Positions 1 through 38,346 of a stretch of DNA of 38,346 bases are shown here, one piece after another. The position numbers and the translations under genes are program-made. Positions within the stretch are counted from its first letter, which is position 1. Each line of letters begins with the position of its first letter. Origin of the DNA: a virus; the IMG/VR virus record IMGVR_UViG_3300045988_086125, positions 1 to 38,346 of that record. The stretch is one strand, 5' to 3'. A model generated the notes under the pieces. It ran no database searches, was not told where the DNA came from, and worked only from the letters and a program-made list of their open reading frames with translations.

Positions 1-55
1 ACTCAGGAATGCTGGCACTGCCCAGCTGTTAGCATAGGTAGGATAACCAGCCCCC
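1..55. repeat. 55-bp terminal direct repeat, identical to 38292..38346 (circular-contig overlap)
   Basis: Read directly: the first 55 bases (actcaggaatgctggc...ggataaccagccccc) recur exactly as the last 55 bases. The repeat lies inside the endolysin reading frame, so the ends join into a 38,291-bp circle. Confidence 0.95.
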
Positions 56-473
56 ACAAGCCACAGGAATTGGAGCAGTTGGCTACTTGCCAAACAGCAC
101 TGAACTGTACATAAATAATTGGATAGACGCCAGTCTGGCTATGTACGTAGTCAACAAACGTCCGACACCAGTTAGCATTACCCCAGCTGGCATTTTGTCC
201 TGCTTCCCAGTCCAAGCCAAGAATTGCTTCACCGATGTAGTTCTTGACATTAGCAATGAAATACTTGGCTTCTTCAACAGGATCACCACCGCTGGCATAG
301 TGATATACGCCTAGCAGTTTGCCTGCGTTTTTAGCTGCTTGGTAATCCGTGTCGCAGAATGGATTGACATAGCCAGTACCTTGCGTAGCCTTTACAATGA
401 CACCTTGTGCATTAGGATCGGTAGCATAGCTACGTGGCGAGCCGGAGTATACATCTACTACTTTAATTGTCAT
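3..473 (-). CDS. endolysin, N-terminal part of the GH25 muramidase domain; frame broken at the C5 run 51..55, TGA at 5..3
   Basis: ATG at 473 follows a GAGAGGTGAT RBS. The product MTIKVVDVYSGS...GVIVKATQGTGYVNP...VYHYA...GLDWE matches the GH25 pattern. The domain continues in the -1 frame across the junction (see 37830..38346). Confidence 0.85.
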   Translation of the reverse strand: MTIKVVDVYSGSPRSYATDPNAQGVIVKATQGTGYVNPFCDTDYQAAKNAGKLLGVYHYASGGDPVEEAKYFIANVKNYIGEAILGLDWEAGQNASWGNANWCRTFVDYVHSQTGVYPIIYVQFSAVWQVANCSNSCGLWGLVILPMLTAGQCQHS

Positions 474-484
474 AATATCACCTC

Positions 485-874
485 TCACTTGCTAAGCACT
501 GGCTGCGTGTCATTTACGTTGTCAGTGTTTTTTTGTTTCTTGTCGCCTAGCCCCGACTTCTCATAAGCTGATTGCACAACCGATTCAGCGTCCTCCGGCG
601 CAATATGATGGCCGGACTTGGCCAGTGACGTCTGTACCATATCAACTGCCTTAGCGTACTTGTCAGCGCCAGATAGGTTGCGACTAGCCATCGTGTTGAC
701 AGCTGCTTCTGATACCTGTTCGGCCAACGTCCAAAGCTGACGCGATTGCTCCGTTTTGGCAGTCTTAGCCTTAGCGGTCAGCAACGGCTTTGCATAGCCC
801 CACAGAAAAGCCACCAGTACGGCCAGTGCGCCAGACTGAATCAGCCATTCAACAATATTATTAACTGTCTTCAT
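485..874 (-). CDS. holin-like protein (LL-H type: one N-terminal TM helix, charged tail)
   Basis: 129 aa. The N-terminal hydrophobic helix is WLIQSGALAVLVAFLWGY. The gene sits directly upstream of the endolysin in the lysis cassette. Confidence 0.6.
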   Translation of the reverse strand: MKTVNNIVEWLIQSGALAVLVAFLWGYAKPLLTAKAKTAKTEQSRQLWTLAEQVSEAAVNTMASRNLSGADKYAKAVDMVQTSLAKSGHHIAPEDAESVVQSAYEKSGLGDKKQKNTDNVNDTQPVLSK

Positions 875-876
875 TG

Positions 877-1290
877 CTATTTGCCTCCTTTGTTCTTAGC
901 GCCAGTGATGGCGTTGTAGTCCGTTGCGTCGTAGTCAGACTGAAGTTTGGCCAGAATTGCTTTGATCTGTGGTGGCAACCACAGTCCCATCTCGCCCCAG
1001 TTTTCCGTGATTGATGTTAAGTAGTTTAAGATAAATCCCCACACCATCGTCTGTGCCAGCCAGGCATAGTCCAGACTGATCAGATACGGATAGATACTGA
1101 TGATGCTAACCAAGACTAATGTATGCTTAATCAGCCCGAAAAGGCCCTTAGTCGAATTCGTTTTGCGGACAAATGCCGATCTAATATATCCAGTAGCTAC
1201 ATCGATGATTACACACCAAGTAAACGCAATGATAAGCGGATCATCAACCATATGCTGCACTTGCCGAAACATTAAAATGTGATATGGCAC
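877..1290 (-). CDS. holin, multi-TM (phage_holin_4 / toxin-secretion holin-like)
   Basis: 137 aa with a GTG start after a GGGGGGAT RBS. It has several hydrophobic helices (LIIAFTWCVIIDVATG, LVLVSIISIYPYLI, MVWGFILNYL) and lies in the lysis cassette. Confidence 0.65.
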   Translation of the reverse strand: MPYHILMFRQVQHMVDDPLIIAFTWCVIIDVATGYIRSAFVRKTNSTKGLFGLIKHTLVLVSIISIYPYLISLDYAWLAQTMVWGFILNYLTSITENWGEMGLWLPPQIKAILAKLQSDYDATDYNAITGAKNKGGK

Positions 1291-1360
1291 CTCAAAATCC
1301 CCCCTTCAAAGCCGCCCCGCATGGTACTGTTGTCTTTCTTTGGCGACAAAAATAAAAAGA

Positions 1361-1495
1361 TTACGCAGCCACGTAATCTTGTCCGGTGATTTCCTTAAAT
1401 TGTTCAGCGGTCAGCCAACCGACAAAAACCGCGTCCTTGCATTGTTGTACCGTGAACAAGCCCATTGGGTAATACATTTTGAAAATAGAATACAT
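1361..1495 (-). CDS. XkdX-family small phage protein (44 aa, below ORF-track cutoff)
   Basis: Hand translation: MYSIFKMYYPMGLFTVQQCKDAVFVGWLTAEQFKEITGQDYVAA. The C-terminal LTAEQFKEITG resembles the XkdX signature. There is a GAGGT RBS upstream. Confidence 0.6.
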   Translation of the reverse strand: MYSIFKMYYPMGLFTVQQCKDAVFVGWLTAEQFKEITGQDYVAA

Positions 1496-1511
1496 AATTT
1501 TTACCTCGCTT

Positions 1512-2030
1512 TTAGTTATTTTTCTTTGCGTTTGCCAAAAGTGCGCCGGTTAGGCTAGCAATCTGCGTGCCTTGTTGCTTGACCGTCATTTGAGTTTGCA
1601 ACAGCTGAGCAGTAAGTGTGCTGATTGTTTGATTAAAGTTGTTCGGCTCTTTGCTGGTGGTTTTATTCAGATCTTCGATTTCTTCTTTGCTAAGCGTTTC
1701 AACCCACTTGTTTTTGGCGACATCAAACTTTGGACGATACATGCCAAGACCGTTTTCGTCAGATGGCTTGACTGTGGTTTCGTTAGCACTTAGAGTTGCG
1801 TTTTTTGTAGCGATTTCCAAGTTGTCCAAATCACCATTGCTATCATAATGATAGATGGTAATCAAATCTGAATTGCTGACCCAGTTTTGGCCGTCCCAAT
1901 AAGAATTGTCGGATTGTGGTGCTACCAATGTTTGACCATCTGTCAACACAGCATTATCACCAACGTTTTCAGCCCCTAAAAACTCGTGCATGCGATTTTT
2001 TGCATTGTAAAGATAAACTACTTTACTCAT
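1512..2030 (-). CDS. hypothetical protein at the tail-fibre/lysis junction, coiled-coil C-terminus
   Basis: 172-aa ORF in the late operon. The C-terminal heptad-like stretch is TISTLTAQLLQTQMTVKQQGTQIASLTGALL. I recognise no family. Confidence 0.55.
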   Translation of the reverse strand: MSKVVYLYNAKNRMHEFLGAENVGDNAVLTDGQTLVAPQSDNSYWDGQNWVSNSDLITIYHYDSNGDLDNLEIATKNATLSANETTVKPSDENGLGMYRPKFDVAKNKWVETLSKEEIEDLNKTTSKEPNNFNQTISTLTAQLLQTQMTVKQQGTQIASLTGALLANAKKNN

Positions 2031-2041
2031 TAAAACACCTC

Positions 2042-2473
2042 CTAGCCAACAATCAGCAACGAAATCATAGCGCTAAATGGGGATAGATCGAAGCTATAAC
2101 CATTTGTCATCGAAATTTTCCCGTTCTCTTGATCGAAACTCAAACCACTAGCGGGGCTGCCATCGATATATCCGGTTTGTGCGAAATACGAACCGAACAA
2201 GTTCTTGATATCGTCTGACACCTTAACAATATCAACCCGCTGTCCTTGTTTAACAGTTGGCGTAGTACACCAACCAGAAAATTCTAGAATTGTCAATCCG
2301 CCCGCTTTATATTTGCGCCAACACAAATTATTTCCACCGAAGCCATTAAGGCTGGTCAGCCCAGCTTTGCTCCACTCAGTACCACTACCACTAGCAGCGT
2401 TCAACTTTTCGAAGTTAGCTTGGATAGCTTCTGGCCCTTTATCCATTCCGCTAAAAATCTTAGTAAGGTCCAT
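2042..2473 (-). CDS. hypothetical baseplate/receptor-binding-region protein
   Basis: 143-aa ORF, tightly packed after the Fn3 module genes. It is Gly/Ser-rich and looks beta-rich. Confidence 0.5.
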   Translation of the reverse strand: MDLTKIFSGMDKGPEAIQANFEKLNAASGSGTEWSKAGLTSLNGFGGNNLCWRKYKAGGLTILEFSGWCTTPTVKQGQRVDIVKVSDDIKNLFGSYFAQTGYIDGSPASGLSFDQENGKISMTNGYSFDLSPFSAMISLLIVG

Positions 2474-2484
2474 TTTTTCACCTC

Positions 2485-2934
2485 TTATTTAAAATAAATA
2501 GCCTTGACGCCATCGAATACGCCAAAGCTACCATCATCTAATTTCTGCATTGTTTGATTGTCGGAAAAGTTGCTGAATTTACTCGTGATTTCTAACGTGC
2601 TAATGCCGTTAGATACACTGACAACTTTAACCGGCAACGTTTGTCGATTACCACCACCAAAGAAACCGCTAGGCTCAGTGCCGATTGGCACGATACCGAG
2701 TGGATACTCCAGATAGATTACGTTGGCAGTTGAACCGACTGTTAAAGTCGTAGGAACACGAATGCGAATGCCTCGTGTCAGTACGCTAATACTTTTTGAT
2801 TCGCTTTCTCGCAAGCCGTTATAAGCCATTACGCTTAAGGTGTACGCAGTGTTAGGCAATAAACCCGTTACCGTATAACTCTTACTACTTGTAGTTGCGA
2901 TTAAAGCGGTGCCGTTGCGTACTCGATACTGCAT
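2485..2934 (-). CDS. baseplate/receptor-binding module: C-terminal two-thirds of an Fn3 domain plus a distal domain
   Basis: The product starts MQYRVRNGTALIATTSSKSYTVTGLLPNTAYTLSVMAYNGLRESESKSISVLT, which matches Fn3 strands C to G. The ATG follows an AGGTGAT RBS. The gene is in the same frame as the upstream gene, separated by one TAA. Confidence 0.65.
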   Translation of the reverse strand: MQYRVRNGTALIATTSSKSYTVTGLLPNTAYTLSVMAYNGLRESESKSISVLTRGIRIRVPTTLTVGSTANVIYLEYPLGIVPIGTEPSGFFGGGNRQTLPVKVVSVSNGISTLEITSKFSNFSDNQTMQKLDDGSFGVFDGVKAIYFK

Positions 2935-2949
2935 GACATCACCTGCTTT

Positions 2950-3459
2950 TTAAGTCCAGCTCAAACCAACGCTGTTAGTTGTTACGTTGCTTGACGTAAG
3001 GTTAGATACGTTGACCAGTGCTTCATAGACCGTGATTGTTACCACGTTTGACGTCTTAGTGCCAATAGTTGCCTTAATCGTGGTTGCACCAGGCGCAATT
3101 GCCTTGATATTGCCAGACTGATCAACCGTTGCAACCGTCGGCGTGGTACTGGTCAGCGTGTAGTCCCCGTCCGTTTCGTTAGTGGGCGTTACCGTTACGC
3201 TGGCCTTAGCCGTACCACCAACTTCAAGCGCAGTCTTATCAATCGCAATCGTGATAGATTGTACTGGAATTTCGCTCGTAGTTACCGTTACGATGTTCGA
3301 CTTGGCACTTTCGCGCAGCCCGTTGTAACTGCTTACGGCAAAACGATAGGTCGTTTTCGCTTGCAGCCCCGTAACCGTGTAGGTTTTCTTGTCAGTAACT
3401 TCCGCAATCTTAGTAAGTTCCCCGTCAGTGTCTGTACCCTGATAAATATAATACTTCAA
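2950..3459 (-). CDS. baseplate decoration/adhesin module: partial Fn3, Big_2 (Ig-like), partial Fn3
   Basis: TTG start 9 nt after an AAGGAGG RBS. KYYIYQGTDTDGELTKIAEVTDKKTYTVTGLQAKTTYRFAVSSYNGLRES matches Fn3 strands C to G. SITIAIDKTALEVGGTAKASVTVTP...ATVDQSGNIKAIAPGATTIKA is Big_2-like. The product ends VSNLTSSNVTTNSVGLSWT, which matches Fn3 strands A and B. Confidence 0.7.
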   Translation of the reverse strand: MKYYIYQGTDTDGELTKIAEVTDKKTYTVTGLQAKTTYRFAVSSYNGLRESAKSNIVTVTTSEIPVQSITIAIDKTALEVGGTAKASVTVTPTNETDGDYTLTSTTPTVATVDQSGNIKAIAPGATTIKATIGTKTSNVVTITVYEALVNVSNLTSSNVTTNSVGLSWT

Positions 3460-3479
3460 TTTAAATATGCCTCCTTAAT

Positions 3480-4841
3480 TTAGTTGCGCCATTCTAGCCG
3501 CTGCGTGTGTTCATCAATATAGATAGCTCGCAGATCATTAGGGCTTGTCGGCTTGCTGAAATAGCCTGAACCGCCTGCAAGGGCGCTCTTACCTTTGCCT
3601 TCTCCAGTTAGTGCCAGTTGTGCGTTAACATTGCCCAGACTGACTTTAATTGTCTTGTAGCCATCGCGAACATACCATGCACCGGCGCTCGATTCAAAGT
3701 TCGGCGCGTCATCTAGGTAGAAATTACGCGGTAACCGAACCTTAATCGTGTTAGCGTCTGGATACGTAGCCATGCAAGGGACTAGCTTTGTGTTAGTTTG
3801 ACCAAAACCGCTTGGGCCACTCCCAAGCCCGTTTGGCTCGGTACCAATTGCATACTCGTAGTACATGACTTTTGGTTCTGGATAATCACCTTGATTGTGT
3901 ACGATTGTGATTTCGTACCCGTAAAGCAAGTCTTCCAGACTATCAGCCGTAACCATGCTTGCGTTACGCTCGGCAACCATGCCATTAGACAGTGCAATGA
4001 CGTTGGTACCGTCTGGGGTTTCGTCCTTATGCTTAACGCGAATTTGCCAAACAGCGCCATGCCCGTCATCGTAGTTATCCCAACCCTTCGTGATTGCAAG
4101 GTCGTTCGCAGCTAATGCAGCATAACTTTGCATGGTCGGGACATCGCTGAATTGCCATGCTCGATCGTGGAACTGAGCTTGTTTCAGCGTTTCTTGGATT
4201 TGTTGCGTCATCTCCAGCAGTTGATTATAGCGAACGTACAACCCATTCTTAGGGTCGTTCACTTCTGCCATTGCGTCGTTCAACGATTGCTTGTACTTAG
4301 CCAACCATTCGCTGAATTCCTGACTGTACGTTTCGCCCGCTTCATTAAGCTTGTCCTTAATCGCGTTGCCTTTATCGGTTACTTGCTCAAGGATTCGTTC
4401 AAACTCTCCGATATAATCTCGGCCGGCATTCCCAACGTGTGCAAAAAACTGGTCATCGATAACATCAAAATCCATGTCAACGGTTGATACCGTTTGACCA
4501 TCTCGCCCGATGAACCGAACAAAAAACTGTTGCCAGTGTCCAGGCACGTTAAATGTGCGCTCGTCAAAGTGTAACGTTACCCGTCCCAATGCGATTTGGT
4601 CGTTGCGATCATTAGCTTCAACATGGTAGATATGCTTGTGAACGTATCCTTGACTGTCGACACCGCCATATTCGTATTTCCAGCCCCGCATATCAACGGG
4701 AAGGCTGTTGCTGGTGATATACACCGGCAAATAATCGTCCGTATCACCTACACGGCCTTTGAAATAGCCGCTAATATCAAGGATTTGGTCTTGATAGCGG
4801 GTTAAATCAAGCGTTAGCCGTGCTTTTTCTCGTAATGCCAT
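3480..4841 (-). CDS. BppU-like baseplate upper protein ending in the first strands of an Fn3 domain
   Basis: 453 aa, located downstream of Tal. The N-terminus (LTLDLTRYQDQILDISGYFKGRVGDTDDYLPVYI) resembles BppU_N/DUF2479. There is a central coiled coil. The C-terminus is PTSPNDLRAIYIDEHTQRLEWRN. Confidence 0.55.
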   Translation of the reverse strand: MALREKARLTLDLTRYQDQILDISGYFKGRVGDTDDYLPVYITSNSLPVDMRGWKYEYGGVDSQGYVHKHIYHVEANDRNDQIALGRVTLHFDERTFNVPGHWQQFFVRFIGRDGQTVSTVDMDFDVIDDQFFAHVGNAGRDYIGEFERILEQVTDKGNAIKDKLNEAGETYSQEFSEWLAKYKQSLNDAMAEVNDPKNGLYVRYNQLLEMTQQIQETLKQAQFHDRAWQFSDVPTMQSYAALAANDLAITKGWDNYDDGHGAVWQIRVKHKDETPDGTNVIALSNGMVAERNASMVTADSLEDLLYGYEITIVHNQGDYPEPKVMYYEYAIGTEPNGLGSGPSGFGQTNTKLVPCMATYPDANTIKVRLPRNFYLDDAPNFESSAGAWYVRDGYKTIKVSLGNVNAQLALTGEGKGKSALAGGSGYFSKPTSPNDLRAIYIDEHTQRLEWRN

Positions 4842-4855
4842 TCATTCACCTTCTT

Positions 4856-5032
4856 TCATCGTTCGTTCAAAGTGTCTTCGTCAAGGCCGTATGAATCCAG
4901 AAAGCCATCGACTTTATCTTGCTTTGCAGCTAACAGCTCAAAGCCCTTTGCGATAGCTTCTCGAACATCTTTCCCATACTGGGCTTTGCGTATCGTTTCC
5001 GCAATGCTTTTCATATCATCGGTAGTTGCCAT
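4856..5032 (-). CDS. small tail-fibre-region protein (58 aa, below ORF-track cutoff)
   Basis: Hand translation: MATTDDMKSIAETIRKAQYGKDVREAIAKGFELLAAKQDKVDGFLDSYGLDEDTLNER. Its ATG overlaps the Tal stop (TAATG). Confidence 0.45.
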   Translation of the reverse strand: MATTDDMKSIAETIRKAQYGKDVREAIAKGFELLAAKQDKVDGFLDSYGLDEDTLNER

Positions 5033-7323
5033 TAGTTAGCTCCCTTCAACTTATCAACTTCAGCTTTCAATTTGTTAAAGTCCGCTTGCGATACATAGCC
5101 CGCCGGTATCTTATTGTTAATGATCGATTGCAATTGTTTCATATCAAACTTAAGCTGCGTTACATCTTCGCTGCTTGCTCCGTTCTGAATAATCGTAGTT
5201 GTGCTTGACATGTTAGATTGACCGCTCGCTTGAACCTCAGCTACACGGCTAACGATAACCTTAACCCGCTCAAAGTCTTGCGCTTGACGGCTCGTTTCTA
5301 GTTGATAATCGGTCAGCCCTAACGACTTATCGCCGATAGTCAGCGTTGACTTGTGCGGTTGCAAGAGGTCAACTTCTTTTTGCACCACTCGCAGCAACTG
5401 TGATTGCGCTACATACGGGTTGATGAACATATACCGATCAGCAACTTTAAAATGGTCAAAGTTAGGCAAATGCAACTCAACGGCGCTGACTTCCCAGCTC
5501 TCTGGCACTCGTTGTGCGTCAATCCATGCTTTCGCTTGGTTCATCAAGTCGTTAGCATCGGTCACTTCGTTGAACTCAATCGTACCGTTGATAATGCCAA
5601 ACTCTTTTTGCAAATCTGGTATATCGATATAGTCTCGCCCTTGATTGACACTAGTAATCGTTAGTTTTGGCCTAGCAGCATTTGAGTTGCTGACCTCTTC
5701 TTTCTTACTTTCGTCTTCGGATTGCGAACCATCACCACCATTTTTGATTAACGCTTGCGGGTCTAACCAAGTGTCATCGTTCGTGAACGACTTCTTGACG
5801 GCTTCATAAAAATCGGCCTTAGTTACGCCAACGTGCAAGTGATCAGTGTTTCGCCAACCGATAACATCACCGGTTTTGACCTTATCACCAATGTTGACGC
5901 GAATCTGATCGGCACTGCTGAACGCCTCTTGATATACGATATTAAAACCGTCCGTACTATGCGTTACAACATAATTGCCAAGCCCGCCCATGTAGCCTTT
6001 GAAAACTACCGTGCCACCGTGAATAGCATGCACTTCACTACCCGGGTGATCTACGGAACCAAAATCTAATCCATCATGAAATGAATTAGGTCTAAAGCCA
6101 CCATCATAGCCGAATTTTTGGGCTTGGCTAAAACTACCTTCGCCAACGCTAGGAAACGGCCAGCCCCAACCATTTGTTGTCGTCGTTGTCGTGGTATCAC
6201 TAACTGGCCCGTTAACTCGACGGGTACCAGTTGGGCTCCAACCACCTGCAACCGAAATATCGGCAAGCCAATTGGAATCGTTGAACAGCGCTAAAAGCTG
6301 GTGAAAGCCCTTATGAATATCTTCATAGCCCTGTACTTTCCACTTGTCGAACGTTTGTTGGATATACTGTAACAGCCCCGTTGACGGGTGGCCCGCCTGA
6401 GCGTTGCTGTCCCAGTTGTTCGTGACGGTTTCGCTACCCCCAGATTCCTGATTGATACGCCTTAGAACAGCGTTCAACCCGTTCTGGTCAAGGTTGACGT
6501 TCATCATCTTCGCAGCATGCTTAATGGCTTCTGTCCAATCGCCATTAATAGCAGTCGTTGCCCCACCGCCAGTCGTTGTTGTTGAGTTTTCGCCGTCAAC
6601 CTCGACTTTTTGGGGTTCTAACTGTTTACCCAATGGGACGAGCCTAGTTATAACCTTTGTGGGGTCAATCGTAAGGCTCGCTGACTTCATGTTAACTGCT
6701 AACTGGATAGGCGTATCGTTCTTGTGATCGTTGCCAATGTCGGTTACATAGTCAAGCATGTTTGGGCCGTCCGGTTTGTACTCTGTTACCAGATAACCGC
6801 CCAGCTCGTTAATCAGCTTGTCTTTGATTGCGTCCCGTGTTTTTGGATAATCAATTTGCCGATAAGCGTCATCTTTATTGTTGGTAACGTTGCAGTTACG
6901 CAGTTTGAACTGCTTATACTGTGGCACTTGGCTATTGTGGACATCAATCAATGATTGAAGAAATTCTTTCGGTGTTAGCCCAACCGCTTCATAGAAACGC
7001 TGACTGCTATCTAGCAGATACGCTTCAATATCTTCGAACGTGTACGTTCTGATGAAGCGCCCGCTTGATTGCATTTCTTTCTTTGGCTTGATTGCTCGGC
7101 CACGAAACAATAGTTTATCGTCATCATAGACTTCAACGTGCGTGTGCATTGGCCTAACGTTGTCAAACAGCAAGTTATCACGGTTTACGGTTAACTCTAG
7201 ATCATCAATATCAGTTTCTTTGATCGTTAACTTGCCTTCGCTGACCGTTCGATTTACTCGCTGATCAAGCACGATAAAGCCGTTCTTATCAGTTGGTTCG
7301 TTATACCCGATAATGCGATACAT
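5032..7323 (-). CDS. tail-associated lysin (Tal) with inserted lytic transglycosylase-like and M23 peptidase domains
   Basis: 763 aa. The N-terminus is prophage-tail-endopeptidase-like. LRRINQESGGSETVTNNWDSNAQAGHPSTGLLQYIQ is SLT-like. HDGLDFG...HAIHGGTV...GDVIGWRNTDHLHVGV is M23-like. Poly-Thr linkers flank the insert. Confidence 0.85.
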   Translation of the reverse strand: MYRIIGYNEPTDKNGFIVLDQRVNRTVSEGKLTIKETDIDDLELTVNRDNLLFDNVRPMHTHVEVYDDDKLLFRGRAIKPKKEMQSSGRFIRTYTFEDIEAYLLDSSQRFYEAVGLTPKEFLQSLIDVHNSQVPQYKQFKLRNCNVTNNKDDAYRQIDYPKTRDAIKDKLINELGGYLVTEYKPDGPNMLDYVTDIGNDHKNDTPIQLAVNMKSASLTIDPTKVITRLVPLGKQLEPQKVEVDGENSTTTTGGGATTAINGDWTEAIKHAAKMMNVNLDQNGLNAVLRRINQESGGSETVTNNWDSNAQAGHPSTGLLQYIQQTFDKWKVQGYEDIHKGFHQLLALFNDSNWLADISVAGGWSPTGTRRVNGPVSDTTTTTTTNGWGWPFPSVGEGSFSQAQKFGYDGGFRPNSFHDGLDFGSVDHPGSEVHAIHGGTVVFKGYMGGLGNYVVTHSTDGFNIVYQEAFSSADQIRVNIGDKVKTGDVIGWRNTDHLHVGVTKADFYEAVKKSFTNDDTWLDPQALIKNGGDGSQSEDESKKEEVSNSNAARPKLTITSVNQGRDYIDIPDLQKEFGIINGTIEFNEVTDANDLMNQAKAWIDAQRVPESWEVSAVELHLPNFDHFKVADRYMFINPYVAQSQLLRVVQKEVDLLQPHKSTLTIGDKSLGLTDYQLETSRQAQDFERVKVIVSRVAEVQASGQSNMSSTTTIIQNGASSEDVTQLKFDMKQLQSIINNKIPAGYVSQADFNKLKAEVDKLKGAN

Positions 7324-8084
7324 TAAACCATCTCCTCACGTTTGAAAACAAACTCAATCGTGCCGTTGCCAGACAAGTTAATTTTGTTGTCGCCTATATC
7401 AAGCACTACTTGCGTTTGCTTGTAGTTGCCATCGTTTAACGACACTTCGCCGAAACTCCCTTTCGCCTTGATGTTCCCTGTTACCACGAATGACGATAGA
7501 ACCGGCCGTGAGCCAATGTTTTTAACATTGACGTCCTGACTACCATTGACGCTGAACTTGACTTGTTGCCATATCCAGTGCGGGAAGAAAACATCGTCCC
7601 AGTAGTCAGCGCCTTCGTTGTGGTTCGTGTAAGCATAGGGATATGCAGTGAACACGATTGACGCTTCTAGCGTTTCATTGTCGCTGCTATCATCAACTTC
7701 AACGCTCTTGCACTTGGCCCACCAGTAGTAAACCGGTTCGTGAGTATCAACCAACTTGCCCCAGTTGTGGGGCATTAGTTGCCGTTTCAGCTCTTGTTCA
7801 AAGCCTTTGCGGTTGTGATACTCTTCGCCGACATATAACAGCTTGTAGGTGATTTCTCGGTTGTTGAAAAACCGTTCGTTATCGATCATCGAAAAATCAT
7901 AGCTACCTTGACGATATGGCACGCTTTCAGTGATTTCTTGTTCTTCCGGTGTCGGTGCCGTTCGCTCGGTCAACCACCAACCAGATTTAATGCTGTCAAA
8001 ATCAGCGAAAGCAAAACCTTCAACGTTCGGCAACGTGTCAACGTCAACTTCGGTTGGCGGTAAATCCCTAAATATGAATTCCAT
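7323..8084 (-). CDS. distal tail protein (Dit)
   Basis: The gene lies between the tape measure and Tal. Its ATG at 8084 overlaps the tape measure stop (TAATG); the ORF track uses an alternative GTG at 8093. About 253 aa, siphovirus tail family-like. Confidence 0.7.
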   Translation of the reverse strand: MEFIFRDLPPTEVDVDTLPNVEGFAFADFDSIKSGWWLTERTAPTPEEQEITESVPYRQGSYDFSMIDNERFFNNREITYKLLYVGEEYHNRKGFEQELKRQLMPHNWGKLVDTHEPVYYWWAKCKSVEVDDSSDNETLEASIVFTAYPYAYTNHNEGADYWDDVFFPHWIWQQVKFSVNGSQDVNVKNIGSRPVLSSFVVTGNIKAKGSFGEVSLNDGNYKQTQVVLDIGDNKINLSGNGTIEFVFKREEMV

Positions 8085-10852
8085 TAACTCCACCTATCCT
8101 TTAATGCCGTTCGTTGTCCTAATCGTTGATCGTAACTGCCAGCCGTTGCGCCAACAAGCACGCCAGAATCAAGAATCATCGTTGTATCTTTGCCTGCAAT
8201 TTGACGCAGTAAAGCGTTGTTCTGCATTTGCAAAGTGCTGTCTTGCATGGTCAACGAACCGGCGAACCGTGATTGTACATCGCTTGCCATGCCGTTCAAG
8301 CGGTTAGCAAAACCAGATACATCAGGTTGCATTGCGTCGGTGATTTGCTTGTTCATTGCCAAAACAGACTTTTGAACATCGCCAAAACCATCAACTAACC
8401 CGTTGCCCAGACCGTTCATAATTGCATGACCGGCGGGAATCAGCAAACGCCTGTCGACGCTGATAGGCCCTTTGTGGGCTTTAATCCACTTGCCAATGCC
8501 ACCGACAAACGACTTGACACTTTCCCAAGCCGATTTAAGACCGCCAAGCAAACTGTTCATGATTGCCTTACCGTTAGCCGATAAATCAATATGAGCAACC
8601 GCATTAATGATCTTGCGTCCAACCTGCGCCATTGCGCTGCCTAAGCTACCCATCATTTGCAGAATACCTTTTATCAAAGCAGTTATAATTTGTGCCCCTG
8701 CTGCTATAATCTGCGGTAAGTTGCTAATGATAGCCCCTGCTAATGTGACAATGATTTGTAACGCACTAACCACAAGCAATGGCAGCACTTGTGCAATACC
8801 ATTAATTAGCGCTGTAAGAATCTCTACCCCAGCTTCAATGATCTGTGGCAAATTGCTAATAATAGCATTAGCAAGTGCCATAATGATTTGCACTCCGGCC
8901 GTAATAAGCATTGGCAATACGGTAACAATGGCGTTAGCAAGTGCCATGATAATTTGCAGACCAGCCGTAATGATCATTGGCAAACTTGCAACTATGGTAT
9001 TGATAAGCGCAATCAGAATCTGTACGCCCGCAACTATCAGTAGTGGCAACGCAGCTGTAATCGCTGTGGTCAACGACGTAATGATTTGTGTACCAATCGC
9101 AATGATTTGTGGAAGGTTCTCAGAAATACTGTTAGCAATACCTACAATGACATTAGTTATCATTCCGACAATCAGCGGAATGTTTGCGACAATAGCGTTA
9201 GTTACGTTCGTGATAGTATTGCTTAACTGGTCGAAAACTTGAGTAATGCCATCTGCGTTTAGCTGTCCGGTTTGCAACCAAGCTGTTACAAAACTAATGA
9301 CAGCCCCCGCAGCAAGTCCCCAAGGGCCAGAAATTCCTAATGCAGCTAATCCTATTTTGGTTAAGACGCTAACAATCGTGGAAGCAATACTGCCAATGCC
9401 GCCCATTTTGGTTATAAATCCTTGAATAGTTTGGCTAACACCACTCAATACATTTTTTACCGTGTTACAAGCAACGCTAACAACATCACTAATTTTCCCC
9501 CAAACAGATGTAGCGATTGTCGATAGTGTTTGCCATGCATTTGATAGCCACGAAACAAAAGATTGCCACATTTGGCGCCCTTTTTCAGTTTGAGTGAAGA
9601 AATAGACTAATGCAGCCACAATTGCAATAATAGCTGCAATCACAATCATTCTTACCCCGCCAAAGACTTTAAAGGCAGCATTGAGTTTTTCAATTGATTT
9701 AGTTACTGGGTCAACTCCCAACATAACATCATCAAATGTCATGGTTTTCATAATCGCTTTGAATGTTGAAATAGAAGTTTTCGCACTATCAACAAACAAT
9801 ACAGCCTTCTTCAATAAAGCCATCTGTCCAGCAAATGCACCAATTCCGATAGTTAATGGTATAAGCCAATCCTTGTTAGCGTTAACGAAATCAAACATTG
9901 ACCTCAACGAGTTCAAAATAACCGTCGTTCCTTGCGTAACAATTGGCGTTATAGCGGTAAAAAATCCGTTAATGCCAACTTTCATGTTATCAAGTACTTG
10001 CGCGATAGAACCGAAACCGGCTTTGCTAAAACCATTGTTAATGGCAGTTAGCATGTTTCCAAGGTTCTTTACGACACTAGCTTTCAAGTTCGCAAAACTG
10101 GTTGCAATCCCGGCACTATTTTTCTTTGCAAGTTGAGCAAAACCGTTTTGGCCCTTGTTAAGTTCGATGAATTTATCATTCAGCTGGTCAACTGATATTT
10201 GCCCACTTTGCAACGCGTTATAAAGGTCCTGTTCGGCAGATTTGCCAGTGAAACCAAACGCATTTGCAACCTTACGCAGCGCGATAGGCATAGTTTCCAT
10301 TAACGTCCGGTAACTCATCATATCGACTTTACCGGTTGACAACATTTGCGTGTACTGTTGCAGACCTCGGCTAGTATCAGCAACGCTTGCTCCGCTCGCC
10401 AGAAAGGCATTGTTAAGAGCTAACGCTGACTTACTAGCCTTTGTTGCGCTACCCGTCAATGGTGCTAACTGCTGCGCAACCGAAGTGATATCTTGCAATG
10501 ACGTTGGCAATCCATCAATGCCTTTTTGCATTAACTTGCTTGATTTAGCAACATCCCGCGCCGAATACCCCAACGCGTCCATAACGACTGGATACTTGTT
10601 AAGAGTATCGAAACGGTCAATTGCCCCGCCGATTGAATCTTTAACAACGCTAAATACTTTGCTTGCAACCGCAACAAGCCCTAAAGACGTTGCCAGATTT
10701 TTAACAGAACTGGTTGCCCATGTTGTAGCACTTGCCGTTTGGTTGCTTTGACTAACAACTTTGCTAAGGCTATCAACAGCTGATTCCATCGTTTTGGTGA
10801 AATTTTGATCGACGGCGGAAAGAATCGCCTCGATGCTCATTTCTTGTGCCAT
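8084..10852 (-). CDS. tape measure protein
   Basis: About 922 aa, alpha-helical and Ala/Ile/Leu-rich with internal tandem repeats. It lies downstream of the G/GT chaperones. The ATG at 10852 follows an AAAGGTGG RBS; an alternative GTG is at 10864. Confidence 0.9.
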   Translation of the reverse strand: MAQEMSIEAILSAVDQNFTKTMESAVDSLSKVVSQSNQTASATTWATSSVKNLATSLGLVAVASKVFSVVKDSIGGAIDRFDTLNKYPVVMDALGYSARDVAKSSKLMQKGIDGLPTSLQDITSVAQQLAPLTGSATKASKSALALNNAFLASGASVADTSRGLQQYTQMLSTGKVDMMSYRTLMETMPIALRKVANAFGFTGKSAEQDLYNALQSGQISVDQLNDKFIELNKGQNGFAQLAKKNSAGIATSFANLKASVVKNLGNMLTAINNGFSKAGFGSIAQVLDNMKVGINGFFTAITPIVTQGTTVILNSLRSMFDFVNANKDWLIPLTIGIGAFAGQMALLKKAVLFVDSAKTSISTFKAIMKTMTFDDVMLGVDPVTKSIEKLNAAFKVFGGVRMIVIAAIIAIVAALVYFFTQTEKGRQMWQSFVSWLSNAWQTLSTIATSVWGKISDVVSVACNTVKNVLSGVSQTIQGFITKMGGIGSIASTIVSVLTKIGLAALGISGPWGLAAGAVISFVTAWLQTGQLNADGITQVFDQLSNTITNVTNAIVANIPLIVGMITNVIVGIANSISENLPQIIAIGTQIITSLTTAITAALPLLIVAGVQILIALINTIVASLPMIITAGLQIIMALANAIVTVLPMLITAGVQIIMALANAIISNLPQIIEAGVEILTALINGIAQVLPLLVVSALQIIVTLAGAIISNLPQIIAAGAQIITALIKGILQMMGSLGSAMAQVGRKIINAVAHIDLSANGKAIMNSLLGGLKSAWESVKSFVGGIGKWIKAHKGPISVDRRLLIPAGHAIMNGLGNGLVDGFGDVQKSVLAMNKQITDAMQPDVSGFANRLNGMASDVQSRFAGSLTMQDSTLQMQNNALLRQIAGKDTTMILDSGVLVGATAGSYDQRLGQRTALKDRWS
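8650..9115 (-). repeat. seven tandem 22-aa (66-nt) repeats inside the tape measure gene
   Basis: Read in the protein: LPQIIAIGTQIITSLTTAITAA / LPLLIVAGVQILIALINTIVAS / LPMIITAGLQIIMALANAIVTV / LPMLITAGVQIIMALANAIISN / LPQIIEAGVEILTALINGIAQV / LPLLVVSALQIIVTLAGAIISN / LPQIIAAGAQIITALIKGILQM. Confidence 0.85.
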
Positions 10853-10853
10853 T

Positions 10854-11306
10854 CTAACCGCCACCTTTCCATGCTTTCATATCAATCAGACCGCGCTTTT
10901 TAAGCTCTTGAAATTCCTTGTAGCGCCTTTGGAACAGTTTCGTGGTGTTTTCCTTGTCATTGTCGTTAGAACGTCCATACTGGGCGTTAATCGCCGATAA
11001 TGACTTGGTTATACCGACATCTTTAAGGAACTTTTGAACAGACCCATACTTCCACTTTGGATTTTTACCACCAGTAGTTGCCTGAACGGCATAGTTGTAC
11101 CACGCTTGGTATGCCTGGTCTTCACGCTTGCGAATCGCTCGCAGTTCGTATGCTTCAAGCCGTAGTTGATACTCAGCTAACGTGATACGCTCTGCCTGTT
11201 TTACATCGTTAAAGCCTAGATATGCCAGGCAGTTGACCAAGATCATGCGATATGTTTCTTCACTTGTCTGGTCGTCCTCTTGACTATCTAGGCTTTCAGA
11301 TTTTTT
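10854..11306 (-). CDS. tail assembly chaperone, -1 frame extension (gpT-like part of a G-T fusion)
   Basis: This frame is -1 relative to 11288..11635. It is open from the slippery site (KKSESLDSQEDDQTSEETYRMILVN...) to the stop at 10854. Confidence 0.6.
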   Translation of the reverse strand, partial: KKSESLDSQEDDQTSEETYRMILVNCLAYLGFNDVKQAERITLAEYQLRLEAYELRAIRKREDQAYQAWYNYAVQATTGGKNPKWKYGSVQKFLKDVGITKSLSAINAQYGRSNDNDKENTTKLFQRRYKEFQELKKRGLIDMKAWKGGG

Positions 11307-11635
11307 GTCGCGGTCCGCGCAGCATTGCTTGATTTCAGCTCCTTAGTGACGTCATCGAACAACTTATCAATGTTCGTTTTCTTATCATCAAGGTAAGCGT
11401 CAATATCGCTTTGCGATGGCCGTTCCCTATTGTCCCACGCAGCACAGTAAAGCAGATCTGCCAGTACGGCAACATCATAGCTTCGTAGTGCGGGAACAGC
11501 TTTAGTTAGTGCCATACCGAAATTTTGTTCAACGCCTTTAATGTCAAGCGTCATGCCGATTTTTCGATCAAGCTCACGAATAAAGCGAACGCCAAAATTA
11601 AGGTTGACATCTTTGTTGTTAACTTTGATTTGCAT
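11288..11635 (-). CDS. tail assembly chaperone (gpG-like)
   Basis: 115-aa acidic protein between the major tail protein and the tape measure. The slippery site lies at its 3' end. Confidence 0.7.
   Translation of the reverse strand: MQIKVNNKDVNLNFGVRFIRELDRKIGMTLDIKGVEQNFGMALTKAVPALRSYDVAVLADLLYCAAWDNRERPSQSDIDAYLDDKKTNIDKLFDDVTKELKSSNAARTATKNLKA
11300..11306 (-). promoter_or_regulatory. candidate -1 programmed frameshift heptamer A_AAA_AAT
   Basis: Minus strand reads ACA AAA AAT CTG AAA GCC TAG. The heptamer is in the zero frame 4 codons before the gpG-like stop, and the -1 frame is open into the downstream ORF. Confidence 0.55.
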
Positions 11636-11646
11636 TAAAAGCCCTC

Positions 11647-12234
11647 CTAGTTGTCGCTAACGCCTTGCCCAGCGTCAGTTTCCTTGTTCCAAGCCTTACC
11701 AGCGCCATCAGTACCATCATTCTTTGGCGTACCTTCAATTGCGCCAACGCCACGGAAGATGTAAGCCAATTCGGCTTCTTGGTCTTCACTCAGCGTTACC
11801 CAACCACGAACTGGACCATAGTCAACCGTGATAGTCGTTTCACGGCTCGAAACATCGTCTGGATCGTTATCGTTGCTGTCTTCAGTAACCTTGCCCCGCA
11901 GATACAGTGCATAGTATTGACCGTCTGCATTCTTACGTTGCCGGTTAACCGCCCAGAATTCCATTTCTTCGTTATCGAAAATAGAATCAAGCAGTTCGTC
12001 GGCAATCTTGGACCAGTTGTTTACAAATTCAAACTTGAAATCAGTTTCCAAGCTCGACGTGGTAGTTACCGTCCCAGACTTAGTTTTCTTTTTATCAGAG
12101 TCGCGTTGTGGGTCAATGCTCAAACTCGTTTGATACGGGATAAGCTGACCGGCTACTTTAGCAGCCTCCGCTAATTTGCGGGCATAGACAACGACGTTAA
12201 CACCCTGAATTTTTTCTAAATTAGCATTTGCCAT
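11647..12234 (-). CDS. major tail protein
   Basis: ATG at 12234 follows a GGAGTGAGAGA RBS; the product starts MANANLEKIQGVN. About 195 aa, located upstream of the chaperone pair. Confidence 0.7.
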   Translation of the reverse strand: MANANLEKIQGVNVVVYARKLAEAAKVAGQLIPYQTSLSIDPQRDSDKKKTKSGTVTTTSSLETDFKFEFVNNWSKIADELLDSIFDNEEMEFWAVNRQRKNADGQYYALYLRGKVTEDSNDNDPDDVSSRETTITVDYGPVRGWVTLSEDQEAELAYIFRGVGAIEGTPKNDGTDGAGKAWNKETDAGQGVSDN

Positions 12235-12244
12235 TCTCTCACTC

Positions 12245-12637
12245 CTAACCCAATTCGAACACAAGCGACACAATGCCATGCATTAACACGGTATCCTGCA
12301 CGCTTGTATCAGTGATAATTTGATTGCTGTTAAGCGACGGCCGACCAACGAACCGGAAATTTTCGGAAAGTAAAACGCCCTGTCCGATTGCAGACAAGGC
12401 GTTCATCATCTTTGCCACGTTGTAGCGATTCTCTCCAGTGTCCCACACGTTAAGCGTGATGTCGATTCTAGCCCCGTAGGCGTCCTTATATGGACTTATG
12501 GTGGAATTTACATCACCAACGTTAACGAACGGGTATGGGGCATTTTCACTCTCTAACGGCAAATGATCATACACGGTATAACCTAGCTCTTGTGCTTTGG
12601 AAAATACCGCGTCGAATAGCTCCTGTTCAGGTATCAT
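12245..12637 (-). CDS. tail terminator / tail completion protein (putative)
   Basis: 130 aa. The call rests on synteny between the gp10-like protein and the major tail protein. Confidence 0.45.
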   Translation of the reverse strand: MIPEQELFDAVFSKAQELGYTVYDHLPLESENAPYPFVNVGDVNSTISPYKDAYGARIDITLNVWDTGENRYNVAKMMNALSAIGQGVLLSENFRFVGRPSLNSNQIITDTSVQDTVLMHGIVSLVFELG

Positions 12638-12652
12638 GGCCGTGCTCCTTTC

Positions 12653-13018
12653 TTACTTCATCATCTTTTTAAGATCGTTAACAAACTGAACACTCTGGTA
12701 CGCAAATGCCGGTTTAAGTGTAGGCCGTGCCGACATGAATCGAGAACCGAATTCCAAGTAAGGGAAATACTCAGTGTGTGGTGCAACAGCTACCGTCATG
12801 CCAGCGTTTGAGAACGTAGTAGACAGCGAACGTCTAGTAGCACCAGTTGCATAACCAGCTGTATACGCAGCAGCCATGTTCTGTGCCGTTTTCGTCTTAA
12901 GCAACGCACCATGTTTAGCAACAATCGTTTTCGTTTGCGTCGCCATCATCATAGGTCGCTTGGCGATTGCTCGTTGTAGTTCCCTAGCGCCTTTAATTTG
13001 AAACGTTACTTTAGCCAT
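12653..13018 (-). CDS. HK97 gp10-family tail component
   Basis: ATG at 13018 follows an AGGTGA RBS. MAKVTFQIKGARELQRAIAKRP is a typical gp10-family N-terminus. Confidence 0.6.
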   Translation of the reverse strand: MAKVTFQIKGARELQRAIAKRPMMMATQTKTIVAKHGALLKTKTAQNMAAAYTAGYATGATRRSLSTTFSNAGMTVAVAPHTEYFPYLEFGSRFMSARPTLKPAFAYQSVQFVNDLKKMMK

Positions 13019-13319
13019 TGCTTTCACCTACAATCAAAGTGAACAGTTTTAACGGTTTTCGCATTGTCTGCAGTACATACTTTTGCTTTCCATCGTCAAT
13101 GGTCAGGTATGACCACTTAGGCGGTGCAGCATAAAGCCGTATTACTAGACTGTTCTGTTTATAGTCGCCGAATAATTGCACCGACTTAACCGTGCCAACA
13201 TCAGTAACATTGCCATGCAAGGCTGAAACTAGCTTTTCTCCGCCTACATAGCCGTGTGTTTTGGGGTCATAGTGCCGTTCCGACTTATCATAGAACTTGA
13301 TAACGTGGTCAAAACGCAT
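13011..13319 (-). CDS. head closure / head-tail adaptor protein (putative)
   Basis: 102 aa. The call rests on synteny after the gp6-like connector. Confidence 0.5.
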   Translation of the reverse strand: MRFDHVIKFYDKSERHYDPKTHGYVGGEKLVSALHGNVTDVGTVKSVQLFGDYKQNSLVIRLYAAPPKWSYLTIDDGKQKYVLQTMRKPLKLFTLIVGESNG

Positions 13320-13679
13320 TTAATCGCCCCGCTTTCGATAGAACGGGTCAACCGTAGTTAGTACGCCATGACTATGACGTTTGCGCCAATCGTCAATATC
13401 AGCCTGGTAATCATCGAAATCGTTGCTGTTAAACGTAATGCTTTCGCCTTCTTGGGTGTATGACGCCATACCCTCGTTTTTAAGACGATTGTAGCGCCGT
13501 ACAGCAACTTCAATCGGAATGTAAGCTAATTCGTTAGGCACTTGTTCGCCAGCGTCTAAGGCTAACTTAAACCGCAGTTGTAAGTCAGTGTTTTTAAGAA
13601 TCAGCGCCAAAACAGAATCTTGGCTTGTGTCATCAGTCGCAAGCCCTAGCATTGTTTTTAAATCGTCAAGACTTGCCAT
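13320..13679 (-). CDS. gp6-like head-tail connector protein
   Basis: 119 aa. LDDLKTMLGLATDDTSQDSVLALILKNT matches the pattern of the phage gp6-like connector family. It lies directly after the capsid gene. Confidence 0.65.
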   Translation of the reverse strand: MASLDDLKTMLGLATDDTSQDSVLALILKNTDLQLRFKLALDAGEQVPNELAYIPIEVAVRRYNRLKNEGMASYTQEGESITFNSNDFDDYQADIDDWRKRHSHGVLTTVDPFYRKRGD

Positions 13680-13697
13680 AATAAATCACCTTATCTA

Positions 13698-14540
13698 CTA
13701 GTGTCCCGTACCGCTAGCTTCAGCCGCTGCTTGAACCGTTGCGACAACCACCTTCGTATCGTCATACAGGAACGCTGCAAAGTGTTCAGTTGCCGTCATC
13801 TTAGTAGCATCATGATCAATATCTTGTTGTGTCTTAAGTAGTACGTTACGCTTCATGACCAGTTTCAGTGCTGGTGAGCTTTGGTTAGCTTTGATCAAAA
13901 TCATCTCGGTATCAGTCAGCTTCTTACTCCGTACGATTTGAGCACCCAAAACATCGTAGTACGTGCCGTTAATAACTTGGTTAGCTCCGGCTTCACTACC
14001 TAGCTTCTTGTTAATTGCGTCCATACGTAGTTTAGATGCCGTCTTAGGGCTCATGATAGCAACGACAGTGGAATCATCTTCATCATTAAAAACATCAAGT
14101 GCCGTTTGCAGGCCTTCAACCGTTGGCGTGATCGTTGCCTTTTGACTGCCACTCTTCGCAGCAGTCAGTACGGCTGTATCAACAAAATCAGCAATGCTCA
14201 GTCCCAGTTGCCGAGTGCTTTCACCAATTGCATCACCGTAACCAGACAGCACAGCTTCATCAGTAATCATCGTACCCTTGGCTGCTTTTTGAACCTTAAC
14301 CTTGGTCATCTTAGTGCCTAATTTGTCGAACGGGATCGCTTGGCCTTCGGCAATGTTTTTTGCATCACCAATGTAGGTGAACTTAGGGAATTGCAGAGTA
14401 TCACCGGCGTTGCCAACAAGCGTGTTATCAACTTGTGCAAGTGGTGTGAACCGCATTGCGTGTTGCATCGTGTATTGAACAATTGGCGCATTGACCTCAG
14501 GATTTACCAGGTCCGCAATCATCGTCATGTTATCTGCCAT
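13698..14540 (-). CDS. major capsid protein
   Basis: 280 aa, directly after the scaffold gene. Composition and length are typical of small HK97-fold capsid proteins of lactic-acid-bacteria phages. Confidence 0.8.
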
Positions 14541-14542
14541 AG

Positions 14543-15205
14543 TTATTTACCTCCTAGAATCTTCACATATTCGTCGGGATTCTCACGCTGAAATTTAATT
14601 CGGTCGGCGGGTTTCAGTTTGATAAGATCGTTAGGCGTCAATGGCTTAACCTTCTTCCCGCTAACTCGTGGCGTTTTCCCCGCTAACAGCTTGTTTCGTT
14701 CGTCTTCTCGAATTGCCTCAATCGCAGTCAGCAGCACGTTAACGTTTGCTTGAGTGCTTTCGGCGGTGTCTGTTACAACCAGATCAAGCAGACCGTTATC
14801 AGCGTTGTTAAAACCACCGTCTGCTAACATTTGCTTGGCACTATCGCGCATTTCGTAGCGTGCCAGTTTTGCAGTAGCCTCTTTTGCTCGCTTGTTTGCT
14901 TTTTCCAGTTCGTAGTTAGCCTTTTGTTCGGCGTTCATATGGGATAACTTCTTGGCCTCGTCTTCCTTGGCCTTAAGCTGTTCCTTTTGACGTTCCAAAC
15001 GTTGGCTAACAATCTTGTTAACTTCGTCTTGCGTGAAAGTCTTGGCTTGTTGCTCGCCATGCTTTTCTTCGCTATCACTTGGCTGTTCTGGCTCGGTATT
15101 TGGTGCACCGTCCGAACCTTCACCGCTTTGTTCAGCGAAAAATTGCAACATCATTGGCAAGCTATGAGTTTTAACAAGCCCGCTTTGTACTAACTTTTTG
15201 TACAT
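14543..15205 (-). CDS. capsid scaffolding protein
   Basis: 220 aa. It has an N-terminal MLQFFAE motif and a highly charged coiled-coil body (EQ/K-rich). It lies upstream of the capsid gene. Confidence 0.75.
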
Positions 15206-15296
15206 GGATACACCTCGTTTTAAGCCCGGTCGGCTATATAGTCCGAACTTGTTCTTTTAGGCCTGCAAATAAGTCAAAAAGGCCAAAATTTAAGCA

Positions 15297-15331
15297 TGAA
15301 AAAAGAGAACCCTTGCTATGCATGAGTTCTC
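15297..15331 (-). terminator. rho-independent terminator after the head-morphogenesis gene
   Basis: Minus strand reads AGAGAAC-tcatgcatagcaagg-GTTCTCT followed by TTTTTCATGC. The stem is 7 bp. Confidence 0.55.
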
Positions 15332-15363
15332 TTGAATTTGTTTTTAACTATGCCTAGCCGCAG

Positions 15364-16368
15364 CTAAACTTTCTTTGCACCAATAGCTTTTTCAAGCGTC
15401 TTTGAACGTTTACCGCCGACAAGATTATCATCTCTGCCATCAACCCACGTTTCAGATATGCTGCAACGACAATTTGGGTGCTCTGGAATCTCTGGCACTT
15501 TAGCAACCGTATAGACACCTTCGCCGAATCCACTATCACGACTTGCAATCGCTCGACAAGCAGGGCACGCTTTCGGTTCGGCCAGCCACTGGACGTAGTT
15601 GTAGCCGTGCTTTTTAATCGATTCAAGTTGCACGTTCGTTTGGATTCTCGCACTTTCAGTCCGTGCTAATCGCTCGGTTACATATCTTTGATTGCCAACC
15701 GCTGTTTTGACCTGTTCACGTAGCCGTGTAGCCATTTTACGTGGATTTTGACCCTGTATCATACCAACACTTAAAACTTGGTCTAGTTTTGCTTTAAGGG
15801 CGTCTTGGTCAGCCCACAAACGTTGGCTAAACGTTGCCCCGTTGGTTTGTGCCATTAGAATCTTAGCAGCGTCCTTGCCTGTCCAAGGCGAACGTTGCGC
15901 GCTGTCCATCATGATACCGGCTTGCCTAATGACTTCTTTTTGGTAATCACCGCTCAACTTATCTCGCAGACTGGAATCGACTTTAACACCGGCTCGCAGC
16001 ATATCAAGACCAACTTCGGACTTAAGATGTTCAAGCCGGTTGATTCGCATTGTAGCGTTGTAGACCTTCAAACGTTGGTTCACCTGGTCGCTAAAATCAG
16101 CATACGTTACTTTCTGACCGTTAGCCTGCATTTTCTCCGCCTCAGCCACAATTGACTTAGCTTTGGTTTCATACGCTTTGACGTCCATTTGTGTTACTTG
16201 GTCCTTGCCTACACGGTTAAGCTCTTTCTCGATACTATCGCTAATATCATCGATTGCTTGGTTGTAGTAGGTTTCTAGCAACTTGCCAAACTCAGCATCG
16301 TTTTCAAGCTGTTTGAGTTGCCAGGCCTTCTCTTGCTTGGCTCGCTCTTCCCAATAGCTACTCGGCAT
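15364..16368 (-). CDS. head morphogenesis protein (SPP1 gp7 / Mu F-like)
   Basis: 334 aa, downstream of the portal. The C-terminal motif is KACPACRAIASRDSGFGEGVYTVAKVPEIPEHPNCRCSI. Confidence 0.85.
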   Translation of the reverse strand: MPSSYWEERAKQEKAWQLKQLENDAEFGKLLETYYNQAIDDISDSIEKELNRVGKDQVTQMDVKAYETKAKSIVAEAEKMQANGQKVTYADFSDQVNQRLKVYNATMRINRLEHLKSEVGLDMLRAGVKVDSSLRDKLSGDYQKEVIRQAGIMMDSAQRSPWTGKDAAKILMAQTNGATFSQRLWADQDALKAKLDQVLSVGMIQGQNPRKMATRLREQVKTAVGNQRYVTERLARTESARIQTNVQLESIKKHGYNYVQWLAEPKACPACRAIASRDSGFGEGVYTVAKVPEIPEHPNCRCSISETWVDGRDDNLVGGKRSKTLEKAIGAKKV

Positions 16369-17794
16369 TTACATCATCGCCTTCATCATCATTGGCTTCG
16401 CTTTGGCTATCCTTGATGTTAGTCTTTTGCTGATCAGTCATGGACGGCATCGCCTGCAAGTTGTTTCGCACGTCTTCGGCTTGCTCTTCACGCATACGCT
16501 CGATTTCCTTCTTCGGGTCATCAACGATTGACAACGTGCTTAACTGGGTTTCCTTCGATACGATACCCGACAACGTAGACGCAGTTTGTGCCTCGTTCTC
16601 AACGTCAAGCGGAATGTTACGGGCCGGTACGATTTGCAAGTCTTTCATAACGTCAGCACGGCTAACTGTGCCAATCGCCTTGCCCAGACCTAACGCCGTG
16701 CCTAGCAGTTGACGCAGACTAATAGCAAATTTACGGTCTTCAAACGCAGCTTGATTCTGCATTGATAACAGCTTGTAACGAATTGCAACCCCGCTTGCGT
16801 TACCGCTGAACGCTTCATCGTTAAGGTTGGCGACCATTGCCGTTTGGAAAATATCATCTTTCAAGCGACTAAGCATGTTTTCTTGCATGTTGTCGCCGTC
16901 TGGTTTGGTAATAAAATCGACTTCACCTTGCGCAGCATCTGCACTTGGTGAGTAAAGCACGTGGTCTTGTTCCAAGTTAAGAACTGTTTTGCCGTCTTCA
17001 TCTGTTGGCAACGGAATACCCAGAATCTTAAGGTAGGCGTTGTCAAAATAAGCAACCTGGTTAGCCTTCTGACTGATAGCACGGTCATACTCTTCGACCA
17101 ACGTATCAATCTTGCCAATCAGCGAAAGGCGCTCATCGTTAGCAAAGAATTCAGCAGCAGGAACAAAGCCAAACACATGGTTGGTTTGTTCTTCTATCTT
17201 GCCGTCATTACCAAAATAAGTAATTTCTTTGTCGGTATATACTTCACCGCTCAACTGGTCGTTGTAGCTTAAATACCGCACAAACGCAACGGGATTCCGC
17301 TTAATTGTGGTGTCGTAGATCATAAAGCTACTATCAGGCGCAGCAACCGCAATTTCAGTTTCGCTGTTCTCGTTTTGGTAGGCCATCATGTATGACCGGC
17401 CATAGATAGCAACTTGCTTGGCAACTTCGCTCAGCTTGTCTTGAAACGAGTTGACGTTTAACCAGTCTTGCAGTCGTTCATTGGTGCTATCATCATCTAA
17501 CGCAATCTTAGGTGGCTTGCCGATGAAATAACCTACATACGTATCAACAACGTAGTTAGCCCAGTTGCTAATGATACGGTTATCTGGACGCATCGAATAA
17601 CGATCACGTGGTTTGCGCAAAATATCATGGTTACCGCTATACAAGTCGTAGTAGTGGTTATACTTCGTAGACCGTTGCCGGTTCTCGTTGACAAACTGCA
17701 TTAAGCTAGTCGTGTCCAGCTCTTCACCAGCGAACAAATATACGCCTTCTTTCGTAACATAGCAGTTTTCGCTAATCGTTTTTTGGATTGCCAT
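16358..17794 (-). CDS. portal protein (SPP1 gp6-like)
   Basis: 478 aa, downstream of terL. Motifs include PDNRIISNWANYVVDTYVGYFIGKP and an acidic C-terminal tail. Confidence 0.85.
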   Translation of the reverse strand: MAIQKTISENCYVTKEGVYLFAGEELDTTSLMQFVNENRQRSTKYNHYYDLYSGNHDILRKPRDRYSMRPDNRIISNWANYVVDTYVGYFIGKPPKIALDDDSTNERLQDWLNVNSFQDKLSEVAKQVAIYGRSYMMAYQNENSETEIAVAAPDSSFMIYDTTIKRNPVAFVRYLSYNDQLSGEVYTDKEITYFGNDGKIEEQTNHVFGFVPAAEFFANDERLSLIGKIDTLVEEYDRAISQKANQVAYFDNAYLKILGIPLPTDEDGKTVLNLEQDHVLYSPSADAAQGEVDFITKPDGDNMQENMLSRLKDDIFQTAMVANLNDEAFSGNASGVAIRYKLLSMQNQAAFEDRKFAISLRQLLGTALGLGKAIGTVSRADVMKDLQIVPARNIPLDVENEAQTASTLSGIVSKETQLSTLSIVDDPKKEIERMREEQAEDVRNNLQAMPSMTDQQKTNIKDSQSEANDDEGDDVNAE

Positions 17795-17844
17795 TCTCTC
17801 ACCTCTTTTTCGTTAGCTATTAAACGCATATCGTGTGCGTTTAA

Positions 17845-19080
17845 TCAGAAATATCTTGAACGAATCGTCCGTGCTTGGTTGTCGCGGTGCTGGTTAAATA
17901 CTGCATAGCGCATGGAATCCATACAGTTATCCATTTTCTTAATTGGCACTCCCTTGTCGCTATCCCACACATATTCGTATATTTCATCAAGAAATTTTAC
18001 TGGTGCATTTTTAAGGACAAAAAAATGACCGGTAGTCATAAGTTCTGAAACAGACTCGATACCAGTCAAAATATTTTTGTTAGCGTTACGGGCTTGAATA
18101 CCATTCATTTGCAATTCTGATACATATTCTGGCCTAGCAGGATCGCACCAAAACGTTAAATTATAACCGTGCCTTTGCTGTATATCCTTCATTACCCGAA
18201 TCCAGTAATCAATATATCTATGCGTAGCAGTATGCTCTTCAGTTAGGTAAGTGTTACCTTGCTGATCGTCTGCCCAAACAGTGATTGAAGTAGCGTGTCC
18301 TTCCGCAAAACCAAAGTCAACGCCACAGTAGTACGTATAGTCGCCATTAGTCGGAAGCTCATCAATCATCATCTGGTCTTTATCAAAGTCGCTGTAAACT
18401 AAGCCTTCTGCTGATACCCAACGACCATAGATTGATCTATCAGTAAACATTCCAGAAGGTGTTTGGGCTTTCAGCGATTTTACATACTCGGGACTAAGAA
18501 ACGTATTATCATCAATCGTAAAATTAAAAGCCCGAATTCTTGCTTCGGGTTTCTTATTATCAATGTAATCTGTTTTCAGATAATGAACTGGTGAATCGGG
18601 GTTAGTCGTAACTACGATTCTGGAATTCTTCACAGAACAACGTTGCAATATTTCTTGAAATACAGATTGATCAGCCAATGATCCTTCATCAATGTACGCT
18701 GAATAAGCAGTAGCACCACGAATAGCACCAACACCTCGTTTATTCCCGGTATATACAGGAACAATATCAACATTCATGAAATGATAATGGCCGTGTCGAT
18801 CTGCTTTTAGCTCAATTCCAAACTCGTTTTCGATTGACGCAATCACGTTAGTATAAATAGAGTTGGAACTATAACCAGCCAAAATAACGATAGGATGCGG
18901 ATCATGTCGCATTTTTGCAAGTTTGGCCACCCTTCTAATTTCTAAAAGGAATATCCAATCGGAAATGAAGGTTTTACCAGCACGAACAGCACCAGAAAGA
19001 ATTAAGATTCGCCAATCATCATGTAGATAAGATTGCAACACTTCCTGCTGTTTTGCAGTGAGTAAATCTGGTAATGCCAA
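17845..19080 (-). CDS. terL: terminase large subunit (PBSX/Terminase_3-like, headful type)
   Basis: 411 aa with a TTG start after an AAAGGGGTGAT RBS. The Walker A motif is SGAVRAGKT, the Walker B-like motif is AYIDEGS, and the C-terminal nuclease part contains CGVDFGF. Confidence 0.9.
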   Translation of the reverse strand: MALPDLLTAKQQEVLQSYLHDDWRILILSGAVRAGKTFISDWIFLLEIRRVAKLAKMRHDPHPIVILAGYSSNSIYTNVIASIENEFGIELKADRHGHYHFMNVDIVPVYTGNKRGVGAIRGATAYSAYIDEGSLADQSVFQEILQRCSVKNSRIVVTTNPDSPVHYLKTDYIDNKKPEARIRAFNFTIDDNTFLSPEYVKSLKAQTPSGMFTDRSIYGRWVSAEGLVYSDFDKDQMMIDELPTNGDYTYYCGVDFGFAEGHATSITVWADDQQGNTYLTEEHTATHRYIDYWIRVMKDIQQRHGYNLTFWCDPARPEYVSELQMNGIQARNANKNILTGIESVSELMTTGHFFVLKNAPVKFLDEIYEYVWDSDKGVPIKKMDNCMDSMRYAVFNQHRDNQARTIRSRYF

Positions 19081-19133
19081 TGCTGATCACCCCTTTTCAA
19101 ATAAAAAAGCACTCATAATGAGTGCTCCTGCAT

Positions 19134-19611
19134 TTATACGTATTTCCAGATATAACCATTGGCTGTTTTGCGTTTTCCACGGCAACAAGCAATGACACTG
19201 CTTGACCAAAATCCATGTCGCTGTGCTTCCATTGCAGAAGGGTATGTTTTAACGAACTCCCCTGACTTTGTATATTGAGCAACCTTCTTGCAACGAGTCA
19301 CATTATTTCTTTGCTTGTTTCCGATCTTCACTGCTCGTTTATTATAGCTATTGAATGGTGCTGAAAATTAACATGAAGATATCCACCATTATTGAAATTC
19401 TGTTTCAAGATTGTTTCTTTTGTATAGTAGGTTCCACCTTTAGGCGCTACATGTTTTCTAGGTAAAGTTTTTACTCTTCCTAAATTAGATACAGCATAAA
19501 GGCCCGCATAATTGTTGCCACGAATGGTCTTAACATTTTCCAGACTTCACTCGGTAAAGTCGGGGTGGTTGTATCTTTCCAATAATTCTTTATAATTGTC
19601 ACTGTAATCAT
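19134..19611 (-). pseudogene. decayed HNH-type homing endonuclease (NUMOD4-like N-terminus, catalytic core lost, NUMOD1/IENR1-like C-terminus)
   Basis: Hand translation. ATG at 19611 gives ...PSEVWK. After a frameshift the next frame reads VKTIRGNNYAGLYAVSNLGRVKTLPRKHV...GGYLHVNFQHHSIAIINEQ*. No HNH motif follows. The last fragment (19134..19331) reads VAQYTKSGEFVKTYPSAMEAQRHGFWSSSVIACCRGKRKTANGYIWKYV. Confidence 0.65.
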
Positions 19612-19683
19612 ATCCTTTCTATGGTTACCAGCTCTAGGGTGTTACCAGCACCGCTAGGGCTTTTATTTTACAGTTATATTATA

Positions 19684-20184
19684 TCATTTATTACTATCAG
19701 CTTTATCGCTTTCACGAGTTAACTTGTTCATGATTGCGTCTAAAGCTGTAACAACATCTTGACCGTTTTCTTCAAGCGACTTTGCCCTTGCCTCCGCCAC
19801 TCGTGCATCAGCATTAGCCTTACGAACCTTAGCCCGTGTAAGCTCAGGCGTATCATTATCAGACAGCATACCGGCCATTTTTAGAATAGTAGTTGCTGAT
19901 TGCAACTGAACCATTTCTGATTTAGCTTCTAACAACTCTTTCAGCTTCTTAAGCGCCTTACTTTCGTAGTCATTTTTAACAACAAGTGATCGGTACTGTT
20001 TTTGTGCTGCCTTGAACAACTCTTCGTTTTTCCAACTACTCAAAGTAGACCTGCTTCGGCCAACTGACTTAGCGATTTCTTCATCGGTCAACTCATCTTC
20101 AAACAGCAACACAACCGCTTTTTGACGACGCTTGTCCAACTCATAAAAAGGCCCGTCTTGTCCCTTTTTGTTTACTTTACTCAT
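19684..20184 (-). CDS. terS: terminase small subunit (HTH-containing)
   Basis: 166 aa. The HTH is LTDEEIAKSVGRSRSTLSSWK and the C-terminus is a coiled coil. It is the first gene of the packaging module. Confidence 0.7.
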   Translation of the reverse strand: MSKVNKKGQDGPFYELDKRRQKAVVLLFEDELTDEEIAKSVGRSRSTLSSWKNEELFKAAQKQYRSLVVKNDYESKALKKLKELLEAKSEMVQLQSATTILKMAGMLSDNDTPELTRAKVRKANADARVAEARAKSLEENGQDVVTALDAIMNKLTRESDKADSNK

Positions 20185-20245
20185 GGCATATCACCACACC
20201 TCATTTCGTCAAAATAAATAACGTTTGGTCGTTCCATTTTGTACC

Positions 20246-20425
20246 TCACAACTTCATTCTCGGCGGTTTAATGCTATACCTGACCTTTTTATCGATTTTC
20301 GTCTTAACGGGCTTGTGCCGCTCATTCTCGGCCTTGTGTCGCTCTCTGCATATCCGGTCAGCATAAGCCAACATGATATACTCAGACCGGCTACTGACTA
20401 GCCCATATTTCTTTGTAATAAACAT
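20246..20425 (-). CDS. small basic hypothetical protein (59 aa)
   Basis: The ATG at 20425 follows GGTGAGCG. The longer track ORF (to 20521) would read through a terminator hairpin, so the internal start is preferred. Confidence 0.4.
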   Translation of the reverse strand: MFITKKYGLVSSRSEYIMLAYADRICRERHKAENERHKPVKTKIDKKVRYSIKPPRMKL

Positions 20426-20442
20426 TCGTTCGCTCACCAACC

Positions 20443-20470
20443 AAATAAAAAAGACGGGCCGAAACCCGTC
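20443..20470 (-). terminator. rho-independent terminator downstream of the tRNA
   Basis: Minus strand reads GACGGG-TTTCGG-CCCGTC followed by TTTTTTATTT. Confidence 0.7.
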
Positions 20471-20577
20471 CATTGAAACTGATGCGTAAGCAGCACGCCA
20501 ACGACCACTGTCAACGTACACGCTAAAACTACTTATTAAATCAACGAAAAATAGTTTTATTTTTTGCCCGTAGGCAA

Positions 20578-20665
20578 CGGAAAATGAAGGATTCGAACCT
20601 CCGAACGCTTTTTTCGCGTTACCGGTTTAGCGAACCGGTGCAATCAGCCACTCTGCCAATTTTCC
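20578..20665 (-). tRNA. class II tRNA, Ser(GCU)-like, with C at position 33
   Basis: Folded by hand. Acceptor stem GGAAAAT/ATTTTCC with discriminator G. D arm GCAG..TTGC with A14 and GG. Anticodon stem CCGGT/ACCGG with loop TCGCTAA. Long variable arm AACGC-GAAAAAA-GCGTT. T arm GGAGG-TTCGAAT-CCTTC. No CCA is encoded. Confidence 0.8.
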
Positions 20666-20741
20666 AAAACCCGCCGGCGTTGATAAGGAACACCATGCCG
20701 GAAGGATTATATGCAAAGGATTATGCAACCCGTTTAATTTG

Positions 20742-20755
20742 TGCCATCTCTGGCA
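20742..20755. repeat. 14-bp direct repeat copy 1 (tgccatctctggca; itself a TGCCA/TGGCA hairpin)
   Basis: Exact second copy at 21144..21157, 402 bp away. Both copies lie inside the non-coding block. Confidence 0.9.
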
Positions 20756-21143
20756 AAGGATAGGTAGTGGACTCGCACCACTTTTTGCATGCTGCCAACG
20801 CCGGTAGATCGTTCAAATAACGTTAACAGCAAGCCCACCTGGGACCTTCCAACTATCTGCCGTGTCTTACAGATAGTAACACCGTAAGGCGGAATTGCAC
20901 CGCCTCGCAAATGATCAATATTGGAGCGATTAGGTTTAAGGCTTACGGAAGTGATCATTTGCCATCTTATACGGTATAACAAGCGGTTTCCCGCTCGTTA
21001 GGTAAAAAGTCGCTTTGCAATTCGCGAATATTTTTCTTGCGCATGCAAGCTTAGAAATCAAAGTATGACTAATCTAAACAATCGTCTTGAAAGGATTTCA
21101 TTTCCAACAAAATTTGAAAGACCATCGGAACAGAAAGGTTCTA

Positions 21144-21157
21144 TGCCATCTCTGGCA
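21144..21157. repeat. 14-bp direct repeat copy 2 (tgccatctctggca)
   Basis: Exact match to 20742..20755. Confidence 0.9.
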
Positions 21158-21237
21158 CAATACCAATATACCGCATTTTCAAGGTTTGTTTAATCCCCTC
21201 TTAGTACCCCAGTTGGTACTACCTTATATACCACTTT

Positions 21238-21729
21238 TTAAGCAGTCGCTTTCTTCATGATTGTAAACGTAGGGAATAGCTCTTCAACTTGGTACTTTGC
21301 AATCGCTGTTTCGATCGTTTCTGAGAACTCATAGCATGCAAACTTTTCCGACTTATGCCAGCTCTTGTTGCTACTGATATGCAGCAGCTCTTTGACGTCT
21401 TCCACTTGTTCCCGTTTCACAAACCGGTTTTTCAGAATAACTCGGCTTTCTTCACTCAAACAATTGTTGATTGCGTCATACACCGCATTTAATGCCCGTG
21501 AATACTCCGTGTGAGCGATAAAGGCGTCTTCGTTGTGATTTCCACCACTACCACCGAAACCGCCGTCAGCAGACAATGATGGGCTTTTAATGTCTCCTGA
21601 CCCTGCCTTGCGCAAAATATGGCTAAATGTCCGCTTGTTGAATCCATCGTCAAAGAAGAAATCGCGCACCGCTTGACGGGTTGCCTGCTCATCGATTTCG
21701 TCAAATAATTCTGCTTGTTTAACTGCCAT
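21238..21729 (-). CDS. ArpU-family late transcriptional regulator
   Basis: 163 aa. LFDEIDEQATRQAVRDFF...IKSPSLSADGGFGGSGGN...RVILKNRF matches the ArpU pattern. It is the last gene before the packaging module. Confidence 0.75.
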   Translation of the reverse strand: MAVKQAELFDEIDEQATRQAVRDFFFDDGFNKRTFSHILRKAGSGDIKSPSLSADGGFGGSGGNHNEDAFIAHTEYSRALNAVYDAINNCLSEESRVILKNRFVKREQVEDVKELLHISSNKSWHKSEKFACYEFSETIETAIAKYQVEELFPTFTIMKKATA

Positions 21730-21732
21730 GCC

Positions 21733-22272
21733 CTAACCCCTTTCGACTTCATAGCGACCCAGATATGGCTTTTCTTGCCGGCGTTTCAAATAGTTATGCA
21801 GCGCATGGGTTTTAAAGCCTAACGCCCGTTCTGCTGCTTGAATGCTGATATAGTGCATGACCTTACCTAGCTTTAAATCTTTAATGGTGATTTCCATGCC
21901 AGGCCTTTTAAATGACGGCAACTTTTGGTGCATAACCTTCAATGCTCCGTTCCTGCGAACGTGGTAAAGGTAGCTGCTTCTAGAAATCGGCACGTTCTCG
22001 ATAACCCAATGCCAGTTTTCGCCATGCTCTAGCGCTTCCTTTTGTTTTGCGTAAATTTCAGCCTCAATGGCAAAGTTGTCAACACTTTGTCCTGGCTTGT
22101 GATAGCTTGCTCGCATTTCCTTAATCATCGCTTGCAGCTTCTTGTACTTCGCTGTTGCCGTTTCGCCGTCTGGGAAACCATCATCGTCCAGAAAGTCATA
22201 CTCAAGATATAAATCGGGGCACGTTGTTCGATACCAGTTCTCCAACTGGCAAAACTCTTTCATGTCAATCAT
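21733..22272 (-). CDS. hypothetical protein with NUMOD1/IENR1-like C-terminal DNA-binding motif
   Basis: 179 aa. The C-terminal ITIKDLKLGKVMHYISIQAAERALGFKTHALHNYLKRR...YLGRYEVE resembles homing-endonuclease DNA-binding repeats. Confidence 0.5.
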   Translation of the reverse strand: MIDMKEFCQLENWYRTTCPDLYLEYDFLDDDGFPDGETATAKYKKLQAMIKEMRASYHKPGQSVDNFAIEAEIYAKQKEALEHGENWHWVIENVPISRSSYLYHVRRNGALKVMHQKLPSFKRPGMEITIKDLKLGKVMHYISIQAAERALGFKTHALHNYLKRRQEKPYLGRYEVERG

Positions 22273-22369
22273 CTAATCACCTACCATTCTCACGATTGCC
22301 ACTACTACCAATATTCAGAACCAGTACACCAGGCATGCAAAAAGGACCAAGCCTAACCTTTTCCAGTTT

Positions 22370-22609
22370 TTACGATTCATGCCGTTCCTCGCTTTCGATA
22401 ACATGCTTGCCCGTTGTATATACGTTTTCCCAACCAGTTAAAATCTTTGAAAAGTGCTTTGAGTAGTAATGCCCTTCGTCGTTGTACATTTCATCAAGCA
22501 GCACGGTTTTGTTCAACTTGTTCAGCTCGACGATTTGATACAGCCTAAAACCGTCAATCAGCGTTACCAGCTCGTTGTTGCGGAATGCTTGTTCTACATT
22601 GTTAATCAT
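22370..22609 (-). CDS. hypothetical early protein
   Basis: 79-aa ORF in the co-directional early operon. Confidence 0.5.
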   Translation of the reverse strand: MINNVEQAFRNNELVTLIDGFRLYQIVELNKLNKTVLLDEMYNDEGHYYSKHFSKILTGWENVYTTGKHVIESEERHES

Positions 22610-23081
22610 CTTTTAAAGCCTCCCACAGTTTTTTTACAAGCTCTGGATTTGCGGTAAAATCGATTGACACTGGGCCAGTTTTATATAGATTCTCTGCGAT
22701 TTGGGAATACTGGTATTGTTTGCGCCATTCGTAGGCTGGCTCAGCAGCTAGTGCGCTTCGTATGTTAATGTGGCGGGTCTTTTGCGACCGGTTGTTATTA
22801 GTTTGCAGCATCTTTTCAGAGTGTTGCCAATCAGCCGGCTTTACCTGCAGCAATCCTAGTGGATCCGTCTTCAAAGACTGTTGGAGTTTCTTCTCCAGGA
22901 TTTTGCCTTCAAGATCGTTCTCGCGATAATAGGCACGCTTGCGAAACTTATATGGCCTGCATGTAACTTTATTAAGCCGTTTGTCAAAAAGCCCACCTCT
23001 GTTAGTTTCGTTTACGTGCTCTCTGACCAAACGCCCAATGTGAGTGCGTCCCTTGTGTTGTTTTGCTCGTCTAGTGCTCAT
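22602..23081 (-). CDS. hypothetical basic early protein
   Basis: 159-aa ORF with a strongly basic N-terminus (RRAKQHKGRTHIGR). Confidence 0.55.
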   Translation of the reverse strand: MSTRRAKQHKGRTHIGRLVREHVNETNRGGLFDKRLNKVTCRPYKFRKRAYYRENDLEGKILEKKLQQSLKTDPLGLLQVKPADWQHSEKMLQTNNNRSQKTRHINIRSALAAEPAYEWRKQYQYSQIAENLYKTGPVSIDFTANPELVKKLWEALKDD

Positions 23082-23351
23082 TTAATCGTCCCCCATATCG
23101 TTCCAGAAACAATCTTCCATGTACTGCTTGCCAAACTTGTTCAGCATAAATTTGCGGTATTTTTTAGTTGCCTTTGCAGAACCATCGACATAATAATCGT
23201 CCAGATCAATCAGGTAACTAGTGTTTGTTCGATGGCTTTTTCCGCACAACAAATCATCTTCCAACGTGATGTCAAAAGTTTTGCCGACACCGGTCAACGC
23301 AATGAAAAGTCCTCTGATATCGTCTTTTGTTAGCTGGTTAACGTAATTCAT
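23082..23351 (-). CDS. hypothetical early protein (89 aa from internal ATG)
   Basis: The ATG at 23351 follows a GGGGGACAACA RBS. The longer track ORF overlaps the upstream gene. Confidence 0.5.
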   Translation of the reverse strand: MNYVNQLTKDDIRGLFIALTGVGKTFDITLEDDLLCGKSHRTNTSYLIDLDDYYVDGSAKATKKYRKFMLNKFGKQYMEDCFWNDMGDD

Positions 23352-23361
23352 TGTTGTCCCC

Positions 23362-23556
23362 CTAGTTAATAATCGTTGGCTCCGAAAACTTATCAGCATC
23401 GATATCACTAGCACAAAAATCATCTGGTTCAAACAAATGAAATGTCCGAAATTGATTAAGATAATCAACCACTGTTTTAATAGCTTCGCTTTCGCTTTTA
23501 GCAATTACTACATGATCTTCTTCTTTATAAATTGACATTACATCGTAAATTTTCAT
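23362..23556 (-). CDS. hypothetical small acidic protein
   Basis: 64-aa ORF whose start forms an ATGA overlap with the upstream stop. Confidence 0.5.
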   Translation of the reverse strand: MKIYDVMSIYKEEDHVVIAKSESEAIKTVVDYLNQFRTFHLFEPDDFCASDIDADKFSEPTIIN

Positions 23557-23906
23557 CGTTCGTCCTCCTTGAACTCAATCCAAGCATAGATAGCAAGCAT
23601 GGTCTGGACTAGGATATAGTCTTCTTTGGCTACCAATTCTTCTCTATCTACGTCCAGCTCACACCCATAGCGGTTGCAGATACGCTCAGCTACTTTGGCC
23701 CAGTTGTCGGTTTGCCGAATCAGTTCACCAATGCAGAAGCCTTCATCACCATAGACACCTTTGCTAACGTGCTCATAATAGATGATGCTGTCAGTATGGT
23801 TGTCCTCAAAATTCGTGATATACGTAACTTCGTAAGGCTCGTTGGCATACTTATGGTTAGTTTCGTTGTAGTAATGGTTAATTTGTTTTTTAAATAAAAA
23901 GCTCAT
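23553..23906 (-). CDS. hypothetical early protein
   Basis: The ATG at 23906 lies 8 nt after an AGGGAG RBS. The product starts MSFLFKKQ. Confidence 0.55.
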   Translation of the reverse strand: MSFLFKKQINHYYNETNHKYANEPYEVTYITNFEDNHTDSIIYYEHVSKGVYGDEGFCIGELIRQTDNWAKVAERICNRYGCELDVDREELVAKEDYILVQTMLAIYAWIEFKEDER

Positions 23907-23924
23907 AATCCACACTCCCTAAAT

Positions 23925-24311
23925 TCAAGGCCATCTATCAATCACCTTCACTACAAATTCAAATGCCCAATATGCCAGAATGTACATGCAGCCTACATCA
24001 AATATCTTTACGCCGAGCTGATAGTTGAACCAAAGCTTACATACTGTTCCAACTATCATCGTGACAATGCTGGCTAATAGCAGTGCATTCTTAATGCTCT
24101 TTATGGTGCGGTGTCGTTCAGCGTTTAGGTCGTCATACATGAGCATGCACAAGGTTGTTGGTTTCATATCAACAACATTCGCGACGTTCACGACAAAGCT
24201 AATGATAATCTTCATCAGGTCATAGCCAGTAAACTCTTCCGGCATCTGATCAACAAAGGCGTCCCACGCTCTGCTTGACACTTCGACTAGTTCTTTGTCA
24301 GTCATCGTCAC
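23925..24311 (-). CDS. hypothetical membrane protein
   Basis: 128 aa with hydrophobic helices (LLLASIVTMIVGTV, CMYILAYWAFEFVV). Confidence 0.55.
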   Translation of the reverse strand: MTMTDKELVEVSSRAWDAFVDQMPEEFTGYDLMKIIISFVVNVANVVDMKPTTLCMLMYDDLNAERHRTIKSIKNALLLASIVTMIVGTVCKLWFNYQLGVKIFDVGCMYILAYWAFEFVVKVIDRWP

Positions 24312-24318
24312 AGCTCCT

Positions 24319-24495
24319 TTACTTATACAAACACAAGCCCAAAGCGAGCAGCATTAAGGCTACGAATACGATTAAAGCTGATATAACAGCCTTTTCAGAA
24401 TTGTAAAATTCTTCTTGATCCCAGACTAGCCAGATAATGGCTGCGACTACGCCGAAGAAGCTAACTACAATAGCTGCGTTTAAAAACAGCTTCAT
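24319..24495 (-). CDS. small 2-TM membrane protein (58 aa)
   Basis: The ATG at 24495 follows a GGAAATGAGGTG RBS. The product is MKLFLNAAIVVSFFGVVAAIIWLV...ISALIVFVALMLLALGLCLY. Confidence 0.5.
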   Translation of the reverse strand: MKLFLNAAIVVSFFGVVAAIIWLVWDQEEFYNSEKAVISALIVFVALMLLALGLCLYK

Positions 24496-24641
24496 CGCCA
24501 ACACCTCATTTCCTTTTCTCGCTCCGTTCGATATGCCCGCCAACGTGGACCAGAAACGCCTGGCCCGTTGGCACGATAACAGCGCTTGAATGCTTTCAAC
24601 GCAAGCACAAGCCCCGCATGTTCCCGTGCCCGTTTTGTCAT
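24492..24641 (-). CDS. small basic hypothetical protein (49 aa, below track cutoff)
   Basis: Hand translation: MTKRAREHAGLVLALKAFKRCYRANGPGVSGPRWRAYRTEREKEMRCWR. It abuts the upstream stop as TAAATG and forms an ATGA overlap with the downstream start. Confidence 0.35.
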   Translation of the reverse strand: MTKRAREHAGLVLALKAFKRCYRANGPGVSGPRWRAYRTEREKEMRCWR

Positions 24642-24911
24642 TTAGATTGCCCCTTCCTTCAACATCTTTGCGATTCGCTTTTCAGCACTATCAACCAGTG
24701 CAGCATATGCTTGCATGGTCTTGATTTCATCATCATTGTTTGCCGTTTGCTTGATATACTCGTCAAACGCAGCACTCAGTTTGCGTCCGCAGTACCAACG
24801 CCGCAGCTCAACCACCTTGCCATTTTCCTTGTTAATGCCAAACTTAACTAAAATGGCAGGATTGTAACTGTCGCTAGTGATGTAATAGCTATCGTCAATC
24901 TTGATCTTCAT
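24642..24911 (-). CDS. hypothetical early protein
   Basis: 89-aa ORF in the early operon. Confidence 0.55.
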   Translation of the reverse strand: MKIKIDDSYYITSDSYNPAILVKFGINKENGKVVELRRWYCGRKLSAAFDEYIKQTANNDDEIKTMQAYAALVDSAEKRIAKMLKEGAI

Positions 24912-25149
24912 CTTCTTGCTCCTCTATGATGTCGATAATATGTTCTGGTGCAATCGCAATCAGTTCGCCGTAAATTCCATCTGCTCGATATAGCGTTCCG
25001 TTTCGCCGTGCATAATCGATCTTTGCACACTCGTTCCGAAAAACACCATTGATATAGTATTTCGAATAACTAGTCGTGGTTTGGTTTGCGGTCAAAATCA
25101 ACCGCTTTGACTGTTCGTTGTTTTCAGTTCCTTTGTAGCTCGATACCAT
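24895..25149 (-). CDS. hypothetical early protein, acidic C-terminus
   Basis: 84-aa ORF. Confidence 0.5.
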   Translation of the reverse strand: MVSSYKGTENNEQSKRLILTANQTTTSYSKYYINGVFRNECAKIDYARRNGTLYRADGIYGELIAIAPEHIIDIIEEQEDEDQD

Positions 25150-25152
25150 GTT

Positions 25153-25659
25153 TTAATCCTCCTCGACTTGTTCAGCAGCGCGCCATAAATCCATAGGGCT
25201 CAAGTTGGCGCATAGATCACTTTGTGCGATTTCATCGATTTCGTCAGCCGTGAACGTTGATTTTTGGTTACTCATCTTGGCAATTTTTAGCGATGTTACA
25301 CTCCACAAATCCGTGCCTTCTACACGTGTCAGATAGCCGTAGTCGGTGTTTAGTAGCCTGATATAAAATTTCGGTTCGAATTGCTTGTTGAAATACTCGT
25401 ACAGCTGACTGTTAATGTCACGCAGCACTATACGATCAGTCTTGTTGTTTCGTGCTGTATCAAAATCAACCGAGAATCGACCCGGATTATCACCTTCATA
25501 AACGAACAAATCTGATACTAGCTCTTCGCTCGGCTGGTCATGCAGCAACAGCCGAAATAAAAATCCATTTTGTAAGTTTGCATTTGTAATGCTATAGGTA
25601 TAATGCAGTGTTCCGATTGCGTTCTCAGCGATTTCACTTAATTTTTCTTTAGTCAACAT
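25153..25659 (-). CDS. hypothetical early protein (DUF1642-like by pattern)
   Basis: 168-aa ORF downstream of rusA. The family assignment is from memory only. Confidence 0.5.
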   Translation of the reverse strand: MLTKEKLSEIAENAIGTLHYTYSITNANLQNGFLFRLLLHDQPSEELVSDLFVYEGDNPGRFSVDFDTARNNKTDRIVLRDINSQLYEYFNKQFEPKFYIRLLNTDYGYLTRVEGTDLWSVTSLKIAKMSNQKSTFTADEIDEIAQSDLCANLSPMDLWRAAEQVEED

Positions 25660-26071
25660 TTGTCATACTCCTAACTTCTATCTCGATTCTTGGTTGCTCC
25701 ATATAACGTTTTTCGGCAACCAGTTTCACGATTGCGTTGTCGTCTTTCCATAGAACGCCCGTGAGCGCGTCCAAAGCGCTTTTGATGTAATTATCCAAGT
25801 CCGGCTTCACTGTTGGTCTATGGCGTCCTAACAGCCTTAATTTGCGCTCTTTTTTGCTTATCGACTTCTGAACCGCTCGGCCAAAGATAACTGTTACTTC
25901 AAGCTCGCCATCTAGCGGCTTGTCGTGATAGCTTTCCTTTGCCAACTTGTGCAGCTTGCGCTTAAACGTGGCAGTTTTAGGCGGGTCATACAGCCGAATT
26001 CCCTTGCCGAACCTTCTTGCTCGTGGCCTAGCCTGTGCCACCGGTTCGATCGGTAAGATCAGTTTGATCAT
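25649..26071 (-). CDS. rusA: RusA-family Holliday junction resolvase
   Basis: The ATG at 26071 gives MIKLILPIEPVAQARPRARRFGKGIRLYDP...KPDLDNYIKSALDALTGVLWKDDNAIV. This carries the RusA signature, including the catalytic Asp cluster. Confidence 0.85.
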   Translation of the reverse strand: MIKLILPIEPVAQARPRARRFGKGIRLYDPPKTATFKRKLHKLAKESYHDKPLDGELEVTVIFGRAVQKSISKKERKLRLLGRHRPTVKPDLDNYIKSALDALTGVLWKDDNAIVKLVAEKRYMEQPRIEIEVRSMTNVD

Positions 26072-26214
26072 TGGTAAACATCTAATGAGAAAGCTACCAA
26101 CATGCAAATTGCCATGCTAGCAAAACTTGTTACAACAAGTTTTAAGCCAATTAAGGTGTTAAACCAAAGCATAATAACGACTCCAACAACAATTGATACC
26201 ATTGAAATAATCAT
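26068..26214 (-). CDS. small membrane protein (48 aa, below track cutoff)
   Basis: Hand translation: MIISMVSIVVGVVIMLWFNTLIGLKLVVTSFASMAICMLVAFSLDVYQ. It forms an ATGA overlap with the rusA start. The RBS is weak. Confidence 0.35.
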   Translation of the reverse strand: MIISMVSIVVGVVIMLWFNTLIGLKLVVTSFASMAICMLVAFSLDVYQ

Positions 26215-26251
26215 TAGTGCATAAAAGACTTTCGCTAAAATTTTCAAAATC

Positions 26252-26476
26252 CTATACCCCCATATCGTGCATTAAGCTTGCGTCTACTTCGTTGTTGCTG
26301 TCCCAATGCCCGGAACTTTTCATCACCCGTACGATTGCCGGGTCAATACGCAGCATGCCATCGCCTTCACAGAACGGGCACTTGCGTTCGATTGTGTCCA
26401 GGTAGCCTGAACCTTCACACCAAGCGCAGCATTGCTCAGTGTCTAAGATCATCTTGTCTTTCGTTAGCTTTAACAT
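26252..26476 (-). CDS. small zinc-finger protein (two CxxCxGxG, DnaJ-type)
   Basis: 74 aa containing CAWCEGSG and CPFCEGDG. Confidence 0.6.
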   Translation of the reverse strand: MLKLTKDKMILDTEQCCAWCEGSGYLDTIERKCPFCEGDGMLRIDPAIVRVMKSSGHWDSNNEVDASLMHDMGV

Positions 26477-26487
26477 CTCTTCACCTT

Positions 26488-27315
26488 CTAAATCATGCTT
26501 GCTCGAACGTCTGTCATGCCGTTAAACACCAGTCGGCGCTTTTGATTCCGTGTTATCAGTCTGCTTAATAGCTTCTCGTTATACATTGCTTCAAGCTCTG
26601 CCATCGTGTTGTTTGTTGTTACAATCGTCGCTTGATTGCCGTATCGTGCGTCTGCTACTGCAAACAGTCCCTTTTGCATATCAACTCGGACTTGGCTTTG
26701 TTTGTCAGTCCGCATACCGCCTTCAGTTCCAAAGTCGTCTAATATTAGAACGTCCACCGGCTCAATCTTCAATCGCTTGTCGCCCTTCATATAGGCGTTC
26801 AGTTCATAAAGCCGGTTTTGGGCTTGCTTGTCGTCAAAACGCATTGCATACAGTTCTGCTAGTGCGTCGGTTGAAACAAACATAGCCGTCTTGTTTGAGT
26901 TGTTTCTGATGAAATCAACCATTGCCAACGCTAGGCTTGTCTTGCCAGTGCCTGGCCTTCCTGCTAGATAAACCCGATATGGTTTGCCTTCTGCAATCTC
27001 TTTGGCTAATAAGTACGACTGATTGCCTAAATTGCGGGCTAATTGCTCGTTTGGTTGTTTCTTTGGTTGCCAATCAGCATATGTGAATTTGATTGGCTCA
27101 CCAGTCCATAGCGACTTGTTAAACACTCTGTTAAAGTTGTGCCGTGCATTCTCTTTCCGCCATTCAGCATGCAGCGGTTCAGCTTTCTTTTTCAGATAGT
27201 CAACCGCTGCTTGCTTGTCTGTCAGATCAACGTCTGGCAGTTCCCAACCTTCTTTGGCAAAGATCTTTTTCAAGCTCTTAACGCCTTCTTTGGCGCTATC
27301 TTTTACGCTAAGCAT
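26488..27315 (-). CDS. DnaC/IstB-like AAA+ helicase loader
   Basis: 275 aa. Walker A is GRPGTGKTS and Walker B is VLILDDFG. It lies downstream of the replisome organizer. Confidence 0.8.
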   Translation of the reverse strand: MLSVKDSAKEGVKSLKKIFAKEGWELPDVDLTDKQAAVDYLKKKAEPLHAEWRKENARHNFNRVFNKSLWTGEPIKFTYADWQPKKQPNEQLARNLGNQSYLLAKEIAEGKPYRVYLAGRPGTGKTSLALAMVDFIRNNSNKTAMFVSTDALAELYAMRFDDKQAQNRLYELNAYMKGDKRLKIEPVDVLILDDFGTEGGMRTDKQSQVRVDMQKGLFAVADARYGNQATIVTTNNTMAELEAMYNEKLLSRLITRNQKRRLVFNGMTDVRASMI

Positions 27316-27364
27316 GTTTCACCTCCAGCATTTTTTGCTATTTTTCGGATTTGAAATCCGTAAA

Positions 27365-28171
27365 CTACCAGTATTCGTTGTCCATCTGATACCGTGTCAA
27401 TCCGTTAGGGTCTGGTTGACCAGTCATCGGATTGATCCTTTCGGTATAGTAAGGATCGTTCTTGTCTGGTTGGCCCTTCACTTTCTCGTTTAGATAGTCT
27501 TCAAACTTTGTGCCAAACAGCGTTAACGGCCGTAGATACTTGTTCATTTTGCTGTCTTTCAGCCAAGTAGCAGTTTTCTTGTCGATAACCGTTTTAAAGT
27601 CGTCAACAGTGAATCCTTCTTTAAGCCTTGCTTGAACTAGCTGCTTGGTCTTTGGTGTAGTTGCTTTGTAGTGGCTATCCGTTTTTTCGTTCAGATAGTC
27701 AACGATTGTTTTTACTTTGACAGCTACACCGTCAGGCTCTGCCTGACTATATATCTCTCCTGTACTATTAACTGTATTATTAATACTTGTATTATTCTCT
27801 TTAGCATTTTCTAAATACCCATATTTAGTATTCTTAATAGGTTGTTTAGAATATTTAATACCCCTGTTTAGCTGACTAACTACCCTTATCATTCGCTGCT
27901 TGATTTGTTTTCCTTCTCGTTGATACTGGATTGTGATATATCCTTTATCTTTGAGCTGGTTAACTAGTTGCGATATACGACCTTTGCTCAGACCGAAAAA
28001 GCTAGAAAGATAAGCATTTGAAGCAAAGCAACCTTTATCGTTATCTAAGCTCTTGATTTCAGTTAGTAATGTAACTTCCATAATGCTTAAATTTTCATCT
28101 AACCAAAACTCAGCGGGAATCCAAACGCCTTCAAACTTTCGATCTTGTTTAGTGATTTTTCGTTCCGTCAT
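27365..28171 (-). CDS. replisome organizer / replication initiation protein (N-terminal wHTH, conserved phage C-terminal domain)
   Basis: 268 aa. SKGRISQLVNQLKDKGYI is the HTH. The C-terminal YLNEKTDSHYKATTPKTKQLVQARLKEGFTVDDFKTVIDKKTATWLKD..YLRPLTLFGTKFEDYLNE matches the Phg_2220_C pattern. Confidence 0.85.
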   Translation of the reverse strand: MTERKITKQDRKFEGVWIPAEFWLDENLSIMEVTLLTEIKSLDNDKGCFASNAYLSSFFGLSKGRISQLVNQLKDKGYITIQYQREGKQIKQRMIRVVSQLNRGIKYSKQPIKNTKYGYLENAKENNTSINNTVNSTGEIYSQAEPDGVAVKVKTIVDYLNEKTDSHYKATTPKTKQLVQARLKEGFTVDDFKTVIDKKTATWLKDSKMNKYLRPLTLFGTKFEDYLNEKVKGQPDKNDPYYTERINPMTGQPDPNGLTRYQMDNEYW

Positions 28172-28196
28172 GATAAGTTCCTTCGTTTTCAGTCAT

Positions 28197-28427
28197 TTAG
28201 TGATCTCCAAAAAATTCCTTAAGGTGTTGCTCGTTGTACTTTTCTACATCTACGCCCGCTTTGTTAATTTTCATTTCGGTATAATCAAGGAAGAAACGAA
28301 TTTCATCGATTTCTTCTTGTGTGAGCATAAATCCCATGTTGTCTTTTAGAGTGTGATCGTTTTGCAAACACAACACAGTAAATCCACCAAAGAAGCTGTC
28401 GTCCATAAGTCTGTTAGCCATTGTCAT
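28197..28427 (-). CDS. hypothetical early protein
   Basis: 76-aa ORF. Confidence 0.5.
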   Translation of the reverse strand: MTMANRLMDDSFFGGFTVLCLQNDHTLKDNMGFMLTQEEIDEIRFFLDYTEMKINKAGVDVEKYNEQHLKEFFGDH

Positions 28428-29097
28428 ATACCCCTTTCACGCCGATTCGTTTCAATGTTTCGGCGTTTACTTTCACGCCCAAGTTTGTTAAGCGATATTT
28501 CTTGCAGAATGCTTGATTGCCTATCTGGTGCCATTCCGTATGGTGTACCCGGCAAAGCGCTGATAATCTCGCTTGCGTATGGTCTAGCTTGTTACGATTG
28601 CGACCCATGCCGACCTCATCGATATGGTTGATGTCAGCAGCACGGCCACAGATCAAGCAACGCCGGTGTTGAATGCACTTGAATTGGAAATATGCCTCAT
28701 CTCTAGGTAACAACGGATAGCCGTCGTTGATTGGCACCTGGTAATCGAAAATGAAATCAATCACTAGGTTTATCAGCTCTGTTGCGTCTGATACCGTGCT
28801 AACAGTATCGTTTGCTAGGCTAATCTCCTTGCCAGCCGTCTTGATTGTGTATTGAAGGTAAAAGTATTCCTTCAACCACTCTGCCGGCTCTCCTGACCAT
28901 CTGTGAATATCGCTTAACAGTGCAAAGAATAGTCTTCTCTGACGTGGTCTTGCTTTTCGCCTATCTGGAATTTCGTACTCCACCGGAACACCGCTAACCT
29001 TGCCGTACATTGTTTCGATATGCGACAAGTTAGGCGTTTCGTCCGGTGCAATCCACCACCCGCCCTGCTCCCAGTAGGCTTTACCGCTTCGCAGCAT
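28414..29097 (-). CDS. putative HNH-like nuclease (HNHc_6-type) of the recombination/replication module
   Basis: 227 aa containing CLICGRAADINHIDEVGMGRNRNKLDH...LCRVHHTEWH. Confidence 0.55.
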   Translation of the reverse strand: MLRSGKAYWEQGGWWIAPDETPNLSHIETMYGKVSGVPVEYEIPDRRKARPRQRRLFFALLSDIHRWSGEPAEWLKEYFYLQYTIKTAGKEISLANDTVSTVSDATELINLVIDFIFDYQVPINDGYPLLPRDEAYFQFKCIQHRRCLICGRAADINHIDEVGMGRNRNKLDHTQARLSALCRVHHTEWHQIGNQAFCKKYRLTNLGVKVNAETLKRIGVKGVYDNG

Positions 29098-29540
29098 TAG
29101 AACGGAACATCATCGGCGCTATCGTCAAATGGCAAAGCGCTGTCGAACGTTTGTTGATAGCTATCGTTCTGATAGCCATTGGATTGCTGATAACCGCCTT
29201 GTTGGCTTTGATCGTTGTTCTTCTTGGAATCAAGAAAAGTTACGTTCTCGGCCACTACTTCTGTTACATATACTCGTTGACCTTGATTGTTTTCGTAGTT
29301 GCGGGTTTGGATTCGGCCTTCAATGCCAACCAGTGAACCTTTACCGCAATACTCGCAAAGCAGATCAGCAGTTAAACCCCATGCCTGAATGCCGATGAAA
29401 TCAGTTTCACGATCACCGTTAGCATTCTTTCGCCGGCGATCAACCGCCAATGAGAAGTTGACAACTGAAGTGCCCTTTCCGGTTTCGTGCTTTTCTAAAT
29501 CCTTCGTGATACGACCGGTTAAAGTTACATTGTTAATCAT
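29097..29540 (-). CDS. ssb: single-stranded DNA-binding protein
   Basis: 147 aa. The OB-fold N-terminus is MINNVTLTGRITKD...FIGIQAWG...VGIEGRIQTRNYE. The linker is Gln/Gly-rich and the acidic tail ends DDVPF. Confidence 0.9.
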   Translation of the reverse strand: MINNVTLTGRITKDLEKHETGKGTSVVNFSLAVDRRRKNANGDRETDFIGIQAWGLTADLLCEYCGKGSLVGIEGRIQTRNYENNQGQRVYVTEVVAENVTFLDSKKNNDQSQQGGYQQSNGYQNDSYQQTFDSALPFDDSADDVPF

Positions 29541-30163
29541 TAGTTCTGTTCCCCGCTTTCTAAGAGTGCCTTAACAGCATTTACATAATCCTGACTGCTA
29601 TGTTCACCTTCGCCGAGAGTGCCCTTTACAAGCTCCTCAGCCCGCTTTGAATCTCCATTAAGCCGATTAATCAACTCAAGCATTAACTGCCTGTATTCGG
29701 CTTGTAATGGGTTTTGTTGGCGTTGTTGTTGTGGCGCTTGTTGTCGCTGCTTGTTATATCGTTGCTGTGGGCGGCTAGCAGCATTGCCGTCATCGTCTTT
29801 ATCGCCGACAACCCCGAACAACGCCATTAACTGATAGCGTTTTGCGTAGGTGATAGCTGAACCTTGACCTTGTGGGTCGTTCTTGGTAGGCCGTAAGATC
29901 AGCGGGTCTGTAACGATTCGCTGACCGCTCGAGTGCATTACCATTGTTTTAACCGCTGAATTGCCTTCAACCGTGTAAACCAATTGGATATAAGACAAGC
30001 CTGTATCTTTCAAAGCTTGGTCAATAGCAGCTTCAACGCCTTTTAAAGTAAGATAATCGTTCTTAAAAAATGGGTTTTTTGCGTCTAACTCAGGTTGTTT
30101 AAGCTGTTGCCGGAGCAAAGCCATTCCCGCAGCCAACTTATCAATGCTTTCTGTGATTTCCAT
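29540..30163 (-). CDS. ERF-family single-strand annealing recombinase
   Basis: 207 aa containing KNPFFKNDYLTLKGV...QGSAITYAKRYQLMALFGVVGDKDDDG. Confidence 0.85.
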   Translation of the reverse strand: MEITESIDKLAAGMALLRQQLKQPELDAKNPFFKNDYLTLKGVEAAIDQALKDTGLSYIQLVYTVEGNSAVKTMVMHSSGQRIVTDPLILRPTKNDPQGQGSAITYAKRYQLMALFGVVGDKDDDGNAASRPQQRYNKQRQQAPQQQRQQNPLQAEYRQLMLELINRLNGDSKRAEELVKGTLGEGEHSSQDYVNAVKALLESGEQN

Positions 30164-30248
30164 TACTGTTCCCTCTTTTGCATCTTTGTAGCTTGATTCG
30201 ACGAATCCAATTTTGGATCGGTTAAGATATCGTCGATATAGTAGCCTT

Positions 30249-30386
30249 TTACCGGTCAGCTTGCTTCTTTGCAGGCTGGTCTTTTTTAAATCTAATTTGT
30301 TTCATCTGACTGCATTGCTTCGGCTTCTGGCAGTATGTGCTTTCTAAATGCCGAAATGCTCGTAATCCTTTCTTCATGTTTTCCAT
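30249..30386 (-). CDS. small basic hypothetical protein (45 aa, below track cutoff)
   Basis: Hand translation: MENMKKGLRAFRHLESTYCQKPKQCSQMKQIRFKKDQPAKKQADR. It forms a TAATG overlap with the upstream stop. Confidence 0.3.
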   Translation of the reverse strand: MENMKKGLRAFRHLESTYCQKPKQCSQMKQIRFKKDQPAKKQADR

Positions 30387-30886
30387 TACTTAATGACTCC
30401 CTTATAGTTCGTTGCTAGATAAGCACCAGGAACTTCCTTGCCATCTTTGATTGCCTTCTTGATTTCTGCCTTAACGGGCTTGCGGTCAACTTTGACCGTT
30501 TCTTTCCAATAGTCAGCCGGAATCAAACTTTCATCGCTAAATTCGACTGTTTGCGACTTGCGCTTGCTATATACATGCTTATCGGTGCGGACCTTTGCCG
30601 AACCAGAATTAGCGACGATATAGCCAACGTATTCTTGCAAGCGGTCAATACGGGCTTTTGCCTTGTCCCGTTCCTTTTTGATTTCAGCCATCTTTTCCAG
30701 CTCATGGTTGTAGATAGCTAAATCTTTTTCGGTGTCGTTAATCAGCCAGGCAATAGCGTCCAGCTTGTCGGCCAGTTCGAGCTGCAAGGCGTCGATAGTG
30801 TCCGTGTAGGACTGCTTATCGATTTCACCTTCGGCCCGTTTCTGGTCGATAGTGGCAATCGCCGTGATGATTTCAGCAGTGTTCAT
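30386..30886 (-). CDS. Siphovirus Gp157-family protein
   Basis: The ATG at 30886 follows an AGGAGG RBS. The product is MNTAEIITAIATIDQKR...coiled coil...LIPADYWKETVKVDRKPVKAEIKKAIKDGKEVPGAYL. Confidence 0.7.
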   Translation of the reverse strand: MNTAEIITAIATIDQKRAEGEIDKQSYTDTIDALQLELADKLDAIAWLINDTEKDLAIYNHELEKMAEIKKERDKAKARIDRLQEYVGYIVANSGSAKVRTDKHVYSKRKSQTVEFSDESLIPADYWKETVKVDRKPVKAEIKKAIKDGKEVPGAYLATNYKGVIK

Positions 30887-30896
30887 TCGTTTCCTC

Positions 30897-31025
30897 CTAA
30901 TCGTGTTTCGGATCGTCTTCCGGTTCGACTTCCAGATAGTTGTCAATTAGTGCGTCTTGGTAGCCTTCCTCATAGCCAGACTGCCAAGCTTTGACTAAAT
31001 CGGCTTTCGTATACGTTTCTTTCAT
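30897..31025 (-). CDS. small acidic hypothetical protein (42 aa, below track cutoff)
   Basis: Hand translation: MKETYTKADLVKAWQSGYEEGYQDALIDNYLEVEPEDDPKHD. There is an AAGGTGA RBS. Confidence 0.45.
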   Translation of the reverse strand: MKETYTKADLVKAWQSGYEEGYQDALIDNYLEVEPEDDPKHD

Positions 31026-31061
31026 GCTATAATCACCTTGAATTTTGTTTTTTTATCGGCA

Positions 31062-31232
31062 TTACCGGCGATCGGTAGTGCCTTTTTTTGTCGTTGAAAC
31101 AGTGATCTGCCATGCGAACATGACAATCCAGATCAAAGCGATCCAGTTTGCCCAGATTACATGGTTAGTCATTTCAGCGTAGGTAAAGCCAACGCCTAGT
31201 GCTGTCCAGATACTAGCTCTTAAAATTCCCAT
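31062..31232 (-). CDS. small 2-TM membrane protein (56 aa, below track cutoff)
   Basis: Hand translation: MGILRASIWTALGVGFTYAEMTNHVIWANWIALIWIVMFAWQITVSTTKKGTTDRR. There is a GAGGTG RBS. Confidence 0.45.
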   Translation of the reverse strand: MGILRASIWTALGVGFTYAEMTNHVIWANWIALIWIVMFAWQITVSTTKKGTTDRR

Positions 31233-31353
31233 GTTTTGCACCTCGTTTCAGTCCTGCTTGACGTTCAAGCCTATCAACCTTGTTTGTTAGGTCTACTAGT
31301 CCAATGAAGAGAACCATTACAAGCAGGCCTAACAAAACAACTGCTACTGCCAT
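31213..31353 (-). CDS. small 1-TM membrane protein (46 aa)
   Basis: The internal ATG at 31353 follows a GGGGGTGAACAA RBS. The product is MAVAVVLLGLLVMVLFIGLVDLTNKVDRLERQAGLKRGAKHGNFKS. Confidence 0.45.
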   Translation of the reverse strand: MAVAVVLLGLLVMVLFIGLVDLTNKVDRLERQAGLKRGAKHGNFKS

Positions 31354-31357
31354 TTGT

Positions 31358-31669
31358 TCACCCCCAATTGAATTCGCGGTAGTGGTCGTTGACCCAAAGA
31401 CTAGCGTCGTAGGCGTAGATAATAGTTTTACGCCCTGTGCCAGGGAATGGATCGACGACAAAGCCGCCATTTTCGATATAAATCTCTGGGTAACGATCAA
31501 AGATTTCGCGCTTGACCCATGCCCGACCTTTGCCGCCTAAGCATTGTTTGCGGAACTCTTCGATGTCCCACGTTTTGCCTTTTAACGTTTCTTCTGGGAC
31601 TAGCCCCAGTTTCTTAATCGATTGCTTGACGGACTGTTCAATCAGTTCATCATCAATCGCAATTTGCAT
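31358..31669 (-). CDS. DUF771-like protein (excisionase-like family by pattern)
   Basis: 103 aa containing GKTWDIEEFRKQC...WVKREIFDRYPEIYIENGGFVVDPFPGTGRKTIIYAYDASLWVNDHY. The family assignment is from memory. Confidence 0.5.
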   Translation of the reverse strand: MQIAIDDELIEQSVKQSIKKLGLVPEETLKGKTWDIEEFRKQCLGGKGRAWVKREIFDRYPEIYIENGGFVVDPFPGTGRKTIIYAYDASLWVNDHYREFNWG

Positions 31670-31680
31670 TTGATCACCTC

Positions 31681-31836
31681 CTAGAAATAAAGCACTTCGG
31701 CTTGCTCTGATTCTCTGTTCTCGTCTTTGACATACGAAACAGAAATGAAATCCAAGTCTGCAAGCAGCACGTCAACTCGCAGCTCAAAGTCTGCTTCAGT
31801 TTCGCCTTCTAGGCGCTCGATAATTTTCTTATTCAT
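31681..31836 (-). CDS. small acidic hypothetical protein (51 aa, below track cutoff)
   Basis: Hand translation: MNKKIIERLEGETEADFELRVDVLLADLDFISVSYVKDENRESEQAEVLYF. There is a GGAGGA RBS. Confidence 0.45.
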   Translation of the reverse strand: MNKKIIERLEGETEADFELRVDVLLADLDFISVSYVKDENRESEQAEVLYF

Positions 31837-31838
31837 GA

Positions 31839-32315
31839 TTAATCCTCCGATAAAATGCTGTTTGGTTCGTAACGCTTTTTGTTCCCGTTGCTATCAATCG
31901 TATAAATTGGAATGTTGTTTTCCCGTGCAAATCTTTCAATGACGCTTTCACCAGTTCGGCGTTTGTGCCAATCACTAATAACGTTCATCGCCTTAACTGC
32001 TGCAAATAAAGCGTCGTGGTTTAAGTAGTCGAGCATGAACTCAAAGCCGCTACTGATTTTTTTGTCCCACCCGATTTCTTCTTCGATATACTTAACTACT
32101 GAAAAATAATCTTTGCAGCCCCACTTTTGACCGTCGTAGGTCTTTTCAATCGGAAACACTTGATCAAATAGGCGTGGGGTTAATGCCCCGACGGTTTCAT
32201 CTAATGCACTTACCCAATTTACACGTTCTTTCCAACGCATTTCGTCAACGAAAATTGCCTCTTTTACAAGCCGATATAAAATAACCTGATTTCGAATATC
32301 TTGACTGCTACGCAT
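31839..32315 (-). CDS. hypothetical early protein
   Basis: 158-aa ORF downstream of the antirepressor. Confidence 0.55.
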   Translation of the reverse strand: MRSSQDIRNQVILYRLVKEAIFVDEMRWKERVNWVSALDETVGALTPRLFDQVFPIEKTYDGQKWGCKDYFSVVKYIEEEIGWDKKISSGFEFMLDYLNHDALFAAVKAMNVISDWHKRRTGESVIERFARENNIPIYTIDSNGNKKRYEPNSILSED

Positions 32316-32326
32316 ATTCTGGCCTC

Positions 32327-33115
32327 CTATGCAATCTTGATGAATTTGTTGACAAAATAAATTTGGCCCTTGCCTGTTACCTTTGTTGTCTTGGTGATCT
32401 TTACGCTTCCATCACCAGAAACATGAGTGCCCTCTTTAATCTTGAACAACCCCATCTTCATTGCTCGTTGTGTTGGCGTGTTATAGTCAGTGCCTTTACG
32501 GCCGATTAAATAACCGTTTGCCCGCAGCCACTTGAACAGGTTGTTCGGACCCATTGCATAGGTCTTACCGTCAATCACTAACGTACTGATTCCATTTTGC
32601 TTCAGAATCTTCGCTAGTTCACCGATCAAAATTGGTGTTTCGCTTACAGAAACCGCGTCGGCGAAAATCGCCTTTGGTTTCATCTTTTCGTTGTCCGCAG
32701 CAAGCAGATTGTTTTGCTTGTGCAAGTCTTTGTTTTCGATTGTTAGTTTCAAGTTTTGGTTTTGCAGGTAGGCATAACCCCGCTTGATAACTTCTTGTGG
32801 GTCATTCCACCGGCGTTCGATTTCGATAAAGTATTTACGATAAGTTTTTCCAAGCTGTGAGTGTGTCATCATACATAACTCTTTGGCCATGTCAATAGTG
32901 ATGTCATAGTCTTGAATTGGCTTTGTACCGCCGTTTGGCATGAGCGTAACTCCAGTTACACTCATAAAATCTTCGTCTTCAACGAAATCTCTAAAGTTCT
33001 GATCAACCCATTTGCTAAAACGGGTAGTTACGTTTAGTTTCTCGTGCAGTTCGCGGGCCGTAATAAGTTGCCGTCCGTTTTCTTCTTTGACGTTGATTGC
33101 TGGAACATTTTCCAT
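32327..33115 (-). CDS. phage antirepressor (ORF6N/AntA-like N-terminus, KilAC-like C-terminus)
   Basis: 262 aa containing GRQLITARELHEKLNVTTRFSKWVDQNF and ILIGELAKILKQNGI...LFKWLRANGYLI...PTQRAMKMGLFKIKE...VTGKGQIYF. Confidence 0.8.
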   Translation of the reverse strand: MENVPAINVKEENGRQLITARELHEKLNVTTRFSKWVDQNFRDFVEDEDFMSVTGVTLMPNGGTKPIQDYDITIDMAKELCMMTHSQLGKTYRKYFIEIERRWNDPQEVIKRGYAYLQNQNLKLTIENKDLHKQNNLLAADNEKMKPKAIFADAVSVSETPILIGELAKILKQNGISTLVIDGKTYAMGPNNLFKWLRANGYLIGRKGTDYNTPTQRAMKMGLFKIKEGTHVSGDGSVKITKTTKVTGKGQIYFVNKFIKIA

Positions 33116-33142
33116 AAAACACTCACTTTCTAGCTATTTTAG

Positions 33143-33358
33143 CTAACTCTTCTTCAAAAAAATATCCAACGAAACACCTAACGCAATGCTTGCTCGCACT
33201 GCGATATCAGTTGACATCTTCCGACTGCCATTAACAATTTGGCTTAAATAAGCTGGTGTGATGCCAATTTGTTCAGCCACATAGCCTTGCTTTAAACCAC
33301 GTTTTTTAATTTCTTGGTTCAAAACATCGCCGGCGTTGTGCCGAATGATTTCTGGCAT
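33143..33358 (-). CDS. Cro-like XRE-family HTH regulator
   Basis: 71 aa. The HTH is LKQGYVAEQIGITPAYLSQIVNG. It is the first gene of the rightward (minus-strand) early operon, divergent from the repressor. Confidence 0.7.
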   Translation of the reverse strand: MPEIIRHNAGDVLNQEIKKRGLKQGYVAEQIGITPAYLSQIVNGSRKMSTDIAVRASIALGVSLDIFLKKS

Positions 33359-33372
33359 TAGATCATCTCCTC

Positions 33373-33420
33373 GCTGTTTTGTTTAACTTTACGGTTACTA
33401 TAATGCATAAACAAAACAGC
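33373..33420. promoter_or_regulatory. genetic-switch operator: 13-bp perfect inverted repeat GCTGTTTTGTTTA / TAAACAAAACAGC flanking a TATAAT
   Basis: The arms are at 33373..33385 and 33408..33420, with a 22-nt spacer containing TATAAT (33399..33404). On the minus strand a TTGACT -35 (33428..33423) and CATTAT -10 (33405..33400, 17-nt spacer) form a cro-side promoter overlapping the right arm. Confidence 0.55.
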
Positions 33421-33512
33421 TAAGTCAATACCAAAGTTAAATTTTTTATATAATCTTTTCAAAAAAAGCGTTTAAATTTGATATTATATAGTAAAAACAG
33501 GTGGTGAATATA

Positions 33513-33845
33513 ATGTCGGAATTCAGCGAACGTTTAACTAACCTTCGTGAAAATAAAGGTTGGTCTAAAACTTATGTAGCTAAAACTATCGGGCTATCTA
33601 GCATGCAAACTTACGCTAACTGGGAATATGGACGCACTGAGCCAGACTTTGATAACGTTTCACGTTTAGCTGACTTATTTAATGTAACGACCGACTATTT
33701 GTTGGGGCACAAAGAACCCAAAAATAAGATCACCATTCAGCAAGCGATGGACACTATCATGTCAGCAGACGGAAAAGAACCGACTGAACATGATAGAAAA
33801 TTAATTGAAAGTATTATAAAGGCATACTTAGACAGCCGGGACTAG
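33513..33845 (+). CDS. CI-like XRE-family repressor
   Basis: The ATG at 33513 follows an AGGTGGTGA RBS. The HTH is WSKTYVAKTIGLSSMQTYANWEYGRTEP. An ImmA-like protease gene follows. Confidence 0.8.
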   Translation: MSEFSERLTNLRENKGWSKTYVAKTIGLSSMQTYANWEYGRTEPDFDNVSRLADLFNVTTDYLLGHKEPKNKITIQQAMDTIMSADGKEPTEHDRKLIESIIKAYLDSRD

Positions 33846-33847
33846 AT

Positions 33848-34255
33848 ATGGACGTTCGTAACATCGTCAAACAACTAAATATCAGTGTTCATTATGTGGA
33901 TATGGAAAAGCCCGGCTATGCAACAATCAGCGCAGATAAGCAGTTAAAGTTTGTGTTCATCTCTAACCACTACCCAGCGCATGTGCAGAAAGTTACGCTT
34001 ATCCACGAGCTAGAACATATCGCTAGGCAATCAGGTCAAACAGCACTTTACAATGCTACTGTTTCGGCTCGTTTTAAAATGGAAAGCGAAATAAACCGTT
34101 GCGTTGTCTATGAGCTAGTAGACGACTATATCAAGCATACCGGCATTGAACCGGAAAACATTAACTATATAGATTTCATGCAGCTTAACGATATATCAGC
34201 AGACTATGAACCGTTCGTGAAAGAAACGATCAAAAATTATAAATGGGGTAAATAA
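33848..34255 (+). CDS. ImmA/IrrE-family zinc metallopeptidase
   Basis: 135 aa with the HEXXH motif as IHELEHI. It lies immediately downstream of the XRE repressor. Confidence 0.8.
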   Translation: MDVRNIVKQLNISVHYVDMEKPGYATISADKQLKFVFISNHYPAHVQKVTLIHELEHIARQSGQTALYNATVSARFKMESEINRCVVYELVDDYIKHTGIEPENINYIDFMQLNDISADYEPFVKETIKNYKWGK

Positions 34256-34256
34256 T

Positions 34257-35120
34257 ATGAGAAAAAGTATTGCTTTCTTGATAATGGCATGTGGGATTGC
34301 CTTAGCCGGTTGCAGCACTAATACAAACAAAGCGAAATCTTCAAGTTCTTCCAGTTCATCAAACGTTTCAAGATCATCATCGGTTAAGCCTGACCCTAAC
34401 GCTTCTGAGCGGACTTGGACTTATAAGAACAATGTTTTTGACGCTGGCAATGAAACTTATCGCTTTACCAAGTGGGACGTTATGGATTCGGTAGATGAAG
34501 GCAAAAAGATTCTTGTCCTTTACTGTGATGTTACTAACAACTCGACAAAGGAAATGGACCCGTCAAACGTATATATGGTAGTTGGTGCCTATCAGAAAAA
34601 CGAAACTTCTGACGTGCAGCTCACACCGGGAATGGCAGCATTAGATGAAAATGGGAACAATCCATTACAGCAATATGAAGACGGGTTATACAATAAGCTG
34701 CTTCCTGGAAAGACCGTTAAAGCGGTTATGACGTTCACTATCAACAACGATAAACCGGTTCGTTTGGAATTTGAAAATCCTAACTTTGAAACAATTGGAA
34801 CCAAGACTTACAAAGTTAGCAAGAAATTAAGCAAAGCTGAAAGAAAGAAACTTAATCAGTCTAACTCTTCTTCATCTTCTACAACGCAAACAAACGCAGT
34901 TTCGCAAACTAAAACCGTTACTCAAAATAATGGCGGTAGCAGCACTACCCAGACTTCAAGCTCAAGCAGCAGCAATCAAACTTACACCGCTCAACCATCG
35001 CAAGGCGGTACGATTTATCAGACTGGCAACGACACTGGCAGTTTTGCAGGCGACCCAGATGTTATTGCTGACACGCAGCAAATACAAGAAAGTCTTGCCA
35101 AAGCTAATGGTTGGGAATAG
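34257..35120 (+). CDS. prophage lipoprotein (DUF5067/DUF4352-like core), candidate superinfection-exclusion factor
   Basis: The signal peptide plus lipobox is MRKSIAFLIMACGIALAGC. Ser-rich linkers flank the core. The gene lies in the lysogeny module between the repressor and the integrase. Confidence 0.7.
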   Translation: MRKSIAFLIMACGIALAGCSTNTNKAKSSSSSSSSNVSRSSSVKPDPNASERTWTYKNNVFDAGNETYRFTKWDVMDSVDEGKKILVLYCDVTNNSTKEMDPSNVYMVVGAYQKNETSDVQLTPGMAALDENGNNPLQQYEDGLYNKLLPGKTVKAVMTFTINNDKPVRLEFENPNFETIGTKTYKVSKKLSKAERKKLNQSNSSSSSTTQTNAVSQTKTVTQNNGGSSTTQTSSSSSSNQTYTAQPSQGGTIYQTGNDTGSFAGDPDVIADTQQIQESLAKANGWE

Positions 35121-35136
35121 CAACTTAAACAAAAAT

Positions 35137-35167
35137 AACCCTAGCTGTTACGGCTAGGGTTTAAAAA
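35137..35167. terminator. bidirectional hairpin terminator between the lipoprotein gene and int
   Basis: AACCCTAGC-tgttacg-GCTAGGGTT forms a 9-bp stem. TTTAAAAAT follows on the plus strand and ATTTTTGTTT follows on the minus strand. Confidence 0.6.
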
Positions 35168-35204
35168 TAGACTTAAATCGAACATATGTACGAAAGGATT
35201 TACT

Positions 35205-36299
35205 ATGGCTTCTTTTACAAAACGTAACGGCAAATGGCAAGCTCGTATAAGTTGGCACGATGAAAATGGGAAGCTGCACCAGAAAGCAAAGTCTGGGTTT
35301 GCTACCAAAGCACAAGCGAAAGACTATGCAACCAGGATGGAAAACGAGCTGATCAACGGCGTTGACATCGCAGCAGACCCAGTTTTTGCCGACTACTTTA
35401 AAATGTGGTGTGAAACTTATCGCTTGCCGAAAATATCAAAAGCAACGGCTCGCAACTATATGAGTTATTACCGAGTTATCACAAGTTATTTTGGTGAAAC
35501 TAGAATCAAGCAGATCAAGCGCAACACCTATCAGCAGTTTTTAAACGACTATGGCAAAGATCACTCGTTGGGAACAATGAAAGAAATGACGTCAAAAGTT
35601 AAAGCTTGCGTTAAATCAGCTATTGCAGACGGTATCATCACTAAAGACTTTACCTATAATGCAAATATAACCTATGACAAATCGCTGACACGCAACCCTG
35701 AGTATTTATCCATCAATGAGCTTAAACGGCTTATATCAGCCCTTAATGACGATTTAAAACCAGATAACGTTAAGCCTTATATCGTTTTGACTGCTATTTA
35801 TACCGGCGCAAGATTTTCAGAAATTATCGCTTTAACTTGGAAAGACGTTGACTACCTGCACCGAACGATCACGATTAATAAATCCATTGACTATAAGTAC
35901 AATACCGGATTTAAACCAACCAAAAATGAAAGTTCAAACAGGACAATTCGAGTTAATAATGAGTTGCTTAAGATATTGTCGCAGCTAAAAGTTAATCAAA
36001 CGCCACTTTTGTTTGCTAAAACTCCGCAATCTTTTCGCACTATTTTCATAAAAAAAGTTAACGCCTATCTTAAATCGACTATGGAACGAATCGGAATTAA
36101 AAAACGCGATTATACGTTTCATGCACTACGCCACAGCCATGTTGCGTTTCTTTTAAGTCAAGGAATCGACATTTACGCAATTAGCAAACGATTAGGGCAC
36201 TCAAACATGACAACAACTAGTAATGTATATGCCTATCTAATAGATGAATATAAGCACAAACTGGACGATGAAATTGAGCGCAAATTAGCGCAATTATAG
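35205..36299 (+). CDS. int: tyrosine site-specific integrase
   Basis: 364 aa. Motifs are TGARFSEI (Arg I), HALRHSH (H-x-x-R) and LGHSNMTTTSNVYAYL (catalytic Tyr), with an N-terminal SAM-like arm-binding region. Confidence 0.95.
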   Translation: MASFTKRNGKWQARISWHDENGKLHQKAKSGFATKAQAKDYATRMENELINGVDIAADPVFADYFKMWCETYRLPKISKATARNYMSYYRVITSYFGETRIKQIKRNTYQQFLNDYGKDHSLGTMKEMTSKVKACVKSAIADGIITKDFTYNANITYDKSLTRNPEYLSINELKRLISALNDDLKPDNVKPYIVLTAIYTGARFSEIIALTWKDVDYLHRTITINKSIDYKYNTGFKPTKNESSNRTIRVNNELLKILSQLKVNQTPLLFAKTPQSFRTIFIKKVNAYLKSTMERIGIKKRDYTFHALRHSHVAFLLSQGIDIYAISKRLGHSNMTTTSNVYAYLIDEYKHKLDDEIERKLAQL

Positions 36300-36305
36300 C
36301 CATCG

Positions 36306-36322
36306 TTGCACTAATATTGCAC
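36306..36322 (+). repeat. tandem TTGCAC motifs (candidate integrase arm-type sites, P arm)
   Basis: TTGCAC occurs at 36306..36311 and 36317..36322, an 11-bp spacing, directly after the int stop. Confidence 0.4.
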
Positions 36323-36476
36323 TGTTAAACTATAAATGCTGTTATATCAACGTTTTAACGATGTTAAATACCTTATCGATAAAGGTCAGCATAGTGTTCT
36401 ATAGTTTTTTATAATGCACGAAACCGTATATTATCATAATTTAGTGATATATAACAATATATAAATATTATAACCA

Positions 36477-36494
36477 TTGCACTTTTCGTTGCAC
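36477..36494 (+). repeat. tandem TTGCAC motifs (candidate integrase arm-type sites, P' arm)
   Basis: TTGCAC occurs at 36477..36482 and 36489..36494, a 12-bp spacing. The two pairs bracket an AT-rich segment of about 155 bp (probable attP core region). Confidence 0.4.
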
Positions 36495-36520
36495 AAAAAA
36501 ACGGCCGTCATTGACGACCG
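36495..36520 (-). terminator. rho-independent terminator ending the moron/mini-array transcript
   Basis: Minus strand reads CGGTCGT-CAATG-ACGGCCG (one internal mismatch) followed by TTTTTTT. It overlaps the last 3 nt of the terminal CRISPR-like repeat. Confidence 0.6.
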
Positions 36521-36606
36521 CAGCCCCACTTGCGGTGGGGATAACAAATTAAAACCCAAACATCTAATATCTATATTTGGATCACACCCACATACGTGGG
36601 GATAAC
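36518..36606 (-). CRISPR. mini-CRISPR array, type I-E-like: 28-nt repeat, 33-nt spacer, degenerate 28-nt terminal repeat
   Basis: Minus strand reads GTTATCCCCACGTATGTGGGTGTGATCC | AAATATAGATATTAGATGTTTGGGTTTTAATTT | GTTATCCCCACCGCAAGTGGGGCTGCGG. The first 11 nt are identical and both repeats carry a CCCCAC/GTGGG(G) hairpin. The period is 61 nt. Confidence 0.6.
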
Positions 36607-36612
36607 TATTTA

Positions 36613-36641
36613 AGTATATATCAGTGTAATGAAAAAGTAAC
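36613..36641 (-). promoter_or_regulatory. putative promoter immediately upstream of the mini-array
   Basis: Minus strand reads ...GTTACTttttcattacacTGaTATATACTtaaata|GTTATCC. There is an extended -10 (TG-n-TATATA / TATACT) and a weak -35. The predicted start is within a few nt of repeat 1. Confidence 0.35.
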
Positions 36642-36667
36642 CCCCGAATAGGAGCTGCTTTTTCATT

Positions 36668-37198
36668 TTATCCATGTTGTGAAACTATCTTTTGATAAGT
36701 TTCAAACTCTTTGACGAAAGCCAAGTCGTCAAAAGTCATGCTTTCAACACGCTCAGCGTCAAAGTTGGCATATGACACTTTCGGGTTATACTCGCCAACA
36801 ATGCTTGCGGCTTCAGCAGCATAGGCCAGTTTGCCAACCAGCTGGCCTTTTGGGTTGACGATTGCGACCACTTCGCCACGATATTTAACTATGATACGGT
36901 CAAACTGGTAAAACATTTGCCATTTGTTGACAACGTTCTTTTCATCGCCACCGCCTATAACCGAAAAATATTGATTAACCAGATCAATGACCGTTTCATC
37001 GTTGATAGCTTTGTACAGCTCTTTGCCGTACATATCAGCCAACTTGTGGACTACCTCCCACTTGGCTGATTTCATTTTGTCGGGGTTAGCCCGGTAAGCT
37101 TTCAGTGTTGGGATTGACGCCCCAGACGCTTCTTGCATAGTTTCAAAGCTATACTTCTTTTCGGCGATTACCGCCTTTGCCTTTTCAAAATCGTTCAT
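36668..37198 (-). CDS. hypothetical moron protein with N-terminal HTH-like region
   Basis: 176 aa. SFETMQEASGASIPTLKAYRANPDK resembles an HTH. It is the second gene of the post-lysin operon, and its stop is 61 nt upstream of the mini-array. Confidence 0.6.
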   Translation of the reverse strand: MNDFEKAKAVIAEKKYSFETMQEASGASIPTLKAYRANPDKMKSAKWEVVHKLADMYGKELYKAINDETVIDLVNQYFSVIGGGDEKNVVNKWQMFYQFDRIIVKYRGEVVAIVNPKGQLVGKLAYAAEAASIVGEYNPKVSYANFDAERVESMTFDDLAFVKEFETYQKIVSQHG

Positions 37199-37210
37199 GA
37201 CATTTTCCTC

Positions 37211-37627
37211 CTATTTGATATTTGCCAGGTCGGCAGCTACGGCGTCGACCATCTCTTGCTTGTATGGTGCAGAGTAGCGGTTAACCCGCGTGTAGTCCGC
37301 CTCAACTTCACGTGTTTTTACATTGATCCAAACTTTGATGGCCTTGACTGCACGCTGTTCAGCTGGGAAGATCTCTTCCCCGTTCCACTTGCCGTAGTGG
37401 AACATACCATCATGTTTGTAAATGTTCAGGTACAGACGATCATGATCATCTGTAGTCCAGTGGTTGTAGCCTTTGCTTTCAAGGGCCTTGATTTGCTTTT
37501 CGGATAATCCCTTAGCCATCTTCCAGGCCATCTTGAGTGCGCCAGAGATATATTCGATTGCCTTGCCACCAAATTTCTTAGCAGCTTCCCGAGCAATTTT
37601 CCAAGCGTTAGTCATGATCGTCTTCAT
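37211..37627 (-). CDS. hypothetical moron protein
   Basis: 138 aa with a GGGAGGTAATC RBS. The N-terminus NAWKIAREAAKKFGGKAIEYISGALKMAW recurs in small phage/plasmid proteins as I remember them. Function is unknown. Confidence 0.6.
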   Translation of the reverse strand: MKTIMTNAWKIAREAAKKFGGKAIEYISGALKMAWKMAKGLSEKQIKALESKGYNHWTTDDHDRLYLNIYKHDGMFHYGKWNGEEIFPAEQRAVKAIKVWINVKTREVEADYTRVNRYSAPYKQEMVDAVAADLANIK

Positions 37628-37656
37628 TTTGATTACCTCCCTTTCTTTATGCTTTT

Positions 37657-37684
37657 ATTATAACACACATAGTATATTTTACAA
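37657..37684 (-). promoter_or_regulatory. sigma-70-type promoter of the moron operon
   Basis: Minus strand has TTGTAA (37684..37679), a 16-nt spacer ending in TGT, then TATAAT (37662..37657), i.e. an extended -10 TGTTATAAT. It lies downstream of the lysin terminator. Confidence 0.6.
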
Positions 37685-37718
37685 TACTTATTTAGATATT
37701 TTATAATACTTTTTAGGT

Positions 37719-37808
37719 AAAATAAAAAGTCCTACACACGGCTGGTGTTAATCAAGAAGAGGACTCACCTCTTTTCTTTTTTTGATATTTTTTGGCGCCA
37801 TGTGTAGG
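37719..37808. terminator. compound terminator after the endolysin (12-bp outer stem enclosing an inner hairpin)
   Basis: The outer stem is 37731..37742 with 37797..37808 (CCTACACACGGC / GCCATGTGTAGG, one G-U pair). The inner hairpin is AAGAGG-actca-CCTCTT (37757..37773). T-runs follow in both orientations. Confidence 0.6.
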
Positions 37809-37829
37809 GCTTGTATTTAATTGTAGATA

Positions 37830-38346
37830 TTATTCAAACGATCCGTATGCTTCATTGGTGCGTGCATCTCGACAGGCAACGTAGCCGTACTGGCCGTTAG
37901 CTCGTGGCTGGCGCAGATAGACAAAACCATTAGTCCGTGCCCATGCATCATACTTAACTACTGATCCGCCATAGAGTACCGCAATAACAGAACTGGAAGG
38001 CGTAGCTCCCCAGCGTAAGTGCAGGACATAACCAGAGCCTACCGTAAACTTGCCATTTTCGGCATGCCAGGTAACTCCCAAGCTGTCCCGCCAAGTAGTG
38101 CCGGCTGATGTAGACTCTGCAGCAGCTTTCTTATCTTGCTGTGGTTGTGGCTGAGTCGTGGGTTGAACCGTGCCATCCCCTTTGGCCAGCTTGTGCCAGC
38201 CGTCTGCATCAAGATAAAACTCAGAGCGGTCCATCGTATTGCCGGTGAACTGCCAGCCAGTCAGATTGGACCAAGGGGCAAACTTATACGAACTCAGGAA
38301 TGCTGGCACTGCCCAGCTGTTAGCATAGGTAGGATAACCAGCCCCC
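37830..38346 (-). CDS. endolysin, C-terminal part: end of the GH25 domain, linker, SH3_5-like cell-wall-binding domain (continues from 3..473 across the circular junction, -1 frame)
   Basis: The frame is open from the window end: GAGYPTYANSWAVPAFLSSYKFAPWSNLTGWQFTGN (GH25 C-terminal strands). A TVQPTTQPQPQQ linker follows. GKFTVGSGYVLHLRWGATPSS...VKYDAWARTNGFVYLRQPRANGQYGYVACRD is SH3_5-like. Confidence 0.85.
   Translation of the reverse strand, partial: GAGYPTYANSWAVPAFLSSYKFAPWSNLTGWQFTGNTMDRSEFYLDADGWHKLAKGDGTVQPTTQPQPQQDKKAAAESTSAGTTWRDSLGVTWHAENGKFTVGSGYVLHLRWGATPSSSVIAVLYGGSVVKYDAWARTNGFVYLRQPRANGQYGYVACRDARTNEAYGSFE
38292..38346. repeat. 55-bp terminal direct repeat, identical to 1..55
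   Basis: Exact match, read directly. Confidence 0.95.

Follow-up and report, generated by a model that had tools for sequence, protein, structure and literature searches.

ROOL and GOLLD are large ornate RNAs found in Lactobacillales prophages with adjacent tRNAs (PMC5737381; PMC12286853), and GOLLD expression is tied to the lytic phase of the phage (PMC12286853). They rank among the largest bacterial RNAs without a known function, and their phage location and proximity to tRNAs are the sole functional clues. Here we describe an RNA from the late region of a Limosilactobacillus mucosae prophage that appears to add a third, unrelated large RNA family to the ROOL/GOLLD niche. The window (the whole 38,346-nt stretch of viral DNA that was analysed) has its largest non-coding stretch on the minus strand, between an ArpU-family activator gene and terS; the remaining gaps were at most 368 nt in a crude ORF tiling, in agreement with an earlier note on this DNA that had described a large gene-free block in a compact genome. 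That note had proposed a giant phage RNA of the ROOL/GOLLD class, and the class-level idea held: the block contains a large conserved structured non-coding RNA of a temperate Lactobacillales phage, which lies on the gene strand and abuts a tRNA.

All features given below are on the minus strand. The 163-aa ORF of the ArpU-family late transcriptional activator gene (21238..21729) matched PHROG 248 ('transcriptional activator', E=2e-24) and scored 41 bits on NCBIfam TIGR01637 phage_arpU, slightly below the 43.1 cutoff, and had no Pfam match; its orthologue in type-B relatives, one of the variant types described below, scored 64 bits on TIGR01637. The RNA unit begins just 3' of this gene, and the order is then RNA, tRNA-Ser, a 100-nt trailer, an intrinsic terminator and terS. 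The structured RNA body spans ~492 nt (20667..21158), with a 5' end placed from the promoter and a 3' end assumed to be the 5' end of the tRNA. The tRNA-Ser(GCU) (20577..20666; ARAGORN; 51.6 bits in Rfam) starts 8 nt past the last hairpin of the RNA and is a cloverleaf that fits the tRNA model (RF00005) with a readable anticodon GCU. The 3' trailer (20447..20576) consists of a conserved UACG-tetraloop hairpin, UUGCC-UACG-GGCAA (~20564..20576), ~90 conserved nt and the intrinsic terminator GGACGGGUUUCGGCCCGUC-U6 (20471..20447) at its 3' end, so that the tRNA and terminator noted earlier as flanking the block were both recovered. A 59-aa ORF, the first late gene (20246..20425), and terS (19684..20184; PHROG 7344, E=1e-47) lie 3' of the terminator, and a promoter scan found no promoter between the terminator and these genes. 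RefSeq annotation leaves a ~980-nt gap over the RNA locus, and the RNA is absent from Rfam 15.

The promoter scan also identified probable promoter/operator DNA at 21159..21237, which contains a palindrome, GTAGTACC-N6-GGTACTA (21222..21202), a weak -35-like TAAACA (21192..21187) and a -10 TATATT (21170..21165). Every variant type has a -10-like hexamer 2-3 nt 5' of a conserved TATYGTG and the first hairpin, and in type-B1 loci the hexamer comes directly after the activator stop codon. The RNA thus probably starts near 21158, at the conserved -10 box. Accordingly, the 572-nt RNA extent given earlier was retained for 20667..21158, and its first ~80 nt (21237..21159) resemble promoter/operator DNA; likewise, the inverted repeat at 21203..21220 is present but forms a palindrome within the promoter region rather than an RNA stem. 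YTAGG repeats in relatives resemble protein-binding sites, as does this palindrome.

We compared the locus with the Rfam models (release 15), in which ROOL (RF03087) has consensus stems P1-P19 with pseudoknots and GOLLD (RF02032) has a conserved 3' domain, and found no gathering-score match to either in the window. With relaxed filters there was no match at E<=10 in positions 20300-21400 of the window or in three divergent relatives (L016, L099, L093), and none at the gathering score in 55 further related loci or in the ROOL-control-free parts of the same runs. The positive controls were recovered, with 130.4 bits for ROOL in pMP118 (gathering score 99.1) and 217.6 bits for GOLLD in Acinetobacter phage NC_027332 (gathering score 150), and the family assignment to ROOL or GOLLD was therefore not upheld. 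In the reverse direction, a covariance model of the conserved region (R1; 174 positions), which scores 147 bits on 20758..20979, had no match on the ROOL locus. The invariant motifs of the L. mucosae RNA were not found in those portions of the published ROOL and GOLLD alignments that were searched, which is partial evidence, and T-arm sequences in the GOLLD alignment occur as insertions only and not at consensus positions. A highly divergent ROOL or GOLLD, beyond the reach of narrow Rfam models, would account for the ornate fold, the size of ~0.5 kb, the adjacent tRNA and the location in a Lactobacillales prophage, all of which match published descriptions (PMC5737381; PMC12286853), but in view of the negative searches with controls at 130 and 218 bits, the motif comparison, the GOLLD insertions and the R1 result we regard this as extremely improbable.

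The resemblance to both families is one of context and general form. ROOL, a non-coding RNA of prophages of Lactobacillales and other Firmicutes, is described as ~0.55-0.66 kb long, phage- or prophage-borne and commonly beside a tRNA; like it, the L. mucosae RNA (~492 nt, or 572 nt with the promoter spacer) is a large (~0.5-0.6 kb) multi-junction prophage RNA next to a tRNA and with no associated protein. However, its conserved blocks differ, T-arm-like hairpins and an internal tRNA-like junction are integral to it, and it is confined here to L. mucosae phages, whereas ROOL occurs in several phyla. ROOL forms a homo-octameric RNA-only cage. With GOLLD it shares the location near or around tRNAs in phages and prophages and a conserved 3' domain joined to a variable 5' domain, but it is shorter (~490 nt here, ~0.35-0.56 kb in the family, against usually >800 nt). 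Furthermore, GOLLD tRNAs are optional insertions in a linker (PMC12286853), whereas the L. mucosae RNA has an obligatory 3' tRNA or tRNA-like unit and tRNA-like modules in its consensus.

Among the other Rfam models, only tRNA passed over the window at the gathering score and at E<=10. Weak matches to Plastid-psbI-rps4, sX4, L20_leader and SorY lay on the tRNA or the terminator and were rejected as chance or tRNA-derived, and the best other matches over the RNA body were isrP (E=0.45) and a miRNA model (E=8.4). Group I/II introns, RNase P RNA, tmRNA, T-box, OLE, HEARO, raiA and 6S gave no Rfam match, and ARAGORN called no tmRNA. A prior description of the RNA was not found in the literature, the coverage of which was incomplete, so that this is weak evidence.

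Conservation of the block was evident among 17 IMG/VR relatives (83-92% identity). Exact-motif scans with the conserved motifs AGGTCCCAGG..GTGCGAGTCC..ACCTATCC recovered 112 loci. Removal of redundancy left 67 cores, which form 11 clusters and come from L. mucosae prophages and gut metagenomes; the RNA of relatives is ~350-560 nt long. The distribution by these scans was narrow, with one species hit among 185,579 representative genomes: 25 of the 26 motif matches in their contigs were GC-rich chance matches, and only that in L. mucosae DSM 13345 was genuine. In the viral scan with GTGGTGCGAGTCCACTA, four loci (L074, L076, L090, L091) were rejected for having no further similarity, and two loci of a second pattern (L104, L106) as chance. 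No homologue apart from the tRNA was found in INPHARED phages with type-A and type-B queries, and R1 matches of 12-28 bits in other Lactobacillaceae phage loci were tRNA-like elements of tRNA islands rather than clear members. The sole ORF in the region (82 aa) is frameshifted or stopped in 13 of the 17 relatives, and variable columns are spread evenly over the three codon positions (24/25/27), by which a coding or decayed gene was rejected, in keeping with the earlier note, which saw no credible ORF here. The region is thus a conserved structured non-coding RNA of ~0.5 kb. Taken together, the negative ROOL and GOLLD models, the exclusion of a decayed gene and the covariation described below indicate, at the level of sequence, that the RNA is a distinct family in the ROOL/GOLLD niche and neither ROOL nor GOLLD.

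We then examined the fold of the RNA. The minimum free energy of 20667..21237 was -187.1 kcal/mol, compared with -153.1 +/- 6.6 for shuffles (z = -5.17; 0/100 shuffles as good), the opposite (plus) strand reached only z = -3.1, and G-U pairs and GNRA loops were seen on the minus strand only. Within the RNA lie a tRNA-like three-way junction, a pair of T-arm-like hairpins and three hairpins with GNRA loops, and the stems listed earlier at 20766..20782, 20853..20876, 20888..20904, 20982..20995 and 21203..21220 were all found on the minus strand. At the 5' terminus, the hairpin P1 (21143..21158; GUGCCA-GAGA-UGGCAU, GNRA loop) is replaced in other types by GUGAUA-GAAA-UAUCAC, with two pairs altered on both sides. 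A second GNRA hairpin (20981..20996; GAGCGG-GAAA-CCGCUU), whose core GCGG-GAAA-CCGC occupies 20982..20995, has a compensated version in relatives (GCAAG-GAAA-CUUGC) with the loop class unchanged.

The internal tRNA-like three-way junction (20879..20977) is built from an acceptor-like helix H1 (20970..20977 with 20879..20886), a long arm HX (20952..20962 with 20907..20917) and T-arm-like hairpin 1 (20888..20904; GGCGG-UGCAAUU-CCGCC), which has a 5-bp stem and a 7-nt loop and abuts the 3' strand of H1; all three are 99-100% paired in type A. In the module, an acceptor-type helix is therefore directly adjoined by a 5-bp T stem, the 7-nt loop of which has the form U-N-C-R-A-N-U, and one arm of variable length stands in place of the D and anticodon arms; the full cloverleaf with both of these arms is absent, with no tRNA-model match at E<=10. 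Across sequences, pairing reaches 98.5-99.5% in H1 and T-arm 1, where compensatory changes are also seen and the loops are UGCRAUU or UUCGAYU: at H1 pair 9-100, 22 sequences have C-G and 15 have U-A, and in the T-arm-1 stem one pair appears as GC/GU/AU/CG and another as CG/AU/UA. The 11-bp inverted repeat (20907..20917 / 20952..20962) and the 7-bp ccgtaag/cttacgg pairing pointed out earlier were both present, and the repeat corresponds to HX. The pseudoknot-like a-b-a'-b' topology proposed from them is unproven on these alignments: the seventh pair of the 7-bp pairing exists in this window only (1/18 sequences), the other six pairs show no covariation, and compensatory changes across types support a nested helix, AUACCGUA/UACGGUGU, with which the pairing competes.

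The hairpin H3 (20853..20876) has a 7-bp stem, CUAUCUG/CAGAUAG, and a 10-nt loop with ACAC; it was scored within type A only, as its MAFFT alignment was inconsistent between types A and B, and in type A alone 5/7 pairs are altered on both sides. The most conserved domain (20758..20850) is a junction closed by H6 (GGAAGGU / ACCU(A)UCC; 20844..20850 with 20758..20765), in which one pair is altered on both sides. It holds the near-invariant CCCAGGYGGG (20834..20843), the helix H4 (20827..20834 with 20787..20794; 5/7 pairs altered on both sides), an A-run and T-arm-like hairpin 2 (20766..20782; AGUGG-UGCGAGU-CCACU; 2/5 pairs altered on both sides). Next comes the hairpin UGCCA-GAGA-UGGCA (20742..20755), whose loop varies among GAGA, GCGA, GAAA, GGGA and GCAA and is GNRA in all relatives. 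The 3' hairpin GGGUU-GCAU-AAUCC (20718..20731) and the terminal CCGGC...GCCGG (20674..20701) are both 99-100% paired, and the changes within 20674..20731 are one-sided, from G-U to A-U. Two sets of RNAalifold pairs were rejected: long-range pairs of the first 25 nt, which lie 5' of the presumed RNA start, and pairs of columns 257-261/556-560, an alignment artefact of the GAAA hairpin.

Among 40 diverse sequences, 99.3% of the cells of the core helices pair, compared with 37-47% when the 3' partners were slid (register-shifted controls). Both sides changed in compensation in 11 of the 30 core pairs, and the covariation score was 0.292 versus 0.111 for shuffles (0/500 as high). The earlier proposal had called for covariation in homologous regions, and these values provide it. 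In type A alone, 70 pairs were 99.4% paired (32-50% slid). A long-range acceptor-like helix, with a 125-184-nt span, is kept through three compensated variants in the 29 type-B sequences (GCAUCAU/AUGRUGC, GCAUCG/CGAUGC and GCACCG/CGGUGC), and type C has a fourth, GCGCCG/CGGUGC, over 106 nt. Many of the compensatory changes fall between a small number of lineages (types A, B and C), which also recombine as modules, so that independent events are fewer than the cell counts would imply. Covariation showed, as far as sequences can, a fold made up of P1, a variable 5' domain, a tRNA-like junction with a T-arm, H3, an invariant junction with a second T-loop hairpin, and GNRA hairpins.

These data bear on two further explanations. 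A DNA-level element with inverted repeats that function in the DNA duplex, such as a cos/pac packaging site, an origin or a set of clustered protein-binding sites, would suit the position directly upstream of terS, a frequent place of cos sites and late-promoter operators, and the protein-bound look of the palindrome at 21222..21202 and of the YTAGG repeats. However, the compensatory changes admit G-U and not A-C, the GNRA and UNCG loops are strand-specific, the 7-nt T-loop is conserved, and features of a DNA site are limited to the first ~80 nt and possibly the post-tRNA trailer; we therefore give this explanation very little credence. Alternatively, the block could be a decaying tRNA island, left over from a phage tRNA array and made of pseudo-tRNAs and spacers, whose function is only to carry one live tRNA. 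The T-arm-like hairpins with GGUUCGAnUCC-type sequences, the acceptor-like helices and the degenerate tRNAs in neighbouring slots are in keeping with such an island, and other Lactobacillaceae phages carry tRNA-Asn, tRNA-Trp and a tRNA-like element at the same position. But neither 99% pairing through compensatory changes nor GNRA loops that stay GNRA is expected from neutral decay, the non-tRNA block GGAAGGUCCCAGGYGGGC is near-invariant across types that otherwise differ by >40%, and the internal module is not seen as a tRNA at E<=10. Evidence for selection on the block is thus already present in the alignments, and decay appears very unlikely.

The RNA is always trailed by a tRNA or a minimal acceptor/T-arm element, the identity of which is swapped among relatives. 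Between conserved flanks, the slot holds Ser-GCU, Tyr-GUA, Asn-GUU, short 67-nt tRNA-like elements or bare acceptor/T-arm minihelices, and ARAGORN counted 36 normal tRNAs, 7 aberrant and 19 not callable. The short elements score 35-51 bits on the tRNA model, and in some relatives the slot is reduced to an acceptor stem, one hairpin and a T-arm. In MALAT1-mascRNA, MEN-beta and tRNA punctuation, a tRNA-like element sets the 3' end of a long RNA via RNase P, and the acceptor and T arms are kept. The L. mucosae RNA resembles MALAT1-mascRNA and MEN-beta as a long structured RNA directly 5' of a tRNA-shaped element that may lose decoding, but those systems are eukaryotic or organellar, many members of the present family have an apparently functional tRNA, and processing here is predicted. 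YrlA (Y-RNA-like) RNAs and the tRNA-like domain of tmRNA, some of them phage-encoded, place an acceptor-like helix on a T-arm inside a larger non-coding RNA. The internal module likewise has an acceptor-like helix and a T-arm with a canonical 7-nt T-loop and no normal anticodon arm; none of these families gave an Rfam match at E<=10, and the L. mucosae RNA is much larger, holds two or three modules of this kind and has no rsr/Ro or smpB partner gene nearby.

Position offers a third comparison. As in late-operon leaders (lambda PR'-6S-tR', HK022 put; RinA/ArpU/Alt promoters, PMC3152322), the RNA lies between a late activator gene and terS, with a terminator ahead of the late genes, whereas the known leaders are short and without tRNA-like or ornate structure. 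RinA/ArpU-type activators work on a late promoter directly upstream of terS (PMC3152322). The RNA could accordingly be a cis-acting leader, that is, the 5' untranslated part of an ArpU-activated transcript whose fold governs transcription through the terminator at 20471..20447 into terS, as an attenuator or processive antiterminator with a logic like that of lambda PR'-tR' or HK022 put RNAs, with the tRNA as a passenger. This reading is equally compatible with the arrangement of a late promoter, then the RNA, a terminator and the late genes: the RNA is co-oriented with the late genes and lies between them and the activator gene with its presumed late promoter, the strong terminator stands directly ahead of the ribosome-binding site of the first late ORF and is followed by no promoter-like site, and type-B relatives share the layout with a different terminator. 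Nevertheless, a conserved multi-domain structure of 350-560 nt with tRNA-like modules far exceeds the need of known attenuators or put elements, no alternative pairing was seen between the conserved core and the terminator stem, and none of the pairings found speaks for antitermination. Moreover, whole genes (ParB-N, QueT and others) are inserted between the RNA-tRNA unit and terS in some relatives, which uncouples the RNA from the late genes, and terS-related phages of other lactobacilli lack the core. We therefore consider a cis-acting leader unlikely, though less so than the other alternatives weighed above.

The best reading of these sequence features is a late-expressed RNA that would be freed by tRNA-processing enzymes and act in trans. 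Late expression is inferred from the position 3' of the ArpU gene: transcription would begin at the weak -35 promoter near 21158, and a start just 3' of the late activator would mean that the RNA is made at the onset of late gene expression. Most transcripts would end at the terminator, and some would continue past it into the late genes. The neighbouring tRNA or tRNA-like element would then be cut by RNase P at its 5' end, which would free the large RNA with a defined 3' end, and this release is proposed as the reason why the acceptor/T-arm unit is always kept and the anticodon arm or identity is free to change or decay. Least certainly, the freed RNA may form a compact particle that mimics tRNA and acts in trans at a late stage of infection, possibly as a decoy or scaffold; its partners would be factors that read the acceptor/T-arm face of tRNA, such as tRNA-processing, tRNA-modifying or tRNA-targeting defence enzymes; such a role would parallel what has been suspected for ROOL and GOLLD. 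We lean, by a modest degree of confidence, towards a previously unclassified family of large structured phage RNAs in L. mucosae prophages with this release and trans-action mechanism. A more far-reaching version, which we offer as speculative and rather doubtful, is a third independent giant phage RNA class made of concatenated tRNA-like modules, which RNase P would separate from a tRNA-shaped handle always present at the 3' end and which would act in trans, late in infection, on proteins that read the acceptor/T-arm face of tRNA, perhaps as a decoy that engages enzymes of tRNA-targeting defence or of tRNA modification.

If such an RNase P-released tRNA-mimic class is real, the unexplained tRNA association of ROOL and GOLLD would be tied to a concrete mechanism. 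The fixed position of the RNA, as the first product 3' of the late activator and ahead of terS, becomes interpretable. Together with the tRNA-like modules in its own fold and 3' partners that grade naturally from full tRNAs down to bare stubs of acceptor and T-arm, it turns a vague tRNA association into specific hypotheses, namely release that depends on RNase P and mimicry of tRNA. Complete prophages are present in the hosts, which are gut lactobacilli that can be cultured, so that the RNA is directly testable: L. mucosae DSM 13345 has a complete prophage, and strain A1 carries the phage as a 39-kb circular replicon.

The structured body (20667..21158, −) lies in a late-gene region where all surrounding genes are on the minus strand. 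A 163-aa activator gene (21238..21729, −) lies upstream, followed by 571 nt without a credible gene, tRNA-Ser(GCU) (20577..20666, −), about 100 nt, and an intrinsic terminator (20471..20447, −), 3' of which come a 59-aa ORF, terS (19684..20184, −), and terL in that order. Other gaps in the window were all ≤368 nt by crude ORF tiling. The activator matched PHROG 248 'transcriptional activator' (E = 2e-24) and scored 41 bits against NCBIfam TIGR01637 phage_arpU (cutoff 43.1), so that the 'ArpU' label of the earlier note is reasonable yet borderline. Within the terS–terL gap (about 600 nt, 19081-19683) is a 65-aa ORF (19134..19331, −), probably a homing endonuclease remnant, in which the I-HmuI NUMOD-like domain Pfam PF22083 matched at E = 1e-4.

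The block had been proposed to encode a giant RNA of the ROOL or GOLLD class. However, the tRNA was the sole Rfam 15 match at gathering score in the entire window, and 20300..21400 gave no ROOL, GOLLD, or other large-RNA match with relaxed filters (E ≤ 10). Three divergent relatives gave zero ROOL or GOLLD matches at E ≤ 10 in a run shared with the ROOL control, and 55 more related loci gave zero matches to either family at gathering score. Because these models were negative while the positive controls scored 130.4 bits (ROOL, L. salivarius pMP118, coordinates from the published ROOL alignment) and 217.6 bits (GOLLD, Acinetobacter phage NC_027332), the RNA lies outside ROOL and GOLLD as judged by both families' own models; a cryptic ROOL or GOLLD, contradicted by these tests, is hardly credible. 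Large ornate phage RNAs beside tRNAs are a known kind. What is new is this family, with tRNA-like modules integral to its fold and a 3' tRNA handle that is both obligatory and swappable: it has no matching Rfam 15 family, the region is without annotation in RefSeq, and no earlier description was found in the searchable literature.

Scans for invariant motifs (AGGTCCCAGG, 35-65 nt, GTGCGAGTCC) yielded further members in IMG/VR and metagenomes; of the 67 metagenome matches, nhmmer upheld 46 as real. Limosilactobacillus mucosae DSM 13345 was the only real match in a set of 185,579 representative genomes. In all, 67 non-redundant cores in 11 clusters were grouped as types A (that of the window), B, and C, which have in common a 3' core of about 220 nt, whereas their 5' domains are dissimilar; modules are exchanged among the types. 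The same phage was found in PLSDB as a circular 'plasmid' of L. mucosae strain A1 (39,346 bp), with about 980 nt free of annotated genes over the RNA region. Judged by contig names, single host genomes also harbour two different prophages, one bearing a type-A and the other a type-B RNA (UViGs 2630968579_000003 and _000004, L014/L094; 2654588121_000002 and _000001, L011/L110).

The block is a conserved, structured, non-coding RNA. All stems listed in the earlier note were found at the coordinates given there. The minus-strand fold has a free energy of −187.1 kcal/mol, compared with −153.1 ± 6.6 in dinucleotide shuffles (z = −5.17; plus strand, z = −3.10). The block is kept at 83–92% nucleotide identity in 17 of 17 IMG/VR contigs with a 96–100% identical activator. 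Only one ORF of any size is present (82 aa, 20734..20982); frameshifts or interruptions break it in 13 of these 17 relatives, variable columns are spread 24/25/27 over codon positions, and a coding gene was rejected on both counts. A curated structure of 70 pairs for type A has 99.4% of its cells paired, against 32–50% with the 3' partners slid, and 6 of 70 pairs change on both sides; for five core helices in 40 diverse core sequences the figures are 99.3%, 37–47%, and 11 of 30 pairs, with independent events fewer than cells because many changes separate a few lineages. None of 500 shuffles reached the core covariation score of 0.292 (shuffle value, 0.111), and several core pairs show three or four pair types. 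Compensatory changes (e.g., CUAUCUG..CAGAUAG vs CUACUCG..CGAGUAG; GCGG-GAAA-CCGC vs GCAAG-GAAA-CUUGC), together with invariant non-tRNA blocks, contradict a decayed tRNA island, which we regard as improbable. The loop of hairpin 20742..20755 is GNRA without exception among relatives (GAGA, GCGA, GAAA, GGGA, or GCAA), and such strand-specific tetraloops and G-U-tolerant covariation make a site acting at the DNA level very improbable. We are highly confident that this is a functional structured RNA belonging to neither ROOL nor GOLLD.

From 5' to 3' on the minus strand, the RNA comprises a GNRA hairpin (P1, 21158..21143), a variable 5' domain including a GAAA hairpin (20996..20981), and an internal tRNA-like three-way junction. 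The junction is formed by an acceptor-like helix (H1, 20977..20970 with 20886..20879), a long arm (HX) corresponding to the 11-bp inverted repeat of the earlier note, and a T-arm-like hairpin (20904..20888; 5-bp stem, 7-nt loop U-N-C-R-A-N-U) that directly abuts the 3' strand of H1, precisely the arrangement of a tRNA. After hairpin H3 (20876..20853) comes the most conserved domain (20850..20758). It is closed by GGAAGGU/ACCU(A)UCC and includes the sequence CCCAGGYGGG, helix H4, another T-loop hairpin, and an A-run. Downstream of this domain lie another GNRA hairpin and two more hairpins. In type B an additional tRNA-like module lies upstream; its acceptor-like helix spans 125-184 nt and is maintained through three compensated variants among 29 type-B sequences, and type C has a fourth variant of this helix (106-nt span). 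A pseudoknot suggested previously (ccgtaag/cttacgg) can be paired, but six pairs are conserved without covariation, the seventh occurs in the window only, and it competes with H1, which is compensated across types (C-G in 22 sequences vs U-A in 15); it is possible but unsupported.

A tRNA-shaped element always lies immediately 3' of the RNA within conserved flanks, while its identity varies (Ser-GCU, Tyr-GUA, or Asn-GUU). One variant is 67 nt long and has a reduced anticodon arm; ARAGORN misses it and the tRNA model scores it at 35-51 bits, and some type-B loci retain only the acceptor stem, one hairpin, and the T-arm. Since identity changes and some loci are down to a stub, the conserved feature is the acceptor/T-arm unit, not decoding capacity. 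This unit is the minimal RNase P substrate, and its retention without decoding is chiefly why we infer a role for the element, at least in part, in releasing the RNA with a defined 3' end. The tRNA is a cassette exchanged among otherwise near-identical phages with constant flanks GGCGGGUUU and UUGCCUACGGGCAA (window 20577-20666; equivalent slot in related loci L001-L017, L093-L117, and L144-L210).

In every type, a -10-like hexamer (TATATT in the window; TATAAT, TACAAT, TAATAAT, or TTAAAC elsewhere) stands 2-3 nt ahead of a conserved TATYGTG and the first hairpin, and in type-B1 loci directly after the activator stop codon. A promoter is predicted at 21192..21165 (TAAACA-16-TATATT), and from sequence we infer a start near 21158 and a length of about 492 nt. 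The 80 nt ahead of this start look like operator DNA: a perfect palindrome, GTAGTACC-N6-GGTACTA (21222..21202), kept in all type-A relatives and centred about 54 nt upstream of the presumed start, could be where the ArpU-family activator, or some other regulator, binds. Variants without an activator gene directly upstream have four direct YTAGG repeats at about 10-11 nt spacing just upstream of the -10 box (L093 about 9470-9540; same region of L097, L099, L113, and L152), reminiscent of the repeat arrays to which Alt, the late activator of TP901-1, binds.

Because the late promoter switched on by RinA/ArpU/Alt-type activators lies immediately ahead of terS (PMC3152322), the RNA-tRNA unit is probably the first product of late transcription, resembling GOLLD, whose expression is reported to rise at lysis. 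The main rival, a cis-acting leader controlling terminator read-through into terS, fits the layout, but the RNA's size and ornateness do not fit it and whole genes separate the unit from terS in relatives, making it unlikely. We favour a stable, processed, trans-acting RNA bearing tRNA-mimicking modules, a chain that as a whole seems slightly better than an even prospect; that such an RNA might act as decoy or scaffold is a tentative and rather doubtful idea.

Between the RNA unit and terS, the 39.3-kb circular replicon of strain A1 (L213; NZ_CP058957.1, 'plasmid unnamed3', locus 3403-5235) carries a ParB-N-domain gene, two hypothetical genes, and a gene for QueT, a queuosine-precursor transporter; tRNA-Tyr and tRNA-Asn, both among the cargo tRNAs here, are queuosine-modified species. 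In some type-B phages, inserted MazF-like and HicB-like toxin-antitoxin morons (PHROGs 1936 and 497; L099:3067-3420, L097:6247-6735(−)) separate the RNA unit from the late activator region. Type-B loci have their own intrinsic terminator ahead of the late genes and an extra tRNA-like element after tRNA-Ser (acceptor GACGG/CCGUC, T-arm CAUGG-UUCGAUC-CCAUG; L099:4270-4470). Other Lactobacillaceae phages with related terS have tRNA-Asn, tRNA-Trp, or both, and after these a tRNA-like element that has D and T arms but lacks an anticodon arm (L063:1330-1542, L065:1822-1913, L056:1947-2038, L057:1580-1747); these score only 21-28 bits with our 174-position covariance model of the core (CM R1) and share with that core an AUUGU after the acceptor 3' strand.

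Follow-up and report, generated by a model that had tools for sequence, protein, structure and literature searches.

Beside its attachment site, a temperate phage that infects the gut bacterium Limosilactobacillus mucosae has a two-repeat CRISPR mini-array that is derived from a type I-E system and is unaccompanied by cas genes. Elements of this kind have already been published, and the array is a further example from a new lineage; it adds a Gram-positive gut and food lineage (Limosilactobacillus, its phages and its mobilizable elements) to the few phage RNA-based devices for anti-CRISPR or CRISPR hijacking. With moderate confidence, we interpret the array as encoding a Cracr/CreR-like viral crlRNA, which would redirect host Cascade so that immunity is silenced, while also competing for Cas proteins. 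This interpretation draws on the anatomy of the array and its type I-E origin, on the conservation of the cassette and of the 5' end of its guide in related elements, on CreR-type circuits in Lactobacillaceae, and on one site upstream of a cas3 gene that is matched by sister alleles of the guide.

Anatomy and type I-E origin of the array

The window, by which we mean the whole 38,346-nt stretch of DNA that was analyzed, is a circularly permuted temperate phage whose assigned host is L. mucosae. INPHARED holds no close relatives of it, the sole match (370 nt, 77% identity) being to the L. fermentum phage phiPYB5. The array is on the minus strand and ends ~110 nt from the attP core. The features of this region, in the direction of the array, are as follows.

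36668..37198, minus strand: ORF176, the gene directly upstream of the array, in a moron position behind the lysin and a Gp111-like gene
36639..36656, minus strand: terminator-like hairpin closing ORF176, kept upstream of the cassette in sister phages
36607..36638, minus strand: leader or promoter-like segment, with a -10-like TATACT at 36618-36613 and then TAAATA directly before repeat 1
36606-36579, minus strand: repeat 1 (R1), GTTATCCCCACGTATGTGGGTGTGATCC, 28 nt, with a CCCAC/GTGGG hairpin and a GTAT loop, then an intact GTGATCC 5' handle
36578-36546, minus strand: spacer-like guide of 33 nt, the 'type A' allele, AAATATAGATATTAGATGTTTGGGTTTTAATTT, occurring once in the window
36545-36518, minus strand: terminal repeat (R2), GTTATCCCCACCGCAAGTGGGGCTGCGG, whose first 22 nt, GTTATCCCCACCGCAAGTGGGG, form a Cas6e-type hairpin
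36521-36495, minus strand: intrinsic terminator, GCGGTCGTC-AAT-GACGGCCG then T7, a 9-bp G+C-rich hairpin overlapping the 3' end of R2
36476..36497, no strand: GTGCAA[CT] direct-repeat pair, candidate arm-type Int sites of one attP arm (repeat families D11 and D15)
36376..36386, no strand: attP core, TCGATAAAGGT, with both phage/host junctions mapped in integrated copies
35205..36299, plus strand: tyrosine integrase gene, convergent with the array (Pfam Phage_integrase and Arm-DNA-bind_4)

The sequence-only reading had described a repeat-spacer-repeat unit at this location. The coordinates of both repeats and of the spacer, the first 11 nt common to R1 and R2 (GTTATCCCCAC), the 61-nt spacing between them (repeat family D3), and the hairpin and T7 terminator that overlaps the end of R2 were all confirmed on the minus strand. 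The stem of R1 is weakened by a T at position 21, leaving 5 bp, and the handle of R2 is replaced by CTGCGG, which serves as the 5' arm of the terminator. Terminal repeats with the hairpin kept and the handle lost are also found in chromosomal arrays. When folded, the predicted 113-nt transcript forms two repeat hairpins and the terminator (z = -3.8). An additional hairpin inside the guide, in which CCAAAUAU pairs with AUGUUUGG in a single-sequence fold, was rejected, as the terminal hairpin is all that RNAalifold retains over 17 units.

R1 is identical at 25 of 28 positions to a genuine Lactobacillaceae I-E repeat, GTATTCCCCACGTATGTGGGGGTGATCC, and its handle is exact. With up to three mismatches allowed, GTATTCCCCACGTATGTGGGGGTGATCC has one match in the window and none in 100 shuffles. 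Among the matches listed, the genuine I-E repeats with this degree of similarity to R1 come from Lentilactobacillus arrays. Sister copies of the repeat reach 27/28 (L027; L numbers are our handles for the sequences compared) and 28/28, an exact 28-mer (L167). Repeats of the Lactobacillaceae I-E class are 28 nt long and have the form GTATT-CCCCAC-N4-GTGGGG-GTGATCC, with the same class present in dozens of chromosomal arrays; the window array has both this repeat form and the 61-nt period of a 28-nt repeat plus a spacer of ~33 nt. A search for the CRISPR-DR family in Rfam returned no match even at E = 10, a result that is uninformative. The earlier claim that the 38-kb genome lacks cas genes also stands: tblastn with all eight I-E Cas proteins detected no homologue in the window (best E-value 0.23), no Cas Pfam family is present among the called prophage genes, and there is no adjacent cas operon.

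An alternative outside CRISPR would be that the 11-nt repeats are arm-type Int sites, or that the hairpins are ordinary terminators resembling a repeat by chance. The element is indeed only 110-230 nt from the attP core, and the integrase has an arm-binding domain. However, no match as good as the 25/28 between R1 and a real I-E repeat is expected by chance, and a sister phage has 28/28. Furthermore, a partner GTGCAA[CT] pair at 36303-36326 and the pair at 36476..36497 flank the attP core symmetrically, so the attP architecture is explained without the CRISPR repeats. The same cassette is also found on a MobL element that has no integrase gene within the surrounding 8 kb. In view of the GTGCAA repeats and the MobL-element copy we reject the 11-mers as arm-type Int sites, and we regard the non-CRISPR alternative as a whole as scarcely credible.

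The hairpin at 36639..36656 sets the array apart as its own transcription unit. ORF176, on the other side of this hairpin, was checked as a possible Acr or Aca and had no Pfam, PHROG, NCBIfam or PDB match; an identical protein is encoded on 23 contigs examined. The sequence-only reading had placed an extended -10 element just upstream of R1. What holds of this claim is the TATACT, which lies 6 nt upstream of R1 and is kept across the cassette family; the TG does not sit where a canonical extended -10 would have it, a good -35 is lacking, and the scan for promoters called no site at the array. The absence of a detectable strong promoter for the window array counts against a regulatory role. Chromosomal I-E leaders end in ...TTTAGT, whereas the cassette lacks this canonical leader and carries instead a leader block, ATATACTTAAAT, that is common to the phage and MobL-element copies. 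Judged from its sequence, this leader would function as the promoter, and the array would be transcribed from it.

A cassette family with inherited guides

The same cassette is present on ~20 other phage or MobL-element contigs, with one, two or three units. One relative (L003) equals the window phage minus exactly one 61-nt unit, another (L037) has gained one 61-nt unit, a third (L163) has the terminal repeat without an R1 upstream, and relatives with three repeats have a period of 61-63 nt. With its own leader block and fused terminator, the cassette is found behind different upstream genes in different phages, and also on a MobL element; the terminator is kept across the family with compensated stem variants. 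The GTGATCC handle does not vary in any of the 15 family repeats, and the repeat hairpins are retained, with 90% of cells paired compared to 38-63% after shifting the pairing partners. The repeat hairpin shows covariation that is real but thin, and we give it little weight: two pairs are altered on both sides, as is also the case in 52 of 500 shuffles, and one A-U to G-C swap is seen (L162/L226). The terminal-repeat hairpin is the sole consensus structure over 17 units. The parts kept in the family fit those that would be required for one crRNA. Conservation in so many related elements strengthens the original description of a cas-less, I-E-derived array that adjoins attP and preserves its handle and Cas6e hairpin. 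As a compact natural family of one to three units with several alleles, these cassettes offer a test bed for crRNA-like regulation in I-E systems with 28-nt repeats.

The distribution of the cassette bears on whether it is a functionless passenger, that is, a decaying CRISPR fragment picked up once, capture by imprecise excision included. Such an origin could account for the weakened, 5-bp stem of R1 and the lack of a strong promoter, and orphan CRISPRs are present in all 93 L. mucosae genomes (PMC7016874). It does not account for a cassette with its own leader and fused terminator that recurs behind different genes and on a MobL element, nor for conservation of precisely the parts that a crRNA requires. 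Moreover, the array is on the phage side of attP, and the prophage inserts not into a CRISPR locus but into the L. mucosae gene for a 317-aa aldo/keto reductase, which was also observed as an intact 317-aa gene. We therefore consider a passenger very improbable. The 'orphan CRISPRs' that are routinely dropped in comparative genomics may instead include functional devices of mobile elements.

The sequence-only reading had anticipated that the repeats would be conserved among related prophages while the spacer varied. We found instead that related elements share the spacer in the form of a few conserved, homologous alleles. All phage 'spacers' of the cassette family share a 5' motif, NRATATNRATAT, and within the window guide the conserved stretch is AAATATAGATATTAG, at the 5' end. 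An alignment of 17 units from 12 elements shows no variation at spacer positions 3-6 and 9-10. Guide types A and B have their first 15 nt in common and then diverge; other alleles in the family begin CAATATTGATA, YGATATYAATRT and AGATATAGATA. Diverged phages and a plasmid-like element have thus inherited the guide and kept it; it is not hypervariable, and the phage spacers are not the unrelated, turned-over spacers of an ordinary array. Four relatives (L024, L027, L037 and L178) each stack two different guide alleles in one array; the window has one.

Searches for a protospacer gave only chance-level matches in the window, ~1.8 Mb of loci, INPHARED (blastn) and PLSDB, and likewise in IMG/VR, where 16-mer cores of types A and B were used. 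Related phage fragments contained none for the window spacer or its alleles. These findings weigh on the proposal that the array serves in inter-element warfare, with the spacer and host Cascade-Cas3 destroying a competing phage or plasmid to give superinfection exclusion. Warfare is the classical role of viral mini-arrays (PMC6858448, PMC11656645), and the cassette can fill it: copies on MobL elements, and these copies alone, carry different ordinary leader-proximal spacers, in three contigs, and one MobL-element spacer matches small rolling-circle Lactobacillaceae plasmids (31/33, CAA PAM). For the window spacer and all its alleles, however, none of the collections searched holds a protospacer, and the spacer has been inherited across diverged phages and a plasmid-like element instead of being replaced. 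The earlier suggestion of an attack on competing phages or plasmids accordingly found no backing in INPHARED, IMG/VR or PLSDB, and we judge this role quite unlikely for the phage array.

Guide conservation is equally relevant to a Racr-like decoy, in which a crRNA or repeat mimic would sequester Cas6e, Cas7 and Cas5 in useless or aberrant complexes and the guide would be targetless. Solitary-repeat versions of the cassette exist (L003, L163), the repeat hairpins and handle are its best-conserved parts, and Racrs are experimentally established, two I-E ones included (PMC10651486). A decoy needs no conserved guide, yet positions 3-6 and 9-10 of the spacer do not vary here and the first 15 nt are common to guides with unrelated 3' halves. 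Stacking different alleles in one array would be purposeless for a decoy, and a sister allele has a significant PAM-flanked match to a cas-locus site, described below. We consider a pure decoy possible but unlikely. Of the earlier proposal that the array acts as a decoy against host CRISPR, the anti-host branch is nearer the evidence, but the pattern points to a sequence-specific regulatory guide and not to a plain decoy.

Host type I-E systems and a site upstream of cas3

Type I-E systems are present in 12 of 93 L. mucosae strains (PMC7016874). A genuine array with a GTAT-loop repeat (L166) has a spacer that is identical at 30 of 33 positions to a sister phage (L022), with an AA PAM, and this sequence match supports the view that type I-E pressure is likely to act on these phages. 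Furthermore, the MobL element of L. mucosae strain 6A bears the canonical repeat, as does the L166 array with its spacer against the sister phage. The host lineage thus has the I-E background that the sequence-only reading presupposed. Limosilactobacillus proteins were absent from the best 120 matches in the Cas6e, Cse1 and Cas3 searches, tblastn detected no Limosilactobacillus I-E system on plasmids, and cluster look-ups for I-E proteins returned Lentilactobacillus names only.

Four groups of Lactobacillaceae I-E loci (L214, L219 and L227-L234 among them) have CreR-type mini-arrays upstream of cas3. Their guides match the cas3 promoter region over 11-12 PAM-proximal nt beside an AA PAM. The phage guide types A and B are unlike the CreR guides of L214, L219, L227 and L231.

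Upstream of cas3, L219 contains a site (AAA, then CAATATTGATAATAGATG) that a sister allele of the window guide, CAATATTGATATTAGATG, matches at 17 of 18 PAM-proximal nt. Both the type A and the type B alleles of L022 match this site 17/18 beside the AAA PAM, with the sole mismatch at position 12, and there is no pairing past nt 18. Position 12 is a flipped-out base in E. coli Cascade. The run length of 18 compares with a maximum of 15 in 300 shuffles and of 14 over ~1.8 Mb of sequence. The site lies ~630 nt upstream of cas3, before a small ORF missed by the gene caller, and is distinct from the CreR-controlled promoter. It coincides in part with the -10 of a promoter-like element of the form TGGATA-17-GATAAT. 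L219 is Lentilactobacillus-like and not L. mucosae, its Cas3 being 79% identical to that of L. parabuchneri.

Compared with the L219 site, the window allele itself is mismatched at positions 1 and 7, both in the seed, in addition to position 12, and should therefore not bind there; its own target is predicted to read AA followed by AAATATAGATAnTAGATG. In further regions upstream of cas3 (L227-L236), scans with a relaxed seed gave background matches only (10-12/14). One target site in total backs the regulatory model.

Proposed mechanism and relation to known systems

For the Cracr/CreR-like reading, we infer transcription, processing, loading and repression, as well as a target for the window's own allele, from the features described above. 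The array would produce a short transcript, with its start at or just before R1 and its end at the terminator that is joined to the terminal repeat. Host Cas6e would cleave at the base of the R1 hairpin and remain on the terminal hairpin, and the resulting crRNA of ~62 nt, composed of the GUGAUCC handle, the 33-nt guide and a 22-nt 3' hairpin, would be loaded into host Cascade. The guide would not be immune memory; its conserved PAM-proximal 15-18 nt would base-pair to a site that is flanked by AA and belongs to a promoter of the host I-E cas locus. Because the PAM-distal half would stay unpaired, Cascade is proposed to bind as a repressor without licensing Cas3. [quoted passage not shown] The length of the guide counts against this reading, as it is the full 33 nt and many regulatory guides fall short of that. 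Elements of this type can account for the persistence of prophages in strains with matching spacers, and could disturb genome editing in lactobacilli that relies on endogenous type I-E systems.

The ordinary spacers on the MobL element suggest a broader reading, which we put forward tentatively and think unlikely: the cassette would serve two purposes, the last guide, in a fixed trailer unit, being regulatory and the leader-proximal end staying open to acquisition. The last guide, beside the hairpin-only repeat and the terminator, would be a hard-wired regulatory crlRNA. It would silence a previously unrecognized promoter or small gene of the Lactobacillaceae I-E loci; this might be a safeguard of the CreT type, separate from the cas3 promoter under CreR control. 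Leader-proximal spacers would be acquired through host Cas1-Cas2, as on the MobL element. If this were true, one orphan array would disarm host immunity and turn the remainder on rival plasmids.

Among known systems, the Cracr arrays or viral regulatory mini-arrays (Liu et al., bioRxiv 10.1101/2024.10.29.618823; Shmakov et al. 2023, bioRxiv 10.1101/2023.03.03.530964) resemble the array in several ways: they too have repeat-like flanks and a spacer-like guide, reside on mobile elements and lack cas genes. The published Cracr arrays stack several alleles (bioRxiv 10.1101/2024.10.29.618823), and the cassette is similarly stackable, with two or three alleles per array, and would likewise be directed at type I-E. 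Cracr guides are complementary to a host cas-locus promoter in their PAM-proximal part only, and so are the sister alleles at L219, the window allele being mismatched there. Both are also associated with CreR-type autoregulation in hosts, seen here in Lactobacillaceae I-E loci outside L. mucosae. Published Cracrs were defined by likeness to the host CreR/CreA guide (bioRxiv 10.1101/2024.10.29.618823), whereas no such likeness links the phage guides to the CreR guides in the I-E loci that we examined; the matched site here is a distal promoter-like element before a small uncalled ORF, and the guide has its full length of 33 nt. The text of neither paper (bioRxiv 10.1101/2024.10.29.618823 and 10.1101/2023.03.03.530964) names an example from Lactobacillaceae.

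Racrs (Camara-Wilpert et al. 2023, PMC10651486) resemble the array in being phage-encoded mimics of a host repeat with their own short transcription unit; the cassette has one-unit variants (L003, L163), and I-E Racrs have been experimentally validated (PMC10651486). Unlike the guide-free Racrs, which form aberrant Cas subcomplexes, the window has two repeats and a conserved guide, and not a single spacer-less repeat directly behind a promoter. Virus-borne mini-arrays (Medvedeva et al. 2019, PMC6858448; PMC11656645) similarly contain one or two spacers between host-type repeats, lack cas genes and need host effectors, and the MobL-element sibling of the window array carries a genuine anti-plasmid spacer. 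Their spacers, however, match related viruses and vary between viruses, whereas the phage guides are conserved and have no detectable protospacer. Finally, the array shares with host CreR/CreA mini-arrays the psiR-psiS-psiR organization with a degenerate second repeat, and the logic of a partial match beside an AA PAM, seen directly in L214, L219 and L227-L234. Those mini-arrays are chromosomal, lie beside cas3 and protect or tune the system; by contrast, the window element is on a phage, far from cas genes, and presumably acts against the system.

Anatomy of the mini-array and origin of its repeats

The sequence-only reading had described a repeat-spacer-repeat array followed by a terminator, and the window sequence confirms each element in its place:

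Leader, minus strand: ends in CACTGATATATACTTAAATA directly before the first repeat
36606-36579, minus strand: first repeat (R1), GTTATCCCCACGTATGTGGGTGTGATCC
36578-36546, minus strand: spacer or guide, AAATATAGATATTAGATGTTTGGGTTTTAATTT
36545-36518, minus strand: terminal repeat (R2), GTTATCCCCACCGCAAGTGGGGCTGCGG
To 36495, minus strand: terminator past R2 from a terminator scan, TCGTCAATGACGGCCG followed by T7
36376-36386: attP core, TCGATAAAGGT, from comparison of both prophage junctions

A repeat finder recovered the direct repeat with 61-nt spacing (family D3), the terminator scan reported a hairpin and T-run overlapping R2, and the 113-nt array RNA folded into an R1 hairpin, an R2 hairpin and the terminator (z = -3.8). 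The spacer is present as a single copy within the window. The claim of an extended -10 element was only partly borne out: a conserved, -10-like TATACT lies 6 nt upstream of R1, but the TG falls outside the extended -10 position, there is no good -35, and a promoter scan of the window called no site before R1. We infer that the array is transcribed, processed by Cas6e and loaded into Cascade.

A collection-wide pattern scan showed that many type I-E arrays of Lactobacillaceae, with their 61-nt period, have repeats of the class TCCCCAC-N4-GTGGG-NN-TGATCC. Among the matches listed, the repeat closest to R1 was GTATTCCCCACGTATGTGGGGGTGATCC, found in Lentilactobacillus rapi, L. otakiensis and L. 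dabitei and differing at 3 positions; with up to 3 mismatches allowed, it had 1 match in the window versus 0 in 100 shuffles. R1 is conserved in sister phages bearing the same cassette (27/28 in L027, 28/28 in L167). Like R2, the last repeats of chromosomal arrays retain the hairpin but not the handle; the cassette leader, by contrast, differs from chromosomal I-E leaders, which end in ...TTTAGT. The repeat stem is 90% paired versus 38-63% in slid controls. Its covariation consists of a single A-U to G-C swap in L162/L226, and 52/500 shuffles do equally well. That the element is not CRISPR at all is scarcely credible, and we regard it as certainly a mobile-element-borne type I-E mini-array.

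In the two L. mucosae phages with the swap (L162 and L226), the first repeat, with its CCCGC/GCGGG stem and 5-nt loop, resembles another I-E repeat class, GTATTCCCCGCACATGCGGGGGTGATCC, of loci L223-L225, while the terminal repeat is still of the CCCCA type. Each of these mini-arrays combines two repeat specificities.

Genomic setting and distribution of the cassette

The window is a circularly permuted temperate siphophage genome (G+C 43.8%), with genes running on the minus strand from early through structural to lysis functions and wrapping round the window ends. After the lysis genes come a Gp111-like gene, ORF176, the array, attP and then a convergent integrase. Proteins identical to ORF176 and Int were found on dozens of gut-metagenome and Logan contigs, circular phage and integrated prophage alike, and host proteins beside the integrated prophage match L. 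mucosae proteins exactly. The insertion site is the 317-aa aldo/keto reductase gene of L. mucosae, which integration divides into ORFs of 250 and 83 aa. The junction-derived attP core thus places the array on the phage side, at the very end of the prophage. The array points outward, and its own terminator lies ~110 nt short of the core. Two pairs of GTGCAA[CT] repeats detected by the repeat finder flank the core and are likely arm-type Int sites, so CRISPR-like repeats are unnecessary for explaining attP. Consistent with the earlier statement that the genome lacks cas genes, no I-E Cas homologue encoded in the window was found. The phage also encodes a tRNA-Ser with anticodon GCT (20577-20666, minus strand) and, in its lysogeny module (34257-35120, plus strand), a DUF5067 lipoprotein with long Ser-rich linkers. 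In one variant (L009, logan SRR11412749), post-array sequence at window ~36379 runs straight into a Peptidase_M78-like gene beside a cI-like repressor; integrase and the DUF5067 lipoprotein gene are missing, and this phage may have become integration-deficient through deletion.

Exact-pattern scans of IMG/VR, genomes and metagenomes recovered the same cassette in at least 12 further phage contigs, behind several different upstream genes. Its order is an upstream terminator, a ATATACTTAAAT block, R1, 1-2 guides, a hairpin-only terminal repeat and a fused terminator. Unit number differs among near-identical phages: L003 is the window phage with a single 61-nt unit precisely deleted and one solitary repeat left, and L037 has the same flanks plus one extra unit. 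NZ_CP058957.1 (L226; L. mucosae strain A1 'plasmid unnamed3', 39,346 bp), 89% identical over 45% of the window's first 25 kb, was deposited as a plasmid, yet it is a circular phage genome with holin, GH25 lysin, integrase, terminase and capsid genes, and it contains the cassette, unannotated in that record. A 124-aa hypothetical protein in it is labelled tet(C) by the PLSDB RGI track, apparently a false call of resistance.

The cassette, with canonical repeats, is also carried by a MobL-relaxase element in L. mucosae strain 6A and two metagenome contigs. Here the trailer guide is constant and the leader-proximal, ordinary spacers are different in each of the 3 contigs. One of these spacers matches small rolling-circle plasmids of Lactobacillaceae (31/33, adjoining CAA) and is a genuine anti-plasmid spacer. 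The leader-proximal repeat of this element (L159 6100-6330, L168, L169) has a C-to-T change (GTATTCCTCAC), and the repeats behind newer spacers are canonical. Simple leader-end duplication would not produce such a pattern, which points to integration at an ectopic site or to recombination with arrays of the chromosome. In a genuine array with a GTAT-loop repeat (L166), one spacer matches sister phage L022 at 30/33 positions, adjoining TAA. Phages of the cassette family are under I-E pressure, the PAM is AA, and the cassette appears to interact with real I-E machinery. Type I-E systems were reported in 12/93 L. mucosae strains and 'CRISPR' in 93/93 genomes, orphan arrays being ignored (PMC7016874).

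A second mini-array family, on the IMG/VR contigs L025, L032, L036 and L038 (45-47% G+C), has the same architecture. A consensus sigma-70 promoter (TTGACG-17-TAATAT) precedes TTCCCCAC-N4-GTGGGGGTGATCC by 12 nt; the guide, ~35 nt long (GGAGGACACTGT...), is conserved, and the terminal repeat, reduced to its hairpin, is fused to another terminator. More solitary repeats and mini-arrays with one spacer were seen in Lactobacillus delbrueckii (L082, L138) and Lactiplantibacillus (L092, L153). Their 5' ends are non-canonical (AATTT.., TAATT..), and terminators or degenerate repeats come after them; such elements appear widespread in Lactobacillaceae.

Guide conservation and candidate targets

The sequence-only reading had proposed checking whether related prophages conserve the repeats and vary the spacer. 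Instead of varying freely, 17 handle-guide-hairpin units from 12 elements could be aligned as homologues, with guide positions 3-6 (ATAT) and 9-10 (AT) invariant and allele differences mainly at positions 1, 2, 7 and 8. The two allele classes, type A (which includes the window guide) and type B, have their first 15 nt in common (e.g. CAATATTGATATTAG) and diverge completely after. The RNAalifold consensus structure is limited to the terminal hairpin, indicating that the guide is conserved in primary sequence. An inert remnant, a reading compatible with the lack of a called promoter, is very unlikely.

The proposed search of the spacer against phages and plasmids yielded no protospacer for any allele in the window, related phage fragments, INPHARED, IMG/VR or PLSDB. 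The phage 'spacer' differs in kind from a normal spacer, and its use against competitors, for which the MobL element offers a parallel, is improbable. A pure decoy of the Racr type (a solitary-repeat RNA anti-CRISPR) accommodates the single repeat of L003 and leaves the conserved guide aside; we consider it possible at best. Conservation of the PAM-proximal guide half, a free distal half and stacked alleles are the reported signature of regulatory crRNA-like RNAs and of phage 'Cracr arrays', and the cassette family resembles these in all three respects, different alleles being stacked in some of its arrays. We give about an even chance to the window element being a regulatory anti-CRISPR guide like Cracr or CreR (the host mini-array regulating the cas locus) that also competes for Cas proteins.

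Complete I-E loci were retrieved through their Cas proteins. Four groups of loci have a CreR-type mini-array upstream of cas3, and in all four, 11-12 PAM-proximal nt of the guide match a cas3-promoter site flanked by AA:

CreR guide, L214: TAGTATATTCTT..
CreR guide, L219: ACTAGTTGTTGT..
CreR guide, L. parabuchneri and L. buchneri-like loci: TCTAGTTGTC..

The phage guides are dissimilar to the CreR guides of the loci examined. When compared with cas3-upstream regions, they gave one outlier, in L219, a Lentilactobacillus-like locus whose Cas3 shares 79% identity with L. parabuchneri Cas3. The site, AAA followed by CAATATTGATAATAGATG, is identical at 17/18 nt to a sister allele, CAATATTGATATTAGATG (L022 type A), with which type B shares its first 15 nt. 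The sole mismatch is at position 12, and there is no pairing past nt 18. Guide position 12 is unpaired in E. coli Cascade. Against this PAM-proximal run of 18, the longest run reached 15 in 300 dinucleotide shuffles of the 5.5 kb scanned and 14 over all ~1.8 Mb of collected sequence. The site lies ~630 nt upstream of cas3 and shares bases with the -10 of a promoter-like element (TGGATA-17-GATAAT); a small ORF of 78 codons, left uncalled by the gene caller, begins shortly after it. The window allele, AAATATAGATATTAGATG, differs from the L219 site at seed positions 1 and 7; its predicted target is AA followed by AAATATAGATAnTAGATG in an L. mucosae I-E variant.

Phage mini-arrays (PMC6858448, PMC11656645), solitary repeat RNAs (PMC10651486) and Cracr arrays (bioRxiv 10.1101/2024.10.29.618823) have all been published, and the window array thus belongs to a known kind of element; we found no earlier description in this phage lineage in the literature. 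It departs from CreR and Cracr circuits in that the candidate target of the sister allele differs from the CreR site, an unexplained and potentially novel feature.

Uncalled small ORFs lie between the upstream array or flank and the CreR/cas3 promoter in L219 (78 codons, 280-516) and, upstream of CreR, in the L. parabuchneri loci L227/L230 (~65 codons, strongly hydrophobic). These may be CRISPR-associated small toxins, or spurious. In L214 (locus G+C 46%), CreR (2605-2681) has a short 21-nt guide, and a solitary repeat (GTGTTCCCCACGCATGTGGGGG, 10862-10889) sits between cas6e and a cas2-DnaQ fusion, in the expected place of cas1, which is absent.
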